64,000 nucleotides of DNA from Thalia democratica. Lineage: Eukaryota. Below are positions 1 to 64,000 of this stretch, piece after piece (positions within the stretch are counted from its first letter, which is position 1; every line of letters begins with the position of its first letter). Made by a program: the position numbers and the translations under genes. The DNA is taken from positions 22,506,001-22,570,000 of the forward strand of contig OZ241827.1 in the NCBI GenBank assembly GCA_965202585.1. The letters run 5' to 3'. A model generated the notes under the pieces. The model was not told where the DNA came from and made no database searches. It was given only the letters and a program-made list of their open reading frames with translations.

Positions 1-1066
1 CAATATTTCATTTTGTTTTTAAAAAAGAACTATAATTCTAGTAGTTTCAAGTTTAAATAAAACTATAGTACTACAATCATATTGTTGTACTATGTAGTTG
101 TTATGTTTAGTAAGAAACTTCATTTTAGTTTATTATATTTTTATTTTTTGGCCTAGTTTTCATTCTGATACTTTTAAAAAGACATTTTTTAAACCTTACC
201 ATAACTTTTGATCAATCATTAAATTTATTCATCTATTTTAATATGGTCATATAGTCAGTAATCAAAAATTACAGTCTATTCATTTAAGTTATTTCAAATT
301 AAAACTTATTATGATGTTCAGCACTTGAAAATCATTACTACAAATTGGCTATGTTGATGATTGTGTAATAAAATTATATATGTAAAACTTATAAATTCAA
401 AAACTTTTAATCATTTACTTCATAATTTAAAAAGTTGCAGAATTGGTACTTTAAAGCATAATGTAATTAAAGTTTTTGTGTTAAGGCATGATTTTTAGTA
501 TTTGTTTTCAGTAAAGTTTAGTAGTGAGCAAGCACTGTTTAAGTTTTCTTTGTATGATTAAAAACTTATACAGTTTTTTGTTTTTCATTTTTTAAACTTT
601 CATGTAGTTAGATTCAGCATAGTTTCTAAATGATTAATGTTTATTAAATCAATTAAACAGTTCAATTTAGCTAAAATGAAACTTAAACTTGATCTACTTA
701 AACAGAAGAACTTAAAATCTATGTTTTTTTTTTTAAATATTAAATTTATTAGAAAACCTGCTAAAGTTAACTCTTTTTGGTTTCTATAATTTAAAGGTTA
801 TTTTACCAAATGACAATAGCTTAAAACAATCTAAACTCTGTCTATGTTTAACAAGTAATTTGAATTTATTTACGAAGCAACACTAGTGAATTTTAAATTC
901 TGGTACATTAAAACTTTAAGGCTAATTATATATATTAATAAAGATTATAGTATATAAAGAACCATCACTAACTAAGCAAAGTTTTTAGATAGAAATAAAT
1001 AATATTTTAACAAGACTTTAAAGCTTTTAATTTTATTTTAATAAATTTCAGTTGTAAAATTTTATC

Positions 1067-3217
1067 ATGAGCATTTCTCTCGGTCATTTACTAGGTGAAG
1101 ACAACCAAAAGCTGCCAGATGCTTCTAGGGCCGCTTCGGGTGACTTAATCGCGGGTCCCTCACCCGTCAACCGCACTTACCTCCCGCCATACAAAGTGCA
1201 CGTCAGCTACATCCCGACCAAGCCTCAGCTTTACGAGGTGGAGAAGTTCTTCAAACCTGCCGAAGTCGTGAGCAGCACTTTCACCAAGGTCAAGAAGAGG
1301 TTCTACGGCGTTGTCGAGCTCAAAACGCTCAGGGATTTCCGGCTGGCTCTGGCCCGCAACGGGTCGACTTTTTGCGGTAGGAAGGTGAACGTTCAGGTGT
1401 CCAAAGACACTGTTGTAAAGTTGCTGGAGCCTGAGTCCAGCAGGCCTGCTTGTCCGAGTACAGTTGTTAGAAAGGGACCGTTTGTGTCTAAACAGACCGA
1501 TGGTGAAGGAGACTGTTCCGAAAAATGCAATAAAGCTGTTTCTGATCCTCCGAAGCTTTCATGGGCTGACGAGGTACCACCGCAAGAAGATGGCAGTTGT
1601 TTTGATGCAACTGAGGATAAAGTTCACGCCAGCCCTCGACGCTTCAACTTCATAAGCGCCAAGCTCTTTTCTCCTGACGACCTCGCGAAAGTTTCCAACA
1701 GGCCGCCTTTCCGCGCCTTCGTCGGCAACATCGCCTACTGGGTGGACGAGCAGATGCTGGCCAAGTTCTTCAAACCCGCCGTCGTGACAAACATCACTTT
1801 CATGTTCAAGAACGACAAGCCAAAGGACTGCGCCACGGTCGAGTTCGAGTACGTCGAGGACTACGTGGTGGCGCTGAAGAAGAACGGGAGGAGGTTCGAG
1901 AAGAAGGCAATGAGGGTGGAGGTCGCCGGCAGGTCGAACAGCAACCAGGTCCGGAACCCCTTCGCCACGTACGGCAGCGACGGAAACTGGAGGAAAAAAC
2001 CGGATGACGAAGTCAAAAAAGTTAAAAAGGCCCCCGCGGACCTTTCCGAAGTGCCCAACCGTCCGCCGTTCAAAGCCTACCTGAAGAACTTGCCGTACGA
2101 CGCCAGCGTAAAAAACGTCAACGACTTCTTTAGGCCCATTAAAAACGTGAAGGTCGAGATCCTATGTTTCAGAGACACTAATAAGAAGAAGGGCTGCGCT
2201 TTTGCCGAGTTTGAGTCCAAGGACGACCTCGTGCAAGCCCTTGAAAAAGACGGTGAGTTTATTTTTGGTAGGGGTATTAATATATCTGTTTATAAAAAAA
2301 AACCGCTTCCAGTATACCCTCCCGAGAAAAACATTCGCGTCAATCTTGCAAACGTTCCAAAAAACCCGCCGTACAAAGCCCACATCTTCAATTTGCCGTA
2401 CGGCGCGGTCGACGACGACCTGTACAGCTACTTCTACCAGTGCAGAATCGTCCACATCGATCGGCATGAAGACGAGGACGGAAACTTTCTCGGCGACGTC
2501 ATCGCGGAGTTCGAGACCCGAGCGGACCTGATTGAGGCGCTGAAGATGCACAAAGGATTAATCGGCAATAGGAAAGTCGGGATTGAGGTGCACTGGGTTC
2601 ACCAGCCGCTGAAGATCGTCCACCAGCAGCCGGCCATCGTCGATTTGTTAAAAGTTCCCAAGGGCCCGCCGTTCATGGCGTACGCGAGCAACTTCCCTTA
2701 CAGGGCGTGCGAGCTGGACGTCCAGAACTTTTTCAATCCGGTCCGCGTCGTCGAGCACCGGGAGTTCCGGTTCGGCGACGGCAAGTTCAAGGGGTCGGTC
2801 ATCTTGAGTTTCGAATCGAGGCAGGACCTGATCCAGGCGCTGAAGAGGCACGGCGGGCAGATGGAAGGCAGGGTCGTCAAGGTGGAGATGCATCACGCGA
2901 AGCACCAGGCGCAGTACGGCTACTTCAAGCAGCCATCGCGGCAGTACTTTTCGACGGCCAAACGCGTTCCTCCGTTCTTGCGGCAACCGGCAGCCACGGG
3001 TGGAAGCTCTCTAAAAGCGCGCGGAAGGAACCGGGAGTTCGGCACCAACATCGGCGCCTACGAGGCGGAAAAGGAGCAAGAGAAAAGAGACATGGTGGGT
3101 GCGACGAGAGGCTCCCGGGGAGCAGACAGCAAGCAGTCTGAAGGTAAAGGAGCAGAGAAATATTTCGATGTTCAAAACAAGTTTGCGGTGCTGCCCGGTG
3201 AAGAAAAGTTGGTGTGA
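1067..3217 (+). CDS. eIF4B-derived protein with five tandem RRM domains (716 aa, single coding exon)
   Basis: 716-codon GC-rich ORF. Five RRMs each opening with the eIF4B/4H-type PP[FY]xA[FYH] lead-in: aa ~40-113, 213-287, 333-409, 434-509, 534-608. Motifs resembling human eIF4B as recalled: ISLGHLLGED (ISLTDFLAED), LPDASRAA (LPTAPRAA), LSWADE (VSWADE), DGNWRKKP (DTDWRARP), C-terminal NKFAVL (SKYAAL). No DRYG region. Confidence 0.88.
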   Translation: MSISLGHLLGEDNQKLPDASRAASGDLIAGPSPVNRTYLPPYKVHVSYIPTKPQLYEVEKFFKPAEVVSSTFTKVKKRFYGVVELKTLRDFRLALARNGSTFCGRKVNVQVSKDTVVKLLEPESSRPACPSTVVRKGPFVSKQTDGEGDCSEKCNKAVSDPPKLSWADEVPPQEDGSCFDATEDKVHASPRRFNFISAKLFSPDDLAKVSNRPPFRAFVGNIAYWVDEQMLAKFFKPAVVTNITFMFKNDKPKDCATVEFEYVEDYVVALKKNGRRFEKKAMRVEVAGRSNSNQVRNPFATYGSDGNWRKKPDDEVKKVKKAPADLSEVPNRPPFKAYLKNLPYDASVKNVNDFFRPIKNVKVEILCFRDTNKKKGCAFAEFESKDDLVQALEKDGEFIFGRGINISVYKKKPLPVYPPEKNIRVNLANVPKNPPYKAHIFNLPYGAVDDDLYSYFYQCRIVHIDRHEDEDGNFLGDVIAEFETRADLIEALKMHKGLIGNRKVGIEVHWVHQPLKIVHQQPAIVDLLKVPKGPPFMAYASNFPYRACELDVQNFFNPVRVVEHREFRFGDGKFKGSVILSFESRQDLIQALKRHGGQMEGRVVKVEMHHAKHQAQYGYFKQPSRQYFSTAKRVPPFLRQPAATGGSSLKARGRNREFGTNIGAYEAEKEQEKRDMVGATRGSRGADSKQSEGKGAEKYFDVQNKFAVLPGEEKLV

Positions 3218-3345
3218 ACGTACGTTGCCGCGTGAATGTTTTCTGTTGAAGTTGTTCTTTTCATTTATTTTATTAAATTATTTTTGTTTGTTTGATTATC
3301 GTTTTTGTGTTCCTGTTTTTTATATATTTTTTCTGTGTTCGCTGC

Positions 3346-3351
3346 AATAAA
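3346..3351 (+). promoter_or_regulatory. probable polyadenylation signal of the multi-RRM gene
   Basis: AATAAA about 130 nt after the stop codon, at the end of a T-rich 3' UTR-like stretch. Confidence 0.45.
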
Positions 3352-4485
3352 CCGGTGTATAAATTAACTCGTGTTTTCTGTTATAACTTGGTTTGAAAAA
3401 AAAAATAAAAATTCTTAAAGTTTAGCAATAATTCCGTTGTAATTTGTGCACAAATTACAAATTAAATATTACCTGATTTCATACTTGTTAAATGTTCAAA
3501 AGCGTAGACAGATTTAACTCTATATGAAGTTCGATACGTTAAGTCCCGTTAAGCTGGAGTACTAATGGTAAACATACTAAATAACTTATAAAAATTAAGT
3601 TTTATCTACTTAGCCAACGATTATATTTATCTTTGAACCTTGAACTTAAATACTGACACAATTTTATCAAATATATTAGAAAATTTATAAAACATAGCTG
3701 CCGAAATGTTTTGTAGTTTAATAAGTTTATGGAAAATAACTAATAACTGAACTACTATAATGTTTCACTAATATCTTAATAACGTAGCTAAAACTTTTAT
3801 AACGTGCTCGTAAAGAAAAAAGTTTTTTTATATAACTTCGTAATCAAAAGTTGATTATCTTACATTTTTTTAAACAAAAACATGTTTATTAACAACTTTC
3901 TCTTCCCTTTTATACAGTTTCAAACTAAGTATTAGTAGTGTTATTCGTTGTAGCCTAAAGCTTTTTTACCAACTCGGAACGTGTTGAAATGAAGTTGGTA
4001 AACTTGTGCCAAGCCTGAATGTCTCTATAAATATTTGTTTAGTAGATCCTAATTATTGTGAATAATATCATTAAAATTCAAGTTTAAATAAACTCAATAT
4101 ATCTAATTACGTTCTGACATTTTACCCTTAAATAATTAAACGATATCAAATAAACAGTTTAAATGAAATGTTGAGAAAATTTTCTCAGTTTTTTCTTTGG
4201 CGTACCAGTTAATTGATATTATGCTTAAAAATGAACGTATGGTATATGTTTATCTAACAATTAAGTACTAAACTCATAACATAAACACAAGTTAAACATT
4301 AAACACATTAGTAAACATGAACACATTATTCAAGTAGTATCAAAAATTAAAATAAATTGCCTAACATATACATTTTTGTAAAAAGGTTTATAAATGTAAG
4401 TGAAAACATCAATACTCGACATTACGTTTATTTAAAATAGTAATAACATTATGCAAAGAATTCAAAAACAAGACCACACTTTCTC

Positions 4486-4590
4486 TAGACAAGACGTTAA
4501 AAGTGGTGTTCGACTCGGTAACCGAAAGGTTCATCGTTCACCAGGTCCTAGGACCAAACATTTTGAACGCTTTATTTTGTCGTTCAATAA
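4486..4590 (+). repeat. three-hairpin SINE-like repeat, copy 1
   Basis: GACGTTAAA..GGTGTTCGACTCGGTAACCGAAAGGTT..TCGTTCACCAGGTCCTAGGACCAAAC..TTGAACGC..CGTTCAATAA; five further copies in the window. Confidence 0.75.
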
Positions 4591-6987
4591 GGAATATTGA
4601 CAACTATTGTATTTACCGTGCTAGATTGTACTTAAAAACTGAGAAAAATTTATCAAAAAACGTTAAGCAATCTTTTTAAATCTTAGCTGCAGAACATTTT
4701 TGTATTTTACAAGTTCATAAAAAATATAAGCTTATTGTACTATAATAATGTTTTACTTATATCATAATAACTTTAATAGAACTCCCATATCGTAAGTTCA
4801 AGCTCAAATGAAGTTTTTTTTTTACAATTTTTCTAATTTCAGGTCTAAGTTTAAAAGTATCCTTTAAGGTGATAAACTTTTTTATATATTTATTCGTATT
4901 TAAGCGTTTAAATTTAAACAAAAAATTCAAACATCATTGAAATGTTCAACTAGTATTTATTAAAAAGCTTTACTTACCTTTAGTACAATTTGTTAACAAA
5001 TTTATTAATTAGTTTGATTTACAGTAACTTAAAAGCTTTTTTTCTAGTTTACATAAAATCTATTTTATGTGTTTAAACATACTTTGTAAACTTAAGCTTG
5101 GCATAAATGTCACCACAAATGTTTATTTAGATTTTAAGACATTTAATTTAACTGATATTATGAGGATCTCAGGAATATTTATTGTTCATCCACTTAAGCA
5201 TTGTTTTATAAAAAATAATCAACAAACTTATTTCATATAAACATTTTATTTCTATTTAGTTAACTTAAATAGAAAATCTTTCTTATATTGAAATACGATT
5301 CAAAATTACTCTTTTAGTTTTTCAAATGAGTTTGCAAAAATGAAAGCTTATCTATCGTTATAAATTTAATTTCAGTTTAAGCTTATATTAACCTAAACAT
5401 CTTTTATTACCTTTTGACATTTTCTCAATTAAAATAGTCAGAAAATATTAAATGATCAACAGTTTAGAATGAAATTCTGATAAAATCTGCGTGTTTTATT
5501 CTTGGTTGTGACAGTAAGCTGACTTACTGCTCAAGTGACTAACATATAACGTAAACAATTAACAGTTAAGCACTAGCTGTTAAGTTGATAAAATTATTTG
5601 AACACACTTGAATTAGTACTATGTTAAACATACTAACAAGTTGTTTGACAGATACTGCAAATGTATATACAAAGGTTAACAAACAAAAGTTAAAACATCA
5701 GTACGTTACGATAAAACACAAGTAATAAGTTTGTCAAAAAACATTTAGCAAACTTTTCTCAAAACTTAAATAAAGAAAGTTTTTGTAATTTATTAAGTTC
5801 ATGAAAAATATCCGCTTCTAAACTATCATAATGTTTCACTAATATGTTGTTAGCTTTGTTAAAACTTTTATAACATACGTTCGGGAAAACTTTTTTTTTT
5901 ACAATTTTTTTAAAAAAATAATCATTAAAGGTTTTATAAAGTACAAAGGTTTCTTTTTAGGTAATAAACTTGTTTTTATATTTCTTTTATTTAAACATTA
6001 AATTTCAAAAAAACAAAAACCAATATTAGAATGTTTTATTAGTGTTTATTGATATTTTTTACTTACCTTTGAGACATTTTGTTAACAAAGATCTTGAAAG
6101 GTTTTTTTAATAGATTTGAATTTTTTTACTAGTTTTCAGTGGTCCTGTATTTTATTTTTAAATAATTTTGTTCATAGTAGCCTCAAATGTTTATCAATTT
6201 TTATTAGTTTTTGTTATGTGTTTAAATATAGTTTGTAAATTTAAGCCAAGTCTTAATCTTAATGTCTCAATAATTATTAATTTTGATTTTCAGATATTTC
6301 ATATAAAAGACGATCTTTTTAGTTTTAAGTACTAATTTAGTGAAACAACGTTTTATTACTGAATTTACGTATAAACAGATGTTTATTATTTGATGCAGAG
6401 TTTAAGTTTCACTTTAATTTTATTATACTAAATGTTCTTTAAATTTTCGTTGTCAAATGAATTTTCCTAATTTATACAATTTATAGATTTAGGTTCTTTA
6501 TAGGTAGGTGACTTAGACAAAAAATCTTTTTTAATTTGAAAGAAAATTCAAAATTAAATTCAGCTTTTTCAGATGGTTCTGCACAAGAAAAATTTGCAAC
6601 TAATTATTTGTAAAGATTAAATTAAAAACTAAGTTTTATCATTGTTTTTAAACACTACACTTCTACGAGCTTAAATATACGTGTTTTACGTTTTGACATT
6701 TTCTAACCTTAAATATTCAGACTAATTTAAACAATCAGCTGTGTATAATTAAATGCTGATAAAGTTTGTTTATTATTAGGGTAGTGGTCTAATTAAATCT
6801 GTATGCTTCAACCTTTTGTTACATTATGTTGACATACTTCTTAACTAAAAAGCCACAAGCTTTTGAAACGAAACTCAAGTCTCACCCAATCAATCGGCGG
6901 ATTTTAATTTGATAACTGAAGTGATAAGACCCATCCTTATTGTTAGATAAAACAAAAAAAAAACTTTTATTTAGTGTATTTTTAATC

Positions 6988-7329
6988 CTAAACATACTGA
7001 TAGAATTTTGACACTTTTAGATTATCTAAACCAGCTGAACCAATTATAACAACCGCAGCATACATTCTACTAATATACCTTTTTAAATAAAAGTCAAAAT
7101 GACATACTATGTAATCTGTAAGCTGTATATTTATTTTATATTGATAGAAAAACTTATTGCATAAATACCTGCTGCGCACATTTTTTCCTAGAATGTTACA
7201 ACATTTTAAGATTTCGTTAAACTGTTTTTTTGTTATGTAACTTTTACGTAAATGCTGTTTTAGAGTATATTTCAATTTCCTCATGATAGTACTTGTTGAA
7301 ATATCTAAAAAATTATTAATCATTATCAA
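6988..7329 (-). other. 113-codon ORF in very AT-rich DNA, weakly F-box-like N-terminus; gene or pseudogene fragment
   Basis: Long stop-free frame in highly AT-rich DNA; FLDISTSTIMRKLKYTLKQHLRKSYITKKQFNEILK loosely follows the F-box pattern but lacks the usual LP dipeptide. Confidence 0.25.
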
Positions 7330-8139
7330 ATATGGTTTAAATATTTATATAACCTTAGCTAAAATACGACCAATTTTTTTTTTCCATACTATTTAATAAA
7401 AATTAGTTTTAACAAAATTTTTGGACTAGCAATATGTTTTAATTCAAAAAAAATATATGTATACTTTGTTGAAAATATCATTACTGCATGTAATTTCAAA
7501 AAAATGCAGATTTTTTATTGATTTACTCTTAAAAAAATAAACACATAAACAGTTTTCCGATAAGTGTTGCACTAAGTTAGTTAAAACTAAACTGCTTTTT
7601 TCTTTTAGTTTTCTTTAGTTTGTTTCACGATTTTCCAAGATCTATTGGTTTATACAAACATTTTTCATTTATAATAGTTTCAAGCATAAAATTATCTATT
7701 AACTATTTTTTTTCGTTTTACGTTTATTTTTTTTAAACAATTATAAAAATAATTTATCAATATAAAGGAGGGATCTACGATAGCACAATATTTGGCATCT
7801 TCTTTAGTTTTAATTGTATTTAACTAATTAACTTTGCCTATTATGTTGACCAAAAAGAAAAATGTTACGGTCACCTTTTTAAAATTAGTTAAGAAACCAA
7901 ATAAAAAACAATTCTACTTTCATCCAAAAAAAAATTAAGTACCTTTCCTAGCAAACAGTAAAAATACCTTGTAGTATGAGGAGTAAAATAAAAACTTTAA
8001 CTTCAAATCACAATTTAAGAAAGTTCTAAAAATGTTTATAAAACTCAAAGTACCAACGAACTTTTTCGTTTTTACTTAAATTCTCAGTTTAGCTGCAGTT
8101 TTAACCTGAATAAACGTGGTGTGCTGACATTATTCGTCT

Positions 8140-8660
8140 TTTCAACTTTACAAGCATCATACCATACAAAAGTCATGTATACCAGGCCGTCCATCGGACC
8201 AAGAAAACAATGCTTTAAATAAATGAAATAAAAGAAGGTAAATTCCCTAAAAAAGAAACTTTTAACGCTCCCAACCGAGTTACCACTGAAAGTACGACAA
8301 TTTCCCGCTCTGGTCCGAGAAGCGCACGACGGTCAGTGACCACATCGGGATCGTCAAAAATCCCCTACAAGTTTTTTTTCGAAGCGCGAAAAGATAGAAT
8401 GTCTTACAGAAACAAAAAAATCTTGCGGCATCGGGGTAAGGTTGGGAATCACCGAAACAGAAATATTAAAAAGGGAAACCACCTCGTGCGTGTTTTGTTG
8501 CTGGTAGTTTCTGAATGGAGGTGTCCCTCGGCAAGCCCTCTGCAAAGACGGGAAGTAAAGGGGAAAGGCGACCCGAACCAACCTAGTCAAGGTTGCGTTC
8601 TGGTGCACTGACAAAGGACAAATTTTAGGTGCTTTTGGTGATCAAAACGATTTTTTTGTG
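8140..8660. other. GC-rich, CpG-rich island with several hairpins; unknown ncRNA, first exon/promoter or retroelement 5' UTR
   Basis: Sharp GC rise against AT-rich flanks; hairpins at 8473-8527, 8536-8552 (GCAA tetraloop) and 8575-8600; no convincing coding frame. Confidence 0.4.
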
Positions 8661-10657
8661 TCGCAGAAAGTTTAATATTGTAAACTATGTGTGGAAGTGA
8701 TTAAAATATCTTTTGTTCCAATTAACCAAAGAGTAACAAAAGCTGAAGATAAATTTTCTATAAAACACATACAAAACAATACTGGCAGTCATTAAAAATT
8801 AAAAGTGTTAACATCGATTAATTGTTTTTTTTTTTCCTTTATGTTTAGGAAAAGCAAGAAAAATAAAATGTATCGCTTTTCAGTAACATAAAAAATAACT
8901 AGTAAACTGCAGCCATAAAAAGTAGCACGAGCATAACTGGTATAACTTACAATGAAATAGCTTTAGAAATAGCTTAAAAACACTAACTTTCATAAGTTGA
9001 AACATCTCTAAGTTTTATCACAAAAAAACCTTTAAAGCTTCAAAAAAACTTTAAACACAGTGATTAAAAACAACCGCGAAACGTAAAAGTTAATTTAAGT
9101 TTTTTCTTTTAATTATAAAATATCGTACGACAATTAATGTATGCTCTGTACTACTTGCCTCCACATAAACTTGTTACACGTGATAATTTGAAAACAATCT
9201 CTAATTGCTGTAATCATTAATTTAATTAGTGGTTTTAAAATTAAAGGGTGACTGATATTTTTTTGCTAATAGGTTATACAATTTAAACTCATGATGTAAA
9301 TAAACTAATTTTTTTTATACAAACTTAATTATATTGTATAATTTTGGTTTTACCCGCAAAAATTAAAATTCCTCAATTTAGATCTAAGGAGATAAACGAA
9401 CATGTTATTTCAAGAAAACCCGTTGTATAATTTAATTTAAAATTTCAAAGTAGCTATGTAACACTATATTACGAAACTGTTAGAAATAAAACAACTATTT
9501 TCAAACTTTATTGTTACATGTTTCTAAAACAAACAAAATATTTCAATTGACTCTTTAAAGGTTTTTATCCATCTCAATATTAACTGTTAAATTCCATATT
9601 TATCAAAAAAAAGAATTATAACTTACACAATAAGGCTTCTAAACAATTTATCTGTCTTATAAATTTATTATGGTTTATTTTAAGTATAAAAATTTATTGT
9701 AAAGGTTAACTTTATCGACTTTGACCACATCTGATAACTTACTACCATTATTTTTACTTAAAACAGTTTAGTAATTTGTATGTTACGACAAAATTTATTC
9801 AAATGCATATACGGAATTTATTCAGCACAAACTTGTTTTTTTAATAATTACGTAGGCCAATAAACGTTTAACCAAAAATTCCGTTTCAATATCATTATTG
9901 CTTTTGTTCAGTTTAATCCAGAGTAGTTAAGTTTCTGAACCTTGGTAAAAGTGTGTTGAATAATAAATCTGACCAAACTTTCAATGTATATTCATTTAGA
10001 TTTAGTAAGTAAAACAGTGTTAAGTTATGAACGAGTGATTAACGTCAGTTTATCTCAAAAAAACTTCGCCTATCGAAAAATCGATCAGTATTTATTCTGA
10101 GTGAAACATTTTGACGCCTTAGACATGCTTGTGAAAGATGGCAAACTAAAACGGTACAATGTAATAAATTATGTTAAATGTCAGATTTATATCAATAACA
10201 TTAACTAAGCGTCAGCTGTAGTATCGTTTAAATTGTATTAGATTTCATGCATTAGTTATTAAGTTCTAATCTCCGATCGAATGTAGTTTATTTTTGTTAA
10301 AAAGTAAAACTCTTTTTTAAAAGACTTTTTTATTAAAGTTTTTTTGCTGAGTATTTAAGACATAGTCCGTAAACTTAAACTAAGCCTTAATGTCTCTCGA
10401 ATGTTATTTTTTCAGATATCTATTATAACTGAGGATCCACTTAATGTTAATTCAGTAAAATAATATATTTTTTTTTTAATTCATGAATCAAAAAGTTTGT
10501 ATTTTATTTAATATAGAAGTTTAAGTTACACAACAATTTTAATATGAAAGTATTGTTTGTAATTTCGTTGTCAAATTATTTTTTTAATAAATTAAAACTG
10601 AAAACTTTTACACGTTTAATTTCAATATTTATAAACTTTATATAAAAACAAATTGTA

Positions 10658-10810
10658 CAGTAATCTTCCTTTATTGTACCAACATATGTTTCTGTGTGTT
10701 AACGAATCAACACACTTCAACTGGGTTATTAATGGGAAAGATAACTTAACAACCCAGTTGAAGTGTGTTGATTCGTTAACATATGTTAGTACAATAAAGG
10801 AATATTACTG
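10658..10810. mobile_element. 153-bp hairpin MITE (Tc1/mariner-type ends CAGT...ACTG, TA flanks)
   Basis: 60-bp inverted arms with 2 mismatches and one 10-nt insertion, 23-nt spacer, flanked by TA on both sides. Confidence 0.7.
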
Positions 10811-12919
10811 TACAATTTGTTAGCAAACGATTAAACCTATATTTTTGAACAGTTAAATTTTATATAGACATTTGTATAGATGAAAACTTTTTTTTTTCAA
10901 ATGGTTTTCCACAACAAAGATGTTAATTAACTATTGGTAAAAAATAAATTAAATTCAATGTTTGATCATTGTTTATAAATACTACACTACCAGGAACCAA
11001 AAGTAATGTTTACCACTTTCCAATTATAACATGTCATATATGTTAAAAGTCAATATTTGATCATATATTAAGACATATAAATTGATACTATGCTAAGTAT
11101 TTAAACGTGTAGTAAAACAGATACTGTGAACGTTTACGTAAAGGTTAATAAATGTAAGTAAATATATCAATACCTTAAGTTAAGTTTGATCAAAGTAATA
11201 ACAACCATACTAAAGAATTAAGTTAAATCAAGTTCATTATGCTTACCGTTGTAAATTGTACTTAAATACTGAGACAGTTTTGTCAGAAAACATTTAGCAA
11301 ACCTTAACTAATGAGTTTTTCGTAGTTTAATAAGTTTATGGAAAATAACCGCTTACTGATATCTTAATAACTTTGCTAACAATAAATAACTTTTGTCACG
11401 ATATACGCTGGAGCAACTCGCTAGTTTTCTACTAATTTTCATACTAAGGTTTTAATAAGTATAAAGGTGTATTTTTAGTTAAAAAGTTTTTTTTGCAAGT
11501 CTTCGTATTTTTGTGTCAATTTTCAAACATCTTATTTAAAAAACTACTTAAAAAGTTTAACAACACCTCAAGCTTTTTGTACAAACTTCTTTGGTAGTTG
11601 TTATGTCAACAAGTTGTTGACATAACAACTGATTTAAGTTAATTCGTACTGAACTAGTATTTTAATTATAAATCTATTTAATTTTTATGAATTAAACATT
11701 TTTATATATTTATATAAGCTTTGTTTTTGAAAGGCTGCTAAGTATTGGCTTGAAATGGTTCGTATTTATAAAAGTATTTTACAGTTTAACTTAAATTTTA
11801 ATATGTTGCTGGTTTAATACTGAATAATTTTAAGTATACGTAGATTATAACAAAGAAAACATCAGCGAAAGTCTAATAGAGCCTAAGCATGGACTTACGC
11901 CAGGCTACTTTAAACCTTTATTTATTATTTTTTAGTTAGTTTTAGATACTTCACAACGGCATGAATAACTAGTATAAATATTAGCTTTAATACTTACGAC
12001 CTACAGCAATAAAAATTGCATTACTATTCAAAGCTTATATAATTTAAAAGTTTATTACTTAAAATATCATACTTTTTATTAAAACAATAAAGCTTATGGC
12101 GCTTGTAAACGTTCACAAAAATAAATAAACTATTACAGAACAGTCATGAATAACCAACGCTTCGCAAAAACTTTTAGAACCAAGCTGTATATTGATAATA
12201 TAGTATTTTTTAGACCATACAAATGAACGTTTAATTATAAACTAACAAAATCTTTGTGTAAGTAATTTGACATTCAAGTAATTACAGTTGTTGTGTGCAC
12301 GACTATGTTTAACTAAAAACCAATCTCCATGTTGTTTTTCTTATGCTGTATTAACTTATTAGCTTTATGTAAAAGGTTTTTACTTAAACTATAAAAAGGA
12401 ATATGATTTTAGATTGAAAGTATGCATTGAAGTTGGAAAATTGTTTTATAACTTGATCAATTTATACCTAAAAGTTAGCCTAGTTAAAAAAAAAGTTAAG
12501 ACTTTATTCACTTTACTGATCACTATTTCATCATAATTAAAAATTCTTTTTTGTAAGGAAGCTAAATACATACTATGTGATATATTAATCATATCTAACA
12601 CAGTTTACCTTCTTTGTAAAATAATTTTGGTCTAATTTTCTACTTTATATGTCTTTAAATACAAATTAAGCTGTTACCATAAATTTACCAAATCATAGTA
12701 CTAAAATGTACTTTTTGACTATTATAAAACACAGGAGGGGATATTTGAACTTTTAAAAACGATTCTAAAGAGATACACATTACTTTCATATTTTATTTAA
12801 CTTTGACGGTGTTACCTTAGTCATTATCAAAACATAACACTGTGCTAAATAACAGAAATTAGTGTTTAACAACTAAATATATAACAAAGTATATATAAAA
12901 TATAAAATAGTGTATGTCC

Positions 12920-13027
12920 TGGACATGACGTTAAACTGTTCTGGTGTATGACTCGATAACCGAAAGGTTTTTTCGTGCACCAGGTCCTTAGATCAAACTT
13001 TTTGAGCGATTTTTGTCGTTCAATAAA
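12920..13027 (+). repeat. three-hairpin SINE-like repeat, copy 2
   Basis: GACGTTAAACTG..GGTGTATGACTCGATAACCGAAAGGTTTTTCGTGCACCAGGTCCTTAGATCAAAC..TTGAGCG..CGTTCAATAAA. Confidence 0.75.
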
Positions 13028-13151
13028 CAGAATATACATATAAGTTTACAAAATAAAAACTATTTAGTACAGTAAAATTACAAGACTACTAAAAATAATT
13101 ATGTTAACAAACACAGTAAGAAGATAAGTATGTCTAAATATGTCTTAATAT

Positions 13152-13860
13152 TTAAATTCTTAATGCGTGGGTAATAACCGGTTTAGTTAATTGTTTGTTG
13201 AAAATCAAGTTATAGCGTTTATTTAAAGTTGGTTCACTGATCAACGTCTCAAACTTATTTTTATACTCTTTTAAAATACCAAAACTAGCAGTTATTTTTA
13301 CAGTTTTACAATTAAAAATATGGTCAGTTACAGCTGTCTTTCCTCCTAAGTGTTATTTTACTCTTTTCTATTGGGCTTGTAGTAAATCCAATGTATCGGA
13401 TGATTTTATCCCTAGAGCACTTATACTCGTAGACTACATTAGATTTAAATTCATAAGGTTATTGTTGCTGAAATATTTACTAACTTTGCTTCTAGTAAGA
13501 ATAACTTTAAGGTCTTCAACATAATTTTTTACTAGTTTTTAAAGTTTTTTTTTATGTTATATACTTGGTTTTCCTATATAAGGTACTTCTAGAATGTTTC
13601 TGAAGTTTGAAATTTTTGGATTTCAACTTTTTATGAATTTTTCTCTAAAGTTTGTGATTTATTATTTGTAAACAGTATAACTAGAGGCTATTGTTTTTCA
13701 TCTATCCAAAAAACCATAATATTAACGAGCTTTTACATTAAATTAGTGTCATAGAACTAAAATTCAAAATAACATCCTTATCAATATCTTTTTTGTGTAC
13801 CTTTGTTATTGTTTCGTCTGTTGTTAATTTGGTCTTAATATCCAAGAATGAACAGATAGT
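13152..13860 (-). mobile_element. Penelope-like retroelement relic: RT thumb plus GIY-YIG endonuclease (stops and frameshifts)
   Basis: Minus-strand translation gives FLDIKTKL..TKVHKKDIDKDVILNFSS (thumb), LEVPYIGKPS, SNVVYEYKC..YIGFTT..HLGGKTAVTDH (GIY-YIG) and terminal NKQLTKPVITHALRI*, typical of Penelope elements. Confidence 0.8.
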
Positions 13861-13864
13861 TAAA

Positions 13865-14170
13865 AGATGTTTTAATGAAAAAAAAACCTGACCAACACCC
13901 TAAAACATTAAATTAATGGAATAAAAAAAAACGTTTCTAAACAAATATGTCAAACAAAAAAAGCCAAGAGTTCCACAAAACCAATCTTATTTAAAAAATA
14001 GGACAAACTTTTAAATTATTAATTATGACAAAGGGAATGGTGTCTGTCTGGTGTCAAATGATTATTATGTAAATAAACTTAATAAGATTGTCGAAGATAA
14101 GACTTAGTTTTTATTGATAGAAAAAGAAAAAACTCCTATTTTGCAAGCAGTTCAAAATGAAATAAACTTT
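13865..14170 (+). mobile_element. Penelope-like retroelement relic: RT N-terminal (DKG) segment, inverted relative to the adjacent 3' part
   Basis: INYDKGNGVCLVSNDYYVNKLNKIVEDKT*F matches the Penelope xxDKGNxxVxxxxxDYxxKxxxILxD motif. Confidence 0.72.
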
Positions 14171-17100
14171 GAAATCGTAATGTGTAACACCACATCATTC
14201 AAAAATGTGTTTGTAGGTTATTTAATCCATCATGAACTAGAACAGTTACTTTTAGTCTAAAGGAATATAAGTTTTACCTCAACATATTATACATCACTTT
14301 TTACACTATACAACCATGTTTTTTTTTAAGTTTTTATTTTTTTGTTTTTTAGTCTTTTTTTTTAATTTGATTAGAAACAATAACAAATAACTTTCATTGT
14401 TGATCTTAAAACGAGTTAAAACAAACATCATAACACAAGTACAAATTTTAACTATTATAAAATAATTATTAGAAAGTTGTAAACTTAATAATCAATAGCC
14501 TTTAAGAAACTATAATCAGCACAAGTAATTGCAATACAACATTTTAACCAAAACGCTTTACTTACACAAATCTTGGTTATATTTTAGATTAAATAATGTA
14601 ATTTTTTATGAAAAATATAAACTAAAATAAATATTTAAATTGTAAGTTAGGAATTTTGCTTTTATGTTGTCGATTAAAAGTTGTAGTTTTACTACAATAT
14701 ACATTGACTAAAATACATTTTTCTTTTTTATCATAAGAGAGACTTCACTGATCATATAATCATATAAAAACTTAGACAAGGGTAAAAGTTATGTACCTTG
14801 GATTAAAAGCTTAACTGCAAAAAAAAAAGGTTTTATTTGTTATTTTATGATAAAAAGCAGTATTTTTTTGCAAAGACGGTCTAATGCATTTAATTCTTTT
14901 TATATACGACAAAAAGACAATTACTAAAAATATAATTTAAATTTATTTTTGAATAAATTATAAATTGGAAATTACATTTGCAAAGCTTAATAAATATATT
15001 ATAGTGTTTTCACTTTTAATTAAAAATACTTTAAGCTGTTTTCTTTTGATAAATAATCATTTGCTTTCATATGTGGAAAAATAAATCAAAAACTTAGTTT
15101 TAGTTAAGATATTCATTTGTTTCAAAATTTGTAACAATTCAAAGCCGAGTTTACGTATTTCATTTTATATAAAATATTTCATTAGTGTTTATTTACAAGT
15201 TAAACTTAAATTTTATACTATTTGTTAACAAAGTAATTTGATAGTTTTATTCATAGAAGCCTAAAGTTTATTTACCGGTTTTCATTACTTTTTTATTATT
15301 TGTTTAATATAACGTTATAGTTTGTAAATATAAGCTAAGTCAAAAGGTACCTTTTAAGTTAATAATTTTTGTTTTATTGTTTTCGTATTTTAATTTTAAT
15401 TTCAAAATGTTTTTCTAAACAACTACTTTATAAGTTTATCACCACGTCATGCTTTTGTAAAAAAAAAATACCTAATGTTTTTATAATAGTTGATTTAAGT
15501 TCACTCGTAAAAAACTGGTGTTTGAACTACTAATCCATACGGATTAAAACTTAATGAACTAATTACTGAAAAAATATTCACACAAGCTTCGTTTTTCTAT
15601 TAGGCTTTTAAGTATCGGTTTAATAAGGTTGGTTTTTTTTTGCAGATCAAAGTTAATTTTGGTTACCTCATTGACATTAATACTGAATTATATTAAGTAT
15701 ACATATGTTCTGAAAAAAAATGTCGGCGAAAGTTTAACATAGCCTTATCTTTGACTTACGCAAGTCTAAAGTATTTTTTCATTCATCATCGTATATTTTA
15801 CGTACATACATTACAATGCCCTGAATAGTTAGTGTACAAAGTAACTTTGCACCTTAACTTTACAACAATAACTAGTTGCTTTATTATTAAACTAGTACAA
15901 AAACTTTAGAGCTGATTTAATAAAAAAAAGTTTAAGTTTTATTTACTTTAATGTTTAGTAACTCATCTTGACTTAAAAAACTAGTGTTTTGTTGTAAGGA
16001 AGTAAGTATACACCAAACCATAGTACTAAAATTTACTTTTTGACCATTGTTGAAAAATAATAGTTCCTAACATTGAACTCCACGTCATTAACAGATATTT
16101 TTATAGGGTTTTTAATTTATCATTAACTAAAACATTTGTTATACTGTTAAACTTTAAAATATATACTAATAAAAACATATTATATGTCATTTTTTACTTT
16201 GTTCAACCATGTTTTTATGACTTATTAGTTTATAGTTTTTAACCTTATCAAACAAACTAAATAACTTTATTAAAAATATAAGGAAATAGTTTTCAAGTTC
16301 GTTATAAACACAAGTTATAAGAAAGAGTGTAATGACAGTACAACATTTAACTATAAAAAAGTACTTATAAAACAAATAAAAATTTAATATTTTATATTTT
16401 ATAAACTTAAATAGCTAATAATCAATAAAAGTAATTTAAATACAATATTTTAACCAAAAACATTTACTCATAAAAAAGTTGCTTATATTTTTGATTGAAA
16501 AATTATATTTTATATGGAAAATAGAAACTAAAAAGAATATTTAAACTTAAGTTAAAGATTTTGCTTTGGTGTTGTTGATTAAAAATTGTGGTTTTATTAC
16601 AATACACATATAATTTATTTTTATTTTTTTTATTGTAAAAGAGATTTCTCTTAACATGTTTTCAAAAAATATATAAGGTAAGAAGTACTTCATACCACTA
16701 TATCATATGCCCTAGATAGAAAAGTTCATTGCATACAAAAATTATTTTGTTTGTTAATTTATGATAAAGAGCAGTAGAGTCTTTGTAATGACAGTTTAAA
16801 TTGTTTAATACTCTTTATATGTAAAAAAAGACAATTACTTATACTTAAATTTAAAAAAACAGAAAGTTTTTACAAAATATACCATAGATGAACTAAACTT
16901 TTCAACCATTGATTAGGAAATTATATGTGCAAAGTTGAATAAATGTTTTTTTTTATGTTTTTTTTCACATTTTAATTGAAAATTGTTTATTTTAAAACTT
17001 TTATCAACTCAAACACGAATTTAAGTATTTCAATTTATTTAAAATGCTTTATTAGTGTTTAAAAACAAGTTTTACTAACCTTTAATACTTTTTGTTTACA

Positions 17101-19519
17101 AAGTTATTTAATAGTTTTATTCATAGAAGCCTCAAGCTTTTTTACCTCTTTTCATTAGTTTTTTGTTTTTTGATTAAAACATAGTTTGTAAACTTAAGCT
17201 AAGCCTTAATGTCACCATAAATGTTCATTTTGGTTTCGTAGTGTTTATTACAACTGAGGATCCCGTTTTTAGTAATTCAATAAAACATTGTTTTAAGAAC
17301 AAACTTACAAACCAAAAAACTTATATTTCAATTAATAAAAGATTAAAATTCTCGGCAACTTTAACAAACAAAGCGTTATTAACACTTTCGTTGTCAAGTA
17401 AATCTCGCTAACAACCTAAAACTAAATGTTTATGTACATTTAATTTTTATATAGATAACTTAGATAAATATGAACTTTCTTTGATTGAATAAAACTTTTT
17501 TTTTTAATTTCAGACGATTTTGCAGCACAAAAAATTGTAATTAATTATGATAATACCAAGTAAACCGGAAATCTCGAATCAAAAAACTAACTCTACTTTT
17601 AATTTTACAGGCAAATGTAATATTTTCCTAATATTTAGACAATTGTACAAGATAATTCTTCTCGAATTTTAGAGAATGGTGCAAAATAATCAAATTAAAA
17701 AAAAAGAAAAAGAAAAACTCGTTTAACTCGTTTAACTCGTTCAAAATGTCAATAAATAGCGAGAGCTTTGAAAAGTATATTAGTTTTTTAGTTCTTTAGA
17801 CAGCTTATTTTGAAGCCCTAGAGCATTTATGAGTTGTAACAAACTATTGTTAAAATTTTAAATAGAGTTTAAGTCTAATTATTGTTTTTAATTATTACAT
17901 TACACGGTACTAAAAGTTTTTTTTGACATTTTCTAATCTAGAATAATCAAAAATTATTAAATATTAAACTAATTCGAATGAAATGCTGACAAAACTAGTA
18001 TATTTTATTTTTTGCTGTGCCGATAAATTGACCCACTTCTTAATCAATTAATATACGATGTAAATACATTTAAAAGTTTAACACTAATCCCTATTTTACA
18101 TGTTACATGTTATATATTGAATAAATGAACAGATATGAATTAACATAATGTTAAAAATTCAAACAAGTAGTTAAAAAAAAAGTAAACGTTTACATAAAGG
18201 ATAATAAATTTACAATAAAACAATAAAACGTTAAGTTACGTATAGCTAAACTAATAATGATAAGCATACTAAAGAAATTAACAAAGTAAGTTCAATCTAC
18301 TTAGCTAACTGATATACTTACAGTTGCATATTTTACTTAAATAGTAAGACAAGTTTAACCGAAAATGTTTAGAAAGCTTTTCTTAAAACTTTGCTGCAGA
18401 AAAATTGTAACATAATAAGTTTAAGGAAATAGCCGTTTGCGGGTTTATGAATCATAAACATCAATATTTTTCCTGCTTAATCAATCAGGGTTTTTTAGGT
18501 GCAATAGTTTATGAATTGTAAATAACATGTTAATTTATATGATAATACTAGTCTGTTTGTGCCAAAATGTCATTTAATTGCTTACCCAGACGAAAAAAGC
18601 ACAAATTATTGCAACTATCAATTATAATTCGCTTTAAGTTTCAATCAGTTTGATTATTTGCTTTTGAAAATCTTTAAACAAAAACAACAATGTTTGTTAT
18701 TCTAAATAAGATTACTATCTAACTTTTAATGGGCTAGACAGGCGTGATTAAAAATTAATTGAGCCATTGAAAATGGTTTCCGAAAGCCTGATCTACCGCT
18801 TAAAAGAAAAAAAAAAGAAGTTTCTTTTTTTTCAGAAGTTTTAAAATCAAAAACTTAACATTTTATGATAAATTTGCTGTCGTTACCTAAAAAAAAGCCA
18901 GTTTGAAAACGAAACGTTTTCACTAATTTGCGTCAGATTTTTAGTTGAAAATGGTAATACATGTAAATAATTTGAGATGACGCACTTTTTCTGAACTAGC
19001 AATGTTGGTCCAAATCGCACTTGACTAGAAACAACAAAACTTTTTTTAAATATCAATATTTGTAAATCATTACAAATACGTTATTCTAATGTATATTTAG
19101 GTCGTACCTATTGAACTTTACAAGCTATATGAAAAAATTCCTAATAGAAAAAAGTTATCAGACTTTAATTAGTATGTCTTATAAAATGGTTTTGCTGTTG
19201 TGTTATTTTAATTAAAACAGTTTGTTTTAAACTAAAAATTGACAACCGAAACTCAAAGTTTAATTAATTTGGTTTTGTCAGGGCATGGAGTGTTTTGTAC
19301 ATATTGAATATAGAGTTTAAACCATAAAAAAGAAATGTTTCTACTAAAGTAAATTAATGAAAAGTTTGACGTGTTCTTACTAAAGTCATTTAATGACGTG
19401 TTATTGAAGATCACTGTGTTGATAGGGGTTTCTTGCCAACCGTGAACTTTTTTTCTTTAAATATGTTCAGTGTTACTTTATTTGTATTGGATAACAAACG
19501 ATAAGCTATAAAAAATACG

Positions 19520-20060
19520 TCTAATTTGCACGAGCGTAAAAACTTACACGAGAGGACAAACTTGAACGAGAGCACAAAACTGCACGTAAATAAAATCGCA
19601 CAAAGGGTCACTTTTGCACGAGCAGACAATTTTGCACAGAGACATTTTTGCAGAGTTATTTTTTGTTTTTTTGTTTCTGTACTATTTTAGGTTTTTTTTA
19701 TTTACTTTTTTTCAATTTCTATTACCCTAACCCTTACCCTCAGTCGGTAGATTTTTTTTTTTAATATATATATATTTTTTTTACTAGGTAATTTTATATT
19801 TTTATGTTTACTTTCTCTATTACCCCCAACCCTTACCCTCGGTCAGTAACTTTTTTTTTTTTTTTTTTTCAGTACTTTTTACTCTCGTGCAAAAATGTAA
19901 CTCGTGCAAAATTGATACTTGATGCAAAATCGTCTTCGTGCAATTTTTTTCCCTCGTGCAATTTTTTGCACTCGTGCAATTTTGTTCTCGTGGAATTTAG
20001 ACCCCTCGTGCAGTTTAGTAACCTCGTGTAATTTTGTCTTCGTGCAATTTAAACCTGTTA
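19520..20060. mobile_element. foldback-like non-autonomous element with inverted arrays of ~18-20-bp TTGCACGAG repeats
   Basis: About 8 TTGCACGAG-like units at 19525-19660 and about 10 inverted CTCGTGCAA-like units at 19880-20050; core has two direct copies of CCCTAACCCTTACCCTC-like sequence (~19725, ~19822). Confidence 0.65.
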
Positions 20061-20834
20061 CCGAAAAAAACATATTCATTTAGTAAACTTTTATTTGTTT
20101 GAGAAAGAAGGCACTTAAAAATGGTAACTGACTAAATTTTTGAGCGCTTATTAAAGCTTTATCAATAAGTTTTTAAATCAAAACCTAAACTTTTTCAAAG
20201 TAAGTGATTAGTTTTACCTAAACATAATGTATATATAAATGATCATTAATAATATATTGACTATTTTTAAAATACTTATTTTTGTTTATATTATAACAAA
20301 ACAGTAAACACTTACTTCATTCAATGATTGTTAGCTTACATAACAAATACCGTGACATTAACGAAACATGTAAAGTATGTGCTACCCAAGTTAAAAGCAT
20401 AGGGATGTCCCTGTAGTATTTTTTTTTGTTCTATCAAAGCTTTATTAACACAAGTTGTAGATATTTTTGATGGCATATGTGATTTAAAATAGTTTATGTT
20501 TTCAAGAAGTTTATTTATTTTTACAAAAAAAACACACATATATAATGGCACAAAAACCTGTATAATAAGTATTTCAAATTTTTAATTTACTTCTAGTATT
20601 ATTACTACGTAAAAATTGAAAAACATCGTTGCAAATATTTTAAAAACTAACAAATTTTATCAAAAGTATTTCGACAGGCTGAACATTTTTGACTCAACAG
20701 CAACTTTTTCTTTAAGGCTAAACAACATTTTAATAACAGTTTACACAGCAAACTTTTCAATTATTAGCACTGTAAGTTTTGAAAAGTTAAACGACTGGTG
20801 TTCCAGCACTTTTTTAAGCATAAACTCATAGAAA

Positions 20835-23800
20835 ATGGAAATTTACGACCATCACCCTGCGAGCAGCTACACTACGACATCCCTAAAAAGCGAGAAAACG
20901 TCCCTGCACGGCGACAAGATATGCCCTGAGGATCTCGACTCAGAGAGCAACAGCAATTCCTCAAAACAGGGAAAATCCCTTGACAGAGAAAACTGGTCGA
21001 ACAAAGCAGAGTACTTGCTGGCGCTGGTGGGCAACGCAGTTGGGATCGGGAACATCTGGAGGTTCCCTTTTCAGTGCAAAATGCACGGCGGAGGTGAGAA
21101 TTTTTGATGTTATTATTTTTTTAAGATAAAATTCAACGTTTGCGGCGAGCCAAGAACTTTATATTGTTTATAAAGCACATTTTTTATATGTATTGTTTTA
21201 AATTTTTATAGAGTGGTTTCAAATTGTAATTTAGAGAAAGAATAGCTGAACTGAAATAAGAATTAAGATTTTTTTTAGTTGTATCATATCAAAAACGGTC
21301 ATAAGTTTTTAGATACAATTATAACTTTATTTTAAACAAACCGTAGCCTTAGAATCTTAATTCTCGGTAAAATTAAACTGAATAAGATTAAAAACTCATT
21401 TGAACTAGTTAGTACTTACACAATTCAGTTAAACTTTTAGAACAATAAGATAAAAAAGTTGCAAAAATTGTACTCAATGCTCATTTCTTTAAACCGATTT
21501 ATAAGCTGACGCATTCTAACTTTATCTCGCGCAAACTATAAAGTTGTACAAAGCACGATTGTTTTCATTTAAAAAAAAATACACGAGCATATTTTACAGG
21601 CGCGTTTCTGATTCCCTACTTCCTCACTCTGCTCATGATCGGCTACCCGCTCCTCCTGATGGAAATAGGACTCGGTCAGAAGTTTCAGTGCGGGTCGGTT
21701 GCGATGTGGGGGCGGATCTCGCCTTATTCGGCCGGCATCGGCATCTGCTCGTTGGTTGTTAGTGACGGTTTCATTTGCTTTTTTGACTTTAATTGTTGTT
21801 ATGTACTTGAAGTTAAAAACACTTAGCAATGAATCGCACGAGTTGTTTTATCATTAATTTGATTGTCATTGAAAAAATAGTTTATCTTTCATCCTAGCTG
21901 CATTTTTAATACTTTCTATCTTAAATGTTGTAGCAGTTTCACTTTAAAGCTATTCATTGTGGTTTATAAAATTGACTCTAAAAACAGATTATTTGTTCTG
22001 CCTGTATCATTATAAAAAACGTTAAAGCGTTTATTCAAATGTTTAGAACAGTCAAACACCAGTAGGTCTAAAATAAAAACTCAGCGAAAATTTAATTGGC
22101 AACATCGCAGACTGGAATAGTTCTCGCCAGCTACTACATAGTAGTCGTGTCGTGGAGCTTCGTTTATTCCGCAAACTCAATGAGGTCGCCGCTTCCGTGG
22201 CAATCGTGCCCGAACGCGACCACTAGCGGCGGGGAAGAGTGCCTGAAAAGCTCGCCTTCCGAATATTTCTGGTTCAGAGAAACGCTGAACCTGCCCGACA
22301 CAATAAGCGACAGCACAGGTGATTTTTTCAAAAGTTTTTCCAATAAAAAATTGTTATTGGAAAGCGTTAGATATTTTGTTTGATTGTGCATTCTTCTATT
22401 TAAGTGTACGATGAATTTGTTTAAAAATTTTAAACGTCTTAATAATTTCATCAATGATCACAAATTGACATTCAACTTTTAAAGTTGTTAACTTCAGAAA
22501 ATTTAAGAAATTTATTAAAATAAATATATAAAAAAACTCTAAATGTTTTAAAAAACTAACGTTTTTTGAAACAATAAATATTAAAGATAATTATAATTTT
22601 TATGAAACACTTTTTTTAGTTATTTTTCTAGTTTTGATGAACATTTAAATAAAAACTTTTATTTATATAAATTAAAACTTTTTTAATCACAAGTTTTTTT
22701 TTAATCTTCAAAGTTTTAATTTACTACACTATCTCTCGTGATAAACATATTTAGTTTGTAATATAAAAACAAATAAAGTTTGTGTAGCCATAAAAAGAAG
22801 AAGACTTTAAGTACCTTAAAAAGTGTTAAAAACTGAAAAAAATAACACAAACTATCAAAGCATTCTGAAAGCTTTTGTCATTATTCAGGATATTTGAACT
22901 GGCAAACTTGCGTTTCACTTGTGTGCTGCACAACAGTGGTGTTTCTAGGTTTGCAAAGAGGTGTCAAGTCCACTGGGAAGTGCATGTACTTTGGCGTTCT
23001 GTTGCCGTAAGATGTTCATTGTTACATTTTTTTAACATATTTCAAATAATATTTTCTATATCAAAGTTACCTAATTCAAACAAAAAGTAGTAAAAAATAT
23101 ACTAAATGAATTACTTTTCAAACCGTATCTGGCAGTAAATATAAAGTAGTCATTAATTTTATTTCCTTTTAACATTGCATCGATATTTTTGTTATAATTT
23201 ATAGCAAAGGTCACTTTTGTTTCATTTTATTATTTTAAAAATCGAGAAATTGAGCTGTTTGGTAACTCAGCTAAAATTTGACAAAAAGTGTTTTCGTGAT
23301 ATATCCTTTTTTAAAAACTTTTACAATTTCTTAATTAATTCAATTTTTAAAACTCAATTGTTGCAAAGCACCCTAGTTGTAATAACCAATCAAAACTAAA
23401 AACAATCTACCAATGTGTCTAACCAAATTAGTGTGTTTACTGTGGCTTTGCTAATCTGCTTACTAGTCACAAGATATAACGTTAGTTTTAAACCTTATTA
23501 AAACTCAAATACCATCAACTTTATAGTTCTACAACAGTATTGTTTAATATTTGCATCTAAAAATAAAAAGATAAAAATCCTATGTTTAATTAAATTTAAT
23601 TAATTAAATTATAACAGATACGTTATCATAGGAATTTTCTTCGTTCGTTCTATATCTTTGGAAGGAGCGATTGAAGGAATATTTTATCTATTGAAAGTTG
23701 ATGTTAGTTTTTTAAAAGTTGTCAACAATTTTTTCTTTGCACTTGAATTGTTTGATAAACTATAATAGAAATTAGAGTGATCTAATACGACTTTGTAAAC

Positions 23801-26800
23801 ATACCTGACTAAAAATTTTAATTAGGTAAAAAGTTTTCTTACATTTTTTAGTAAGTTTTCTTTGTTCATCACATTTAAAAAGGAATTTAATAGTAGTCAT
23901 AGGCATCACATGCTAAATTAATTGATCATTTTAGTGTAAGAAAGTTTTGACATTGTTTATCTATTTAAATTTATTTTAAAAACTCATAAACGATAAATAA
24001 AACTCATTAGATTCACTGGTTTAAAATAGAACTTTTTAAGTTCCTTTCTCAAATTACAAAACAAATCACACTTACGTGAAAGTACTGTAATACTTTTTTT
24101 ACCTAAAACGATTAAATAATATATTGTTTAAGATTTTGAGCATTTGCCAGTTGTTTGTTTAATATAGGACCAAAATTATTAAAAGAAAAACTTATATATG
24201 TATATAAGTAAAACAAAAACGTTCAAAACTATTGTATTAATCTTCATTCTTTACTCAAAGTTAGAAGTTTTTATTTATGATCAAAAAATATTCTAAATTT
24301 GTTAAGTAAAATTTATAATTCCCAGTTTGCAATAAAAGTAATTTTTTTGTATGGCAATTTCTATCCGAGCTTAACACGTTTTCAAAAACTAAATCAGGAA
24401 CAATTTTAACCAAACCAAAAACGTTTCACAATTTCAAAACAAAATTTCGAAAAAGTTACTTTCAAAAAACAGTGGTCGAAGTTGAAACTGTTCTCGGTGT
24501 GGCAGTCGGCCATCACCCAGATCTTCTTCAGCATCGGCATCGGGTACGGGGCCTACGGCGCGCAGGCGTCGTACATGAAGCGCCGCAACGACTGCCGTTA
24601 TGACGTCATATTCGTCGCCACCGTCAACTCAGCGACGTCACTCATCGCCACCGTCATCGTGTTCGGCGTGTTGGGCTTCAGGGCCAAGATAAAGAGCCGC
24701 GACTGTTTTGAAAAGTGAGAATTATTTTTTTTAGTATTATATATAAAATCTGAACAAATAATGTTTTGTTATATGTTATCATTTGCTTTGATATTTTAAA
24801 TTCAGAAGTACATTGGTTTTATAAAGTTGAAAAAATAATAATTTGTTGTTGGAGTATGTTTAGCTAGGGTCGTCATACATTTTGTAATAATTGAACCAAA
24901 GTTCTGATAAACTTTGCTATCAATATGACCAACAAAACAATGGTGTAAAAGATTGAAGATTAAGCTATGTTTAATTTAATGAAACTATCGAAAAGCTCAC
25001 AAGTTTATTAAATTGTCATGTAAAATTCAAGTAAAATTAGTTTAGTAAAAAAATTATTTTATCAAGCACGTTATTTGGTTTTTTTTAATAAGTACTGATC
25101 TTTAGAATTAAAAACTGTCAGTTTAAAAGACCAAAGAGTACGTAAAAAAAGTTTAGTCCATGTAAAATTAAGCTAAAACAAGGTGTGTATTATTTTTTTA
25201 ATACCTTAAGTGTTTTTAAAACAGATATCGATCTTTAGAATTAAAAAATTTCAGTTCAAACGATCAAAGAATACGTAACAAAAGGTTATTTAACTGTCGA
25301 TATTAAAAATGCGGATAAAACAAGGTGTGTATATAAATCTTTTATAAATACATTGTGAAGTTTTTTTTTTAAACTGTTAATCTTTAAAATTAAAAACTGT
25401 CACTTAAATAGGTCAAACATAATAAGTAAATAAGAAATTTTATCTAAACTAAAATAAGTCTTTTTCTTTTAATTTATTTTATTAAATGCATTTTATATTT
25501 TTACTAACAATTATAAATCTTAAAAACTAAAAGCTGTCAGTTTAAAAGATCAAAGAAAACGTAAAATTGTTATTTAAAACACGTTGATGTTTATTAACAT
25601 TCAAATATACTTTTTCTAACATCAAAAATACTCATACATTATTTTAATAATTATTAGAAAAACTTTAAAGTTAATTTTACGTCCTTTGTACTCAAAAGAT
25701 TGTATAACATTACGTGTGAGCTTTAATAATTTCCATTCAGTATGTAATACTTAGTGGATATAAGTACATGAACATGAAAAGTTTTGCTTTTAAAGTACGG
25801 TTCACTTTAGAAATAGCTGTTTCTAGCATATGTACTTCAAGTTTTTAAAAATCAATCTGAGCAATGTACATAAAATTTTGTACATTGTCAAAATGTTTGG
25901 AATGTTTAATAGCTTATTGTCGTTATAAATTCAAAAATAAAAGTAGTTTTTTACATTGATAGCCGGAAAATTCTTACAAAACATAAGTTGCTAAATATTG
26001 TTCTATTTTCTATGAGCCAGTTATTAAAAAAAAAAAGTTTGTGTTAGTTACTATTTTAATTCAGAAACTAGTTTCAAAGTGCTAACAACATACTATATTA
26101 AAGAACAAAGTACTAAATTATGCTAAACTTTATTAAAACGTGTTTTTAGATTTGCGACTTTGCTGAATTTTTCAGTTGAGGAGCTGCAACAAGCCACCAA
26201 CTATACCGACTTCGGAGAGTTTAACCCAATAAACTGTACTTTAGAAAAGCAATTAGACAAAGTAAGATTAACAAGTTTGATAAAACGTTTAAATCTATAA
26301 AGAAACTTTGACTGTTTGATTTGTTCAAAGCGTTGAGATTTTTTTATTTGCGTATTAGATTGCATAGATTGTAGTTTTTGAACGCAAGTTTAAATCTTAC
26401 TCGCACTGTAAAGTGTTTCCAATTGTCCCTCTGAAAATATGTTTGTGTTGATAGCGACTTTAGTTTTCAATTTACAAAAATAGTTAGATAATTTGATTAT
26501 AAGAATATAATAAAATCAAACCGTATGAAACAGATATCAAATAAGCATATCAAAAGTTCAAAACATTTCTTGTATTTTTTTTTTGGATATAAAAAAGATT
26601 AACAACTTGTCTAGTAACTTGCAATATTATATGCTTCTTCGTTACAAATCTAGTAATTAATATAAGTTATTTATTTTTGGAATAAATATTTTTTAAACAG
26701 TTAAATATAATTTAGGAACTAATAAACGAGTATTAATGCGTTTAAAAAACAAAAACATTTAAAGCTTATCAAAAACAACAGTACAACAAAACAGCTAAAA

Positions 26801-28693
26801 GTAGTATAAGTTGTTTTCTAAAACGTTTTAAAACAAGCAAAAAAAGGTAAAAGAAAAAAATGATAATTTAAAGATCTCAATAAAAGTTTCAGTAATATAT
26901 GTAAAACTGGCTAGTTTGTAAAAATTAAATGTATGCGAAAAGACAACGCATTTCGCACGTATTTAAAGTAAGATAATTGAAGATTTTAGATAAATTTTAT
27001 TAATTTTTTTTTAACGTTTTAAACCAGATTTTATTCATTGATTAACCATTCTTATAACAGCCTATGCTAAACTTTAACAGAAAAATTTTTAAACGATTCT
27101 TGCTTTCACACATTGATCAACCATTGAACCTGAGAGTCCGTTCATTGATAAATCATTCCTACAACTATGATTAAGCTTTAACAAAATACATTATTGTCTG
27201 TTGAACGATAAAAGAAAAGCGCTCAAACAGTTTGGTCTAAAGACATGGTGTACGAAGGGAACTTTCGGTTATCGAGTAGTACACCACATGTTTTTACAAT
27301 CTATTACGAGCTGATAAAAAATATATTCTAAAATTTAAAGTCTCAAACTTCTACAAAAATCAAACAACTTTTCTTGCTTTGACCCATAGGTTAAACTGTT
27401 GCATCTATGGGGCAAGCAAAATAAAACTAGTCAAAATACTTAGTTTTTTTTTTCTTTCAGGCATCCGGCGGTCCGGGCCTGGCCTTCATCACGTTCGCCG
27501 AGGCCATCGTCAACCTGCCGTGTCCCAACTTGTGGTCCCTCATGTTCTTCGTCATGCTCGGATGCGTCGGATTGTCGTCGCTAGTGGGCGTCTTCACGGG
27601 CGTGGTGGCCAGTTTCGTCGATCTCGGGGTCAAACTGTCGAAGGCGAGGCTGGCTTTCGTGCTTTGCGTTGGTGAGAAATTTATTTTATTTTTTTGATAA
27701 AATAATATTGTACATTTGTGAAATTTTTTAAAGATAACTTGAAAAAATGCTTTTAACATCAGTAACTTTTGTTTTGAATGTGTGTAATCTGGATACTAAA
27801 ACTTAAGCGTTCTTTTTTCTTTGAATAAATAAGCTTTCCTTTAGTTTTAAAACTCATGACACAAAGTACTGAAACTTGAAAAAAATATAAATCAAACAAA
27901 AATTATATCGCCAAAAAGAACATTCCAATTTTTTTATCTCCAGGTATACTGTTGCTCGCTCTACCGTACACAACTGACTTCGGATACTACCTGATAGACA
28001 TACTGGACAGCAACATTGGCACTTTGACTCTGTGCACCGTCGGACTTCTCGAAGTTGTCTTCACCTCGTACGTGTACGGAATCGACAGGTCTGATTCTAA
28101 ATGTAATTTAACAGACAAATACAGTTGGTTTGCATTTAACTTTCATAATCAGTTGCAACCTTGTTCGAAAGCACTCCTTTTTTTAAATAGTGTCATATTT
28201 TTGTTAGTAATCGACAACTAGAAAAAAAATTTTTTTGTTAGTGTTAATCGTATACTTTTACAATAGAAACACTTGTGTTCGAAACCATTAACCCTAAACC
28301 CGGCAAACCACCGCAAGTGTTAATACAAAACAAAACAGGTTCATGAGAGACGTGACCGAGATGACCGGCATCACGCTGGGCCGCTACTGGAAGTGCACCC
28401 TCAAGTACGCGTGCCCCGCACTGCTGACCACCTTCTTCGTGTCCAACCTGGTCCGCTACGCCACCCACCACCCTCTCACCTACACCGGGTGGGACCGCGC
28501 GAACGGGGCGCAGGTTCCCGTCGCCTACCCGACCTGGGGCTACTTTCAGGTGGTCCTGGTCGCTCTGCTGTGCCTGGCGGCCATCCCAACATGCATGGTG
28601 CTCGTGCGGCTGGGCAGGAAAGAGTTTCTTCGCCGCATAACCGGGGAGAGCAACGAGGGTTGTCCGAGCCAGGAGTTGGAAGCTTTGGCGTAA
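20835..28693 (+). CDS. SLC6 sodium:neurotransmitter symporter family, nutrient amino-acid transporter type (SLC6A15-20-like), 630 aa, 10 exons
   Basis: Exons 20835-21093, 21600-21757, 22111-22318, 22889-23006, 23618-23702, 24473-24714, 26150-26261, 27461-27671, 27944-28088, 28339-28693 (1893 nt, phase-consistent). Motifs WSNKAEYLL..AVGIGNIWRFP..GGGAFLIPY, RGVKSTGK, QIFFSIGIGYG, NSATS, GPGLAF, VYGIDRF; extended EL4 with two Cys (DCF..NCTLEKQLD) as in B0AT-type transporters. Confidence 0.95.
25060..25610. repeat. intronic minisatellite, 4 diverged units of ~135-150 bp
   Basis: TTTAGAATTAAAAACTGTCAGTTTAAAAGA-like unit starts at ~25101, 25234, 25383, 25519 in SLC6 intron 6. Confidence 0.7.
27192..27290 (-). 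repeat. three-hairpin SINE-like repeat, copy 3 (SLC6 intron 7)
   Basis: Reverse complement GGTGTACTACTCGATAACCGAAAGTT..TCGTACACCATGTCTTTAGACCAAAC..TTGAGCGC..CGTTCAA. Confidence 0.72.
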
Positions 28694-29058
28694 ACTGCAA
28701 CAAGCTCGTCACGCTTGAAACGAGCAAAGAAATGAGCCTAAATGAAGCGGCTATAAGTTTCTCAAATGAACTTATAAACTCAATAACGCTTAATGTGATG
28801 CTGAATTTAGCTTGTAAAAAACATTTCAACTAAAATAAGGAACTTTTCGTTATGCAAGTTTATAAAAAATAACTCTAATGTATACCAATCAATGTAAAAC
28901 TTTTAAATCATAATCTACACTAACTAAATTTAAAAAAAAATAGAAATTTGTTTAAATAAACAAGTTTGACATTTTATTATTAAATATATTACTTTGTTTA
29001 CTTTGATCATCAGATCACACGCTTTTTGTAGACGAGCACTGCACATGAAACTTTAGAC

Positions 29059-29136
29059 TTTTGCCGATGTTTTCTTTTGGGGTAATTTATATATATATAT
29101 ATATATATTATACAACAAAAGAAAACATCGGCAAAA
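29059..29136. repeat. perfect 21-bp inverted repeat enclosing a (TA)n microsatellite
   Basis: TTTTGCCGATGTTTTCTTTTG (29059-29079) and its exact reverse complement (29116-29136), 36-nt loop mostly TA repeats. Confidence 0.8.
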
Positions 29137-31087
29137 TATATATACAAAAAGTTTGTAACAAAAACTTGTTTCTGAAAAACTCTTTTAGAAGTAATTTTAA
29201 TCAAATGTGCCTTTTAAACTGGTTAGAAGCCTTATATTTAATTATGTAATAAAAAACAATGTACTATGATATATTTGTTAAATAATGTCGACATGATAAA
29301 ACTCTAGGAATTTAACTAAAACTATTTTGTCGTTTACTTAACAATTATTTCCGAAAAAAATGCATTTTTGAATATTTTGATTCTATATTACGTTTAAAAG
29401 TTTTTCTAAAATGTATAGTTAATCTATGTTTTAAAGCTAAGTTTTATAAAAATACTTTTAGTTTAGCTTGAACTTTTGCTAAAATGCTTTTTTAATTTTG
29501 TATTTACACACATTTAATAGTGTATTTATGTATTAACAATTAAAACAAACTACTGGTTGCAAAAACTTTTTTGAAAGATAGTGAAAAAGTAAGATAGAAT
29601 TAATATACATGATTAATGTACTTGTTGAAAAAGAGACGAGTAAGGACTGCTAATTAGTTGTTTATTTACAATTACTATCATAAAAAAATATTTGTTTTAA
29701 ATTAAATTACCAGTTTTTTTAGGATAGTTATCTCTTTAAAACAAGTTCTATAAGACAAGTTTGTACTTAAAAATATAATCTATAAAAGTTTGAGCCGATA
29801 CGTTCAACCACTCTGCTGTTAAAAAAAAATACTTAAATATATACCTATATAAAATACTAAATTTTCTTAGTTTTGGAAAAAAAATGTTTTTCTCAAACAG
29901 AAGTTTAACATGGTAATTTTAAGCAAATGTTTATACTATTTATTTAGATTTTGTCTTCATTTTTTCTCCACGCATATTTAAAGCAAAAACAGTTAAAAAA
30001 TTTCTTAACGTGAAAAAAATAACTTTTTTTTTTGTTAAAAAGAATTGAACAGGTGTTTTCTCTGTTTTCACGTATGTTTGTTAAGACAAGTAAATTTTAC
30101 TTGTTAAGTTTGATCTAAGTACATTTTTCATTAAAACCTGTACATTTGACCTTAAAATGTTTTTGCTAATTTCTAGGACAAAAAAAAGGAGTTTATGCAA
30201 AAAGAAATAATTTGATTATACTTTAGCCTTATTCAGTTAAAAGCAATTTTGTTTAGTTTTCTATTTTACTTGTGTTGATTACGCTTGAATTAAGTTAATA
30301 GAACAATTAATATGTTTTTATATATATTGTTTGTGTTTTATCTTAGTTTAATGTTTTAATTGTACTATCCTTGACAAAAATTCAAGAAGTATATTGGAAA
30401 AGAAATAATTTGAGTCATATTAATTATTTAGGAAACATAAAAACAAGTCTGATGCTTAAATTGTTAAAAAAGGAATTAATAACTCAAAGGTATTTTGTTT
30501 TAATTTCTGAACGTTAGTTTTAGTAAACTTACGAAAAATGGTTTCTTCTTTCAACAAAGATTTAAGAATGCACCGAAGCCGTTAGCGCCATAACAATGTA
30601 TTTTTTCAACATTAAGTTTATATGAAGTTAAGATTTGCGGCGCATTCTCATACCTTAACTAAAGTAAAAACCACAAACTAAATCTAGTAGCTTAAAAGTA
30701 AAAATGTTCCGAAGCTCAAATAGAGATCAATCAGAAAATGTTGTGCTGCTGAGAGGAAAACAGTAGAATTTTGTTTAGTTGGTAGTGCGTTTTGTTTTGT
30801 TCAACTAGCTTAATATTTCCTATAAGTTGACACAAAAGTTTAATGTTTTACTTTCCATCAGCTTGCTCATAAGTTTATCTTTTCTTAAATGTTAAGTAAA
30901 TTCAAAAGACATTAAAAATTGTAGAATTTTGTAGATATGACATTTATATTATAAAATAAACAAATAAATCACTAACCAACACGTTTGAGTAAAACTATTC
31001 TTGGCTAATTTTTTTGTTTTATTTCTTGTTTTGTATAGTAATTAATGAACTTTACCGCAAGATCAACAACAACAGCATCCGAGACAA

Positions 31088-31127
31088 CCTACGACCGGTT
31101 TCGTCCTAATTAGGACTCTCAGGCAGG
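31088..31127 (-). ncRNA. minimal type I hammerhead ribozyme, variant core CUGA-GA (nucleotide 7 absent)
   Basis: Minus strand reads CCUGC CUGAGA GUCC UAAUUA GGAC GAAA CCGG UC GUAGG: stem I CCUGC/GUAGG, stem II GUCC/GGAC, GAAA, palindromic stem III ACCGGU, GUC cleavage triplet (predicted cut between 31093 and 31092). Confidence 0.8.
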
Positions 31128-32847
31128 CACAGTCGTGTGAAACCGCTGTTGAGATCTAACAAAGTTATACACACTAATAAAGATGCTTCATATTTAAAAT
31201 AATTACAACAACAAATATATGCATATATTAAAACAGTAATTGATACTTTACAACAAAGTTAAAAAAATTAAATGTTCTCAGTTGTTATCACACATTTATT
31301 TGTTATAAATTATGATGTCCAGCTTTTAATGAGAAGCTTATCGCCGCAATGGCAACTATGCTTTACAACCATAAAAACGCTCACATTTTGTTTTTAATGT
31401 TTAATTAAAGTACGAATATTTTCTGCATCTTGAAAATATGTATCGTCGACAAAAAAATATTATGTTTATGTATAGTAAAATAGAAAACCAGTAACTATAA
31501 ATTGACTATATGACGAATTTTCGAACTACTACGTTTTGTTTTTGTTGATTGTATATGTTTTAAAGAAAAATTCAAGTATGAAAATTTACATTGAATAACT
31601 TATCATACAAAACACATTAGTACCCATCAAGTGATTATTTTGTTACAACATTGCTTTTTAAAATTTTAATTTGCATAGAAGAGTTTTTCAAAATAAGCGT
31701 CCCGCAAAAATTTGTTCATCCAGCCCACGAAAATATTATCATAGTAAATCTGGCCCTTTGACTAGAAAAGTAGCCCGTTTTATTTTAGACCAATTAAGTG
31801 CATTTAAACTTCAAAAACTATATGCAATTAGACCCGAAGTAAGCATTAGTATTTAAGTGATGAAACTGTTATTCAAATTTACTTTTTCAAACGTTTAAAA
31901 ATGACTGTTTTTTTAAATTTGATTTAATTAAAATTTGTTCAAAATTCACAGGAACTATAAAATTTATAAATTATTAGTAATGTAGCACAAAGTATATTAT
32001 ACTACAAAAGAAAAACATACTTTAAAAGATTTAATAAGTTCAGTAGTATTCAGTATATAAAATTTTTTTAAGGTGCAAAAAAGGATGATTGTTATTTTTA
32101 CAAAATTTATGATGATCATGTAGCTTTGAACAAAGAGCTAAAATAATTTAAAGTTAGGTGATTGTTAAGAACATAAACAATTAAGTTAAAAAAAAGTTTA
32201 GGATTTGATCGATATGAAATTTTTATAATCAAACGGCTAAAATTTTCAAGTTCAAAAAATATGTTGTATCTTTTAGTTATGTTCAGATGTTTTTAATTTG
32301 GATTTTTTTAAACGCTTATAACCAAAAATAGAAAACACTTTGAAATAAAAAACGGTAGTAGATGTTTCTAAATACAAAAAACTAAAAAGTTTGAGTTAAA
32401 ACTATTTTCTAAACTGAAAAATAAATCAAGCATGTTAAACAAAGTTTAAGTACTAATTTACTTTCCATTTAGTTGGCAGAAAAAGAATAAAAATAAGCTT
32501 TAAAATTAAAAATATCTTATACTATAAAAAAACAATTTTCAATAGTTTAATTACAAAAATGTCATTGGAAAGTTCGATTAATTTGGGTCTGTTTTTTATT
32601 GTTAAGTCGTACAAAAAATTAAAGTACATGATACTTCCATAAAAACGTTGTTCAATTTTTTTTAGAATGTAAGACGACTATCAAAATACTTCCATGGACA
32701 TTTTTAATCGAACTTCATGAAAATTTAGTGCCAAGTGCAAAATTTAAGCTAGTGGGCAGCAGAGAGCATATTGAAAGCGGTACCTACGCTTTATAAAGGA
32801 AGTATTACACACGAGCTAAAAAGATTAACAAACAACAATCATTTAAA

Positions 32848-35800
32848 ATGCCAATAAGCTGGCTTCTGTTCATTTTGTTTTCGCTTGCATATAAGATTGC
32901 GGGTAAAAAAGGTACGTTTGTTTTAAAGTCTAAAGCAATTTAAATCTAAATAGACTAATTTATTTATTTATTTTCTTTATATAAGTTTAACAATAAAACT
33001 TGAATTTTACCTTAAAGATTATTAATTTTGTTGACCGGAATTAGTGGTTTCTTTCTTATAAATAACGAACTTTGTTATGTACAGATTAATGATATAGTCC
33101 CTTTATTAAACTAAAAAATCAAAATCAATTTAAAATTTTTATGTATTGTACATTTTTTGTAATAATGAAAGCTAAGACAGGTTGAAAGATAATTCAACAA
33201 AAATCAACATGTAACTTTCACAGCACTGTCAGTATCCGAGTTGTGTTTGAGCAGACAGGCAGGGTGTGAGGTGTGCATTTCGGCGCACCACCAATGCACG
33301 TGGTGCGCTGCTGAGCTCGGTGAATTTTCTTCCCGCCAAAAACGCTGCAGAACTAAACAGTGAGTAGTCAGCATTTATTTTTGTAATATTTTGAAACGCA
33401 TTTGAAAATTAAGTTTTGAAAGCTTTTACCATAGCAGTTAACAAAAACAACCACATTAAGTCTATTAAAGCTTTTGTAAGAACTTCGTAGAAAATTGCAG
33501 TGTAAAAGTTGTTTAGCTTTTATAACTATGTTTGTTTTAAAACACTACTTTAGATTTTTTTTAATTTTTTCAAACTTTTTTAAATTTTCTATAAAACTAA
33601 TTTCTAGTCAAGTTTTTTATGAAAAAAATATTTTAAACGTTGTTCAGTCTTTACAAATTACTATTTTTACTGTTTTTATATATTATTTTCAAACTCAATA
33701 AGCTAATAAAACTTTTGGCTTTACAGTGAAAACGAAAAACAATGCCAAGCAAATTTAATCTACAACCCGGTAAAGAACTTAACTTACGTAGAAGATAAAG
33801 ATTTCGGTGAAACTACAATCGGAAACTTGAGAAATCCAAGAACGATTGTTCAATTAAAGCCGCAAAATGCTACTTTGAAAATAAGACCAGGTTTTGTTAG
33901 CTACTAAAATATTTGTTTAGATTTTTTATCACTAAGTGTATTTCTGCTTGCATCATTTTATTTTGTAGACCTTATCTGAGGTTAACTAGTCGTCAGTATA
34001 AAAATAAGAGCAGTTTAAAAACTCATATACTTAACATGTAACAAAACAACTAGCAAAAATTTTTCGTAAACACTTTGTTACTTGTAAAAACATAAAATTG
34101 TATTTTTACCACAAGTATTGCCGTAGTGATTTGTTTTATAGCAATATACTTTAATGTAAACCTTTTTAACAACCAATTATATGTAAACTTAAACTATTAC
34201 AAAATTGAAAAGTCGTTAGTAAAGTAACAAAAATTTCAGTACAACTGAAAGTAAAATGCCCAAGTAATAAAGTAAATAAAAAGTTTTTGTCATCAACAAG
34301 TATTTTTAAATTTGTTTTTATTAGCATATTTTAATCCATATTTACTAAGTTATAACATTATATTTTGAACTAATATAAAACAAATACTCTTTAATTATCA
34401 TAATAAATTTAAACTGTTTCAAATGTAATACTTTATGTGACTAAAATTTTAGTTTAGTAAGCATTAAGTTTTCTTCAAAACTGAAACTTTTATTTCACTC
34501 ATTGCATTAAACTATAAGCTTTAGCTCAAACTAACTTAACTATTATTTTGTAAAATTTGCATACTTTGTTCTGTTGTCATTAGTCCTAAAATAAAAAAAC
34601 AGTAAGGAAATAATTATTCTACCTAACATTCATATCAGCAATTTTTATAAGTTCATTTTGTTGAATACTGGAAAAAATACCATGGGTTTTAATAATTGTA
34701 TGGTTGAAATATAGAAAAATTAGTATTTTTAAGAAAAAAAAACAAAAGTTAGATCTTTTATGTGCACGTTTTTAAATTTTTTCTTTTATAAACATTTGAT
34801 TTAAATTTAAACAGGAGAAACTATAAAGTTAAATGTGACTTACAAAAAACTAATGGACTATCCACTAGATTTGTATTATGTTTTGGATTTATCTCTTTCT
34901 ATGGCGGATGATTTAGAAAATCTCAAAGTTTGTTTTTATTTACTATTTTTAAAAGTTTTTATATTGAAAAACTACATTTAAATTTTTTAAGTTTTGTTAC
35001 TTTTAAATTTTATTACTTCATTTGAAGACAGAAAAACAGTACATTTTAGACAAACTTGCACAAAAAAGGCAGACAAAAAACTATCTTTTAAGTACCTTTT
35101 CAAAACTTTTCGTTTAGGGAAGCTTATTAAAGATATACAACGTATAGGCTCCTATCTTATTAAACTACATAGCAAAAAGTTTCTTGAGTTTTAAATTTTT
35201 ATACATATTATAACCATAATTACTATTTGAACTTTAATTTATTTTTTTATAGAATACACTTTTACTTAGAATTTTGCATTTATGTATTCACAACAGCGCT
35301 TTGGAGGAAAACTAGTAAAGGAAATAAAAAATATAACCGATAACGTACACATGGGCTTCGGAACTTTTGTTGACAAAGTCCTACTCCCGATTGCCAGTGA
35401 CGACGAAAAACTGTTAATATGTTTAATTTTTACATAAGTCAGCAACAAACAATATGGTAAAAAAAAACATAAATATGTTCATTGGTTTGTTAACACTAAA
35501 TCAAACGATTGTTAACAAAATCTATTTAATTTTTAGTAATAAATGTAATTTAAGTCAAAGTTTTCAAAATAGCAAAATTGATTTTATCAAATAAAATAAA
35601 ACTTCAAGTTTATAAAATCTTTTTTTTAATAATAGTTTAAACTTTGGACTGATAAACAGTTAAAGTTAGGTTTTAACAACTTCAAACTTTTTTGTCAGGC
35701 AGCAACTGATATGCGCCGACCAAACCTGCCAGCCGACCTTCGGTTTCAAGCATCAGCTGCCCCTCACCAGCGACGGGTCCAAGTTCAAGGAGTCGGTTAA

Positions 35801-38800
35801 TAGGACGGTTATCTCGTCCAACATCGACGAGCCGGAAGGTTCCACGGACGCACTCATGCAAATCGCCGTTTGTCAGGTGACTTTGTTTTTCAAATTATTT
35901 TTAAATATGATTTTTTTCTTAGGCATAGCTAAAGTTATAATTAGTTTTTAAAATTATGCTTACATATTATAGTTCTGATACTTCCAAAACTGCATTATAT
36001 TCCGGTACTTTAGAAATCTAAAAACATTTTAAAAAGTTCTTAAACTAATTTAATCATTCTTTAATTTTCACTTAGTTGAGCTACTTAAATTATTTCGGAA
36101 GAAAAAAATTAATTTCGGCATTATACTGAAAACCTTGTAAGCAAACTCAACAAAACCATAGAAATGGCCAACAATATACCAGCTTAAACATTCTTACAGA
36201 CACAGTTTAAGTAACATTTCAAAACACAGGACATCATAGGATGGAGACCGGAAGCGTTGCACGTCATTCTGTTGACCACTGACGCGGTGCCCCATTTCGC
36301 CATGGACGCTAAAATTGCCAACGTCCATCAGCCGTGCCTGAACAGCTGTCAGTTGAGAAAAGTCGAAACAAAATCGTCGAAGGTAAAAACCCTTTTACTT
36401 AAACAGACTTTTCTATAAAATTATGTTTAATTGTTTTAGTTCACCTAAAGTTTTTCTTTCAAAGCTTTAATTTGTTTTTCCAACTTCTAATGTTAGTCGT
36501 ATTTAAGTTTTTCTTCTTTCGTTACTTATTTTGAAATATCAAGCCTTTGATCGGACTAATATACATAATATTTATTGAACGATAAAAAAGCGCTCAAAAA
36601 GTTTGGTCGAAGGACCTGGTGTACTAAAAAACCTTTCGGTCATCGAGCCTTACACAGCAGTTGACAATTATTAAAACTATGTTTTTCAACTGAAGGGCTC
36701 ATACACAGAGGTGCACTACGAATACGTCAACTCACTGACCCACGACTACCCGTCCCTGGGCCAGTTGGCCTACAACTTCAGGAAGCGCGGAATACAGGCC
36801 ATATTCGCCGTGACAAAAGAAGTTCAGCACCTCTACTCTGTAAATAAACTGTTTTTTTTTTGTAAATTATGTGTATTTTAATTTAAATTTATAAACAAAA
36901 ATTATTAGTAATGTATTTTGTCTGGTAGCTGATAATAGTTATATAAGTTAAGTTCTTTAATGAAAGTATACACAGTCAGCGCTGATTTAATTTTTATAAC
37001 CTTTATTGTTTTCATGTTAGAAGTGCTATATAATATTGTTTAACAACATGGTTGTTTTTTAAAGATAGACATTTTAACGTACAATAAAACTAAAACTACA
37101 CAATTATTTACAAAGTTTTAAAATTAATATGCAGAAGTTTCCGGAACTTTTCAAGAACTCCTATGTCGAAACATTAAGTACAGACTCGAGCAACATCATG
37201 ACAGTTATATCTAGTGCGTACGATGTAAGATGTTTTAATAGTTTTTATAGATTTAAAATTAAATTCTTAACGACCAAAAGTTACTTTAAAAACAGATAAT
37301 GCTCATTTAAATAAAATCAATAGAAAAAAATTATTTCATAAAAATTAAAGTTTGTTTGAAAATTCAGTACACTTTTGAAATTATCAAAGATACTTAATTG
37401 ACTGTTTATGTTACTTTATATTAAACTAAATCTTAGTTTTGAAAAATAAAAAAGTTAACATTTTATTGAATAACTTTTTAAAGGGATGTTTTGTGTGTTG
37501 CATAAAATTATAAAACTAAATAAGTAATTGATTAAAGTTTCATTTAGTCTATTTCCTACAAAAACAGCAAATAAAGAACATATTTACATTTTCTGAGCCA
37601 AGTCACCCAGATAACATCGATGTGTCATACCGAATATTGTGCCCCAACGCTACATCTTGGAAGAAATCACTACGCTGCACTAACGTCGAAATTAATTCGG
37701 AGGTAAGCAAATTTGAAACAGTACTAATCATTGCGACACGTATTAACTTGATCAATTTAGTTTTCGTTTAAAGTTAAAATTTTATTGTATAGTATTTTTC
37801 TTTACAATGTTTAACGCTTACGATGTTTTCGAAGTAGTTCAATTCTTTTTTATAAATAAATCTAAACAAAGGTACAATTTGAATTTGAGTTTAGTTTTAT
37901 AATATAAACATTTCGATTTTATGGTTAGAATATTGAAATACAACTTTCTATCCACAATTAATATGTTAGTTCAAGTAAAAATTTATTTCTAAACGCTTTT
38001 TGTTGTTTTAACTTGCTAGAACGTAAAAAATATCCGATAAACCTTTCGGTAGTATTTTTTGCAATTAAACTCATGACTTGTTACGTTTACTTTGTAACTT
38101 TTAAATTAAATATGTTTACTAACATATATAAGCTGTATAATTGTATAAAACATACTTTTCTTGCATTTAGCTTTCAGCAGACTGTGATTATCAAAATTGA
38201 CATTAATCAAAAAATTCTCATTTTTTCAGGTTGTTTTAGAACTTACAATTAGTGGGAAATGTTCGAAAACAAAAGAAGCACAAGAGATAATTGTGACATC
38301 TCCCACTTTGAGCAGCCAAACCAGAATTAGTTTCGGTTAGTTATTTTCTAAAAGGTGTATTAGCAAAACAAAGCATTTGCAATAGTTGATCAGTGAAGTT
38401 TGGGAAAAGTTGTGTAGTTTAGATCACTTATAGTTTTAAATATCTTAATCAAAGGTTTTTCGAAAGACACAAAATATTTGTTTATAACAGCTTTTAATAA
38501 GTAACAGGCAGATGTTTAAATAAAATTAAAGAAAACGTTTTCTGTCTGCCGCATTTGTTTAAAATTTATTATAGCTTCACTGTAAAAGTAATATTCTAAA
38601 CCAAAACTATGATAAGTTAAGCAGTAATAAAGCTTTAATGAAAGTTATTATCAAATTAAGAGCCTAATTATAGTTCTATACCACAAAAACTTGTTTTTGA
38701 CTGCTTAAAAAAAGTATGTTTCTACTTAAAAAGTACCTCACAGGCTGCAGGGTTTGCTTCGTGGGCCGCATTTGGTTAACAATCTGTAGTTTCTTTTGTT

Positions 38801-41800
38801 GAAGAATAGACAGTTAATAAACAGATAAATCAAAACAATGTTTTTTTTAATCACAGAAGCCTTTTGCAAATGCAATTGTGAAGGCTATCCAACTGAAAAC
38901 GATGAATACTGCAACAATCACGGAACAGCCTCGGTAAGCTACAACTTATACAATCAGTTATTTGTTTGTTTTCTTAAAACTAATATTTAAACATATCTAA
39001 ATCGACAGTGTGGGTTATGTCGGTGCAACAATGGCTGGAGTGGGCCGAATTGCGAGTGCCGATCTAAAAACTCAACGGCGCAACTTCAACAAGAGTGCAC
39101 CAGTCCACAAAATGAAAAAATTTGCAGGTATATCTATGAGTTGTGGTTTTTAAAGTATTTGGTTTTATTTCAGTTTCAAATTAAAACTAAAATATTATTT
39201 TAACATCGTAGTTTTCCTTTAAGTTTATGGAAAATACTTTTGCTACTCTTTTTGAACTAATTAAAAACAACATTTTAAGATTTGGTTGTTAAAATATCTG
39301 ATAACAACTAATAAATAAACTACTAATGGATAACAATATTAGTAACCACGGATCTTGCAATTGTGGTCATTGTGAGTGTAGTTCGTCTGAGTTCTTCGGA
39401 AAGTATTGTCAATGTGTCTCAACGGGATGCAAAAAGCAAAATGGACAATATTGCGGAGGTTAAATTTTGGTACTTATAAAAGTACTTTTAAAATTTCAAT
39501 GTATTTATCGTTGAGTGAACAAATAATAATATATTACTGTTGTACATAACATTCAATGAGTATACTACATTTTAAGCTTTGAAAATCAAGCTTTTATTTT
39601 TATGCTACGTTGATAACGTACATTTAGAAAGCTAAGAAAATAATTATTTTTGCTGAAAAATTTAAACCCGCTTTATTTTAAATCTATCAAGATATTTTCC
39701 TAATATTTTATTTTTTTTATAATATGGTTTATATTAGTTTAGCATTAATAATTTAATTCTAGTATAATAACTTTTATTTTATTTAAGTACTTTAAAAATC
39801 AACTTGTTTTAAGTTATTTTTAATTAAGTATGTTCTTAGAACAAGTTAACAATTTTGTTTAAATTACAATTAGTTTGTTTATACAATACTTACTTTTTTA
39901 ACAAATAAACATGTAAAAGAATTTTTGTAATTAACTTTTTAAAGGCTGTAATATATTATTATTATTATTATTTCTTACTAAAACCACTTTTTAAGTATTA
40001 CGTGAAAATTAATACAAAACTTAAATTTTTAATAAATTATTTGATATAAGTATTTGAAAAAAACTGATGCTAAAGAGTTTACTTATAGTAGTCTGTAAGT
40101 AAGTTTTAACTTAATTAATCGATATATTTTCCATAAATAGAGTGCTTTTTTATGATATATTATTTCTGCAAAGTTTGTTTTAAGTTTTTCAAGACTTTTT
40201 TTTTAACTTATTACTCTATTTTTAAAACAAAAATTACTTTCTTACAGGGTTTAGTAATACATTCATAACACATTAAATAGTAAAACCACTTAATAAAGTA
40301 TTAACAAAAGGTTCGTTGATAAATTTGACTTAAGTCATTTACTGTAAAAGCGTTTAGATCTAGTTCCTGTAACAACTTTACATGCACGATCACAAAAACT
40401 TATACTTGTTAATTAGCTTAACTCAATTATGACGAGATAAAAGAATTAGTTTAACCTGTAAAAAAAAATTTTGTTTCAATTCAGGTGCAGAACGCGGAGT
40501 GTGCAAGAACTGCGACAACGATCAAAAGTGTGAATGCAACGCGGCCAAGGGATGGAGTTTCAGTAAGAAGTCGCAGTCTTGCGATTGCAACGACGCTTAC
40601 TGCACTGAAAATTCTCACCGCATGGTGTGCTCAGGGAGAGGAAAATGCGATTGCGATAAATGCAGTTGCGACGATCCGGTACTTTGTTTTTGTAGTTAAA
40701 AATTATCTAGGTTTAAAAAAAATTAAATGTGCACAAGTTTACAGTTTATTAAATGTTATCTTGTTATGCTTTTTAAAAATTATTTAACATTATAGTAAGA
40801 TTCTTTAAATATTAATTTCATAACTAAACAAATGTAAGTTTTCTAAGGTTTCAGTTAGTTGTCGATTAAAACCTCAAATTAATAAATGACTTGCACTATA
40901 TAAAACTGCAACATTATTAATACTTTTAGCCTAATGCAAACATTACTATTAAAATAATGTTGTCTGTATGTTAAACACACATTTAAACTATATTAAAAAC
41001 TAACATCAAAAATTTTTTTTTACAGAATCATTAAGTTGTGAGCTATTATAAAAATTTTTGTTTTAATTAGAACTTGTATTACGGAACATATTGTGAGAAA
41101 TGTGGGCATCCTGACTGTAAAAATATGGACCAAACTTGCAAAAACAAATTGTTCAAAAGTTGTGCTCTTTGCTTTTATAAAGATGTTAGTGTTAAAACAA
41201 CTTTTTAATTAAATATTCATTACTGATTCTTAGCTTGTTTTGATTCAAATTTCTTATAAATATTTGGATGTTTTTGTCAACAATAGAAGTTTTATTTATT
41301 CAATCTTCTTTTTCTCATTTATACTACTTTATTGTAGTCAACTGGTGAGTCATGCAAACAAAAGTGCACACAAAACAACGAAACACTGCTGGGAGAAGTC
41401 GTGGAAAATTTTCCCCAATGCGAAACTTGCTTGACGAGTCTGGACAGTGAAGTGTGTCGCGAGTGTGAAAAATATAACAAGTTCGTCAATAAAAACAATG
41501 AGTTAATTGCCAAAAGGCCTACTTTCTTTCAGTTAAACTATCTATAGCATTTAAAAAAAAATACTCCAATTTTGTTAGATAAACTTACTACTTGAAACTA
41601 ATATTTCTAGAGAGGTTTTCCAGCCAATCCACTGCACGGCTGGAGATGAAAAGTATTGCAAGGCAAGCTACATGGTTGTCTGGTATGCGGATTACAAGTC
41701 TTACTACTTGATTGTTCTCAATAGACATGCAGAAAAGGGTTTGTTTGATTTGTACTAATTATTTTCTTAAAAGAAAAAAAAAATTGAGTTTTTTATTTAA

Positions 41801-43088
41801 TAAAGACAATTGGATTTGTTCCACAATTTTTATAAAATTTTGTGGATGACAGTGATTAACTAGAATAACAGTGGATAAAACTAATTTCACTGTTAACTTA
41901 CTGATTTGTTATTCAAGTTTATATGTCTATTTACTAAAAAAAAAGTATAAATTTGTTTTAAGTACTTTTTGCGTCGATTATAGCACCAAACTTTTTTTTG
42001 TTATTTAGATTGCCCAGCGCCGATAAATCCCCTTTATATAGCATTGCCAATCGGAGGAACGTTTTTGATTGGTGCAATAATCGCGCTAATAATATACAAG
42101 ATTGTGCAGAACAGAATAGACCAGCGTAGGTACGAAGACTTTATAAAGGAAATAAATTCAGGGATGTATCAAGTTAGTTGTTTTTTTTGAATAAAAGTGT
42201 ATCGGCCATTATGACTATGACTTGTTAGCTTTTATATAACTAGCTTAGTCGTCTTACGTAACTAGTGAAAAAATGAGCATAGTTTATAATATAGTTCCAA
42301 TTGTACTAGTTTATTGAAAATGTTTTAAACAAGTTTATATGTCTTTATTTTCAAACTGTTAAGAGCAGCAAAAATTAAACTGAGTCTACTAAAACAAATA
42401 TTTAAATTTACAGGGTACGTTTTTAATTCTATAAATATTTTCTTACTGACCAAATTTTAAAATTGTTTCTAGACTTTTGTATAAACCTAACATGAAACGT
42501 TTAAATTTAAATAAAAGGGAGGTGTTTAAGTTGTTTACAATTCAAACATTTAAACTAGAAAACAATTTTTTGTTTAAGTTAAACGTCATAGCTAATAAAA
42601 CACTTCACTTTTTTGGTATAAGTTTCCAGATTGTTATAACAAAATTCTTATCAATACTAATATAATTAAACTAATTTAGTCCTAGGCTTAAAGTGTTACT
42701 ATATAGTGTGTTTTTTACAAGTATTCTTAATTTAGGTAGAAAAAAAAAAACTTTAAGCACTTTGATAAACATATATTAAAAACTATAAAGCTATTTGAAG
42801 GTAACAAAAAGCCTATAAAACTTCTATTATAGTATTTAACCTAAAGTTAAAAATACTTGTTAAGTCTAATAATAATAACCAAAAACCATCAAATTTAAAA
42901 ATAATTATTAACAACTCTTACTAAGTAATAGTTCTTTTCTAAGGATTACTAAACGTTACAAGTTTTCTTGACTTCAATCTATTTATAAAACTTTATTTCA
43001 ATTTGTCTTATTTAAACAGCAAGTGGAGAACCCAGTGTACCGTAGATGCACAATAAGAGTGGAGAATCCAATATTTATAAAAAGCTAA
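32848..43088 (+). CDS. integrin beta subunit, 847 aa, 20 exons
   Basis: Exons 32848-32911, 33224-33359, 33727-33890, 34815-34927, 35297-35412, 35699-35876, 36230-36382, 36696-36839, 37135-37224, 37568-37702, 38230-38335, 38857-38933, 39009-39127, 39343-39458, 40485-40678, 41071-41184, 41338-41501, 41611-41738, 42009-42172, 43020-43088 (2544 nt, in phase). Signal peptide, PSI ([14 protein letters not shown]), [38 protein letters not shown], four I-EGF repeats, TM helix, tail NPVY and NPIF. Confidence 0.96.
36571..36660 (-). repeat. three-hairpin SINE-like repeat, copy 4 (integrin intron 7)
   Basis: Reverse complement CTCGATGACCGAAAGGTTTTTTAGTACACCAGGTCCTTCGACCAAACTTTTTGAGCGCTTTTTTATCGTTCAATAAA. 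Confidence 0.75.
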
Positions 43089-43332
43089 CAACGGGAGACA
43101 ATTGTCAGAATTCTTATACTGGATGTGTTACAATTTTCTAAGATAACAAACGAACTATTGAATGATGTTAGCAGTATAAAATTGCACTGGGTTTTGTATT
43201 TGAGCAAAATTAAACTGAATTAATAGCTAGCTGGGTTTGCTTGTAATGGATACTGTGTAATTTTTGCTTTTGTATATAAATTTTCAAACTCGTCTCATTT
43301 GTTTTATACTTTTGTAAATTAGTCGCTTAGTA

Positions 43333-43338
43333 AATAAA
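43333..43338 (+). promoter_or_regulatory. probable polyadenylation signal of the integrin beta gene
   Basis: AATAAA about 245 nt after the stop codon. Confidence 0.4.
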
Positions 43339-44303
43339 GTTTTTCCTTAACTTTTTTATTTTGAAATGTGTACACAAGCACTATTTAACTTTGAAAAAAA
43401 GATTATACTATTGTGTATTTATATTGTTGATATAAAACTAAAAACGATTGTACAATTAATTAAAATATATACATAAGAAATGTAAAAAACAACCGTATAC
43501 TTTGTAGCAGAACCGTTTTTCTACTAAATTTCCTATAAAAGTTACATTAGTTTTCAACATTTATATAGTCTACAAGGAGTTATTTACAATAAAACTAATA
43601 ATTCATTAAAACTGCTTAGTTTAGTAGAATATAGCATGAAGTCAGATTTGAAACACAGATCGAACAAAGTTGTATAAAATATAAATTATAAATTTAAAAT
43701 TTATTTTTTAGCTTAAAAAAACAACTAAGCATTTTTTATCAAATCGCTGAACAATGTAAATTTTAAAAAACTTAGTAGTAAAATTTTAAGTAAAACAAAA
43801 TTCAATATAACAAAAAACATTCAAATGAACCTTGAGTTACAATAATAATCAGAGAAAATTAAATTTTTAAATTGTACTTTTGTATATGTAAAATTTACAA
43901 ACCAACCATGGTTATATCTTTCACAAATACAGCTCATTTTTGTATAAGTTAAAAAAATAAAATCTTAAGCTAACTTAAATGCAGTTAACAGTTACAATAT
44001 AATTTACAGATAGTTTAAAACTCCTTAGCTTTTTCTCCAAAAAAAAAAAAGTTTGTAAAATCTTTCTGAATCGTAATTACGTTTAAAATATAAAATATAG
44101 CGAGTAAACTTTCAATATCGTAAATAACAACATGACTAGTTACAGCTACCTTTTGAACAATTTCAAAAATAAATAAAAAACCCAAGCTAAGTTAGATGCT
44201 TCTGAATATGTGAAAATAATACTGTCACTAACAAATGTATAAAAAAATCACTAATCTGAAAATGTTCAGCCTTTTTTAAAACATCAGTTCCAACATTAAA
44301 ATT

Positions 44304-47300
44304 TCAACTGTCCTCGTCAGCATCGTGAATATCTCTCTGCAGCCGGACGACGTCCGCGTCATAACCTCTGACGTCATTGGCCGCCTCCGTCAACCGCGAC
44401 GTCATAATCCTCCGACACGCCTCGATGGGCAGCACCTCGATCTCGCCCTCCAGCAAATCTTGACCCTCTGCGGCTTCAAACAGGCCCAGTCGAACCAACG
44501 CACGCAGCGTTTCAACGACGTCGAAGTAGTCGTGGGGGGTGGCGGCCATGTTGCCGGGCAGGTTCTTGTACAGCCACGACAAGCATTCGGAATTCACGCT
44601 CCGGTAGTCGATCGGATGCTCTGTATTTTTTTTTTGTTTTGTTGGTGTGTAAATAAAAAGAGGTAGTTGTCAGTTCTCACATTGAATTTAGTTTTAACTC
44701 CTAACCTCAAAGCCACAACAGATCAGTTGTGACTCGTTATTATATAGTCATATGAGAGATTTATGAACAAAATGTTTGAACGAGTACAAATTATAAACAG
44801 GTTTTGTATAACAATTAAGTTCTAAATTAAAAAAAAATATCTATGTCAGTTTAATTTATCTAGAATTTTGAAATTTAAGGGCTACAAATAATACAGAGCT
44901 ATGTTTATAAAAATAATAATTTAAACTATCCGAAAAAAATGAAAAACCTCCCTTACACTTCTTCATCCAGGCGATGGAGTAAACGAGAATGAGTTTTATA
45001 ACATCCTTGTCATCAGCAGTTGACATTATTTCTTGTAACAAAGCTTCATCCCTGGATTGGTGAAGTTCTAATAGTTTGCTCTTCCATTTCAAATGACCCC
45101 TTGCAAACTGAGCCTTGTTTTTTGTCTGAAACCTTTGAGTGAATTAAGATTTTCTGAATTAATTTTTGACCCAATTTCTTATGTATAAAATACAAGCATA
45201 CCATTTTTTATCGAGATCCTTAAAGACAACTTTAAAAAACATCAAAAAGTTTAAAATTTTAATCTAAAAGGTATTTGCTTTATTTTCAAAAGGAAGAAGA
45301 GACATTGTAAAAACTTATAAAAACTAAAACAAAATGTGTAAATTATCACCTCACAGTTTGCAGAGTGATCACAGTGAGCGACAGAGGGAGCAAAAACAAA
45401 CTCAGTGATGCGTGGTCCAGCAGAAAAGTCCCCATGTTGAGAATGAGAAGAAAGCCGGAAATGAGTTTGAACGTGTAAACCTGCACTTCTTTCGTCAGTG
45501 GAATTTCAACTCTGAAATTTATTCAAACCTTCACACAGATGAATATTAATAGAGGCTAAAAAAATTTCAAACATTTTTGCTGAACAGGATTATTCAGTTT
45601 CGTTAATTCAAAGCAGAGATTTTTGGTTGCAAAAATGTGACTTACGTGTTTTCAGCCAGCACAAACTTGAAGTTATTCTCAGGCACATTCTGGTAGCTGA
45701 CCAGTTTGAACTGGTTGTCTTTTTTATTGCAACTTGCCACAATCATTTTTTGGTGCAAATTTTTTGGTCTTGAAATTAAATAAAACTAGTTTAACTTTTT
45801 TTACACGAGATACTTTTTTAAACTGAGCTCCTAACATAGTTAAAAGTATCTGTTACAAAATTTTATATATAACTTATTTAATATAATATATATAACAATA
45901 AGTTTTCAAGAAAAAACTTATACACATTTAACAATAAAACAATAAAAACTTTTTATAATACTTGCAAAAAACTTTAAACAAATTCTTAAACGAAACTCAA
46001 ATAAATTAAGAGGTTATATTAGGACAAAATAAATTCTTACAATACTGATTATATTGAACGTTTAAAAGTTAATACATTTAAAACTAAAAACTAAGTAAAA
46101 TAAATGAATGAAATAACGAACTAAAAACTTTATAGTCAGACATGTCTTTTGAAATACCTACACAGAAAAAATAAAACAGATAGTAGTAATTTAGTGAAAA
46201 TGTTAGAAACAAATCTTAAATATCCAGATATGAGATATACTGCATAGTTATTGAGTTTTATAGTCATGATAGCAATAGTAAGATATGCAATTAAGAGTTG
46301 GCAGAAGAGAGGGGTCAAGCGGACATTGACTTTTTTGTTGAATAGAAAATTAAACTAAATGTTATACATAGGTTGTTAGAACTTGATTTCTTGTTTTTAA
46401 AAAAAGTTTTTTATTTTGCTTTCAATAATTCAGAAATTATGTTAGAGTTTAGGTCTAACCAGTACTTGCATTTTTCAGTCTAAATTTTTCATAATTAATT
46501 TAAATTTTTCATAAAATAGCTTGAGAATACTACGGAAAACTACCTGAAATACTTTATTATAAATGTTGTTTTTACTATCTTTCTTAAATTTGGTCTAGTG
46601 TACATCAAAAAGTTTGATAAGTTGTTTGAAAACACAAAATTCTAGAGATTTTTTTCTTATAGACTGTTTTTTTTAAGTATTAAAGATTTAAAATATTTTT
46701 TGCAAAAATATAAAAAAAATTTGCTATGAGAAAATAATTTTCTATATAATTATTTTGCAAGCGTTACTTTGGCTCGAATAGCGTTTTTCGTATATATAAC
46801 TTTTTAACCAAATTTTAAAACCTATTATTTCCAATTTCTTTAATGCTAACTTGGAACTTTTTTTTTTAATTCTAAAGAACGTTCTTTTGCTCAGCTTTTC
46901 AAAATAATTTTCATTGAATTGGGGTTTTACTTTTGTAGTGGAGCCCCTTTAAAAATTTTAATTGTTTTTTCCATTATTTTACTTTGCAACATTAATCTAA
47001 ATTCAAGTTTTACCTAAACTTTTTGTTTACGTAATTTGAGGGATTTCTTGGTCAAATGATAAGAATTTAGGTAAAACTTAAGTGGGTCATATATTTGAAA
47101 AATGATAATAAGTTGGAAAAAAGTATAATAACGTTATAAAACTTAATTATATAAGTCTGTTAAAATAAAACTTATTAAGAAATAATTTACTTTTGTTATA
47201 AAACCATGTAAAAAACCCAAACCGTTCAAATTTGGAATTTTTCTGAAAAATTTATTTAAGCAAATGTAAAAAAAAACTTTGAAAAAAAAATTAGTAATGT

Positions 47301-50300
47301 CTTAAATTCAATTTAATAAGTATGTTAATAATAAAAAAAATAGAAAAAAAAATTTTGGAGAAAAACGTTTCAAAGTGAAAAAATTCAAAAAAACATTGAA
47401 TTTTTAAAGGGGCCCTAGTATAAAAATAAAACCCCAATTTGATGAAAATTATTGTGAAAAACAAAAAAGCGTTCTTTAAAAAAAAAAAAAAGTTCCAAGT
47501 AAGCATTAAAGAAATTGGAAATAATTGGTTTTAAAGTTTGATTAAAAAAAAAATTGCAAAAAATTCTATTCCAGCCAAGGTAACGTTGGTTATTATTTTT
47601 AGCCTTTTCTCTTATATGTGATCCAGCTCAGCAAAAAAAAAAAGCTTGTTTCTTACAGGCCTTTTGAGATATATTACCATTAATATACCTTAAGTAGCCC
47701 TAAAGAGTGCTAAAGTTTAAAAACAAATTAAAAATTGAGAAATACACAAATTTAAAAATTTTTAAATTTTAGAAACTCAGTACTATATTCAAATAAGACT
47801 TAAAAAAAAGCAAAAATTTAGGTATCTTATATTTTTTAGCTTTATCATGTCTCAACTTTGAAGTAAATTTATGTAAATTTATATTTTAACTCTTACATAA
47901 CATTTGAAAAACTTGAAGTAGAAAGGAAACAAAATGGTTTTAAAAATAAGAAAACCAATTTTACCCGATTGTGAATAAAACTTGATATGATTTTCTAGTT
48001 GTTTAAAAAGTCAATGGGCGCTTGCTAACCCACTATGCACTTATCATAACTGTACTTGAAAATACCTCATTAAATAAAATTGAAGTATAATTAACATTTC
48101 TTAAACTTGTATTTTATTTTTTGTAAAATTGTTTTAAATTTGCTAGAAGTTTATTAAGTAGTATTTTTTTATAAAATAACAAAGTTAAAACAATTAGAGC
48201 TCATAGGCTTCTTATCAAAGGTACACACTAGTATAGAGAAAACACTAATTTGCTATAAAATAAGAAATAACTATATAAATAAAGCTAAAAACTAAAGGGC
48301 ATAGGGGAGTGCAGCACTTTTTACATGTTGATCTGATTTTAAAGGTTTTTAACATGCTAGTAATTGATTTTTACCCCTTTGTAAAGTTCAAATAAATATT
48401 TGAGAAACAAGGGTACAAAGTTGTAAAGCTCAATAGATTCTTTATGGAAGGACCAAAGTAAAAAGTCAAAAAATCTTCTACAGTTTTTAAACCATTTTTT
48501 TGAAACTTTCTCAGTTTAATCTTAACCAAATAACAAATATTCTTTTGTAAAAAATTTCTATTTACAGTAACTTAGAAAAAATATAACGGACTACTTTTTT
48601 ACTTTGGTCATAATATTCGTAAATTTAAATTTTATTTTTAATTCTTATAATGGTATTTTTTCTATTAATGCAAGGAACATTTCCTAAAAATTTGAGGCTA
48701 ATTGACCAAAAAAGGAAGGACAAGATAGATTTTTAGTAAATTTTTGAAAATTCCAAGGAAAACAACAATGAACAATTTAAAATGTCCTTAATGGCCTTAA
48801 AAACGTCCTTTAATATGTTTAAAAATCTTCATAAACTAAATACTGTAACATTTTAAATTGAAACAAAGTCTACAAATTACTTTTATAGATATTTATTACT
48901 TTTGTAAAACTTTCAAACTTAAAAGTTTTAACAAATGCAGAAAATAAACAATCGTAAATGTGTTCTTTTGCTTTTAAACATAGACAAAACATACCTTTAA
49001 AATTTTTGAACTGTTGTGTTTTATTCAAAACTTTTCAAAATACTTTGCTAACTACAAGAAACTTAATCTTTAAAATTTGATAAAAAAACTTTTGTTTATT
49101 TGTATAAAATACAATTTTACTTATTTATTTATACCCTTAACTTTTTTTTTTCCTAATTTGAGTTCTACTAGAATTAAACTAAATTTATATTAATTAATAA
49201 ATACACAGTTAAATAAAAAAAATCAAACTTCATAACAAATAGAACATTTATAGTTGAGAAATTTAATGCTTTCTAATTTAAAGTTGTATTACCATTAAAC
49301 AAGTGACAATTTATTACTTTTTAACTAACCATCAAAACTTAAAGTAGTCAGTGCTTTAGTACTATTTATACAATAACTATCTTATGAAGGAATTTCATGT
49401 ATTAACAGTTATGAAAATTTTTAATAATTGTTTGTTTAATCTCTAAATGTATTTTTTTGTATTTACTGAAAACAACCTCCTTACAAACTAAAAATACTGA
49501 AGAATTATTATATTGTCAATTAACAGATAATTGTTTGACTCACAATAGTTTAATGAAATCTTAAACAAGCTTAGTATAAAAAATTAAAGTTTACAAACTT
49601 GTATGCATGTTAAGTAAAAAATTAAATACTTGTTCGAGCTCAATGGCTTATCTAAAGAAATCCGTTTGTCTGTTTCTACAACTTTTCTTCCACAAACCCA
49701 ATATTTCAACACCTTATAACTTTCTCTATCAACAGTAAGCTGTTCATTAAATTAAATTTACTAACATTTTAGGACTAAAAATCGAAAAACTGCTTTACTT
49801 TAAATTATTACAAAATTAATTTTTTTATGTAAAATAAACTAACAAACTAGCTTTACTGTCTGAAGCAAACTCAAAAATTATTATGTATTAATTTTACAAA
49901 AATATATTCTAATAAACTTAGATTAAATAAGCTGTGAAGTTAAAATTTAATGAAAACTTTTGCAACAGTAATTCAATAACCTTTGATTACTAAGTATAAA
50001 TTCATTTTAATAAAAAAAATAATAATATAACTTACTTCCAAATAAAATGTATTTTAACTAAGTTTAAAAGAAAAAAAACAGTAAAAGTAATATAAGTCAC
50101 CAGCTTCACAACAATTATCACTTTCAAAACTTTCTTTGCACAAAAAAAAGCTATTAACAAACACTTTTTAAAATCATGATAAACAGTTTGATATTTTTAA
50201 AAAAACATTTTTTTTTTTCATTTCAAACCTAAACCTCAATACCATAGCAATATAACTAATTATAATTTATAGTTACACTGTAAATGTATTGGTATTTTAA

Positions 50301-51021
50301 TAGTTATTTGTTCAAAAAACATTAATATTTTGGATAGAAAACTATGTTAGCTCAAACTTTTATATATTTTAAACAATATGCAACTTACTTCTATTTGAGC
50401 ATTTTCATTTTCAGTCTTTTGTAAAGCCTGCTGAACAAAATCTTCTGGCACCTCAGTATACCCAGCTCTAAACAATAGTTTGGTAAATGACTCTAAAAAA
50501 ATTCCAATATCCTCATAATGGCTTTTCTTTTCAGCAGGTAAAAAACTATCAAGTTTTGTTTCATTTAGTTTGATCTTTTTATAAAAACCATGAGTGCTTG
50601 ATGCGTTGGATCGATTGTGAAGCAAGACATAGTTGTCAAACAGATTTGACAATCCTATAAATCCAGTAACCCAACTTGAAGTGGTGAAGTCTGTAAAAGT
50701 TGTTGTAGTGTAATAGGTAGGATTTAGTAATAAATTTCATTATAAATAGCATGTGCAAAAGACAAATGGAACCAGTGTCCATAGACAACAGACAGGTTTA
50801 TTATGACATTAAACTACTAGTATCTAAATGTTTTTTATCTAGAATTTATTATAAAAACAACCTTTATCTTTAGAAGTTCTGTTGGTAATGCATTCTTTGC
50901 ATAACTTGTTCACTAAATCTAATTTAGAAATATCTAGAGAAGAAACTTGTGCAAGAAACTTAACTTTACTGTTCTGTTTTTTCAGACTGGCTTTTCTATA
51001 TAGCCATTGAAACTTTGACAT
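44304..51021 (-). CDS. TMEM143: TMEM143 / DUF3754-like membrane protein, ~452 aa, 7 exons
   Basis: Exons (5'->3') 51021-50862, 50690-50389, 49739-49630, 45768-45646, 45511-45350, 45132-44948, 44620-44304 (1359 nt, in phase). Segments align by eye with recalled TMEM143: FTKLLFRAGYTEVPEDFVQQAL, LTVDRESYKVLKYWVCGRKV, MIVAS..FKLVSYQNVPE, two hydrophobic helices, ADDKDVIKLILVYSI, CLSWL. The basic, acid-free N-terminus resembles a mitochondrial presequence. Start codon and exon 6 donor are uncertain. Confidence 0.75.
46762..47585. mobile_element. ~820-bp foldback/MITE with ~210-bp imperfect inverted arms (TMEM143 intron 3)
   Basis: 46762-46975 is the approximate reverse complement of 47390-47585 (e.g. 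ATTTCCAATTTCTTTAATGC / GCATTAAAGAAATTGGAAAT; TTGGGGTTTTA / TAAAACCCCAA). Confidence 0.7.
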
Positions 51022-51792
51022 CAGATTCTAAATAATATCTAAATACAATTTTTAATATCTACCAACTTCAAATGTTATATTTTTCAAATTGAAGTCTTTT
51101 AAGGTACATCCTTCAACAACTTTAACAATTTAATAACAGAAATATATAAAAGCTATGAAAAATAAACAAAGTGAGAATAAGTAAAATATTTCTTAATATA
51201 TATAAGAAAATAAGATGCTTTTTGAGACTCTGTAGATCTGTTCTTGAATTTATTTGAGAGCAGTGAAACGTTGTAGTTGAAATAAAGTTTTGGCACAAGA
51301 ACATCTGTGGTATAAGAAAATTTGTAATAATTTCAACTATATTTACTAAATATTGTTTGTATTAAAAGTCAAGTGGTATTAGCATACAAATTTGTAGCCA
51401 AAAAGCTGAAGTCAAAAAATACACACATCCATTGTTTTGTTTTACAAAATTAAAAGTTAAAATACATTAAAATTTATATACTTGTGTAAACAAAGACTTT
51501 GGGTAATTGTTTATAATAATAATTAAACTACTTTACTAATTCCGATAATTTTAATTTAATAAGTAAACAAATACTTTATATCTAAAAATGTGTAGCTATT
51601 GGAATTTGAAGAATAAACAAAAGCATCTGCTGCAGTTCTAAAGTCACTTCTGGTCTAAACAAACTATTAAAACAAACGAGAAAGTCCCAAATTTGAAAAC
51701 TAGTATTTTATCACTGAATAGATAAGGGCTCATCTATCTATCATAAATGTGGTTTTAGTTTCAGTAAACTAACAACAAAACTATTACTAGTT

Positions 51793-51904
51793 TTTATTAA
51801 ACGAAAAAAAAGGTTGCTCAAAATAATTGATCCTAGGGTCTAGTGTAAGGAAAAATCATTTGGTTATTGAGTCGTACACCACCTGTAGTTTAACGTCTTG
51901 TCTA
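51793..51904 (-). repeat. three-hairpin SINE-like repeat, copy 5 (diverged)
   Basis: Reverse complement TAGACAAGACGTTAAACTACAGGTGGTGTACGACTCAATAACCAAATG...TTGAGC...CGTTTAATAAA. Confidence 0.65.
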
Positions 51905-53619
51905 ATTGTTTTAATAAACAAGGTTCTGATTAGATAAATGGTATAGCTTATTGACATTTTCTCGCAAACTGCGTTGCAAGACAAAATACGTTATATAAGG
52001 TAATAATGTTGTTAGTCAGTAATATTGCGTGCTAAAAACTTTATTACTTTTGACTTAATACAATATACTTTTTTTTATATACAATAATACAATGTTTAAT
52101 ACTTTTATTCGACACTGTGCAGTGCACTATAAAGTTTTTAAATTGCTACTAAGTAAAAATTTTACGAGAAAAGAAACTTGGTGTTTTAATTTTTCGTTAA
52201 AACAATACTAATAAGATTAATAAAATTAGTGATGTTTTTTTTAATAAATACGTGTTTGAAGTAAATCAAAAAATTTAAACAAGTGTCAACGCTATTTCAA
52301 CTTATTTTTAAGACAAATTGCAAACCAAAATTTGAATGGTTAAGTCAACTACTAAAAACATTTCGGACAACTTTGTTTGACTTGTACTAAAAATACCAAA
52401 GAGTTCAATTTGTAAGTCCAGTCAAGTTTTAAGATGAAGAAGACAATTGTTTTACAAGTACATAAGTTATACATGTTTTATATGCTTAAATGAAACAATT
52501 GTTCTTAACAGCCAAGTATGTGATTAAGTACCAGGTTTTCAAGATTTACCAGAGTAATGTGCCTGTGATGCGTTAATTCAAAGCCTTTGTGTGAAGTACT
52601 TTATAATGCAGCCATAAAAAAAAATATTTACTGTTTAAAGAATTACTGTAGTCAAAACCATTGCCTACAAGAATTGTTTTTTAACCCAGTCGAAAATTTC
52701 AACCGAAATACAAGTAATGTTTTAAAAAATACTTATAACAGAGATAAAAATGTACATCAAAAGTTTACCAAAGGACAAACAGCTGTTAGTTGTAAAATAC
52801 TGCTTGTAGCTGGAAATTAACAAGACTTTTGTTGGTTTCGTTCTACCGTTAATCCAATTTTATATTTAAAATTAATATAAAGACGAAGTTAAATAGTTTA
52901 AAGTTTTATTGTTTAATGCAAAAATGGTGAAGAATTAAAACCCAAAAATTAATATTGTCATAAAATTATTTTTAATATGTCTGCGGTATGCATACATGAT
53001 TTTTGTTCCAAACTTTTTGCAGCATCAGTATTTACTTTTACTTTGTTAACTCTCGACTAACTAATTTTCATCAATTGATTATGCATTGATATTTTTAAAG
53101 ACTAAATCTACAATTCGGACAAACTTTTAAAGCACGAAATAGTAAATAAATAAAAAATATACTTTTCTAGAATATTTTTTTAGTTGATATAGCTTTCTGG
53201 TGACCAATTACAATGAAAACCTGTTTCATCTTTCACGAGCATATTGGAATTATGATCAGATACATTCTAAAACTTCATTTGTCCTTTATAAATACAAAGT
53301 TTGCTCAACTCTATTTTGTATCTAAAACTTGATGTTTTATATTTTTTGTACAAAAAGTTAAAAAGTCACTCGAATTACTTTGACTAATATCAGCTTGTAA
53401 ATAAATCTTAAACTTGTAAATTAAACATTTTAGTAGCAATTTTTTTATAGTCTCGTTTTCAGGTTTATTTTAATGATCGTTTATTTTATTCTATCTCACT
53501 CATTTTATATATCAAGTATTATTTCACTGAATTTTACTACTTATGTAAATAATTTACACTACACTTTTAGATAGAGTTGTATTTTGCTTAGTATGTTATA
53601 AAACTTATTAACATACATT

Positions 53620-53705
53620 GTTTGTTAAGGGATAAAAAATTCGCTCAAAAAGTTTGGCCTAAGATTTTGGTGTACGGAAAAACCTTTCGGTTATCGATTC
53701 GTATT
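53620..53705 (-). repeat. three-hairpin SINE-like repeat, copy 6 (5'-truncated)
   Basis: Reverse complement TCGATAACCGAAAGGTTTTTCCGTACACCAAAATCTTAGGCCAAACTTTTTGAGCG. Confidence 0.65.
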
Positions 53706-54057
53706 AGCTATGAAGTTTCCCAGTTAGTGTTCGCTTTATATTAAAGATTTCAAAAACATGGTTTTTTATAACTTGAAAACAGTTTGTAACTTGTTTAATA
53801 AAGTTTGAGTAGTTTACTAATATTTGTGAACATGTTATTAGAAGAACTCTACAACTAGTTTGTTAAACAAAGTATACTACTTTAAACTGTACAGTAACAA
53901 ATGATACTTTAAAAAAAACAATTCAATCAATAAAAATATGTTTACACGTATATAAACAAAAGAAAGCTAATTCGTAACAATTAACACTTATGTTGTAAAT
54001 CAGTCTGATCAAAATACTAATCATACTTATCAAAACAAACTGCTTTAATTTCTATGG

Positions 54058-54360
54058 CAGGGTTGCCATAAGTCGAGCTTAAAAAATTCCATGAATTTTC
54101 AAATCAAATTCTTAATTAAAACCGATTCTAAACTACATAAAAAAAAGATTTAAAAAGTTTTAATTAATTTCGAAAATTCAGATAAACCCTAAAAAAGAGA
54201 TGAATTGCAAAATTCTTTTGGAAAATAACATTAAAAAGTGCAGCTTCTAGTGTTGATAAAACGAGAATATGTACAAGTTTCCTGACTTTTTTTCGAAAAT
54301 TTCCATTTTTTCTTACTTTTGTCTTTTTTATTTGCTTTTTCTGACCTTGTAGCAACCCTA
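54058..54360. mobile_element. degenerate MITE with CAGGGTTGCC-type ends
   Basis: CAGGGTTGCCAT at 54058 and GTAGCAACCCTA ending at 54360; no target duplication visible. Confidence 0.4.
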
Positions 54361-54650
54361 ATCGAGTGTTAATTCTCAATTAAAATGTGTTTTAACTATT
54401 GTATTGAGCATAAAAAGCTGGTTTCTATTTGTTTTATTGTCTAATATCGAGACTTTTTTTATAAAACAAAATTCAGTCTTTTTGTTTTAACCCTTGATTT
54501 TTATATGTACAGCATAAAATTAGTGTTTAAATATTAAACTACTCAAGAGTAAATTACTTTAAAAAAAAAATCATAATATATTTCACTGTTTTTTACAAAC
54601 AATAACCGAAATAGGTTATTTTTTCAAAAAGCATAACAAATTACTACTTA

Positions 54651-55054
54651 CAGGGTTGCCACTCATTTTTTCAAACTTTTCTCTAGGTTTTCCAAATATC
54701 TTCCAGGTTTTTAAAAGTACACATTTTTGGGTCAATTTTTAGTTTAACATAAAGTTTAGGGTAAGAAACTGTGTTAATAGTATAAAAACATTAAAAAGAT
54801 ACTGTAAAGCTACTTTAAATATGAATTTTAATAAAAAAACCGTGATGATGACAAAAAGTTTTTTATTTATATGATAGATTTTTTGAGTAAAATCGAAATT
54901 TTACTACTGTTTATGTTAAAATTCCAGGTTTTTTTAAGAATTTTATTCAAAATTCTTTTTTTTTTTCAAAATTTCCCAAATTCCAGGTTTTTTTTTTTTG
55001 CCTAAATTGTCAAATTCCAGGTTTTTTAAGGATTCATGTAAAGTGGCAACCCTG
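54651..55054. mobile_element. 404-bp MITE, 12-bp TIR CAGGGTTGCCAC, flanked by TACTTA direct repeat
   Basis: CAGGGTTGCCAC...GTGGCAACCCTG; TACTTA on both sides; internal TTCCAGGTTTT repeated four times. Confidence 0.8.
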
Positions 55055-55711
55055 TACTTAGCTATTTTCAGAAGGTTTAGCAGTATATTTGTATTGTTTT
55101 AAAACAGTATATGTTAAACATTGATTTTCATTTAAAATAAAATATATACAAACAAATCTTTAATTTAAACTTTATAATGTAAAGGTGAATAATTTTTTCG
55201 ATAAGAATTCAAAAAAAATTTAATATATTGTACTACATTATAATACTTAATATAATTTTAACTACATTCAAAAAATCATATATCTTACATTTTAGAAAAC
55301 CAAAAGTTTATTTAATGTATTAAGAGCATAGTAAATATTTTTATATAATGTAGTTGCTCAATTGGTGTTTATTAGGATGCAAAACTACTTACATTAAAAC
55401 ATGATCAAAACCACCAGCAATATTTGTGTTGTTAGTGTTTCACGTAAAGATTAATTCATGCAATAGAGCGATAAAATAGTTAGTAAAAGTAAATTAACAT
55501 TTGTTGGTTGAAAGCAGTTTTAATGAAAACTATTTCAAACAAAGTCTTCTAAAGAAGTTTGTGTTACAGAAAAGTAATAATGCAAAAAGACTTGTGTAAA
55601 TTTTGGGACACGAAGCAAATTCAAAACATTCAGACATAAAAAAATATATAATGAAAACTATGTTGTAGAAAATACTGCAAACACTTGTGTAAATGTTTGA
55701 TTAATTTTTAC

Positions 55712-58700
55712 TCATTTAGCACACGGACCCCATTCGAGACCAGCCCTGCCTTGACAATTGCTTGGGTCCCTTCCTTTGCGGTTAGTTTTCTGCAGAAAAT
55801 ATTTTCAAATTGAGTACATGGTAGTCTTTGCTTTTATTTTTAAAAGTGTACTTTATTCTCGTGCCCTTATAACACATGACGATTAACGCAATACAATACT
55901 TTGCAGTAAGAATTTTTCTGTGATGCCAATTTAGAGTTCCATTTGATATGAGCAAAGTTAACTAAGCATCGAGATAGAATTTTAGTTGTAAAATTCTTAT
56001 TTTCAATTGGTACAAACACTGTACTTTACAAGTAAAAATACTACAACAATTATAAATAAAAATAAAAAACTTTAAAATTATTCAAAACAAACATAAAATA
56101 TTACTAATAGTGACTAACACAAAAATTGTAACTTTTAAATGCTTTCAAGTGATCAAACTCTGATTAAACATTTTAATTACAAATTAAACACTGTAAGCAC
56201 AAGTTTGTTCTGCTTTCTAAAAAAAAAATCAGTTATGAAGACTTTTTATACGTTCAAGAATTTATGACCTTAGTTTATTATGTCATTAGTATAGTTAATT
56301 ATTTTATAATGTTCATGAATATTGTAAACTTGTAATCAATAAAAAAGATTAAACTGATACAAAAATTAACTTTTAAACAACTAACATATCTTAACATTCA
56401 AACACTAACTATAACTCAATATCAGCAACTAACATTTGGTCCGTTGAAGTTCTCCTTATTAGGGCCCTGCGCAGCGGTGTAGCTGTCAATGAGAAGGTTC
56501 GGGTCCGGCCCCACGCAATTTGCCGGGTCGGGACCAGTGCTTGCCGTCCTCAGCTTGGACACGTAAGCGCCTTTTACAACACTCGTGTGCGTTCTGACAA
56601 GCAAGTAAAAAAGTTTGTAATTTTCATAGTGCTTTTACAATGTTGTTTTCAGCTTTTAATGAACTCATTGGTAATGGATTATGCCGGGGGTCGGCAAACT
56701 GCGGCCCGCGAGGTATTTTAGCTCAAAATATATGTTTTCAAAAACAGCAATAATGACAAATATATAGTAAAAGCTTACGATTAGATTCTTAGTTTAAAAA
56801 TTTCTCATTTTTATGCGCTCTACTATTGCAAGTTTTATAACATTTTTTATTAAAAACGTGGACTTTATGTTGATTACTACAAATATTTTAGAAATAACTG
56901 CTGCCCGCGAGCAAGATTTTCTAGGAAAATTAGCCCGCGGCTTATAAAAAGCTGCCGACCCCTAGTTTGTACCATAGGCGAATTTGTGTTATAGTATTTT
57001 TGTTACTAACAATCAATTTTAGATGAGAATTATATAAATTTTAAATAAAGTTTGTATTCTGCTTGTAACTAAAAAAATACATAACTATAGATAGTATTTA
57101 TGATTGAGTTTTTATTTTGGTTTACATAACTCAATGCTTTACAGATTAAGCAGAGACAACTAAAATTATATAAAATAAAAATTATACTGATCTATAATAG
57201 TTTTAAAATTGATTTCAACGTCTATAAAACCACTAACATACACAATTTAAAAAATTAAATATATATATAACAATAGTACAAAATTTTCACAAACTTAGCT
57301 AATTAGCTAAACTTAATTTTAATCATTGTAAATTGTATACAACTTTTAGCTTAAAAAAACCTTTTAGCATTTCTGAAGATTGTTTGATTGTAATAAATTA
57401 AAAATGAAACTATCGTAAAACAGTGTATGTTAATATTTATAGTTATAGAACATATATAAATATTTTACTTATTTATAAAATATTTTATAACCTTAGACAC
57501 TATGTAAGATCTGTTCATATTTCAACGAGAGCAAAACACCGTTAGTCTAATAATGCACTTGTAAAAAAAAATTGTTTCGGTCATGTACCGACTAAACACT
57601 TAAATCTGAATTCTCGTGTAAATCATTTTTAATTCATGGTAACACTTTAACAACCTCGGCGTGTACTTGTTCTTGGTCGGCGCTACTTTCTTTGTTCTCC
57701 CCGCTGCCTTGCTGAGGACCGAAGTCGACGAAACGTTTTTGTTCGTGCTCTTCAACACCGACTGTGACGTCACAACTCTAGGTGACGTCACGGCGCTTGT
57801 GGACGGCGCTTCTTCCGAAAACTTTGGAATTTCCGAGTCTTCGCTCCCGAAAACGACAGGTCTAAAACAAAAGTGTGTTTAATGCATCATGAAAAAATCA
57901 ATAACTTTTAAACTTTGGAAAATTGTTTTCTTCTTCAACTAACGCGTAACTTTTAGGATCTTCAACTTTTCTGGCCGGTTCGGGTGTTGCTTTTTTTGCT
58001 GGCTGCTTCCTTGCAGGTCGCGTTTTCTTATCGTTCTGGCTTTTGAGCAACGCTAAAAGATTGTTCATGTATTTGTTTATATACAAAAGTAATAAAAAAG
58101 ATTTAGTTATACCAGTACTCAGTTAAGCTTTCAACAGGTATTGCCACTCTTTGAAGCCAAAGTTAAAACAAACTATCCTGAAATTATTGAAGAAACTTAA
58201 TAAAAAAGTATTGCCCTTTTGAACCTGCTTACTTTTCTCTTATTCTTTTTATTGTTGTACTTAATTTAAAGTGTTGGACAATGACTGTGTTAGCTTGCAC
58301 ATTCTCTTTTTACAAAACGTTAAAATACCTAAATCGAAGACTATAAAAGTGCATATGATACGCAATAACATTTTATAAAATGACTTCAATGATAGTATAT
58401 TATGCTACAATAACTTAATGAAAATAACTTTTTTTTATCAAACCAGTTTATGTTATCGTTTTAAATCTAAAATAAACAGAGCTATCAACAACGGGAAATA
58501 TCAAATCTAATAAAAGTAGAATAATTACCTGAAAATAAAATTTAGTGGTAGTGCACAAGCTGATCAAACATAATAAATATCAAATACCAAGTCAATCTCA
58601 TTTAAGTTTCAACAGAAGATATCCTGATTTTTCTAAACAACCTTTGAATTAGCCTAAGTTTTTCAAAAAAATATCAAACTGGACTGAATCAGCCTGATTT

Positions 58701-60626
58701 TTTTTTAACCTTAAAAAACTCCAAGCTAGTCTGAGTTTATAAAAATTTAAAACTATCCTGAGATAGGCTAAGTGTGTGCAACACTGTTGGAAATCAACTT
58801 AATATAATCAATTGAGACTATAATTTGTGTTTTCAAGGTAGAAAAAGGCAAAAATAAAACTCACAATCCTTATTGCTTTTCTTTAATAATACTAGTGAAA
58901 CCTTATAGTAATATAAAACATTAGTTTCAAGATTGTAGTCTTATAAACTGTATAAAAATAATTTTTAGGTTTCTAGTTTTAATTTTTTTTTCTATTTCGA
59001 ATGATTAAAAACAAAAAGTTTATGATTTTAAAGCACAATTTTTCTAGCTAAAAATGTAACGTACTAAAAGTTAAAACACACAATGAATTTTAGCTCTAAA
59101 TAAAAATACCTTTTTATGTCATATATACTTTTTAAATCACTAAACAATTTCTAGTAAATTAACTTCGTTTTTATTATTTACTTTCAAAATTATACTCAAT
59201 TTCTAAAAAAAATTACAAATTTAACTTGTTTGCAAGCAAAAAAAATTAATAGTATAAACTTATATTTGTTTACTTAAATGAGTGGGTAAGAATATAAGTA
59301 CTACTTAAGTGTAGGAATTAAGAGGATAAAATTTACTATAAGGTTTGAAATACATAATAAATCATAGCAAACCTTCAGCAATTTGTTCGTCGTAGTTGGC
59401 AGCCTCCATGCTCATTTTGATCATTCCGACGTCCAGCTTGCCGAACCGCGCCTTCATTCTGTTCACGCCTGAGAAGCAAAAAGCATTTGAAGCACATAAA
59501 TTAACAAACAAGTTTCTCAACGTGTGCACAGTGAGCTTTGAGAAAAACGTGTGACTAGTTTACAACAAACTGAATCGCACATGAAAACACATTCAAGTTA
59601 AATCGCTCACGTTGTCTCTTTTCGTTTTCAGACAGCTCGGGCTCGGGTTCGGGGGTTTTCGGTTTCGGCGTCTTGGGCCTGGGAGACGGTTGACGCGCTG
59701 TGGAGGTCGACGGAGACGCGGGTCTTCTGTTTGTACTCGGTGGAGGCTGAGTGTTAGAAAAAACGGTTGTGTACGTAATGTGTAATGAAAAATAATAAGC
59801 ATTATAATAAAATTTAATTTTGCCTCGGTTTGAATGGTATTGTTCAGGTTTAAAATGTACAGATTAAAACACTTACTTTGATGAATCCCATTTCTTTCAG
59901 TTGCTTTTCGATTTGGCTTTTGTCACTCGTGTTTTCATATATTTGTCTGTTGTGATTTGAAAGTTTGTTTTACTTTGGTGAAAAATCTTTGTCGCCGATA
60001 TTATACAAGTTTAAAAGTATTGCTATTCATTAGCTCCTCTTATTGGAGCTTTTTCAAATGCTATAGTGACTTTTATAGTTAAGTCAAAAGTTGAATTTAA
60101 ATAAGTTATTATGCATCAAAATGTTAAACTTAAACAACTAATCAAGTGAAAACAACTGCTGGAAATTAAAATAACTAAAATGTCATTATTTACTTATCAA
60201 ATTAGATACACCTTTTTAATATTTTCTAAACCTCGCTAGCTTTATCATTATAAATTTACATAAGCAACATTATAACAGCTACTTTATAACAGTTGATTGC
60301 AAATAACACAGACAAAACAAAACTCACTTGGCCAAAGCCATCACGTTCTGGTCGAAACCGTACTTTTCAAGTTGCGACTTCCAGCTTTCCCAAGCACCGG
60401 AAGACCTGGCAGATGAAGATTGTTGCGTGTTGTTCAGCTGTTTGGTTTGCAGCCTCGCAGCTTGAGCCGGGTAAGCAGCCGAAGCAGGTTGCTGCCTTGC
60501 GGGTTGAGCCGGGTAAGCAGCCGAAGCAGGTTGCTGCCTTGCGGGTTGAGTCGGGTAAGCAGCCGAAGCTGGTTGCTGCCTCGCAGGTTGCTGCCTTGCA
60601 GGTTGCTGATAAGGCCTTTGTTGCTG
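55712..60626 (-). CDS. uncharacterised protein (5'-incomplete, at least 384 aa): Q/P/A repeats, small helical domain, CUE/UBA-like domain, C-terminal Gly-Pro repeats
   Basis: Exons (5'->3') 60626-60328, 59946-59877, 59746-59611, 59468-59373, 58052-57944, 57861-57655, 56593-56434, 55789-55712 (1155 nt, all junctions GT-AG and in phase, GC-rich). RVNRMKARFGKLDVGMIKMSMEAANYDEQIAEALL fits a three-helix CUE-like pattern. The first exon has no in-frame ATG, so an upstream exon is missing. Confidence 0.82.
56685..56964. mobile_element. 280-bp hAT-type MITE in an intron
   Basis: Ends CGGGGGTCGGCAAACT / GCTGCCGACCCCTA resemble the CAGGGGTCGGCAA TIRs of hAT MITEs; internal GCCCGCG repeats; 8-bp flanks do not match, so an old insertion. 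Confidence 0.7.
60462..60607 (-). repeat. coding tandem repeat: 3 x 42 bp (QPARQQPASAAYP[A/T]) plus 15-bp sub-units
   Basis: Near-identical 42-nt units at 60462, 60504 and 60546 within the first recovered exon. Confidence 0.9.
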
Positions 60627-61079
60627 CTGGAAAGCATAAAGAATAAGAACGGTTGATAATTCAATAAAGGATTGCTAGGTTTGCTGTCGAGTAGGCAAAT
60701 ATCAACTTTAGATTGAGTTAGGAAAAAATAAATATAATGTTTTTTGAAATGTGCGATTTAACATTCATTCCATTATTTTATTATCAATTATTTATTTAGT
60801 TTATTTGTTAGCAAAAAAAAAATCTTTTTATTAATGCTTAATAAACAAAGCAATAACTTCAGTTTTAACTTTTTCATAGTTTTAGATGAATTTTTTTACA
60901 ACTATCCTGCAAAAAATTATTTTTTAATATTTCAGATTTATTCATTTGTTTGTAACCTACAAAACTGTGTAACAAACAAAAATATGATTATTTATGCTCT
61001 TTTTTAGTATTCATAGCTTACAGACATTTCAAATGAAAGTAATTAGATTAAGTAGCTAATATTATACATACAGCAATAA

Positions 61080-61200
61080 AACTTACAGCTCTAGGACCAG
61101 TCCATTGAGTTTGCTTAGTAAAATGTCTTTTATAATTAAAAATAAAATTAATTTATTGAAAAAGTACTTTGTATTGAAAAAAAACTACAGATTATATGAT
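61080..61200. repeat. dispersed repeat, second copy at ~63705-63820
   Basis: ACTTACAGCTCTAGGACCAGTCCATTGAGTTTGCTT versus ACTTACAGTTCTAGGGTCAATCCATTGAGTTTGCTT. Confidence 0.6.
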
Positions 61201-62334
61201 AAATATAAAAATACTTTCTTGTTTTAGAGTTTTTTATACTTCTTTAAGTTTTATTTAAACTGTTTACAACAACACCTAATAAAATCTTTACTACAGATGA
61301 ATAAGTAAAAATAACAGGGAAAATAGACTATAAACTTATGTTATGTTCCTTTTGATATTTGAACTTAGTATTATTAAATGTACAGTTTAAGTTTAACTTA
61401 AGTATGTCCTAATCACTTACTAATTTAGAAAGAAATAGATTGTTATAATTTAGAGTAAAATAAAAAATATTAAATCTTTTTGTTAAACAAACAACTGATT
61501 TAGCTCAAGAACTTAGAATGTGTAAGAACTTTAGTTTATTATACTTTACTACGAACTTTAACTTTATGCAATGGTTTTTAAAACTTTTAGTAACTGTACA
61601 CAGTTAATTACTGGAAAATATTTTATTGCATGCTTGATGAAAATATTGTTCTACTATAACCAATAATATTATTATTATTTAGTAGTTTTTATTTGTAAAT
61701 AGCATATAAAAAATATTAAAGATTCATCAAAAATTGAATTTCAGACCAAGTTGAGTTACACTGAACAGGCCATAAGTTCTTGGACTAACTAAAAACGGAT
61801 TATAGGCAAAAATAACAAAACACAGTTTTCAAAAATGACCGAAAACTACAAATAAGGAAACAAAGAATAAATTCAAACTAATTATTTTCTATGTGATGTC
61901 AAACATTTTTTTAAAAAGAATATAACTAATTTTATTAAGTTATCGGATAAGATACGCGGCGCTTCCTGTAACTTTTTAGCTTTTTTTCAGAACATATGTC
62001 TTCAAAGCACCAACACTTAGATGAACAATAGATAAAACCTTTACTTTAACATAGACCACATTGAGTAATCCACTAAGATTAAAACAAGCATTGCAGGAGG
62101 TCATATCTTCTAACTCAAGAATCTACAAAATTGTTTTTTGTTTTATTTTTATTTTATTGAGGGTTTACATCAGAGTTTCCCAAACTCATTTCATAAACGC
62201 CCTTTGGCACAAATTAAAATAAAAATTGCCCCCATTTGTTATATATTGTCCCTTTACTAATTGATTATCCATTTAATTTTTGCCCCTTACTATTTAAGAC
62301 GCCCTGATATCCAAAATCGACCCTAGAAGTTAAG

Positions 62335-63010
62335 GTTTAGATGGTGCTTTATGTTGTTAGATTTGAAAGGCTATTCTTTGTAATGTATTCATCTCTATAA
62401 AAGATAGGACCACAATAAAATTGATTTAGTGATCCATATAAACTTTATCCCTGTTAAACAAAAACCAGAGGTGACTTTCAAGATAATAAGACTGTAGCAA
62501 ACAACATGAGTGAAAAGGCTTCTATTGGTATTAGGCTTATCTACCAGACTTATCAATAAGTGCTTAAAACTTTGTATACACTCTGTTATTCTGATGGTTA
62601 AAAATAAGTTCCAATTGTGAAGATTTCCTTGATCAAGTAAAATATATCTTGCTCTGCTTAACCAATCTTAAAATTAATTTATAATAGTTTTGGTTCTATA
62701 ATTTTTTTCGACTGGTGAGAGGTATTATTAATTTTTCATCTCTGTTTGAAACAGTTTTCGGTAATTCTTTTAATTGAGGTCACACTCTAAAGTTATCTTT
62801 CTAAATCTCTTTTGATTCTTCCTTATTCTTTTCTTAACAGCTTTTACTATCTTGTTTAATTGATAAGTGTGTAGTCTTCCACTCCTAAGACAGTCTAATG
62901 AACTTAGGTTCTTAAATTTTTTCATTACATTGTATCCCGTATAACCGCTACCTTAAAGACCTTAATAATCTCTAAGCTTATCCTTCATACATTAGGAAGT
63001 TGAACTAAAA
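62335..63010 (-). pseudogene. decayed Tc1/mariner-superfamily transposase, maT (DD37D, Bmmar1-like)
   Basis: Minus-strand fragments YNVMKKFKNLSSLDCLRSGRLHT..KIVKAVKKRIRKNQKR, KIFTIGTYFNHQNNRVY, SLMLFA..KSPLVFV*QG, with multiple stops and frameshifts; they match recalled Bmmar1 RSGRPRS..KVVKAVRERIRRNP and FTIEQHFNKQNDRIY. Confidence 0.75.
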
Positions 63011-64000
63011 TAGTAAAGCAATAGGATTAAAATACATTTCAATACTCTATGATCTTGATCTTTCAATAATAAAAAGCACCATCGAAAACCTCAATAAAAA
63101 TTCGTAACTAGTAAAACTTTGACTTTGTATTTTTTAAGTAAAAAGACATTGACTCATTTATATTTTGAACTTGAAGAATTTTTGATGTGGTCTATGTTAA
63201 AAAATAAAGTTTTTTTGATGTTCATCCATTTATTTTAAACTTTTAATTAATTATTAACCTTAGTAAATTATTTCAGAAAAGAAAGCTTACTCTTAACTAT
63301 AAAGGATGGAAACCACATAAAAAAAAACAGTTTAAATTTATTTCCATTTTTTCTTAGTTATTCATTTATTTCTGCTAATAAACTATTTTTAAACTCGCCT
63401 AAGAACCCATGCCCCACCCTGTATTGTCTTTTTTTTTGCATATTTTAAAAGTGCATTAGTTATTAAAACAAATTTATTAAACCACATAAAAATAGTTACA
63501 TTAAATGCTAGAAATAAACTAGTCTTTAAAAATAAATTGTTTCTAATGATTGATTTCATTTAAACTTTAAAGTATGTCTAATAGAAACTTGTTGAAGTTG
63601 GTTATAAATGGTAGCATGCTTATTTATCCTACTTTCAGTAATAATAACTGTTATAGAAATCTTAAAGAAGGTGGAATTTATCAAATACAAAAATAATAAC
63701 TGCAACTTACAGTTCTAGGGTCAATCCATTGAGTTTGCTTGTAATAATTTTTATAAGTATATCAAACAATATTTATTGTACTTTTTCAATAAAAAAACTG
63801 AAGACAAACACTATTTTAAATACTTTAGTTCAACAAACAACATTTCCTGAAAAATGCTTTTAAATTATTAATGTTTGTTAATAATTTTATTATTCCAAAA
63901 ATGTTTATTATGTATATATATATATTCAATATGCTTACACCACAACTAATTATATCTAAAACCTTAATACTATCTACATAAAGTTAAACTTAGATTAAAG

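Follow-up and report, generated by a model that had tools for sequence, protein, structure and literature searches.

Within the 64-kb window, the 64,000-nucleotide stretch of Thalia democratica DNA that was analysed, a single long open reading frame (ORF) had been interpreted from its letters as a paralogue of the translation initiation factor eIF4B. Its one RRM was thought to have been amplified five-fold and its DRYG region to have been lost. The locus therefore poses the question of whether this frame is a gene under selection, from what its five domains descend, and what a protein of this composition might do. The reading that best accommodates the results below, at a probability of roughly 0.75, is a functional protein-coding gene of a narrow lineage that is derived from eIF4B.

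The ORF is single and uninterrupted, with 716 codons and a stop, and no other ORF in the window reaches 150 aa. The following features were placed on and around it.

1046..1051, + strand: candidate 3' splice or trans-splice acceptor TTTCAG, 15 nt before the ATG
1052..1066, + strand: 15-nt leader TTGTAAAATTTTATC, abutting the start codon; near-identical in L001 and L002 (three-way alignment)
1067..3217, + strand: intronless coding sequence; ORF intact in two further lineages
3218..3405, + strand: probable 3' UTR, containing AATAAA (3346-3351) and an A10 run (3396-3405)

The coding sequence has a GC content of 0.54 and a GC3 of 0.70, compared to a GC content of about 0.22 in the flanks, and the shift in composition is sharp at both the start codon and the stop codon. 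The high GC3 was considered as a sign of foreign or recent origin and rejected as such, because the nearby native exons form equally GC-rich islands and because the enrichment ends exactly at the start and stop codons. Upstream of the ATG, the pyrimidine tract and AG are preserved in the window, L001 and L002 despite synonymous saturation between the window and L002, and the TTTCAG is a putative splice or trans-splice acceptor. A 13/16 match at 1030-1045 was considered as a remnant of the ascidian spliced leader and rejected; the window contains 4 such matches, about the 4.2 that chance predicts, and the match is not conserved in L001. The first 100 nt or so of the probable 3' UTR are 81% identical to the L001 flank. 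An Rfam scan of the 64-kb window gave no match. Three sequencing runs contained the locus; these were assigned to genomic DNA since their contigs extend across the AT-rich flanks.

An exhaustive HMMER search of 1.84 billion representative proteins returned only two relatives below E = 1e-30, consistent with the proposal that the gene is lineage-specific. Both come from marine metagenomes and both are intronless. The closer of the two (P0001, locus L001) is 66-70% identical, and it was taken as the orthologue because its flanking DNA aligns on both sides (462 nt at 77% identity on the 5' side, 98 nt at 81% on the 3' side). The second lineage (P0004) has a protein identity of 43-46% and has lost the RRM4 core, which is also deleted in P0153. 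No additional family member was found in a JGI metagenome scan, and the ESM Atlas yielded generic RRM clusters only, with the GRSF1 and RBM12B clusters at 0.83, a lead-level score. In agreement with the original prediction, which knew of no five-RRM eIF4B, a literature search found no paper on a five-RRM or multi-RRM eIF4B.

The dN/dS ratio relative to P0001 was 0.52 (bootstrap interval 0.42-0.67) and was below 1 in every whole-gene bootstrap; for RRM4 alone it was 0.89, and the confidence interval spans 1. Relative to P0004, dS was saturated, and the ORF was still intact. The frame is open for more than 600 codons in the three lineages, and the 14-20 alignment gaps per pair all fall inside open frames. 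To judge from these alignments, the reading frame has been held by purifying but relaxed selection, and the dN/dS of 0.5, along with the fact that one lineage has dropped RRM4 and the C-terminal tail, indicates that the constraint is loose.

The Pfam RRM_1 profile matched the 716-aa protein (E = 4.2e-32) over five separate stretches, and a PP[FY]x[AV] lead-in was located at aa 40, 213, 333, 434 and 534, each followed by a block of RRM length. The claim of five RRMs with a common PP[FY]xA lead-in was thereby borne out. Domain borders were set by an HMM built from eIF4B and family RRMs.

1169..1414, + strand: RRM1 (aa 35-116), the most divergent copy; dN/dS 0.28
1679..1939, + strand: RRM2 (aa 205-291), best solved-structure match eIF4B (1.1e-6); dN/dS 0.33
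2039..2305, + strand: RRM3 (aa 325-413), the copy nearest to canonical eIF4B; solved-structure matches eIF4H 1.9e-11 and eIF4B 3.1e-11
2342..2605, + strand: RRM4 (aa 426-513), the least constrained copy; best solved-structure match eIF4B (4.5e-9)
2642..2905, + strand: RRM5 (aa 526-613), top solved-structure match a nucleolin RRM (3.1e-8), then hnRNP H' and eIF4H (6.8e-6)

The AlphaFold2 model comprised five beta-alpha-beta-beta-alpha-beta blocks with pLDDT values of about 70-87, and disordered tails and linkers at aa 1-35, 119-212, 288-323 and 611-716. Positions 3 and 5 of RNP1, which are aromatic in all of the reference eIF4Bs, are occupied by C/D/S and T/I in RRM2, RRM4 and RRM5. Since the RNA-stacking aromatic residues of RNP1 are thus mostly gone, RNA binding itself is uncertain, and the suggestion that the protein could act as an RNA scaffold is weakened.

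Pairwise alignment of every RRM with the one RRM of P0003, a canonical eIF4B, gave E values of 2e-15 to 1e-8; in the case of RRM1 the BLAST alignment took in the LPDASRAA motif. The best single-domain solved-structure match was eIF4B or eIF4H for RRM1 to RRM4, the RRM1 orthologue profile giving eIF4H at 5.8e-6 and eIF4B at 1.3e-4. The profile-to-profile match of RRM3 to an alignment of 17 eIF4Bs had a probability of 98.6% (E = 4.8e-16). Among the five copies, the eIF4B subtype is least clear for RRM5. The whole-length profile-profile comparison with eIF4B matched the RRM alone, and the flanks were then tested segment by segment.

A domain tree of 88 columns, which included named animal eIF4B and contained no named metazoan eIF4H, was constructed using IQ-TREE. 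The 14 family RRMs and the four RRMs of P0040 formed one group (support 92/90), which lay within a 70-row clade (91/87) that also contained RRMs of named animal eIF4Bs and eIF4B/4H-like RRMs of fungi or protists. Outside this eIF4B-type clade lay thirty RRMs taken from 15 other multi-RRM proteins. The lead-in motif was present in 14/14 family RRMs and in 82/96 eIF4B/4H-type rows, compared to 2/408 others. The tree, the structure matches and the lead-in together upheld the assignment of the RRMs to the eIF4B/eIF4H type. In AU tests, two constrained trees were not rejected, one that kept the 14 RRMs together as a clade (p = 0.43) and one in which the family was moved out of the eIF4B-type clade to its outgroup side (p = 0.47); because of the latter result, nesting inside eIF4B rests on the lead-in and flank motifs and not on the tree alone. 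The phylogeny that had been suggested as a check set the family beside named animal eIF4B and apart from other multi-RRM proteins. Grouping with nucleolin-, RBM19- or PABP-type RRMs had been named as contrary to an eIF4B origin; the RRMs sampled from the 15 other multi-RRM proteins all fell outside the clade, but the best solved-structure match of RRM5 was nucleolin.

Within the family group, RRM1 and RRM2 were sisters (89/83), as were RRM4 and RRM5 (98/84), with RRM3, RRM4 and RRM5 making up a second set, and the RRMs sorted by position across orthologues. As the five copies form one tree group and sort by position in this way, they are attributed to internal amplification, in line with the duplication originally proposed. 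On this topology, one ancestral eIF4B-type RRM was duplicated four times within the gene, together with its lead-in of about ten residues, before the three sampled lineages split.

The flanks were examined with HMMs of the matching eIF4B segments, and motif scores were compared with those of 500 shuffles.

1547..1579, + strand: SWADE (aa 161-171), in the disordered linker between RRM1 and RRM2; eIF4B N-terminal HMM, P about 0.002-0.004
1979..2011, + strand: NWR(K) (aa 305-315), after RRM2, matching the post-RRM DWR patch of eIF4B; P about 0.002
3164..3202, + strand: NKFAVL (aa 700-712), counterpart of the NKFxxL patch at the extreme C-terminus of eIF4B

All of the short eIF4B motifs listed in the original prediction are present in the protein. 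SWADE, NWR and NKFAVL exceeded the shuffles (P about 0.002-0.004 each, at weak scores of 4-8 bits), but ISLxxLLGED and LPDASRAA were not above chance in the motif-HMM test (P 0.1-0.25). The N-terminal patches of eIF4B are TLSLxxFL, SWADE and LPTAPRAA; of those proposed to be split between RRM1 and RRM2, SWADE does lie between these domains, and LPDASRAA, although not above chance as an isolated motif, falls within the BLAST alignment of RRM1 to eIF4B. Residues S165 and W166 of SWADE are invariant across the family, and N307, W308, R309 and K310 are invariant in 4/4 family sequences. NKFAVL was detected (P about 0.002) in both the window protein and P0001, in each at the C-terminal end, where eIF4B also has it, and is missing from P0004.

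No D/R/Y/G-rich stretch was found in the 716-aa protein. The highest D+R+Y+G share per 80 aa was 0.33, compared to 0.57-0.86 in 16/17 reference eIF4Bs, which confirmed that the DRYG region has been lost. The segment HMM of the LxLKPRT/IFGGAKPVD core likewise gave no match above the shuffles. In the domain map of human eIF4B, the DRYG region is responsible for self-association and contact with eIF3a (bioRxiv 10.1101/2024.06.21.600094). The factor is described as having a single structured domain, its one RRM, with its functions residing mostly in disordered regions (bioRxiv 10.1101/2024.06.21.600094; PMC8762332), and in yeast eIF4B the RRM is dispensable and function lies in the disordered parts (PMC8762332).

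The absence of introns bears on how the gene arose. In the SLC6 and integrin-beta genes nearby, the exons each cover roughly 35-85 Pfam profile positions; unlike these short-exon neighbours, the coding sequence is uninterrupted in three lineages, and an origin by retroposition is plausible. Since the gene has no introns and its neighbours have short exons, it would be a retrocopy of a spliced eIF4B mRNA, and the conserved AG, 15 nt ahead of the ATG, may be the site at which its own mRNA is joined to a spliced leader or an upstream exon. A search of the flanks for a target-site duplication found none, the longest repeat being 7 nt, at or below that in each of 300 shuffles. The candidate for a poly(A) remnant, an A10 run 44 nt past the AATAAA, is weak. 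Both signatures are expected to erode in an old insertion.

A decaying retro-pseudogene in which a long ORF has survived by chance would fit the lack of introns, a dN/dS of 0.5 and the near-neutral RRM4. This account is scarcely credible, however, given that the ORF has stayed open for more than 600 codons in three lineages, one of them at saturated dS, that the alignment gaps all lie within open frames, that dN/dS was below 1 in all whole-gene bootstraps, and that a GC3 of 0.70 has been maintained amid 22% GC. We also give very little weight to an origin among unrelated multi-RRM proteins of the nucleolin, RBM12, hnRNP H/F or RBM19 type, with a likeness to eIF4B that is convergent or generic to RRMs. 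The five RRMs are closest to one another and do not represent five old, distinct types; the RRMs of 15 other multi-RRM proteins lie outside the clade, the lead-in is nearly exclusive to eIF4B/4H-type RRMs, and the flank motifs are also those of eIF4B. These observations have to be set against the structure matches, in which nucleolin came top for RRM5 and, when summed over three stretches, for RRM3, and in which hnRNP H, GRSF1 and RBM12 also appeared; the GRSF1 and RBM12B Atlas clusters, at 0.83, are at lead level.

Somewhat more weight, although still little, is given to descent from eIF4H or from a common eIF4B/4H-type RRM of another gene. The RRM tree leaves eIF4B and eIF4H unseparated for the family, eIF4H ranked first or close to first among the solved-structure matches of RRM1, RRM3 and RRM5, and SWAD is shared by P0024, a fungal protein with an eIF4H label. 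Because the tree has no named metazoan eIF4H, only the C-terminal patch would separate an eIF4B from an eIF4H origin. This patch points to eIF4B: NKFxxL is at the extreme C-terminus of the window protein and P0001, as in eIF4B, whereas human eIF4H ends in an IFGGARP segment and is not known to have an NKFxxL patch, and the LxLKPRT/IFGGA tail of the short eIF4H-like proteins is missing. Improbable to a similar degree is that the gene encodes the only eIF4B of the lineage, a heavily remodelled orthologue that has taken the place of the canonical factor with its single RRM. Tunicate genes evolve fast, and the architecture of eIF4B is changeable, as illustrated by the dispensable RRM and functional disordered parts of the yeast protein (PMC8762332). 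In contrast, the eIF4B of Ciona (P0274) is canonical, with one RRM and a D/R/Y/G-rich stretch, the segments for eIF3a contact and strong RNA binding are absent from the window protein, and its dN/dS of 0.5, near-neutral RRM4 and one-lineage loss of the RRM4 core and C-terminal patch are unexpected for a sole essential factor.

Taken as an eIF4B derivative of a narrow lineage, the protein shares with eIF4B (human EIF4B; Ciona LOC100183462, which is P0274) the RRM type with its D-x-S-x-[VI]-P-x-x-P-P-[FY]-x-A lead-in, as well as SWADE before an RRM, (D/N)WR after it and NKFxxL at the extreme C-terminus. It differs in having five RRMs rather than one, in lacking both the DRYG region and the LxLKPRT/IFGGAKPVD (ARM-side) core, and in the replacement of most RNP1 aromatics; the gene is intronless, faster-evolving (dN/dS 0.5) and found in three lineages. 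With eIF4H it has in common the RRM subtype and lead-in, the absence of a DRYG region and a high solved-structure similarity. The eIF4H-like proteins, however, are short, with one RRM and an LxLKPRT/IFGGA tail, whereas the window protein has 716 aa, five RRMs and no such tail, and carries an eIF4B-like C-terminal patch.

The novelty claimed for the architecture held for the five-RRM form, which is confined to a narrow lineage, but not for RRM multiplication as such, since eIF4B-type proteins with two or four RRMs exist. Two RRMs are present in the Dreissena polymorpha 'eIF4B-like' protein XP_052212595 (P0009) and in Dreissena P0013, which has a ZAP-like tail; further such proteins are the unnamed P0022, P0036, P0046, P0128 and P0146 and the unnamed P0040, and in all of them an eIF4B/4H-type RRM has been duplicated internally along with its lead-in. 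The four RRMs of P0040 line up in the order of RRM2 to RRM5 (E = 1e-17) and make it the nearest tree group (92/90), but it is only 21-25% identical and is a singleton, a homologue search having returned just P0040. The Dreissena copies nest in animal eIF4B and the protist-like copies with fungal or protist eIF4B/4H; the multiplications in these relatives look like independent events. All of these proteins have fewer copies than five, and several retain the IFGGAKP tail; as far as we found, none has been studied, and they are either unnamed or auto-annotated. Nucleolin, RBM12, hnRNP H/F, GRSF1, RBM19 and PABP resemble the window protein in carrying several RRMs on flexible linkers, and hnRNP H/F and GRSF1, like the window RRMs, are without canonical RNP aromatics. 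The RRMs of the classical multi-RRM proteins are generally old, distinct paralogues, unlike those of the window protein, which form a recent group of their own.

What such a protein does can be proposed only tentatively. Canonical eIF4B stimulates the eIF4A helicase and binds both 40S and eIF3. Without the DRYG and ARM regions, it would be incapable of eIF4B-type self-association, of contact with eIF3a and of the strong RNA binding that serves eIF4A stimulation. The SWADE-RRM2-NWR unit and the C-terminal patch may still dock at the eIF4B docking sites. It is possible, although we hold it with considerable doubt, that five weak, non-canonical RRMs make the protein a flexible chain, and that it modulates mRNA recruitment, or competes in it, in a specialised role and not as a general initiation factor. 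A comparably speculative extension is that this is a novel sort of translation-factor derivative, confined to pelagic tunicates, that has kept the docking patches, has exchanged the DRYG/ARM engine for a chain of RNP-degenerate RRMs, and regulates or competes in the recruitment of mRNA, perhaps at a single life stage or in germ-line cells.

If this were true then, together with the relatives that have two to four RRMs (bivalve, protist-like and P0040), multiplication of the eIF4B RRM would be a recurrent and undescribed route. The gene amounts to a natural experiment in which the disordered regions have been dropped and five RRMs stand in place of one, with selection still retaining the gene. 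If it is expressed, it would provide a means of asking which tasks the RRM of eIF4B, with the small patches beside it, can perform unaided, as well as a case of a young gene putatively formed by retroposition and subsequent internal domain amplification. Alongside the other relatives with two to four RRMs, an expressed gene would also hint at the repeated emergence of eIF4B-derived RNA-binding paralogues.

The gene under study (window 1067-3217, forward strand) was a single 716-codon ORF without interruption; no other ORF in the 64-kb window reached 150 amino acids. Pfam RRM_1 was found five times in the 716-aa protein (E = 4.2e-32), and PP[FY]x[AV] lead-ins were located at aa 40, 213, 333, 434 and 534. 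An AlphaFold2 model, for which the input was an alignment of the four family sequences (the window protein, P0001, P0004 and P0153), contained five beta-alpha-beta-beta-alpha-beta blocks with a pLDDT of ~70-87; the N-tail (1-35), the long linkers (119-212 and 288-323) and the C-tail (611-716) were disordered. The original prediction of five RRMs, each with a PP[FY]xA lead-in, was therefore confirmed by Pfam, motif positions, the AlphaFold2 model and a domain HMM, which delimited the repeats as follows:

aa 35-116, forward strand, RRM1
aa 205-291, forward strand, RRM2
aa 325-413, forward strand, RRM3
aa 426-513, forward strand, RRM4
aa 526-613, forward strand, RRM5

Homologue searches were carried out against 5.8 billion proteins (word-indexed) and 1.84 billion representatives (exhaustive HMMER), and yielded only two close relatives. 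An ENA marine-metagenome contig encoded P0001 (722 aa, 66-70% identity to the window protein); the sequences flanking this gene aligned with those of the window gene (5' 462 nt at 77%, 3' 98 nt at 81%), indicating that the loci are orthologous. A Tara Oceans assembly supplied P0004 and P0153 (619 and 623 aa; 43-46% identity), both with an in-frame deletion of the RRM4 core (~43 residues) and no C-terminal tail. All three were continuous ORFs, and the gene locus was also present in marine metagenome runs. Subsequent hits were generic RRM proteins with E of 1e-29 or weaker. One of these, the singleton P0040 (676 aa, from a Logan contig of SRR11430617), had an N-terminal ENWADDE motif, and its four RRMs lined up in register, with 21-25% identity, against RRM2 to RRM5; these eIF4B-type RRMs were RNP-degenerate. 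P0040 is either a very distant family member or an independent parallel.

Each of the five RRMs aligned to the single RRM of P0003, a canonical arthropod eIF4B (pairwise E = 2e-15 to 1e-8), and the family profile matched a profile of 17 named eIF4Bs with 98.6% probability, via RRM3. Among solved structures, the best single-domain match was eIF4B or eIF4H, as expected, for RRM2, RRM3, RRM4 and the RRM1 profile, but not for RRM5, for which a nucleolin RRM ranked first and eIF4H third; RRM1 as a lone sequence had no significant match among these structures. An unrelated multi-RRM family, a very unlikely reading overall, would accommodate the RRM5 ranking. In the phylogenies, the 14 family RRMs formed one starred clade (FastTree, 504 RRM domains taken from the 150 best database hits) and grouped with those of P0040, four in number (92/90; IQ-TREE, 100 domains), within a clade of 70 rows (91/87) to which named animal eIF4B RRMs (90/84) and fungal/protist eIF4B/4H-like RRMs (99/93, starred) also belonged. 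Outside this clade were 30 RRMs of 15 other multi-RRM proteins, so that the family fell beside eIF4B, as had been predicted. Neither monophyly of the 14 family RRMs (p = 0.43) nor their transfer to the outgroup side of the eIF4B-type clade (p = 0.47) was rejected by the AU test; the tree shows adjacency to eIF4B-type RRMs, with nesting not proven. The lead-in was carried by 14/14 family RRMs, 82/96 eIF4B/4H-type rows and 2/408 others, and is a sharper marker of the eIF4B/4H type than the tree. Ancestry from eIF4H, an unlikely alternative, would also agree with the lead-in, and the IQ-TREE domain set contained no verified metazoan eIF4H; three short motifs outside the RRMs resembled eIF4B. Within the family, RRMs of equal position grouped across orthologues, with RRM4 and RRM5 (98/84, starred) and RRM1 and RRM2 (89/83) as sisters; all four duplications are therefore older than the split of the three lineages (the window, P0001 and P0004 loci).

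The eIF4B-like short motifs cited in the original prediction were examined with HMMs built from eIF4B alignment segments and scored against 500-1000 shuffles (empirical, uncorrected values). Three of them beat the shuffles, each correctly placed relative to an RRM or the C-terminus:

aa 161-171, window protein, SWADE, P ~0.002-0.004
aa 305-315, window protein, NWR, P ~0.002-0.004
aa 700-712 (terminal), window protein, NKFAVL, P ~0.002-0.004

Residues S165-W166 and N307-W308-R309-K310 were invariant across the family. As isolated motifs, ISL..LLGED and LPDASRAA did not beat the shuffles; LPDASRAA falls within the BLAST alignment of RRM1 to P0003. No counterpart of the LxLKPRT/IFGGAKPVD segment was detected by segment HMM. 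The proposed loss of the DRYG region was upheld, with a D/R/Y/G share of 0.33 at most in the window protein versus 0.57-0.86 in 16/17 eIF4Bs. Human eIF4B self-associates and contacts eIF3a through its DRYG-rich region, and its ARM has been implicated in the binding of RNA (bioRxiv 10.1101/2024.06.21.600094); in yeast eIF4B, it is the NTD and repeats, both disordered, that bind 40S, and the protein can dispense with its RRM (PMC8762332). A remodelled sole eIF4B orthologue is an unlikely alternative; such a gene would have to manage without DRYG- and ARM-dependent activities, which the five-RRM protein is predicted to be unable to perform.

The coding sequence had 54% GC (GC3 0.70) in DNA of ~22% GC, with the steps exactly at the start and stop codons. 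GC-rich islands of 200-900 nt were numerous in the window, and the neighbouring exon islands showed that a high-GC coding island is the normal style of this genome. The features around the gene were:

15 nt upstream of the ATG, forward strand, TTTCAG, its AG conserved in all three lineages
3346-3351, forward strand, AATAAA downstream of the stop codon
3396-3405, forward strand, A10 run downstream of AATAAA
20832-24715, forward strand, SLC6 transporter exons (sodium:neurotransmitter symporter, Pfam SNF) in short GC-rich islands
35670-36878, forward strand, integrin-beta exons (VWA domain) in short GC-rich islands

The SLC6 and integrin-beta exons each covered only ~35-85 Pfam profile positions, and the intronless 2.15-kb coding sequence is conspicuous beside such short exons. 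These neighbours displayed the genome pattern of GC-rich exons of ~60-100 codons and introns of ~22% GC. The 15-nt leader between TTTCAG and ATG was kept in all three lineages. A candidate spliced-leader remnant just 5' of the gene (1030-1045) was rejected; its 13-of-16 match to the ascidian leader was at chance level in this AT-rich window and was not conserved in the orthologue. Separately, the ~100 nt at 4488-4590 had a summed contig depth of ~180,000-270,000, versus ~50-90 in adjoining unique DNA (three genomic runs), and hundreds of contigs terminated there; it is a very high-copy, SINE-like interspersed repeat with no Rfam match at gathering score.

Between the window gene and P0001, dN was 0.19 and dS 0.36 (dN/dS = 0.52, bootstrap interval 0.42-0.67), with domain values of 0.28 (RRM1), 0.33 (RRM2), 0.52 (RRM3), 0.89 (RRM4, interval including 1) and 0.41 (RRM5). 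A pseudogene, a very unlikely reading, would be consistent with the RRM4 value; against P0004, synonymous sites were saturated and the frame was still open. The gene is maintained, if loosely, and RRM4 is close to dispensable, in agreement with the P0004 lineage having lost it. The orthologue in that lineage had a GC3 of 0.35 versus 0.70 (window) and 0.68 (P0001), a large coding-composition shift between related plankton animals. In run X3, labelled as a second organism, a 1,425-nt contig over 2296-3721 had 38 differences from the window; among the best-supported differences, an incomplete count, 8/10 in the RRM part were at third codon positions and 8/10 in 3018-3171 at first or second positions, which suggests that the C-terminal tail is fast-changing.

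RNP aromatic residues serve canonical base stacking in RRMs. RNP1 was [RK]G[FYC]GY[AV][EDQ][FL] in 18/18 reference eIF4B RRMs; across RRM2 to RRM5 of the family, position 3 was occupied by C, S, D or A, and position 5 by T or I (RRM2, RRM4 and RRM5) or by F or M (RRM3). Canonical stacking would therefore be impaired in most copies, and the RNP2 beta-1 aromatic residue was mostly retained. The degenerate RRMs may be weak RNA binders, may contact RNA in another mode, or may be protein-binding.

No description of a multi-RRM eIF4B was found in the literature, in line with the novelty originally claimed. The architecture is not wholly isolated, since eIF4B-type proteins with fewer RRMs exist: P0040 has four rather than five, two-RRM proteins auto-annotated as 'eIF4B-like' occur in Dreissena polymorpha (whose two-RRM entries were P0009 and P0013), and several unnamed sequences among P0022, P0036, P0046, P0128 and P0146 have two and an IFGGAKP tail. 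The two-RRM eIF4B/4H-type set also included P0182. In one Dreissena protein, a pair of such RRMs was combined with a ZAP-like C-terminus (similar to the CCCH antiviral protein); a sponge gene model also had two eIF4B RRMs, and that model may be fused. Duplication of the RRM seems recurrent in eIF4B/4H-type factors.

Derivation from eIF4B is the best-supported account of the gene. Retroposition is its probable origin, since introns are absent from it and abundant around it; no target-site duplication was found at its flanks. The RRM and lead-in unit would then have been multiplied to five copies and the DRYG/ARM part lost. Relaxed purifying selection has preserved the gene within a narrow set of pelagic animals. 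The protein still has short conserved stretches beside RRM2 and at its C-terminal end, and its degenerate RRMs form a flexible chain. The most economical guess, put forward with low confidence, is that it may have a specialised role in the recruitment of mRNA, as a modulator or a competitor.

Follow-up and report, generated by a model that had tools for sequence, protein, structure and literature searches.

A solo, 5′-truncated retrozyme-type fragment carrying a hammerhead motif without core nucleotide 7

The window, by which we mean the whole 64-kb stretch of DNA analysed, contains a short repeat fragment between genes for an SLC6/SNF-type transporter and an integrin beta, to both of which it lies antisense (Table 1). 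A previous sequence-only reading had placed a minus-strand element upstream of an integrin gene on the plus strand, and the Integrin_beta VWA exons found there bear this out. The same reading had claimed a Penelope relic at 13.2–14.2 kb. At 13155–13458, the minus strand can be read as a GIY-YIG-like remnant; Pfam returned no match for the open pieces at 12.9–13.9 kb, and tblastn searches with six Penelope ORFs of the same genome returned none in the window. Neither another fragment of the repeat family described below nor a second hammerhead was found within the 64 kb.

Table 1 Features of the fragment, its hammerhead motif and the neighbouring genes. Positions are those of the window.
Feature	Position	Strand	Remark
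Last exons of SLC6/SNF-type transporter gene	27.9–28.7 kb	+	
3′-terminal family fragment, ~130 nt	31035–31164	−	Genome DNA search and local blastn; CCUGC/GUAGG, UAAUUA subfamily
Extended helix I rod around the motif	31060–31157	−	Minimum-energy fold and compensatory changes between subfamilies
Outer pairing AGAUC/GAUCU	31157–31153 / 31064–31060	−	
Outer pairing CAACAGC/GCUGUUG	31151–31145 / 31076–31070	−	
Outer pairing GAC/GUC	31134–31132 / 31085–31083	−	
Helix I, 5′ strand CCUGC	31123–31127	−	Sequence read directly
Core strand CUGA-GA (C3 U4 G5 A6 - G8 A9)	31117–31122	−	N7 spacer absent between 31119 and 31118
Helix II GUCC/GGAC, 4 bp	31116–31113 / 31106–31103	−	
Loop 2 UAAUUA, 6 nt	31112–31107	−	
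GAAA core strand	31102–31099	−	
Palindromic helix III ACCGGU	31099–31094	−	Pairing only as a 1–2-bp stem or intermolecularly
C17	31093	−	Predicted scissile bond 31093/31092, from hammerhead numbering of the sequence
Helix I, 3′ strand GUAGG	31092–31088	−	
Integrin_beta VWA exons	35.7–37.3 kb	+	

Between 31127 and 31088, the minus strand carries a complete, ordered set of type I hammerhead elements in which CUGA-GA replaces CUGANGA. The letters and coordinates given by the sequence-only reading, including the scissile bond and the outer pairings, all proved correct on rereading. Three helices are in place (helix I of 5 bp plus extensions, helix II of 4 bp, with the ends leaving via helix I), and every letter of the conserved type I core is present except N7. 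The motif is otherwise intact, with the other core nucleotides, the G10.1–C11.1 pair, C17 and all helices retained, and no alternative register of the sequence restores a 7-nt CUGANGA strand. Aligned to Rfam model RF00163, the motif covers the full length with one gap, precisely at N7. The score of 25.1 bits (E = 3e-4 in a local search) is below the gathering score of 34, and the whole 64-kb window accordingly yields no match at Rfam gathering thresholds. Since the motif pattern occurred in none of 100 shuffles of the window, it is not a chance match. Judged by these sequence features, the motif is a genuine hammerhead self-cleaving ribozyme sequence with a mutated core. The word CCUGCCUGAGAGUCC is specific to this locus copy.

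The 98-nt stretch from 31157 to 31060 folds at −37.3 kcal/mol (z = −3.5), and the extended helix I is present in the minimum-energy structure. For the ACCGGU palindrome with its flanks, a self-duplex of −9.7 kcal/mol is predicted. The palindrome bears out the earlier description of helix III as being of the dimer-dependent type: when helix III is short and palindromic, type I hammerheads of animals cleave inefficiently as monomers and need a second copy nearby (PMC4209133). The term ‘minimal’ that had been attached to the hammerhead does not hold. With its 4-bp helix II and its palindromic helix III, it belongs to the canonical metazoan type I hammerheads, where a helix III of 1–2 bp closed by a 2–4-nt palindrome accompanies a helix II of that length. 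It is not a min-HHR of Penelope pLTRs, which is built without helix III or loop 3 and combines a bulge after A9 with a helix II of 6 bp (PMC4209133).

When the DNA of the whole genome was searched with a 301-nt query around the motif, family matches fell only at query positions 97–226, equivalent to 31164–31035, with best identities of 90–94%. Local blastn gave the same borders: 41 of 115 alignments begin at 31164, and the ends fall mostly between 31035 and 31044. Upstream of 31164, other copies have sequence in common that is missing from the window. At the other end, terminal copies, the one in the window included, diverge immediately after ...AUUAAUUAYUA, while array-internal copies continue into the start of the unit that follows; 31035 is therefore the normal 3′ insertion terminus of the family. 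The window fragment thus represents about 40% of a unit, and about 60% is missing. What had been taken for a complete ‘~98-nt folded unit’ is the last ~130 nt of a unit of ~317–328 nt. Similarly, of the proposed solo Penelope LTR or retrozyme unit, the solo state and the retrozyme or Penelope-associated kind stand, and a complete LTR does not, as only these last ~130 nt are present.

The family unit is ~317–328 nt long and non-coding and contains one type I hammerhead. Units are spaced 327–328 nt apart in direct dimers and about 317 nt apart in the window’s own subfamily, and one of the sampled loci (L065) is an array. Many units stand head-to-head with a 5′-truncated inverted copy. A sample of 21 distinct insertions from one chromosome comprised 13 solo copies, three tandem dimers, four inverted pairs and one inverted arrangement combined with a tandem. 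Direct dimers, arrays and inverted pairs thus all occur in the family, an architecture characteristic of animal non-LTR retrozymes that insert in the Penelope manner. As the cores number at least 5,520 and the units contain no ORFs, the family has the properties of a short tandem multicopy non-coding repeat (170–400 bp). Contig depth ratios hint at ~10^4 copies of the family, but such ratios are not copy numbers and were left out of account. The unit sequence appears to be specific to the source genome and its close relatives.

At least two subfamilies can be distinguished by their helix I, CCUGC/GUAGG (that of the window) and ACUGA/UCAGU. In an alignment of 44 copies, helix II is invariant throughout, the ACCGGU palindrome is retained in 36–44 copies, and compensatory double changes between the subfamilies affect both helix I and the GAC/GUC extension. 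The second subfamily folds with an extended helix I of its own, different in sequence. Taken together, the subfamily-specific extensions and the compensatory changes indicate that the extended helix I is a real feature of the family.

Within this family, the missing nucleotide sets the window copy apart. The exact N7-less pattern occurs at one site in the 802-Mb genome, which is the window locus, whereas the same pattern with N7 occurs at 2,401 exact sites, N7 being nearly always U, and a search with the commonest canonical 26-mer that allowed up to three mismatches gave 5,520. This is the genome-wide count of copies with and without N7 that the sequence-only reading had proposed. The nearest relatives, 90–94% identical, read CUGAUGA without exception. 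A mismatch-tolerant genome search with the N7-less 25-mer returned 98 sites, nearly all of which are canonical cores with substitutions, matched in a shifted position. Three GUGAGAGUCC sites (L062, L067 and L068) were considered as extra N7-less copies and rejected, each being a chimeric repeat with a different upstream sequence joined at the core. In two loci that are duplicates of each other (L063 and L064) and in one unit of the L065 array, A6 rather than N7 is absent. Hence, single-base core deletions arise sporadically, and the one at N7 has never spread.

The deletion is also what lowers the Rfam score. The closest canonical copy (L033) reaches 34.8 bits on RF00163 against 25.1 bits for the window copy, a cost of ~10 bits, and family copies score up to 38.8 bits on RF02275; the absence of N7 is what keeps the window copy under the RF00163 gathering score.

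That the missing base is a sequencing or assembly error and the true locus reads CUGAUGA would be a natural first suspicion, as single-base deletions are a frequent artefact in repeats. The site is not homopolymeric, however, and independent contigs reproduce the deletion. A 603-nt contig from run X1 covers 31090–31692, reaching into the unique flank, with no differences, and a 904-nt contig from X3, which differs in sample, study and organism label, covers 31089–31700 without a gap at 31118. Over 31089–31700, the X3 contig differs from the window by 13 substitutions and one 8-nt deletion (~2% divergence). Further X3 contigs span 30500–31064, across the 3′ junction. Both insertion junctions are found in contigs of X1 as well as X3. 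A marine-metagenome contig (X5), ~5% diverged, bridges the 3′ junction, the only insertion junction visible there. Because the deletion and the junctions are common to X1 and X3, they point to an old insertion and not to an assembly error, a reading to which we give next to no probability. The insertion and the N7 deletion are therefore older than the divergence of the two labelled organisms. Inside the repeat, family contigs swamp the single-locus signal when the conservation of fragment and flanks is compared between organisms A and B. In all four runs, alignments of family contigs end exactly at 31118, and the overhang starts with the complement of U7, which again shows canonical cores in the remainder of the family.

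A deletion that is authentic could still be functional, and the N7-less CUGAGA core might be a variant that cleaves, perhaps after helix III pairing in trans with the abundant canonical RNAs of the family. The intactness of everything else in the motif speaks for this, as does the fact that N7 is the sole core position without base identity requirements; moreover, some activity can persist in rare natural hammerhead core variants with insertions or substitutions (PMC3088659). The deletion has also been kept in two organisms ~2% apart, although neutral persistence predicts the same. Set against this are the singleton state of the deletion among ~5,500 cores, the truncation of the copy, the failure of re-registration to give a canonical CUGANGA, and the lack of a cis partner for a dimeric helix III or of a second cleavage site within 64 kb. 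RNA data add to these points. Among the RNA runs, just one has matching contigs, a marine metatranscriptome (X9) that does not come from the organism itself. Its contigs match only 31034–31118 and carry the canonical core in their overhang, while the depth is zero on the flanks unique to the locus. These contigs, for which DNA carry-over is possible, are compatible with family RNA and give no sign of transcription from the window locus. We therefore consider a functional variant very unlikely. The sequence-only reading had left the choice between a ‘functional family variant’ and a ‘dead copy’: no subfamily carries the deletion and all other family copies have CUGANGA, which is the first half of what that reading had named as speaking against its proposal, and the data favour the dead copy.

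The origin of the fragment is a separate question, since an autonomous Penelope-like element could have left it as a solo pseudo-LTR, in which case it would not be a piece of a non-autonomous retrozyme. The genome does contain autonomous Penelope-like elements, with a reverse transcriptase and, at the C terminus, a GIY-YIG domain, the family insertions match the Penelope-style patterns of partial tandems and inverted 5′-truncated copies (PMC8557442), and a 2026 preprint makes the case for a descent of animal retrozymes from Penelope pLTRs. Nevertheless, the direct repeats lie 327–328 nt apart with no ORF in between, and the small sample of ~60 unit loci, 3 kb each, contained no long ORF beside the family units and no Penelope-type ORF of ≥130 aa. 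Conversely, in a small sample of 12 GIY-YIG loci with 1.5-kb flanks, Rfam and regular-expression scans found no hammerhead, and no similarity to the family units was detected. The hammerhead is, in addition, of the canonical type, whereas metazoan Penelope pLTRs typically carry the min-HHR. A pseudo-LTR origin is thus unlikely, if somewhat less so than a functional N7-less core.

We conclude that the locus is, with high probability, the decayed, non-functional remnant of a retrozyme-type retroelement. By analogy with known retrozymes, intact members of the family would have their tandem units transcribed as multimers, in which neighbouring hammerheads could pair via the palindromic helix III and excise RNAs of unit length. 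These may be circularised by a host ligase, and the circular RNAs copied into DNA by a Penelope-like reverse transcriptase, which would give rise to partial tandems and 5′-truncated copies. The window copy would have been inserted in this way as a 5′-truncated ~130-nt 3′ end between the SLC6-type transporter and integrin beta genes, losing core nucleotide 7 at insertion or soon after. It would then be disabled on three levels: a partner hammerhead with which to form a dimeric helix III is lacking, as is a second cleavage site, ~60% of the unit is absent, and the A6–G8 spacer in the catalytic core is gone.

We infer that the N7-less core is catalytically dead, because the 7-nt strand is nearly universally conserved and position 7 has been described as having a ‘spacer function’ (PMC4075628). 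A published activity measurement for a hammerhead without N7 was not found in the searchable literature. Even an active core, however, could neither dimerise in cis nor excise a circle at this locus: with no second hammerhead in the 64 kb, no dimeric ribozyme can assemble from it and no circular RNA can arise. The window copy is thus expected to do nothing, and the element is an ordinary fossil of an already known class, not a new ribozyme variant.

In itself, the locus is minor, being one mutated, truncated copy among thousands in a known class of animal retroelements. It does provide a clean example of how single-base decay in the core drops a true homologue under an Rfam threshold, and it serves as a dated marker common to two organisms ~2% apart and a marine-metagenome relative. 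The natural sequence of the window is also a ready-made test of the N7 spacer requirement. If the CUGAGA core did cleave, the A6–G8 spacer would be dispensable and the sequence definition used in hammerhead searches would widen.

Several known systems offer themselves for comparison. Animal retrozymes are tandem repeats of 170–400 nt that are expressed as circular RNAs (PMC7229834); in Mytilus galloprovincialis, ~5,000 copies of 350–390 bp carry type I hammerheads (Cervera & de la Peña 2020, PMC7229834). Like these metazoan non-LTR retrozymes, the family described here has a short, non-coding, tandem unit with one type I hammerhead, present in thousands of copies, combines a 4-bp helix II and a short palindromic helix III with self-paired, rod-like flanks, and coexists with Penelope-like elements in the genome. 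By these analogies, it fits the published class of non-autonomous non-LTR retrozymes. The window copy itself differs from intact retrozymes in that it is a solo piece of 130 nt from the 3′ end, and its core is broken.

With the hammerheads of Penelope pLTRs (Cervera & de la Peña 2014, PMC4209133), the family has in common the type I topology, the dependence on a dimeric helix III and insertions as partial tandems or inverted truncated copies. Unlike the min-HHR, the window motif combines a 4-bp helix II with an ACCGGU palindrome and has no bulge, and unlike Penelope pLTRs, the sampled family units adjoin no RT/GIY-YIG ORF. The canonical metazoan type I core and the GUCC/GGAC helix II link the motif to Newt satellite 2, Schistosoma Sm-alpha and amniote HH9 (RF00163, RF02275), from which the window copy departs by its sub-threshold RF00163 score and the absence of N7. 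Finally, the core variants of Perreault et al. 2011 (PMC3088659) resemble the window copy in having one core deviation in an otherwise intact motif. Those variants are recurrent, covarying or shown to be active, whereas the window holds a single, unpropagated deletion in a truncated copy.

The solo hammerhead fragment lies between two protein-coding genes, about 2.4 kb from the end of the symporter (SLC6/SNF) gene. The integrin gene named in the sequence-only reading was borne out by its VWA-domain exons (see table). Contigs matching the single-copy locus at 30500-31700 at about 5% divergence were found in the marine metagenome and metatranscriptome runs X4, X5 and X9, so a relative of this animal is represented by DNA in these environmental samples.

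Features in the window and in L065, a locus sampled elsewhere in the same genome
Feature	Position	Strand	Details
Two open pieces resembling a decayed GIY-YIG endonuclease	window 13155-13458	-	VVYEYKC...YIGFT, then His-containing stretch
Terminal exons of SLC6/SNF sodium:neurotransmitter symporter gene	window 27952-28690	+	PF00209
Near-perfect hairpin	window 29059-29136		78 nt, (UA)n loop
Integrin beta VWA-domain exons	window 35670-37296	+	PF00362, E = 1e-19
Tandem array of hammerhead units	L065, 154-2893		at least 7 units, ~325 nt each

The two open pieces, possibly an old Penelope or Naiad relic, matched neither Pfam nor, by tblastn, six Penelope ORFs of the same genome. In L074, another sampled locus, the 1.4 kb that follow positions 1-1824 (+) contain no detectable hammerhead. 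Several miRNA-precursor models matched the hairpin on both strands, all below threshold (best match mir-754, at 42.8 bits, where the gathering score is 84). The structure probably represents a palindromic repeat or a hairpin of microsatellite origin, and is unlikely to be a miRNA.

Within the L065 array, core A6 is absent from one unit (near 1500) and helix III is altered to ACGGGU in several units, showing that decay also occurs inside arrays. Three further loci (L062, L067 and L068) contain, around position 1450-1560 of each, members of one separate repeat family, in which unrelated upstream sequence common to all three is joined to the 3' half of an ACUGA/UCAGU-type hammerhead unit, the fusion point falling between ...GUGAGA and GUCC. 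This repeat is a chimeric element carrying half a ribozyme.
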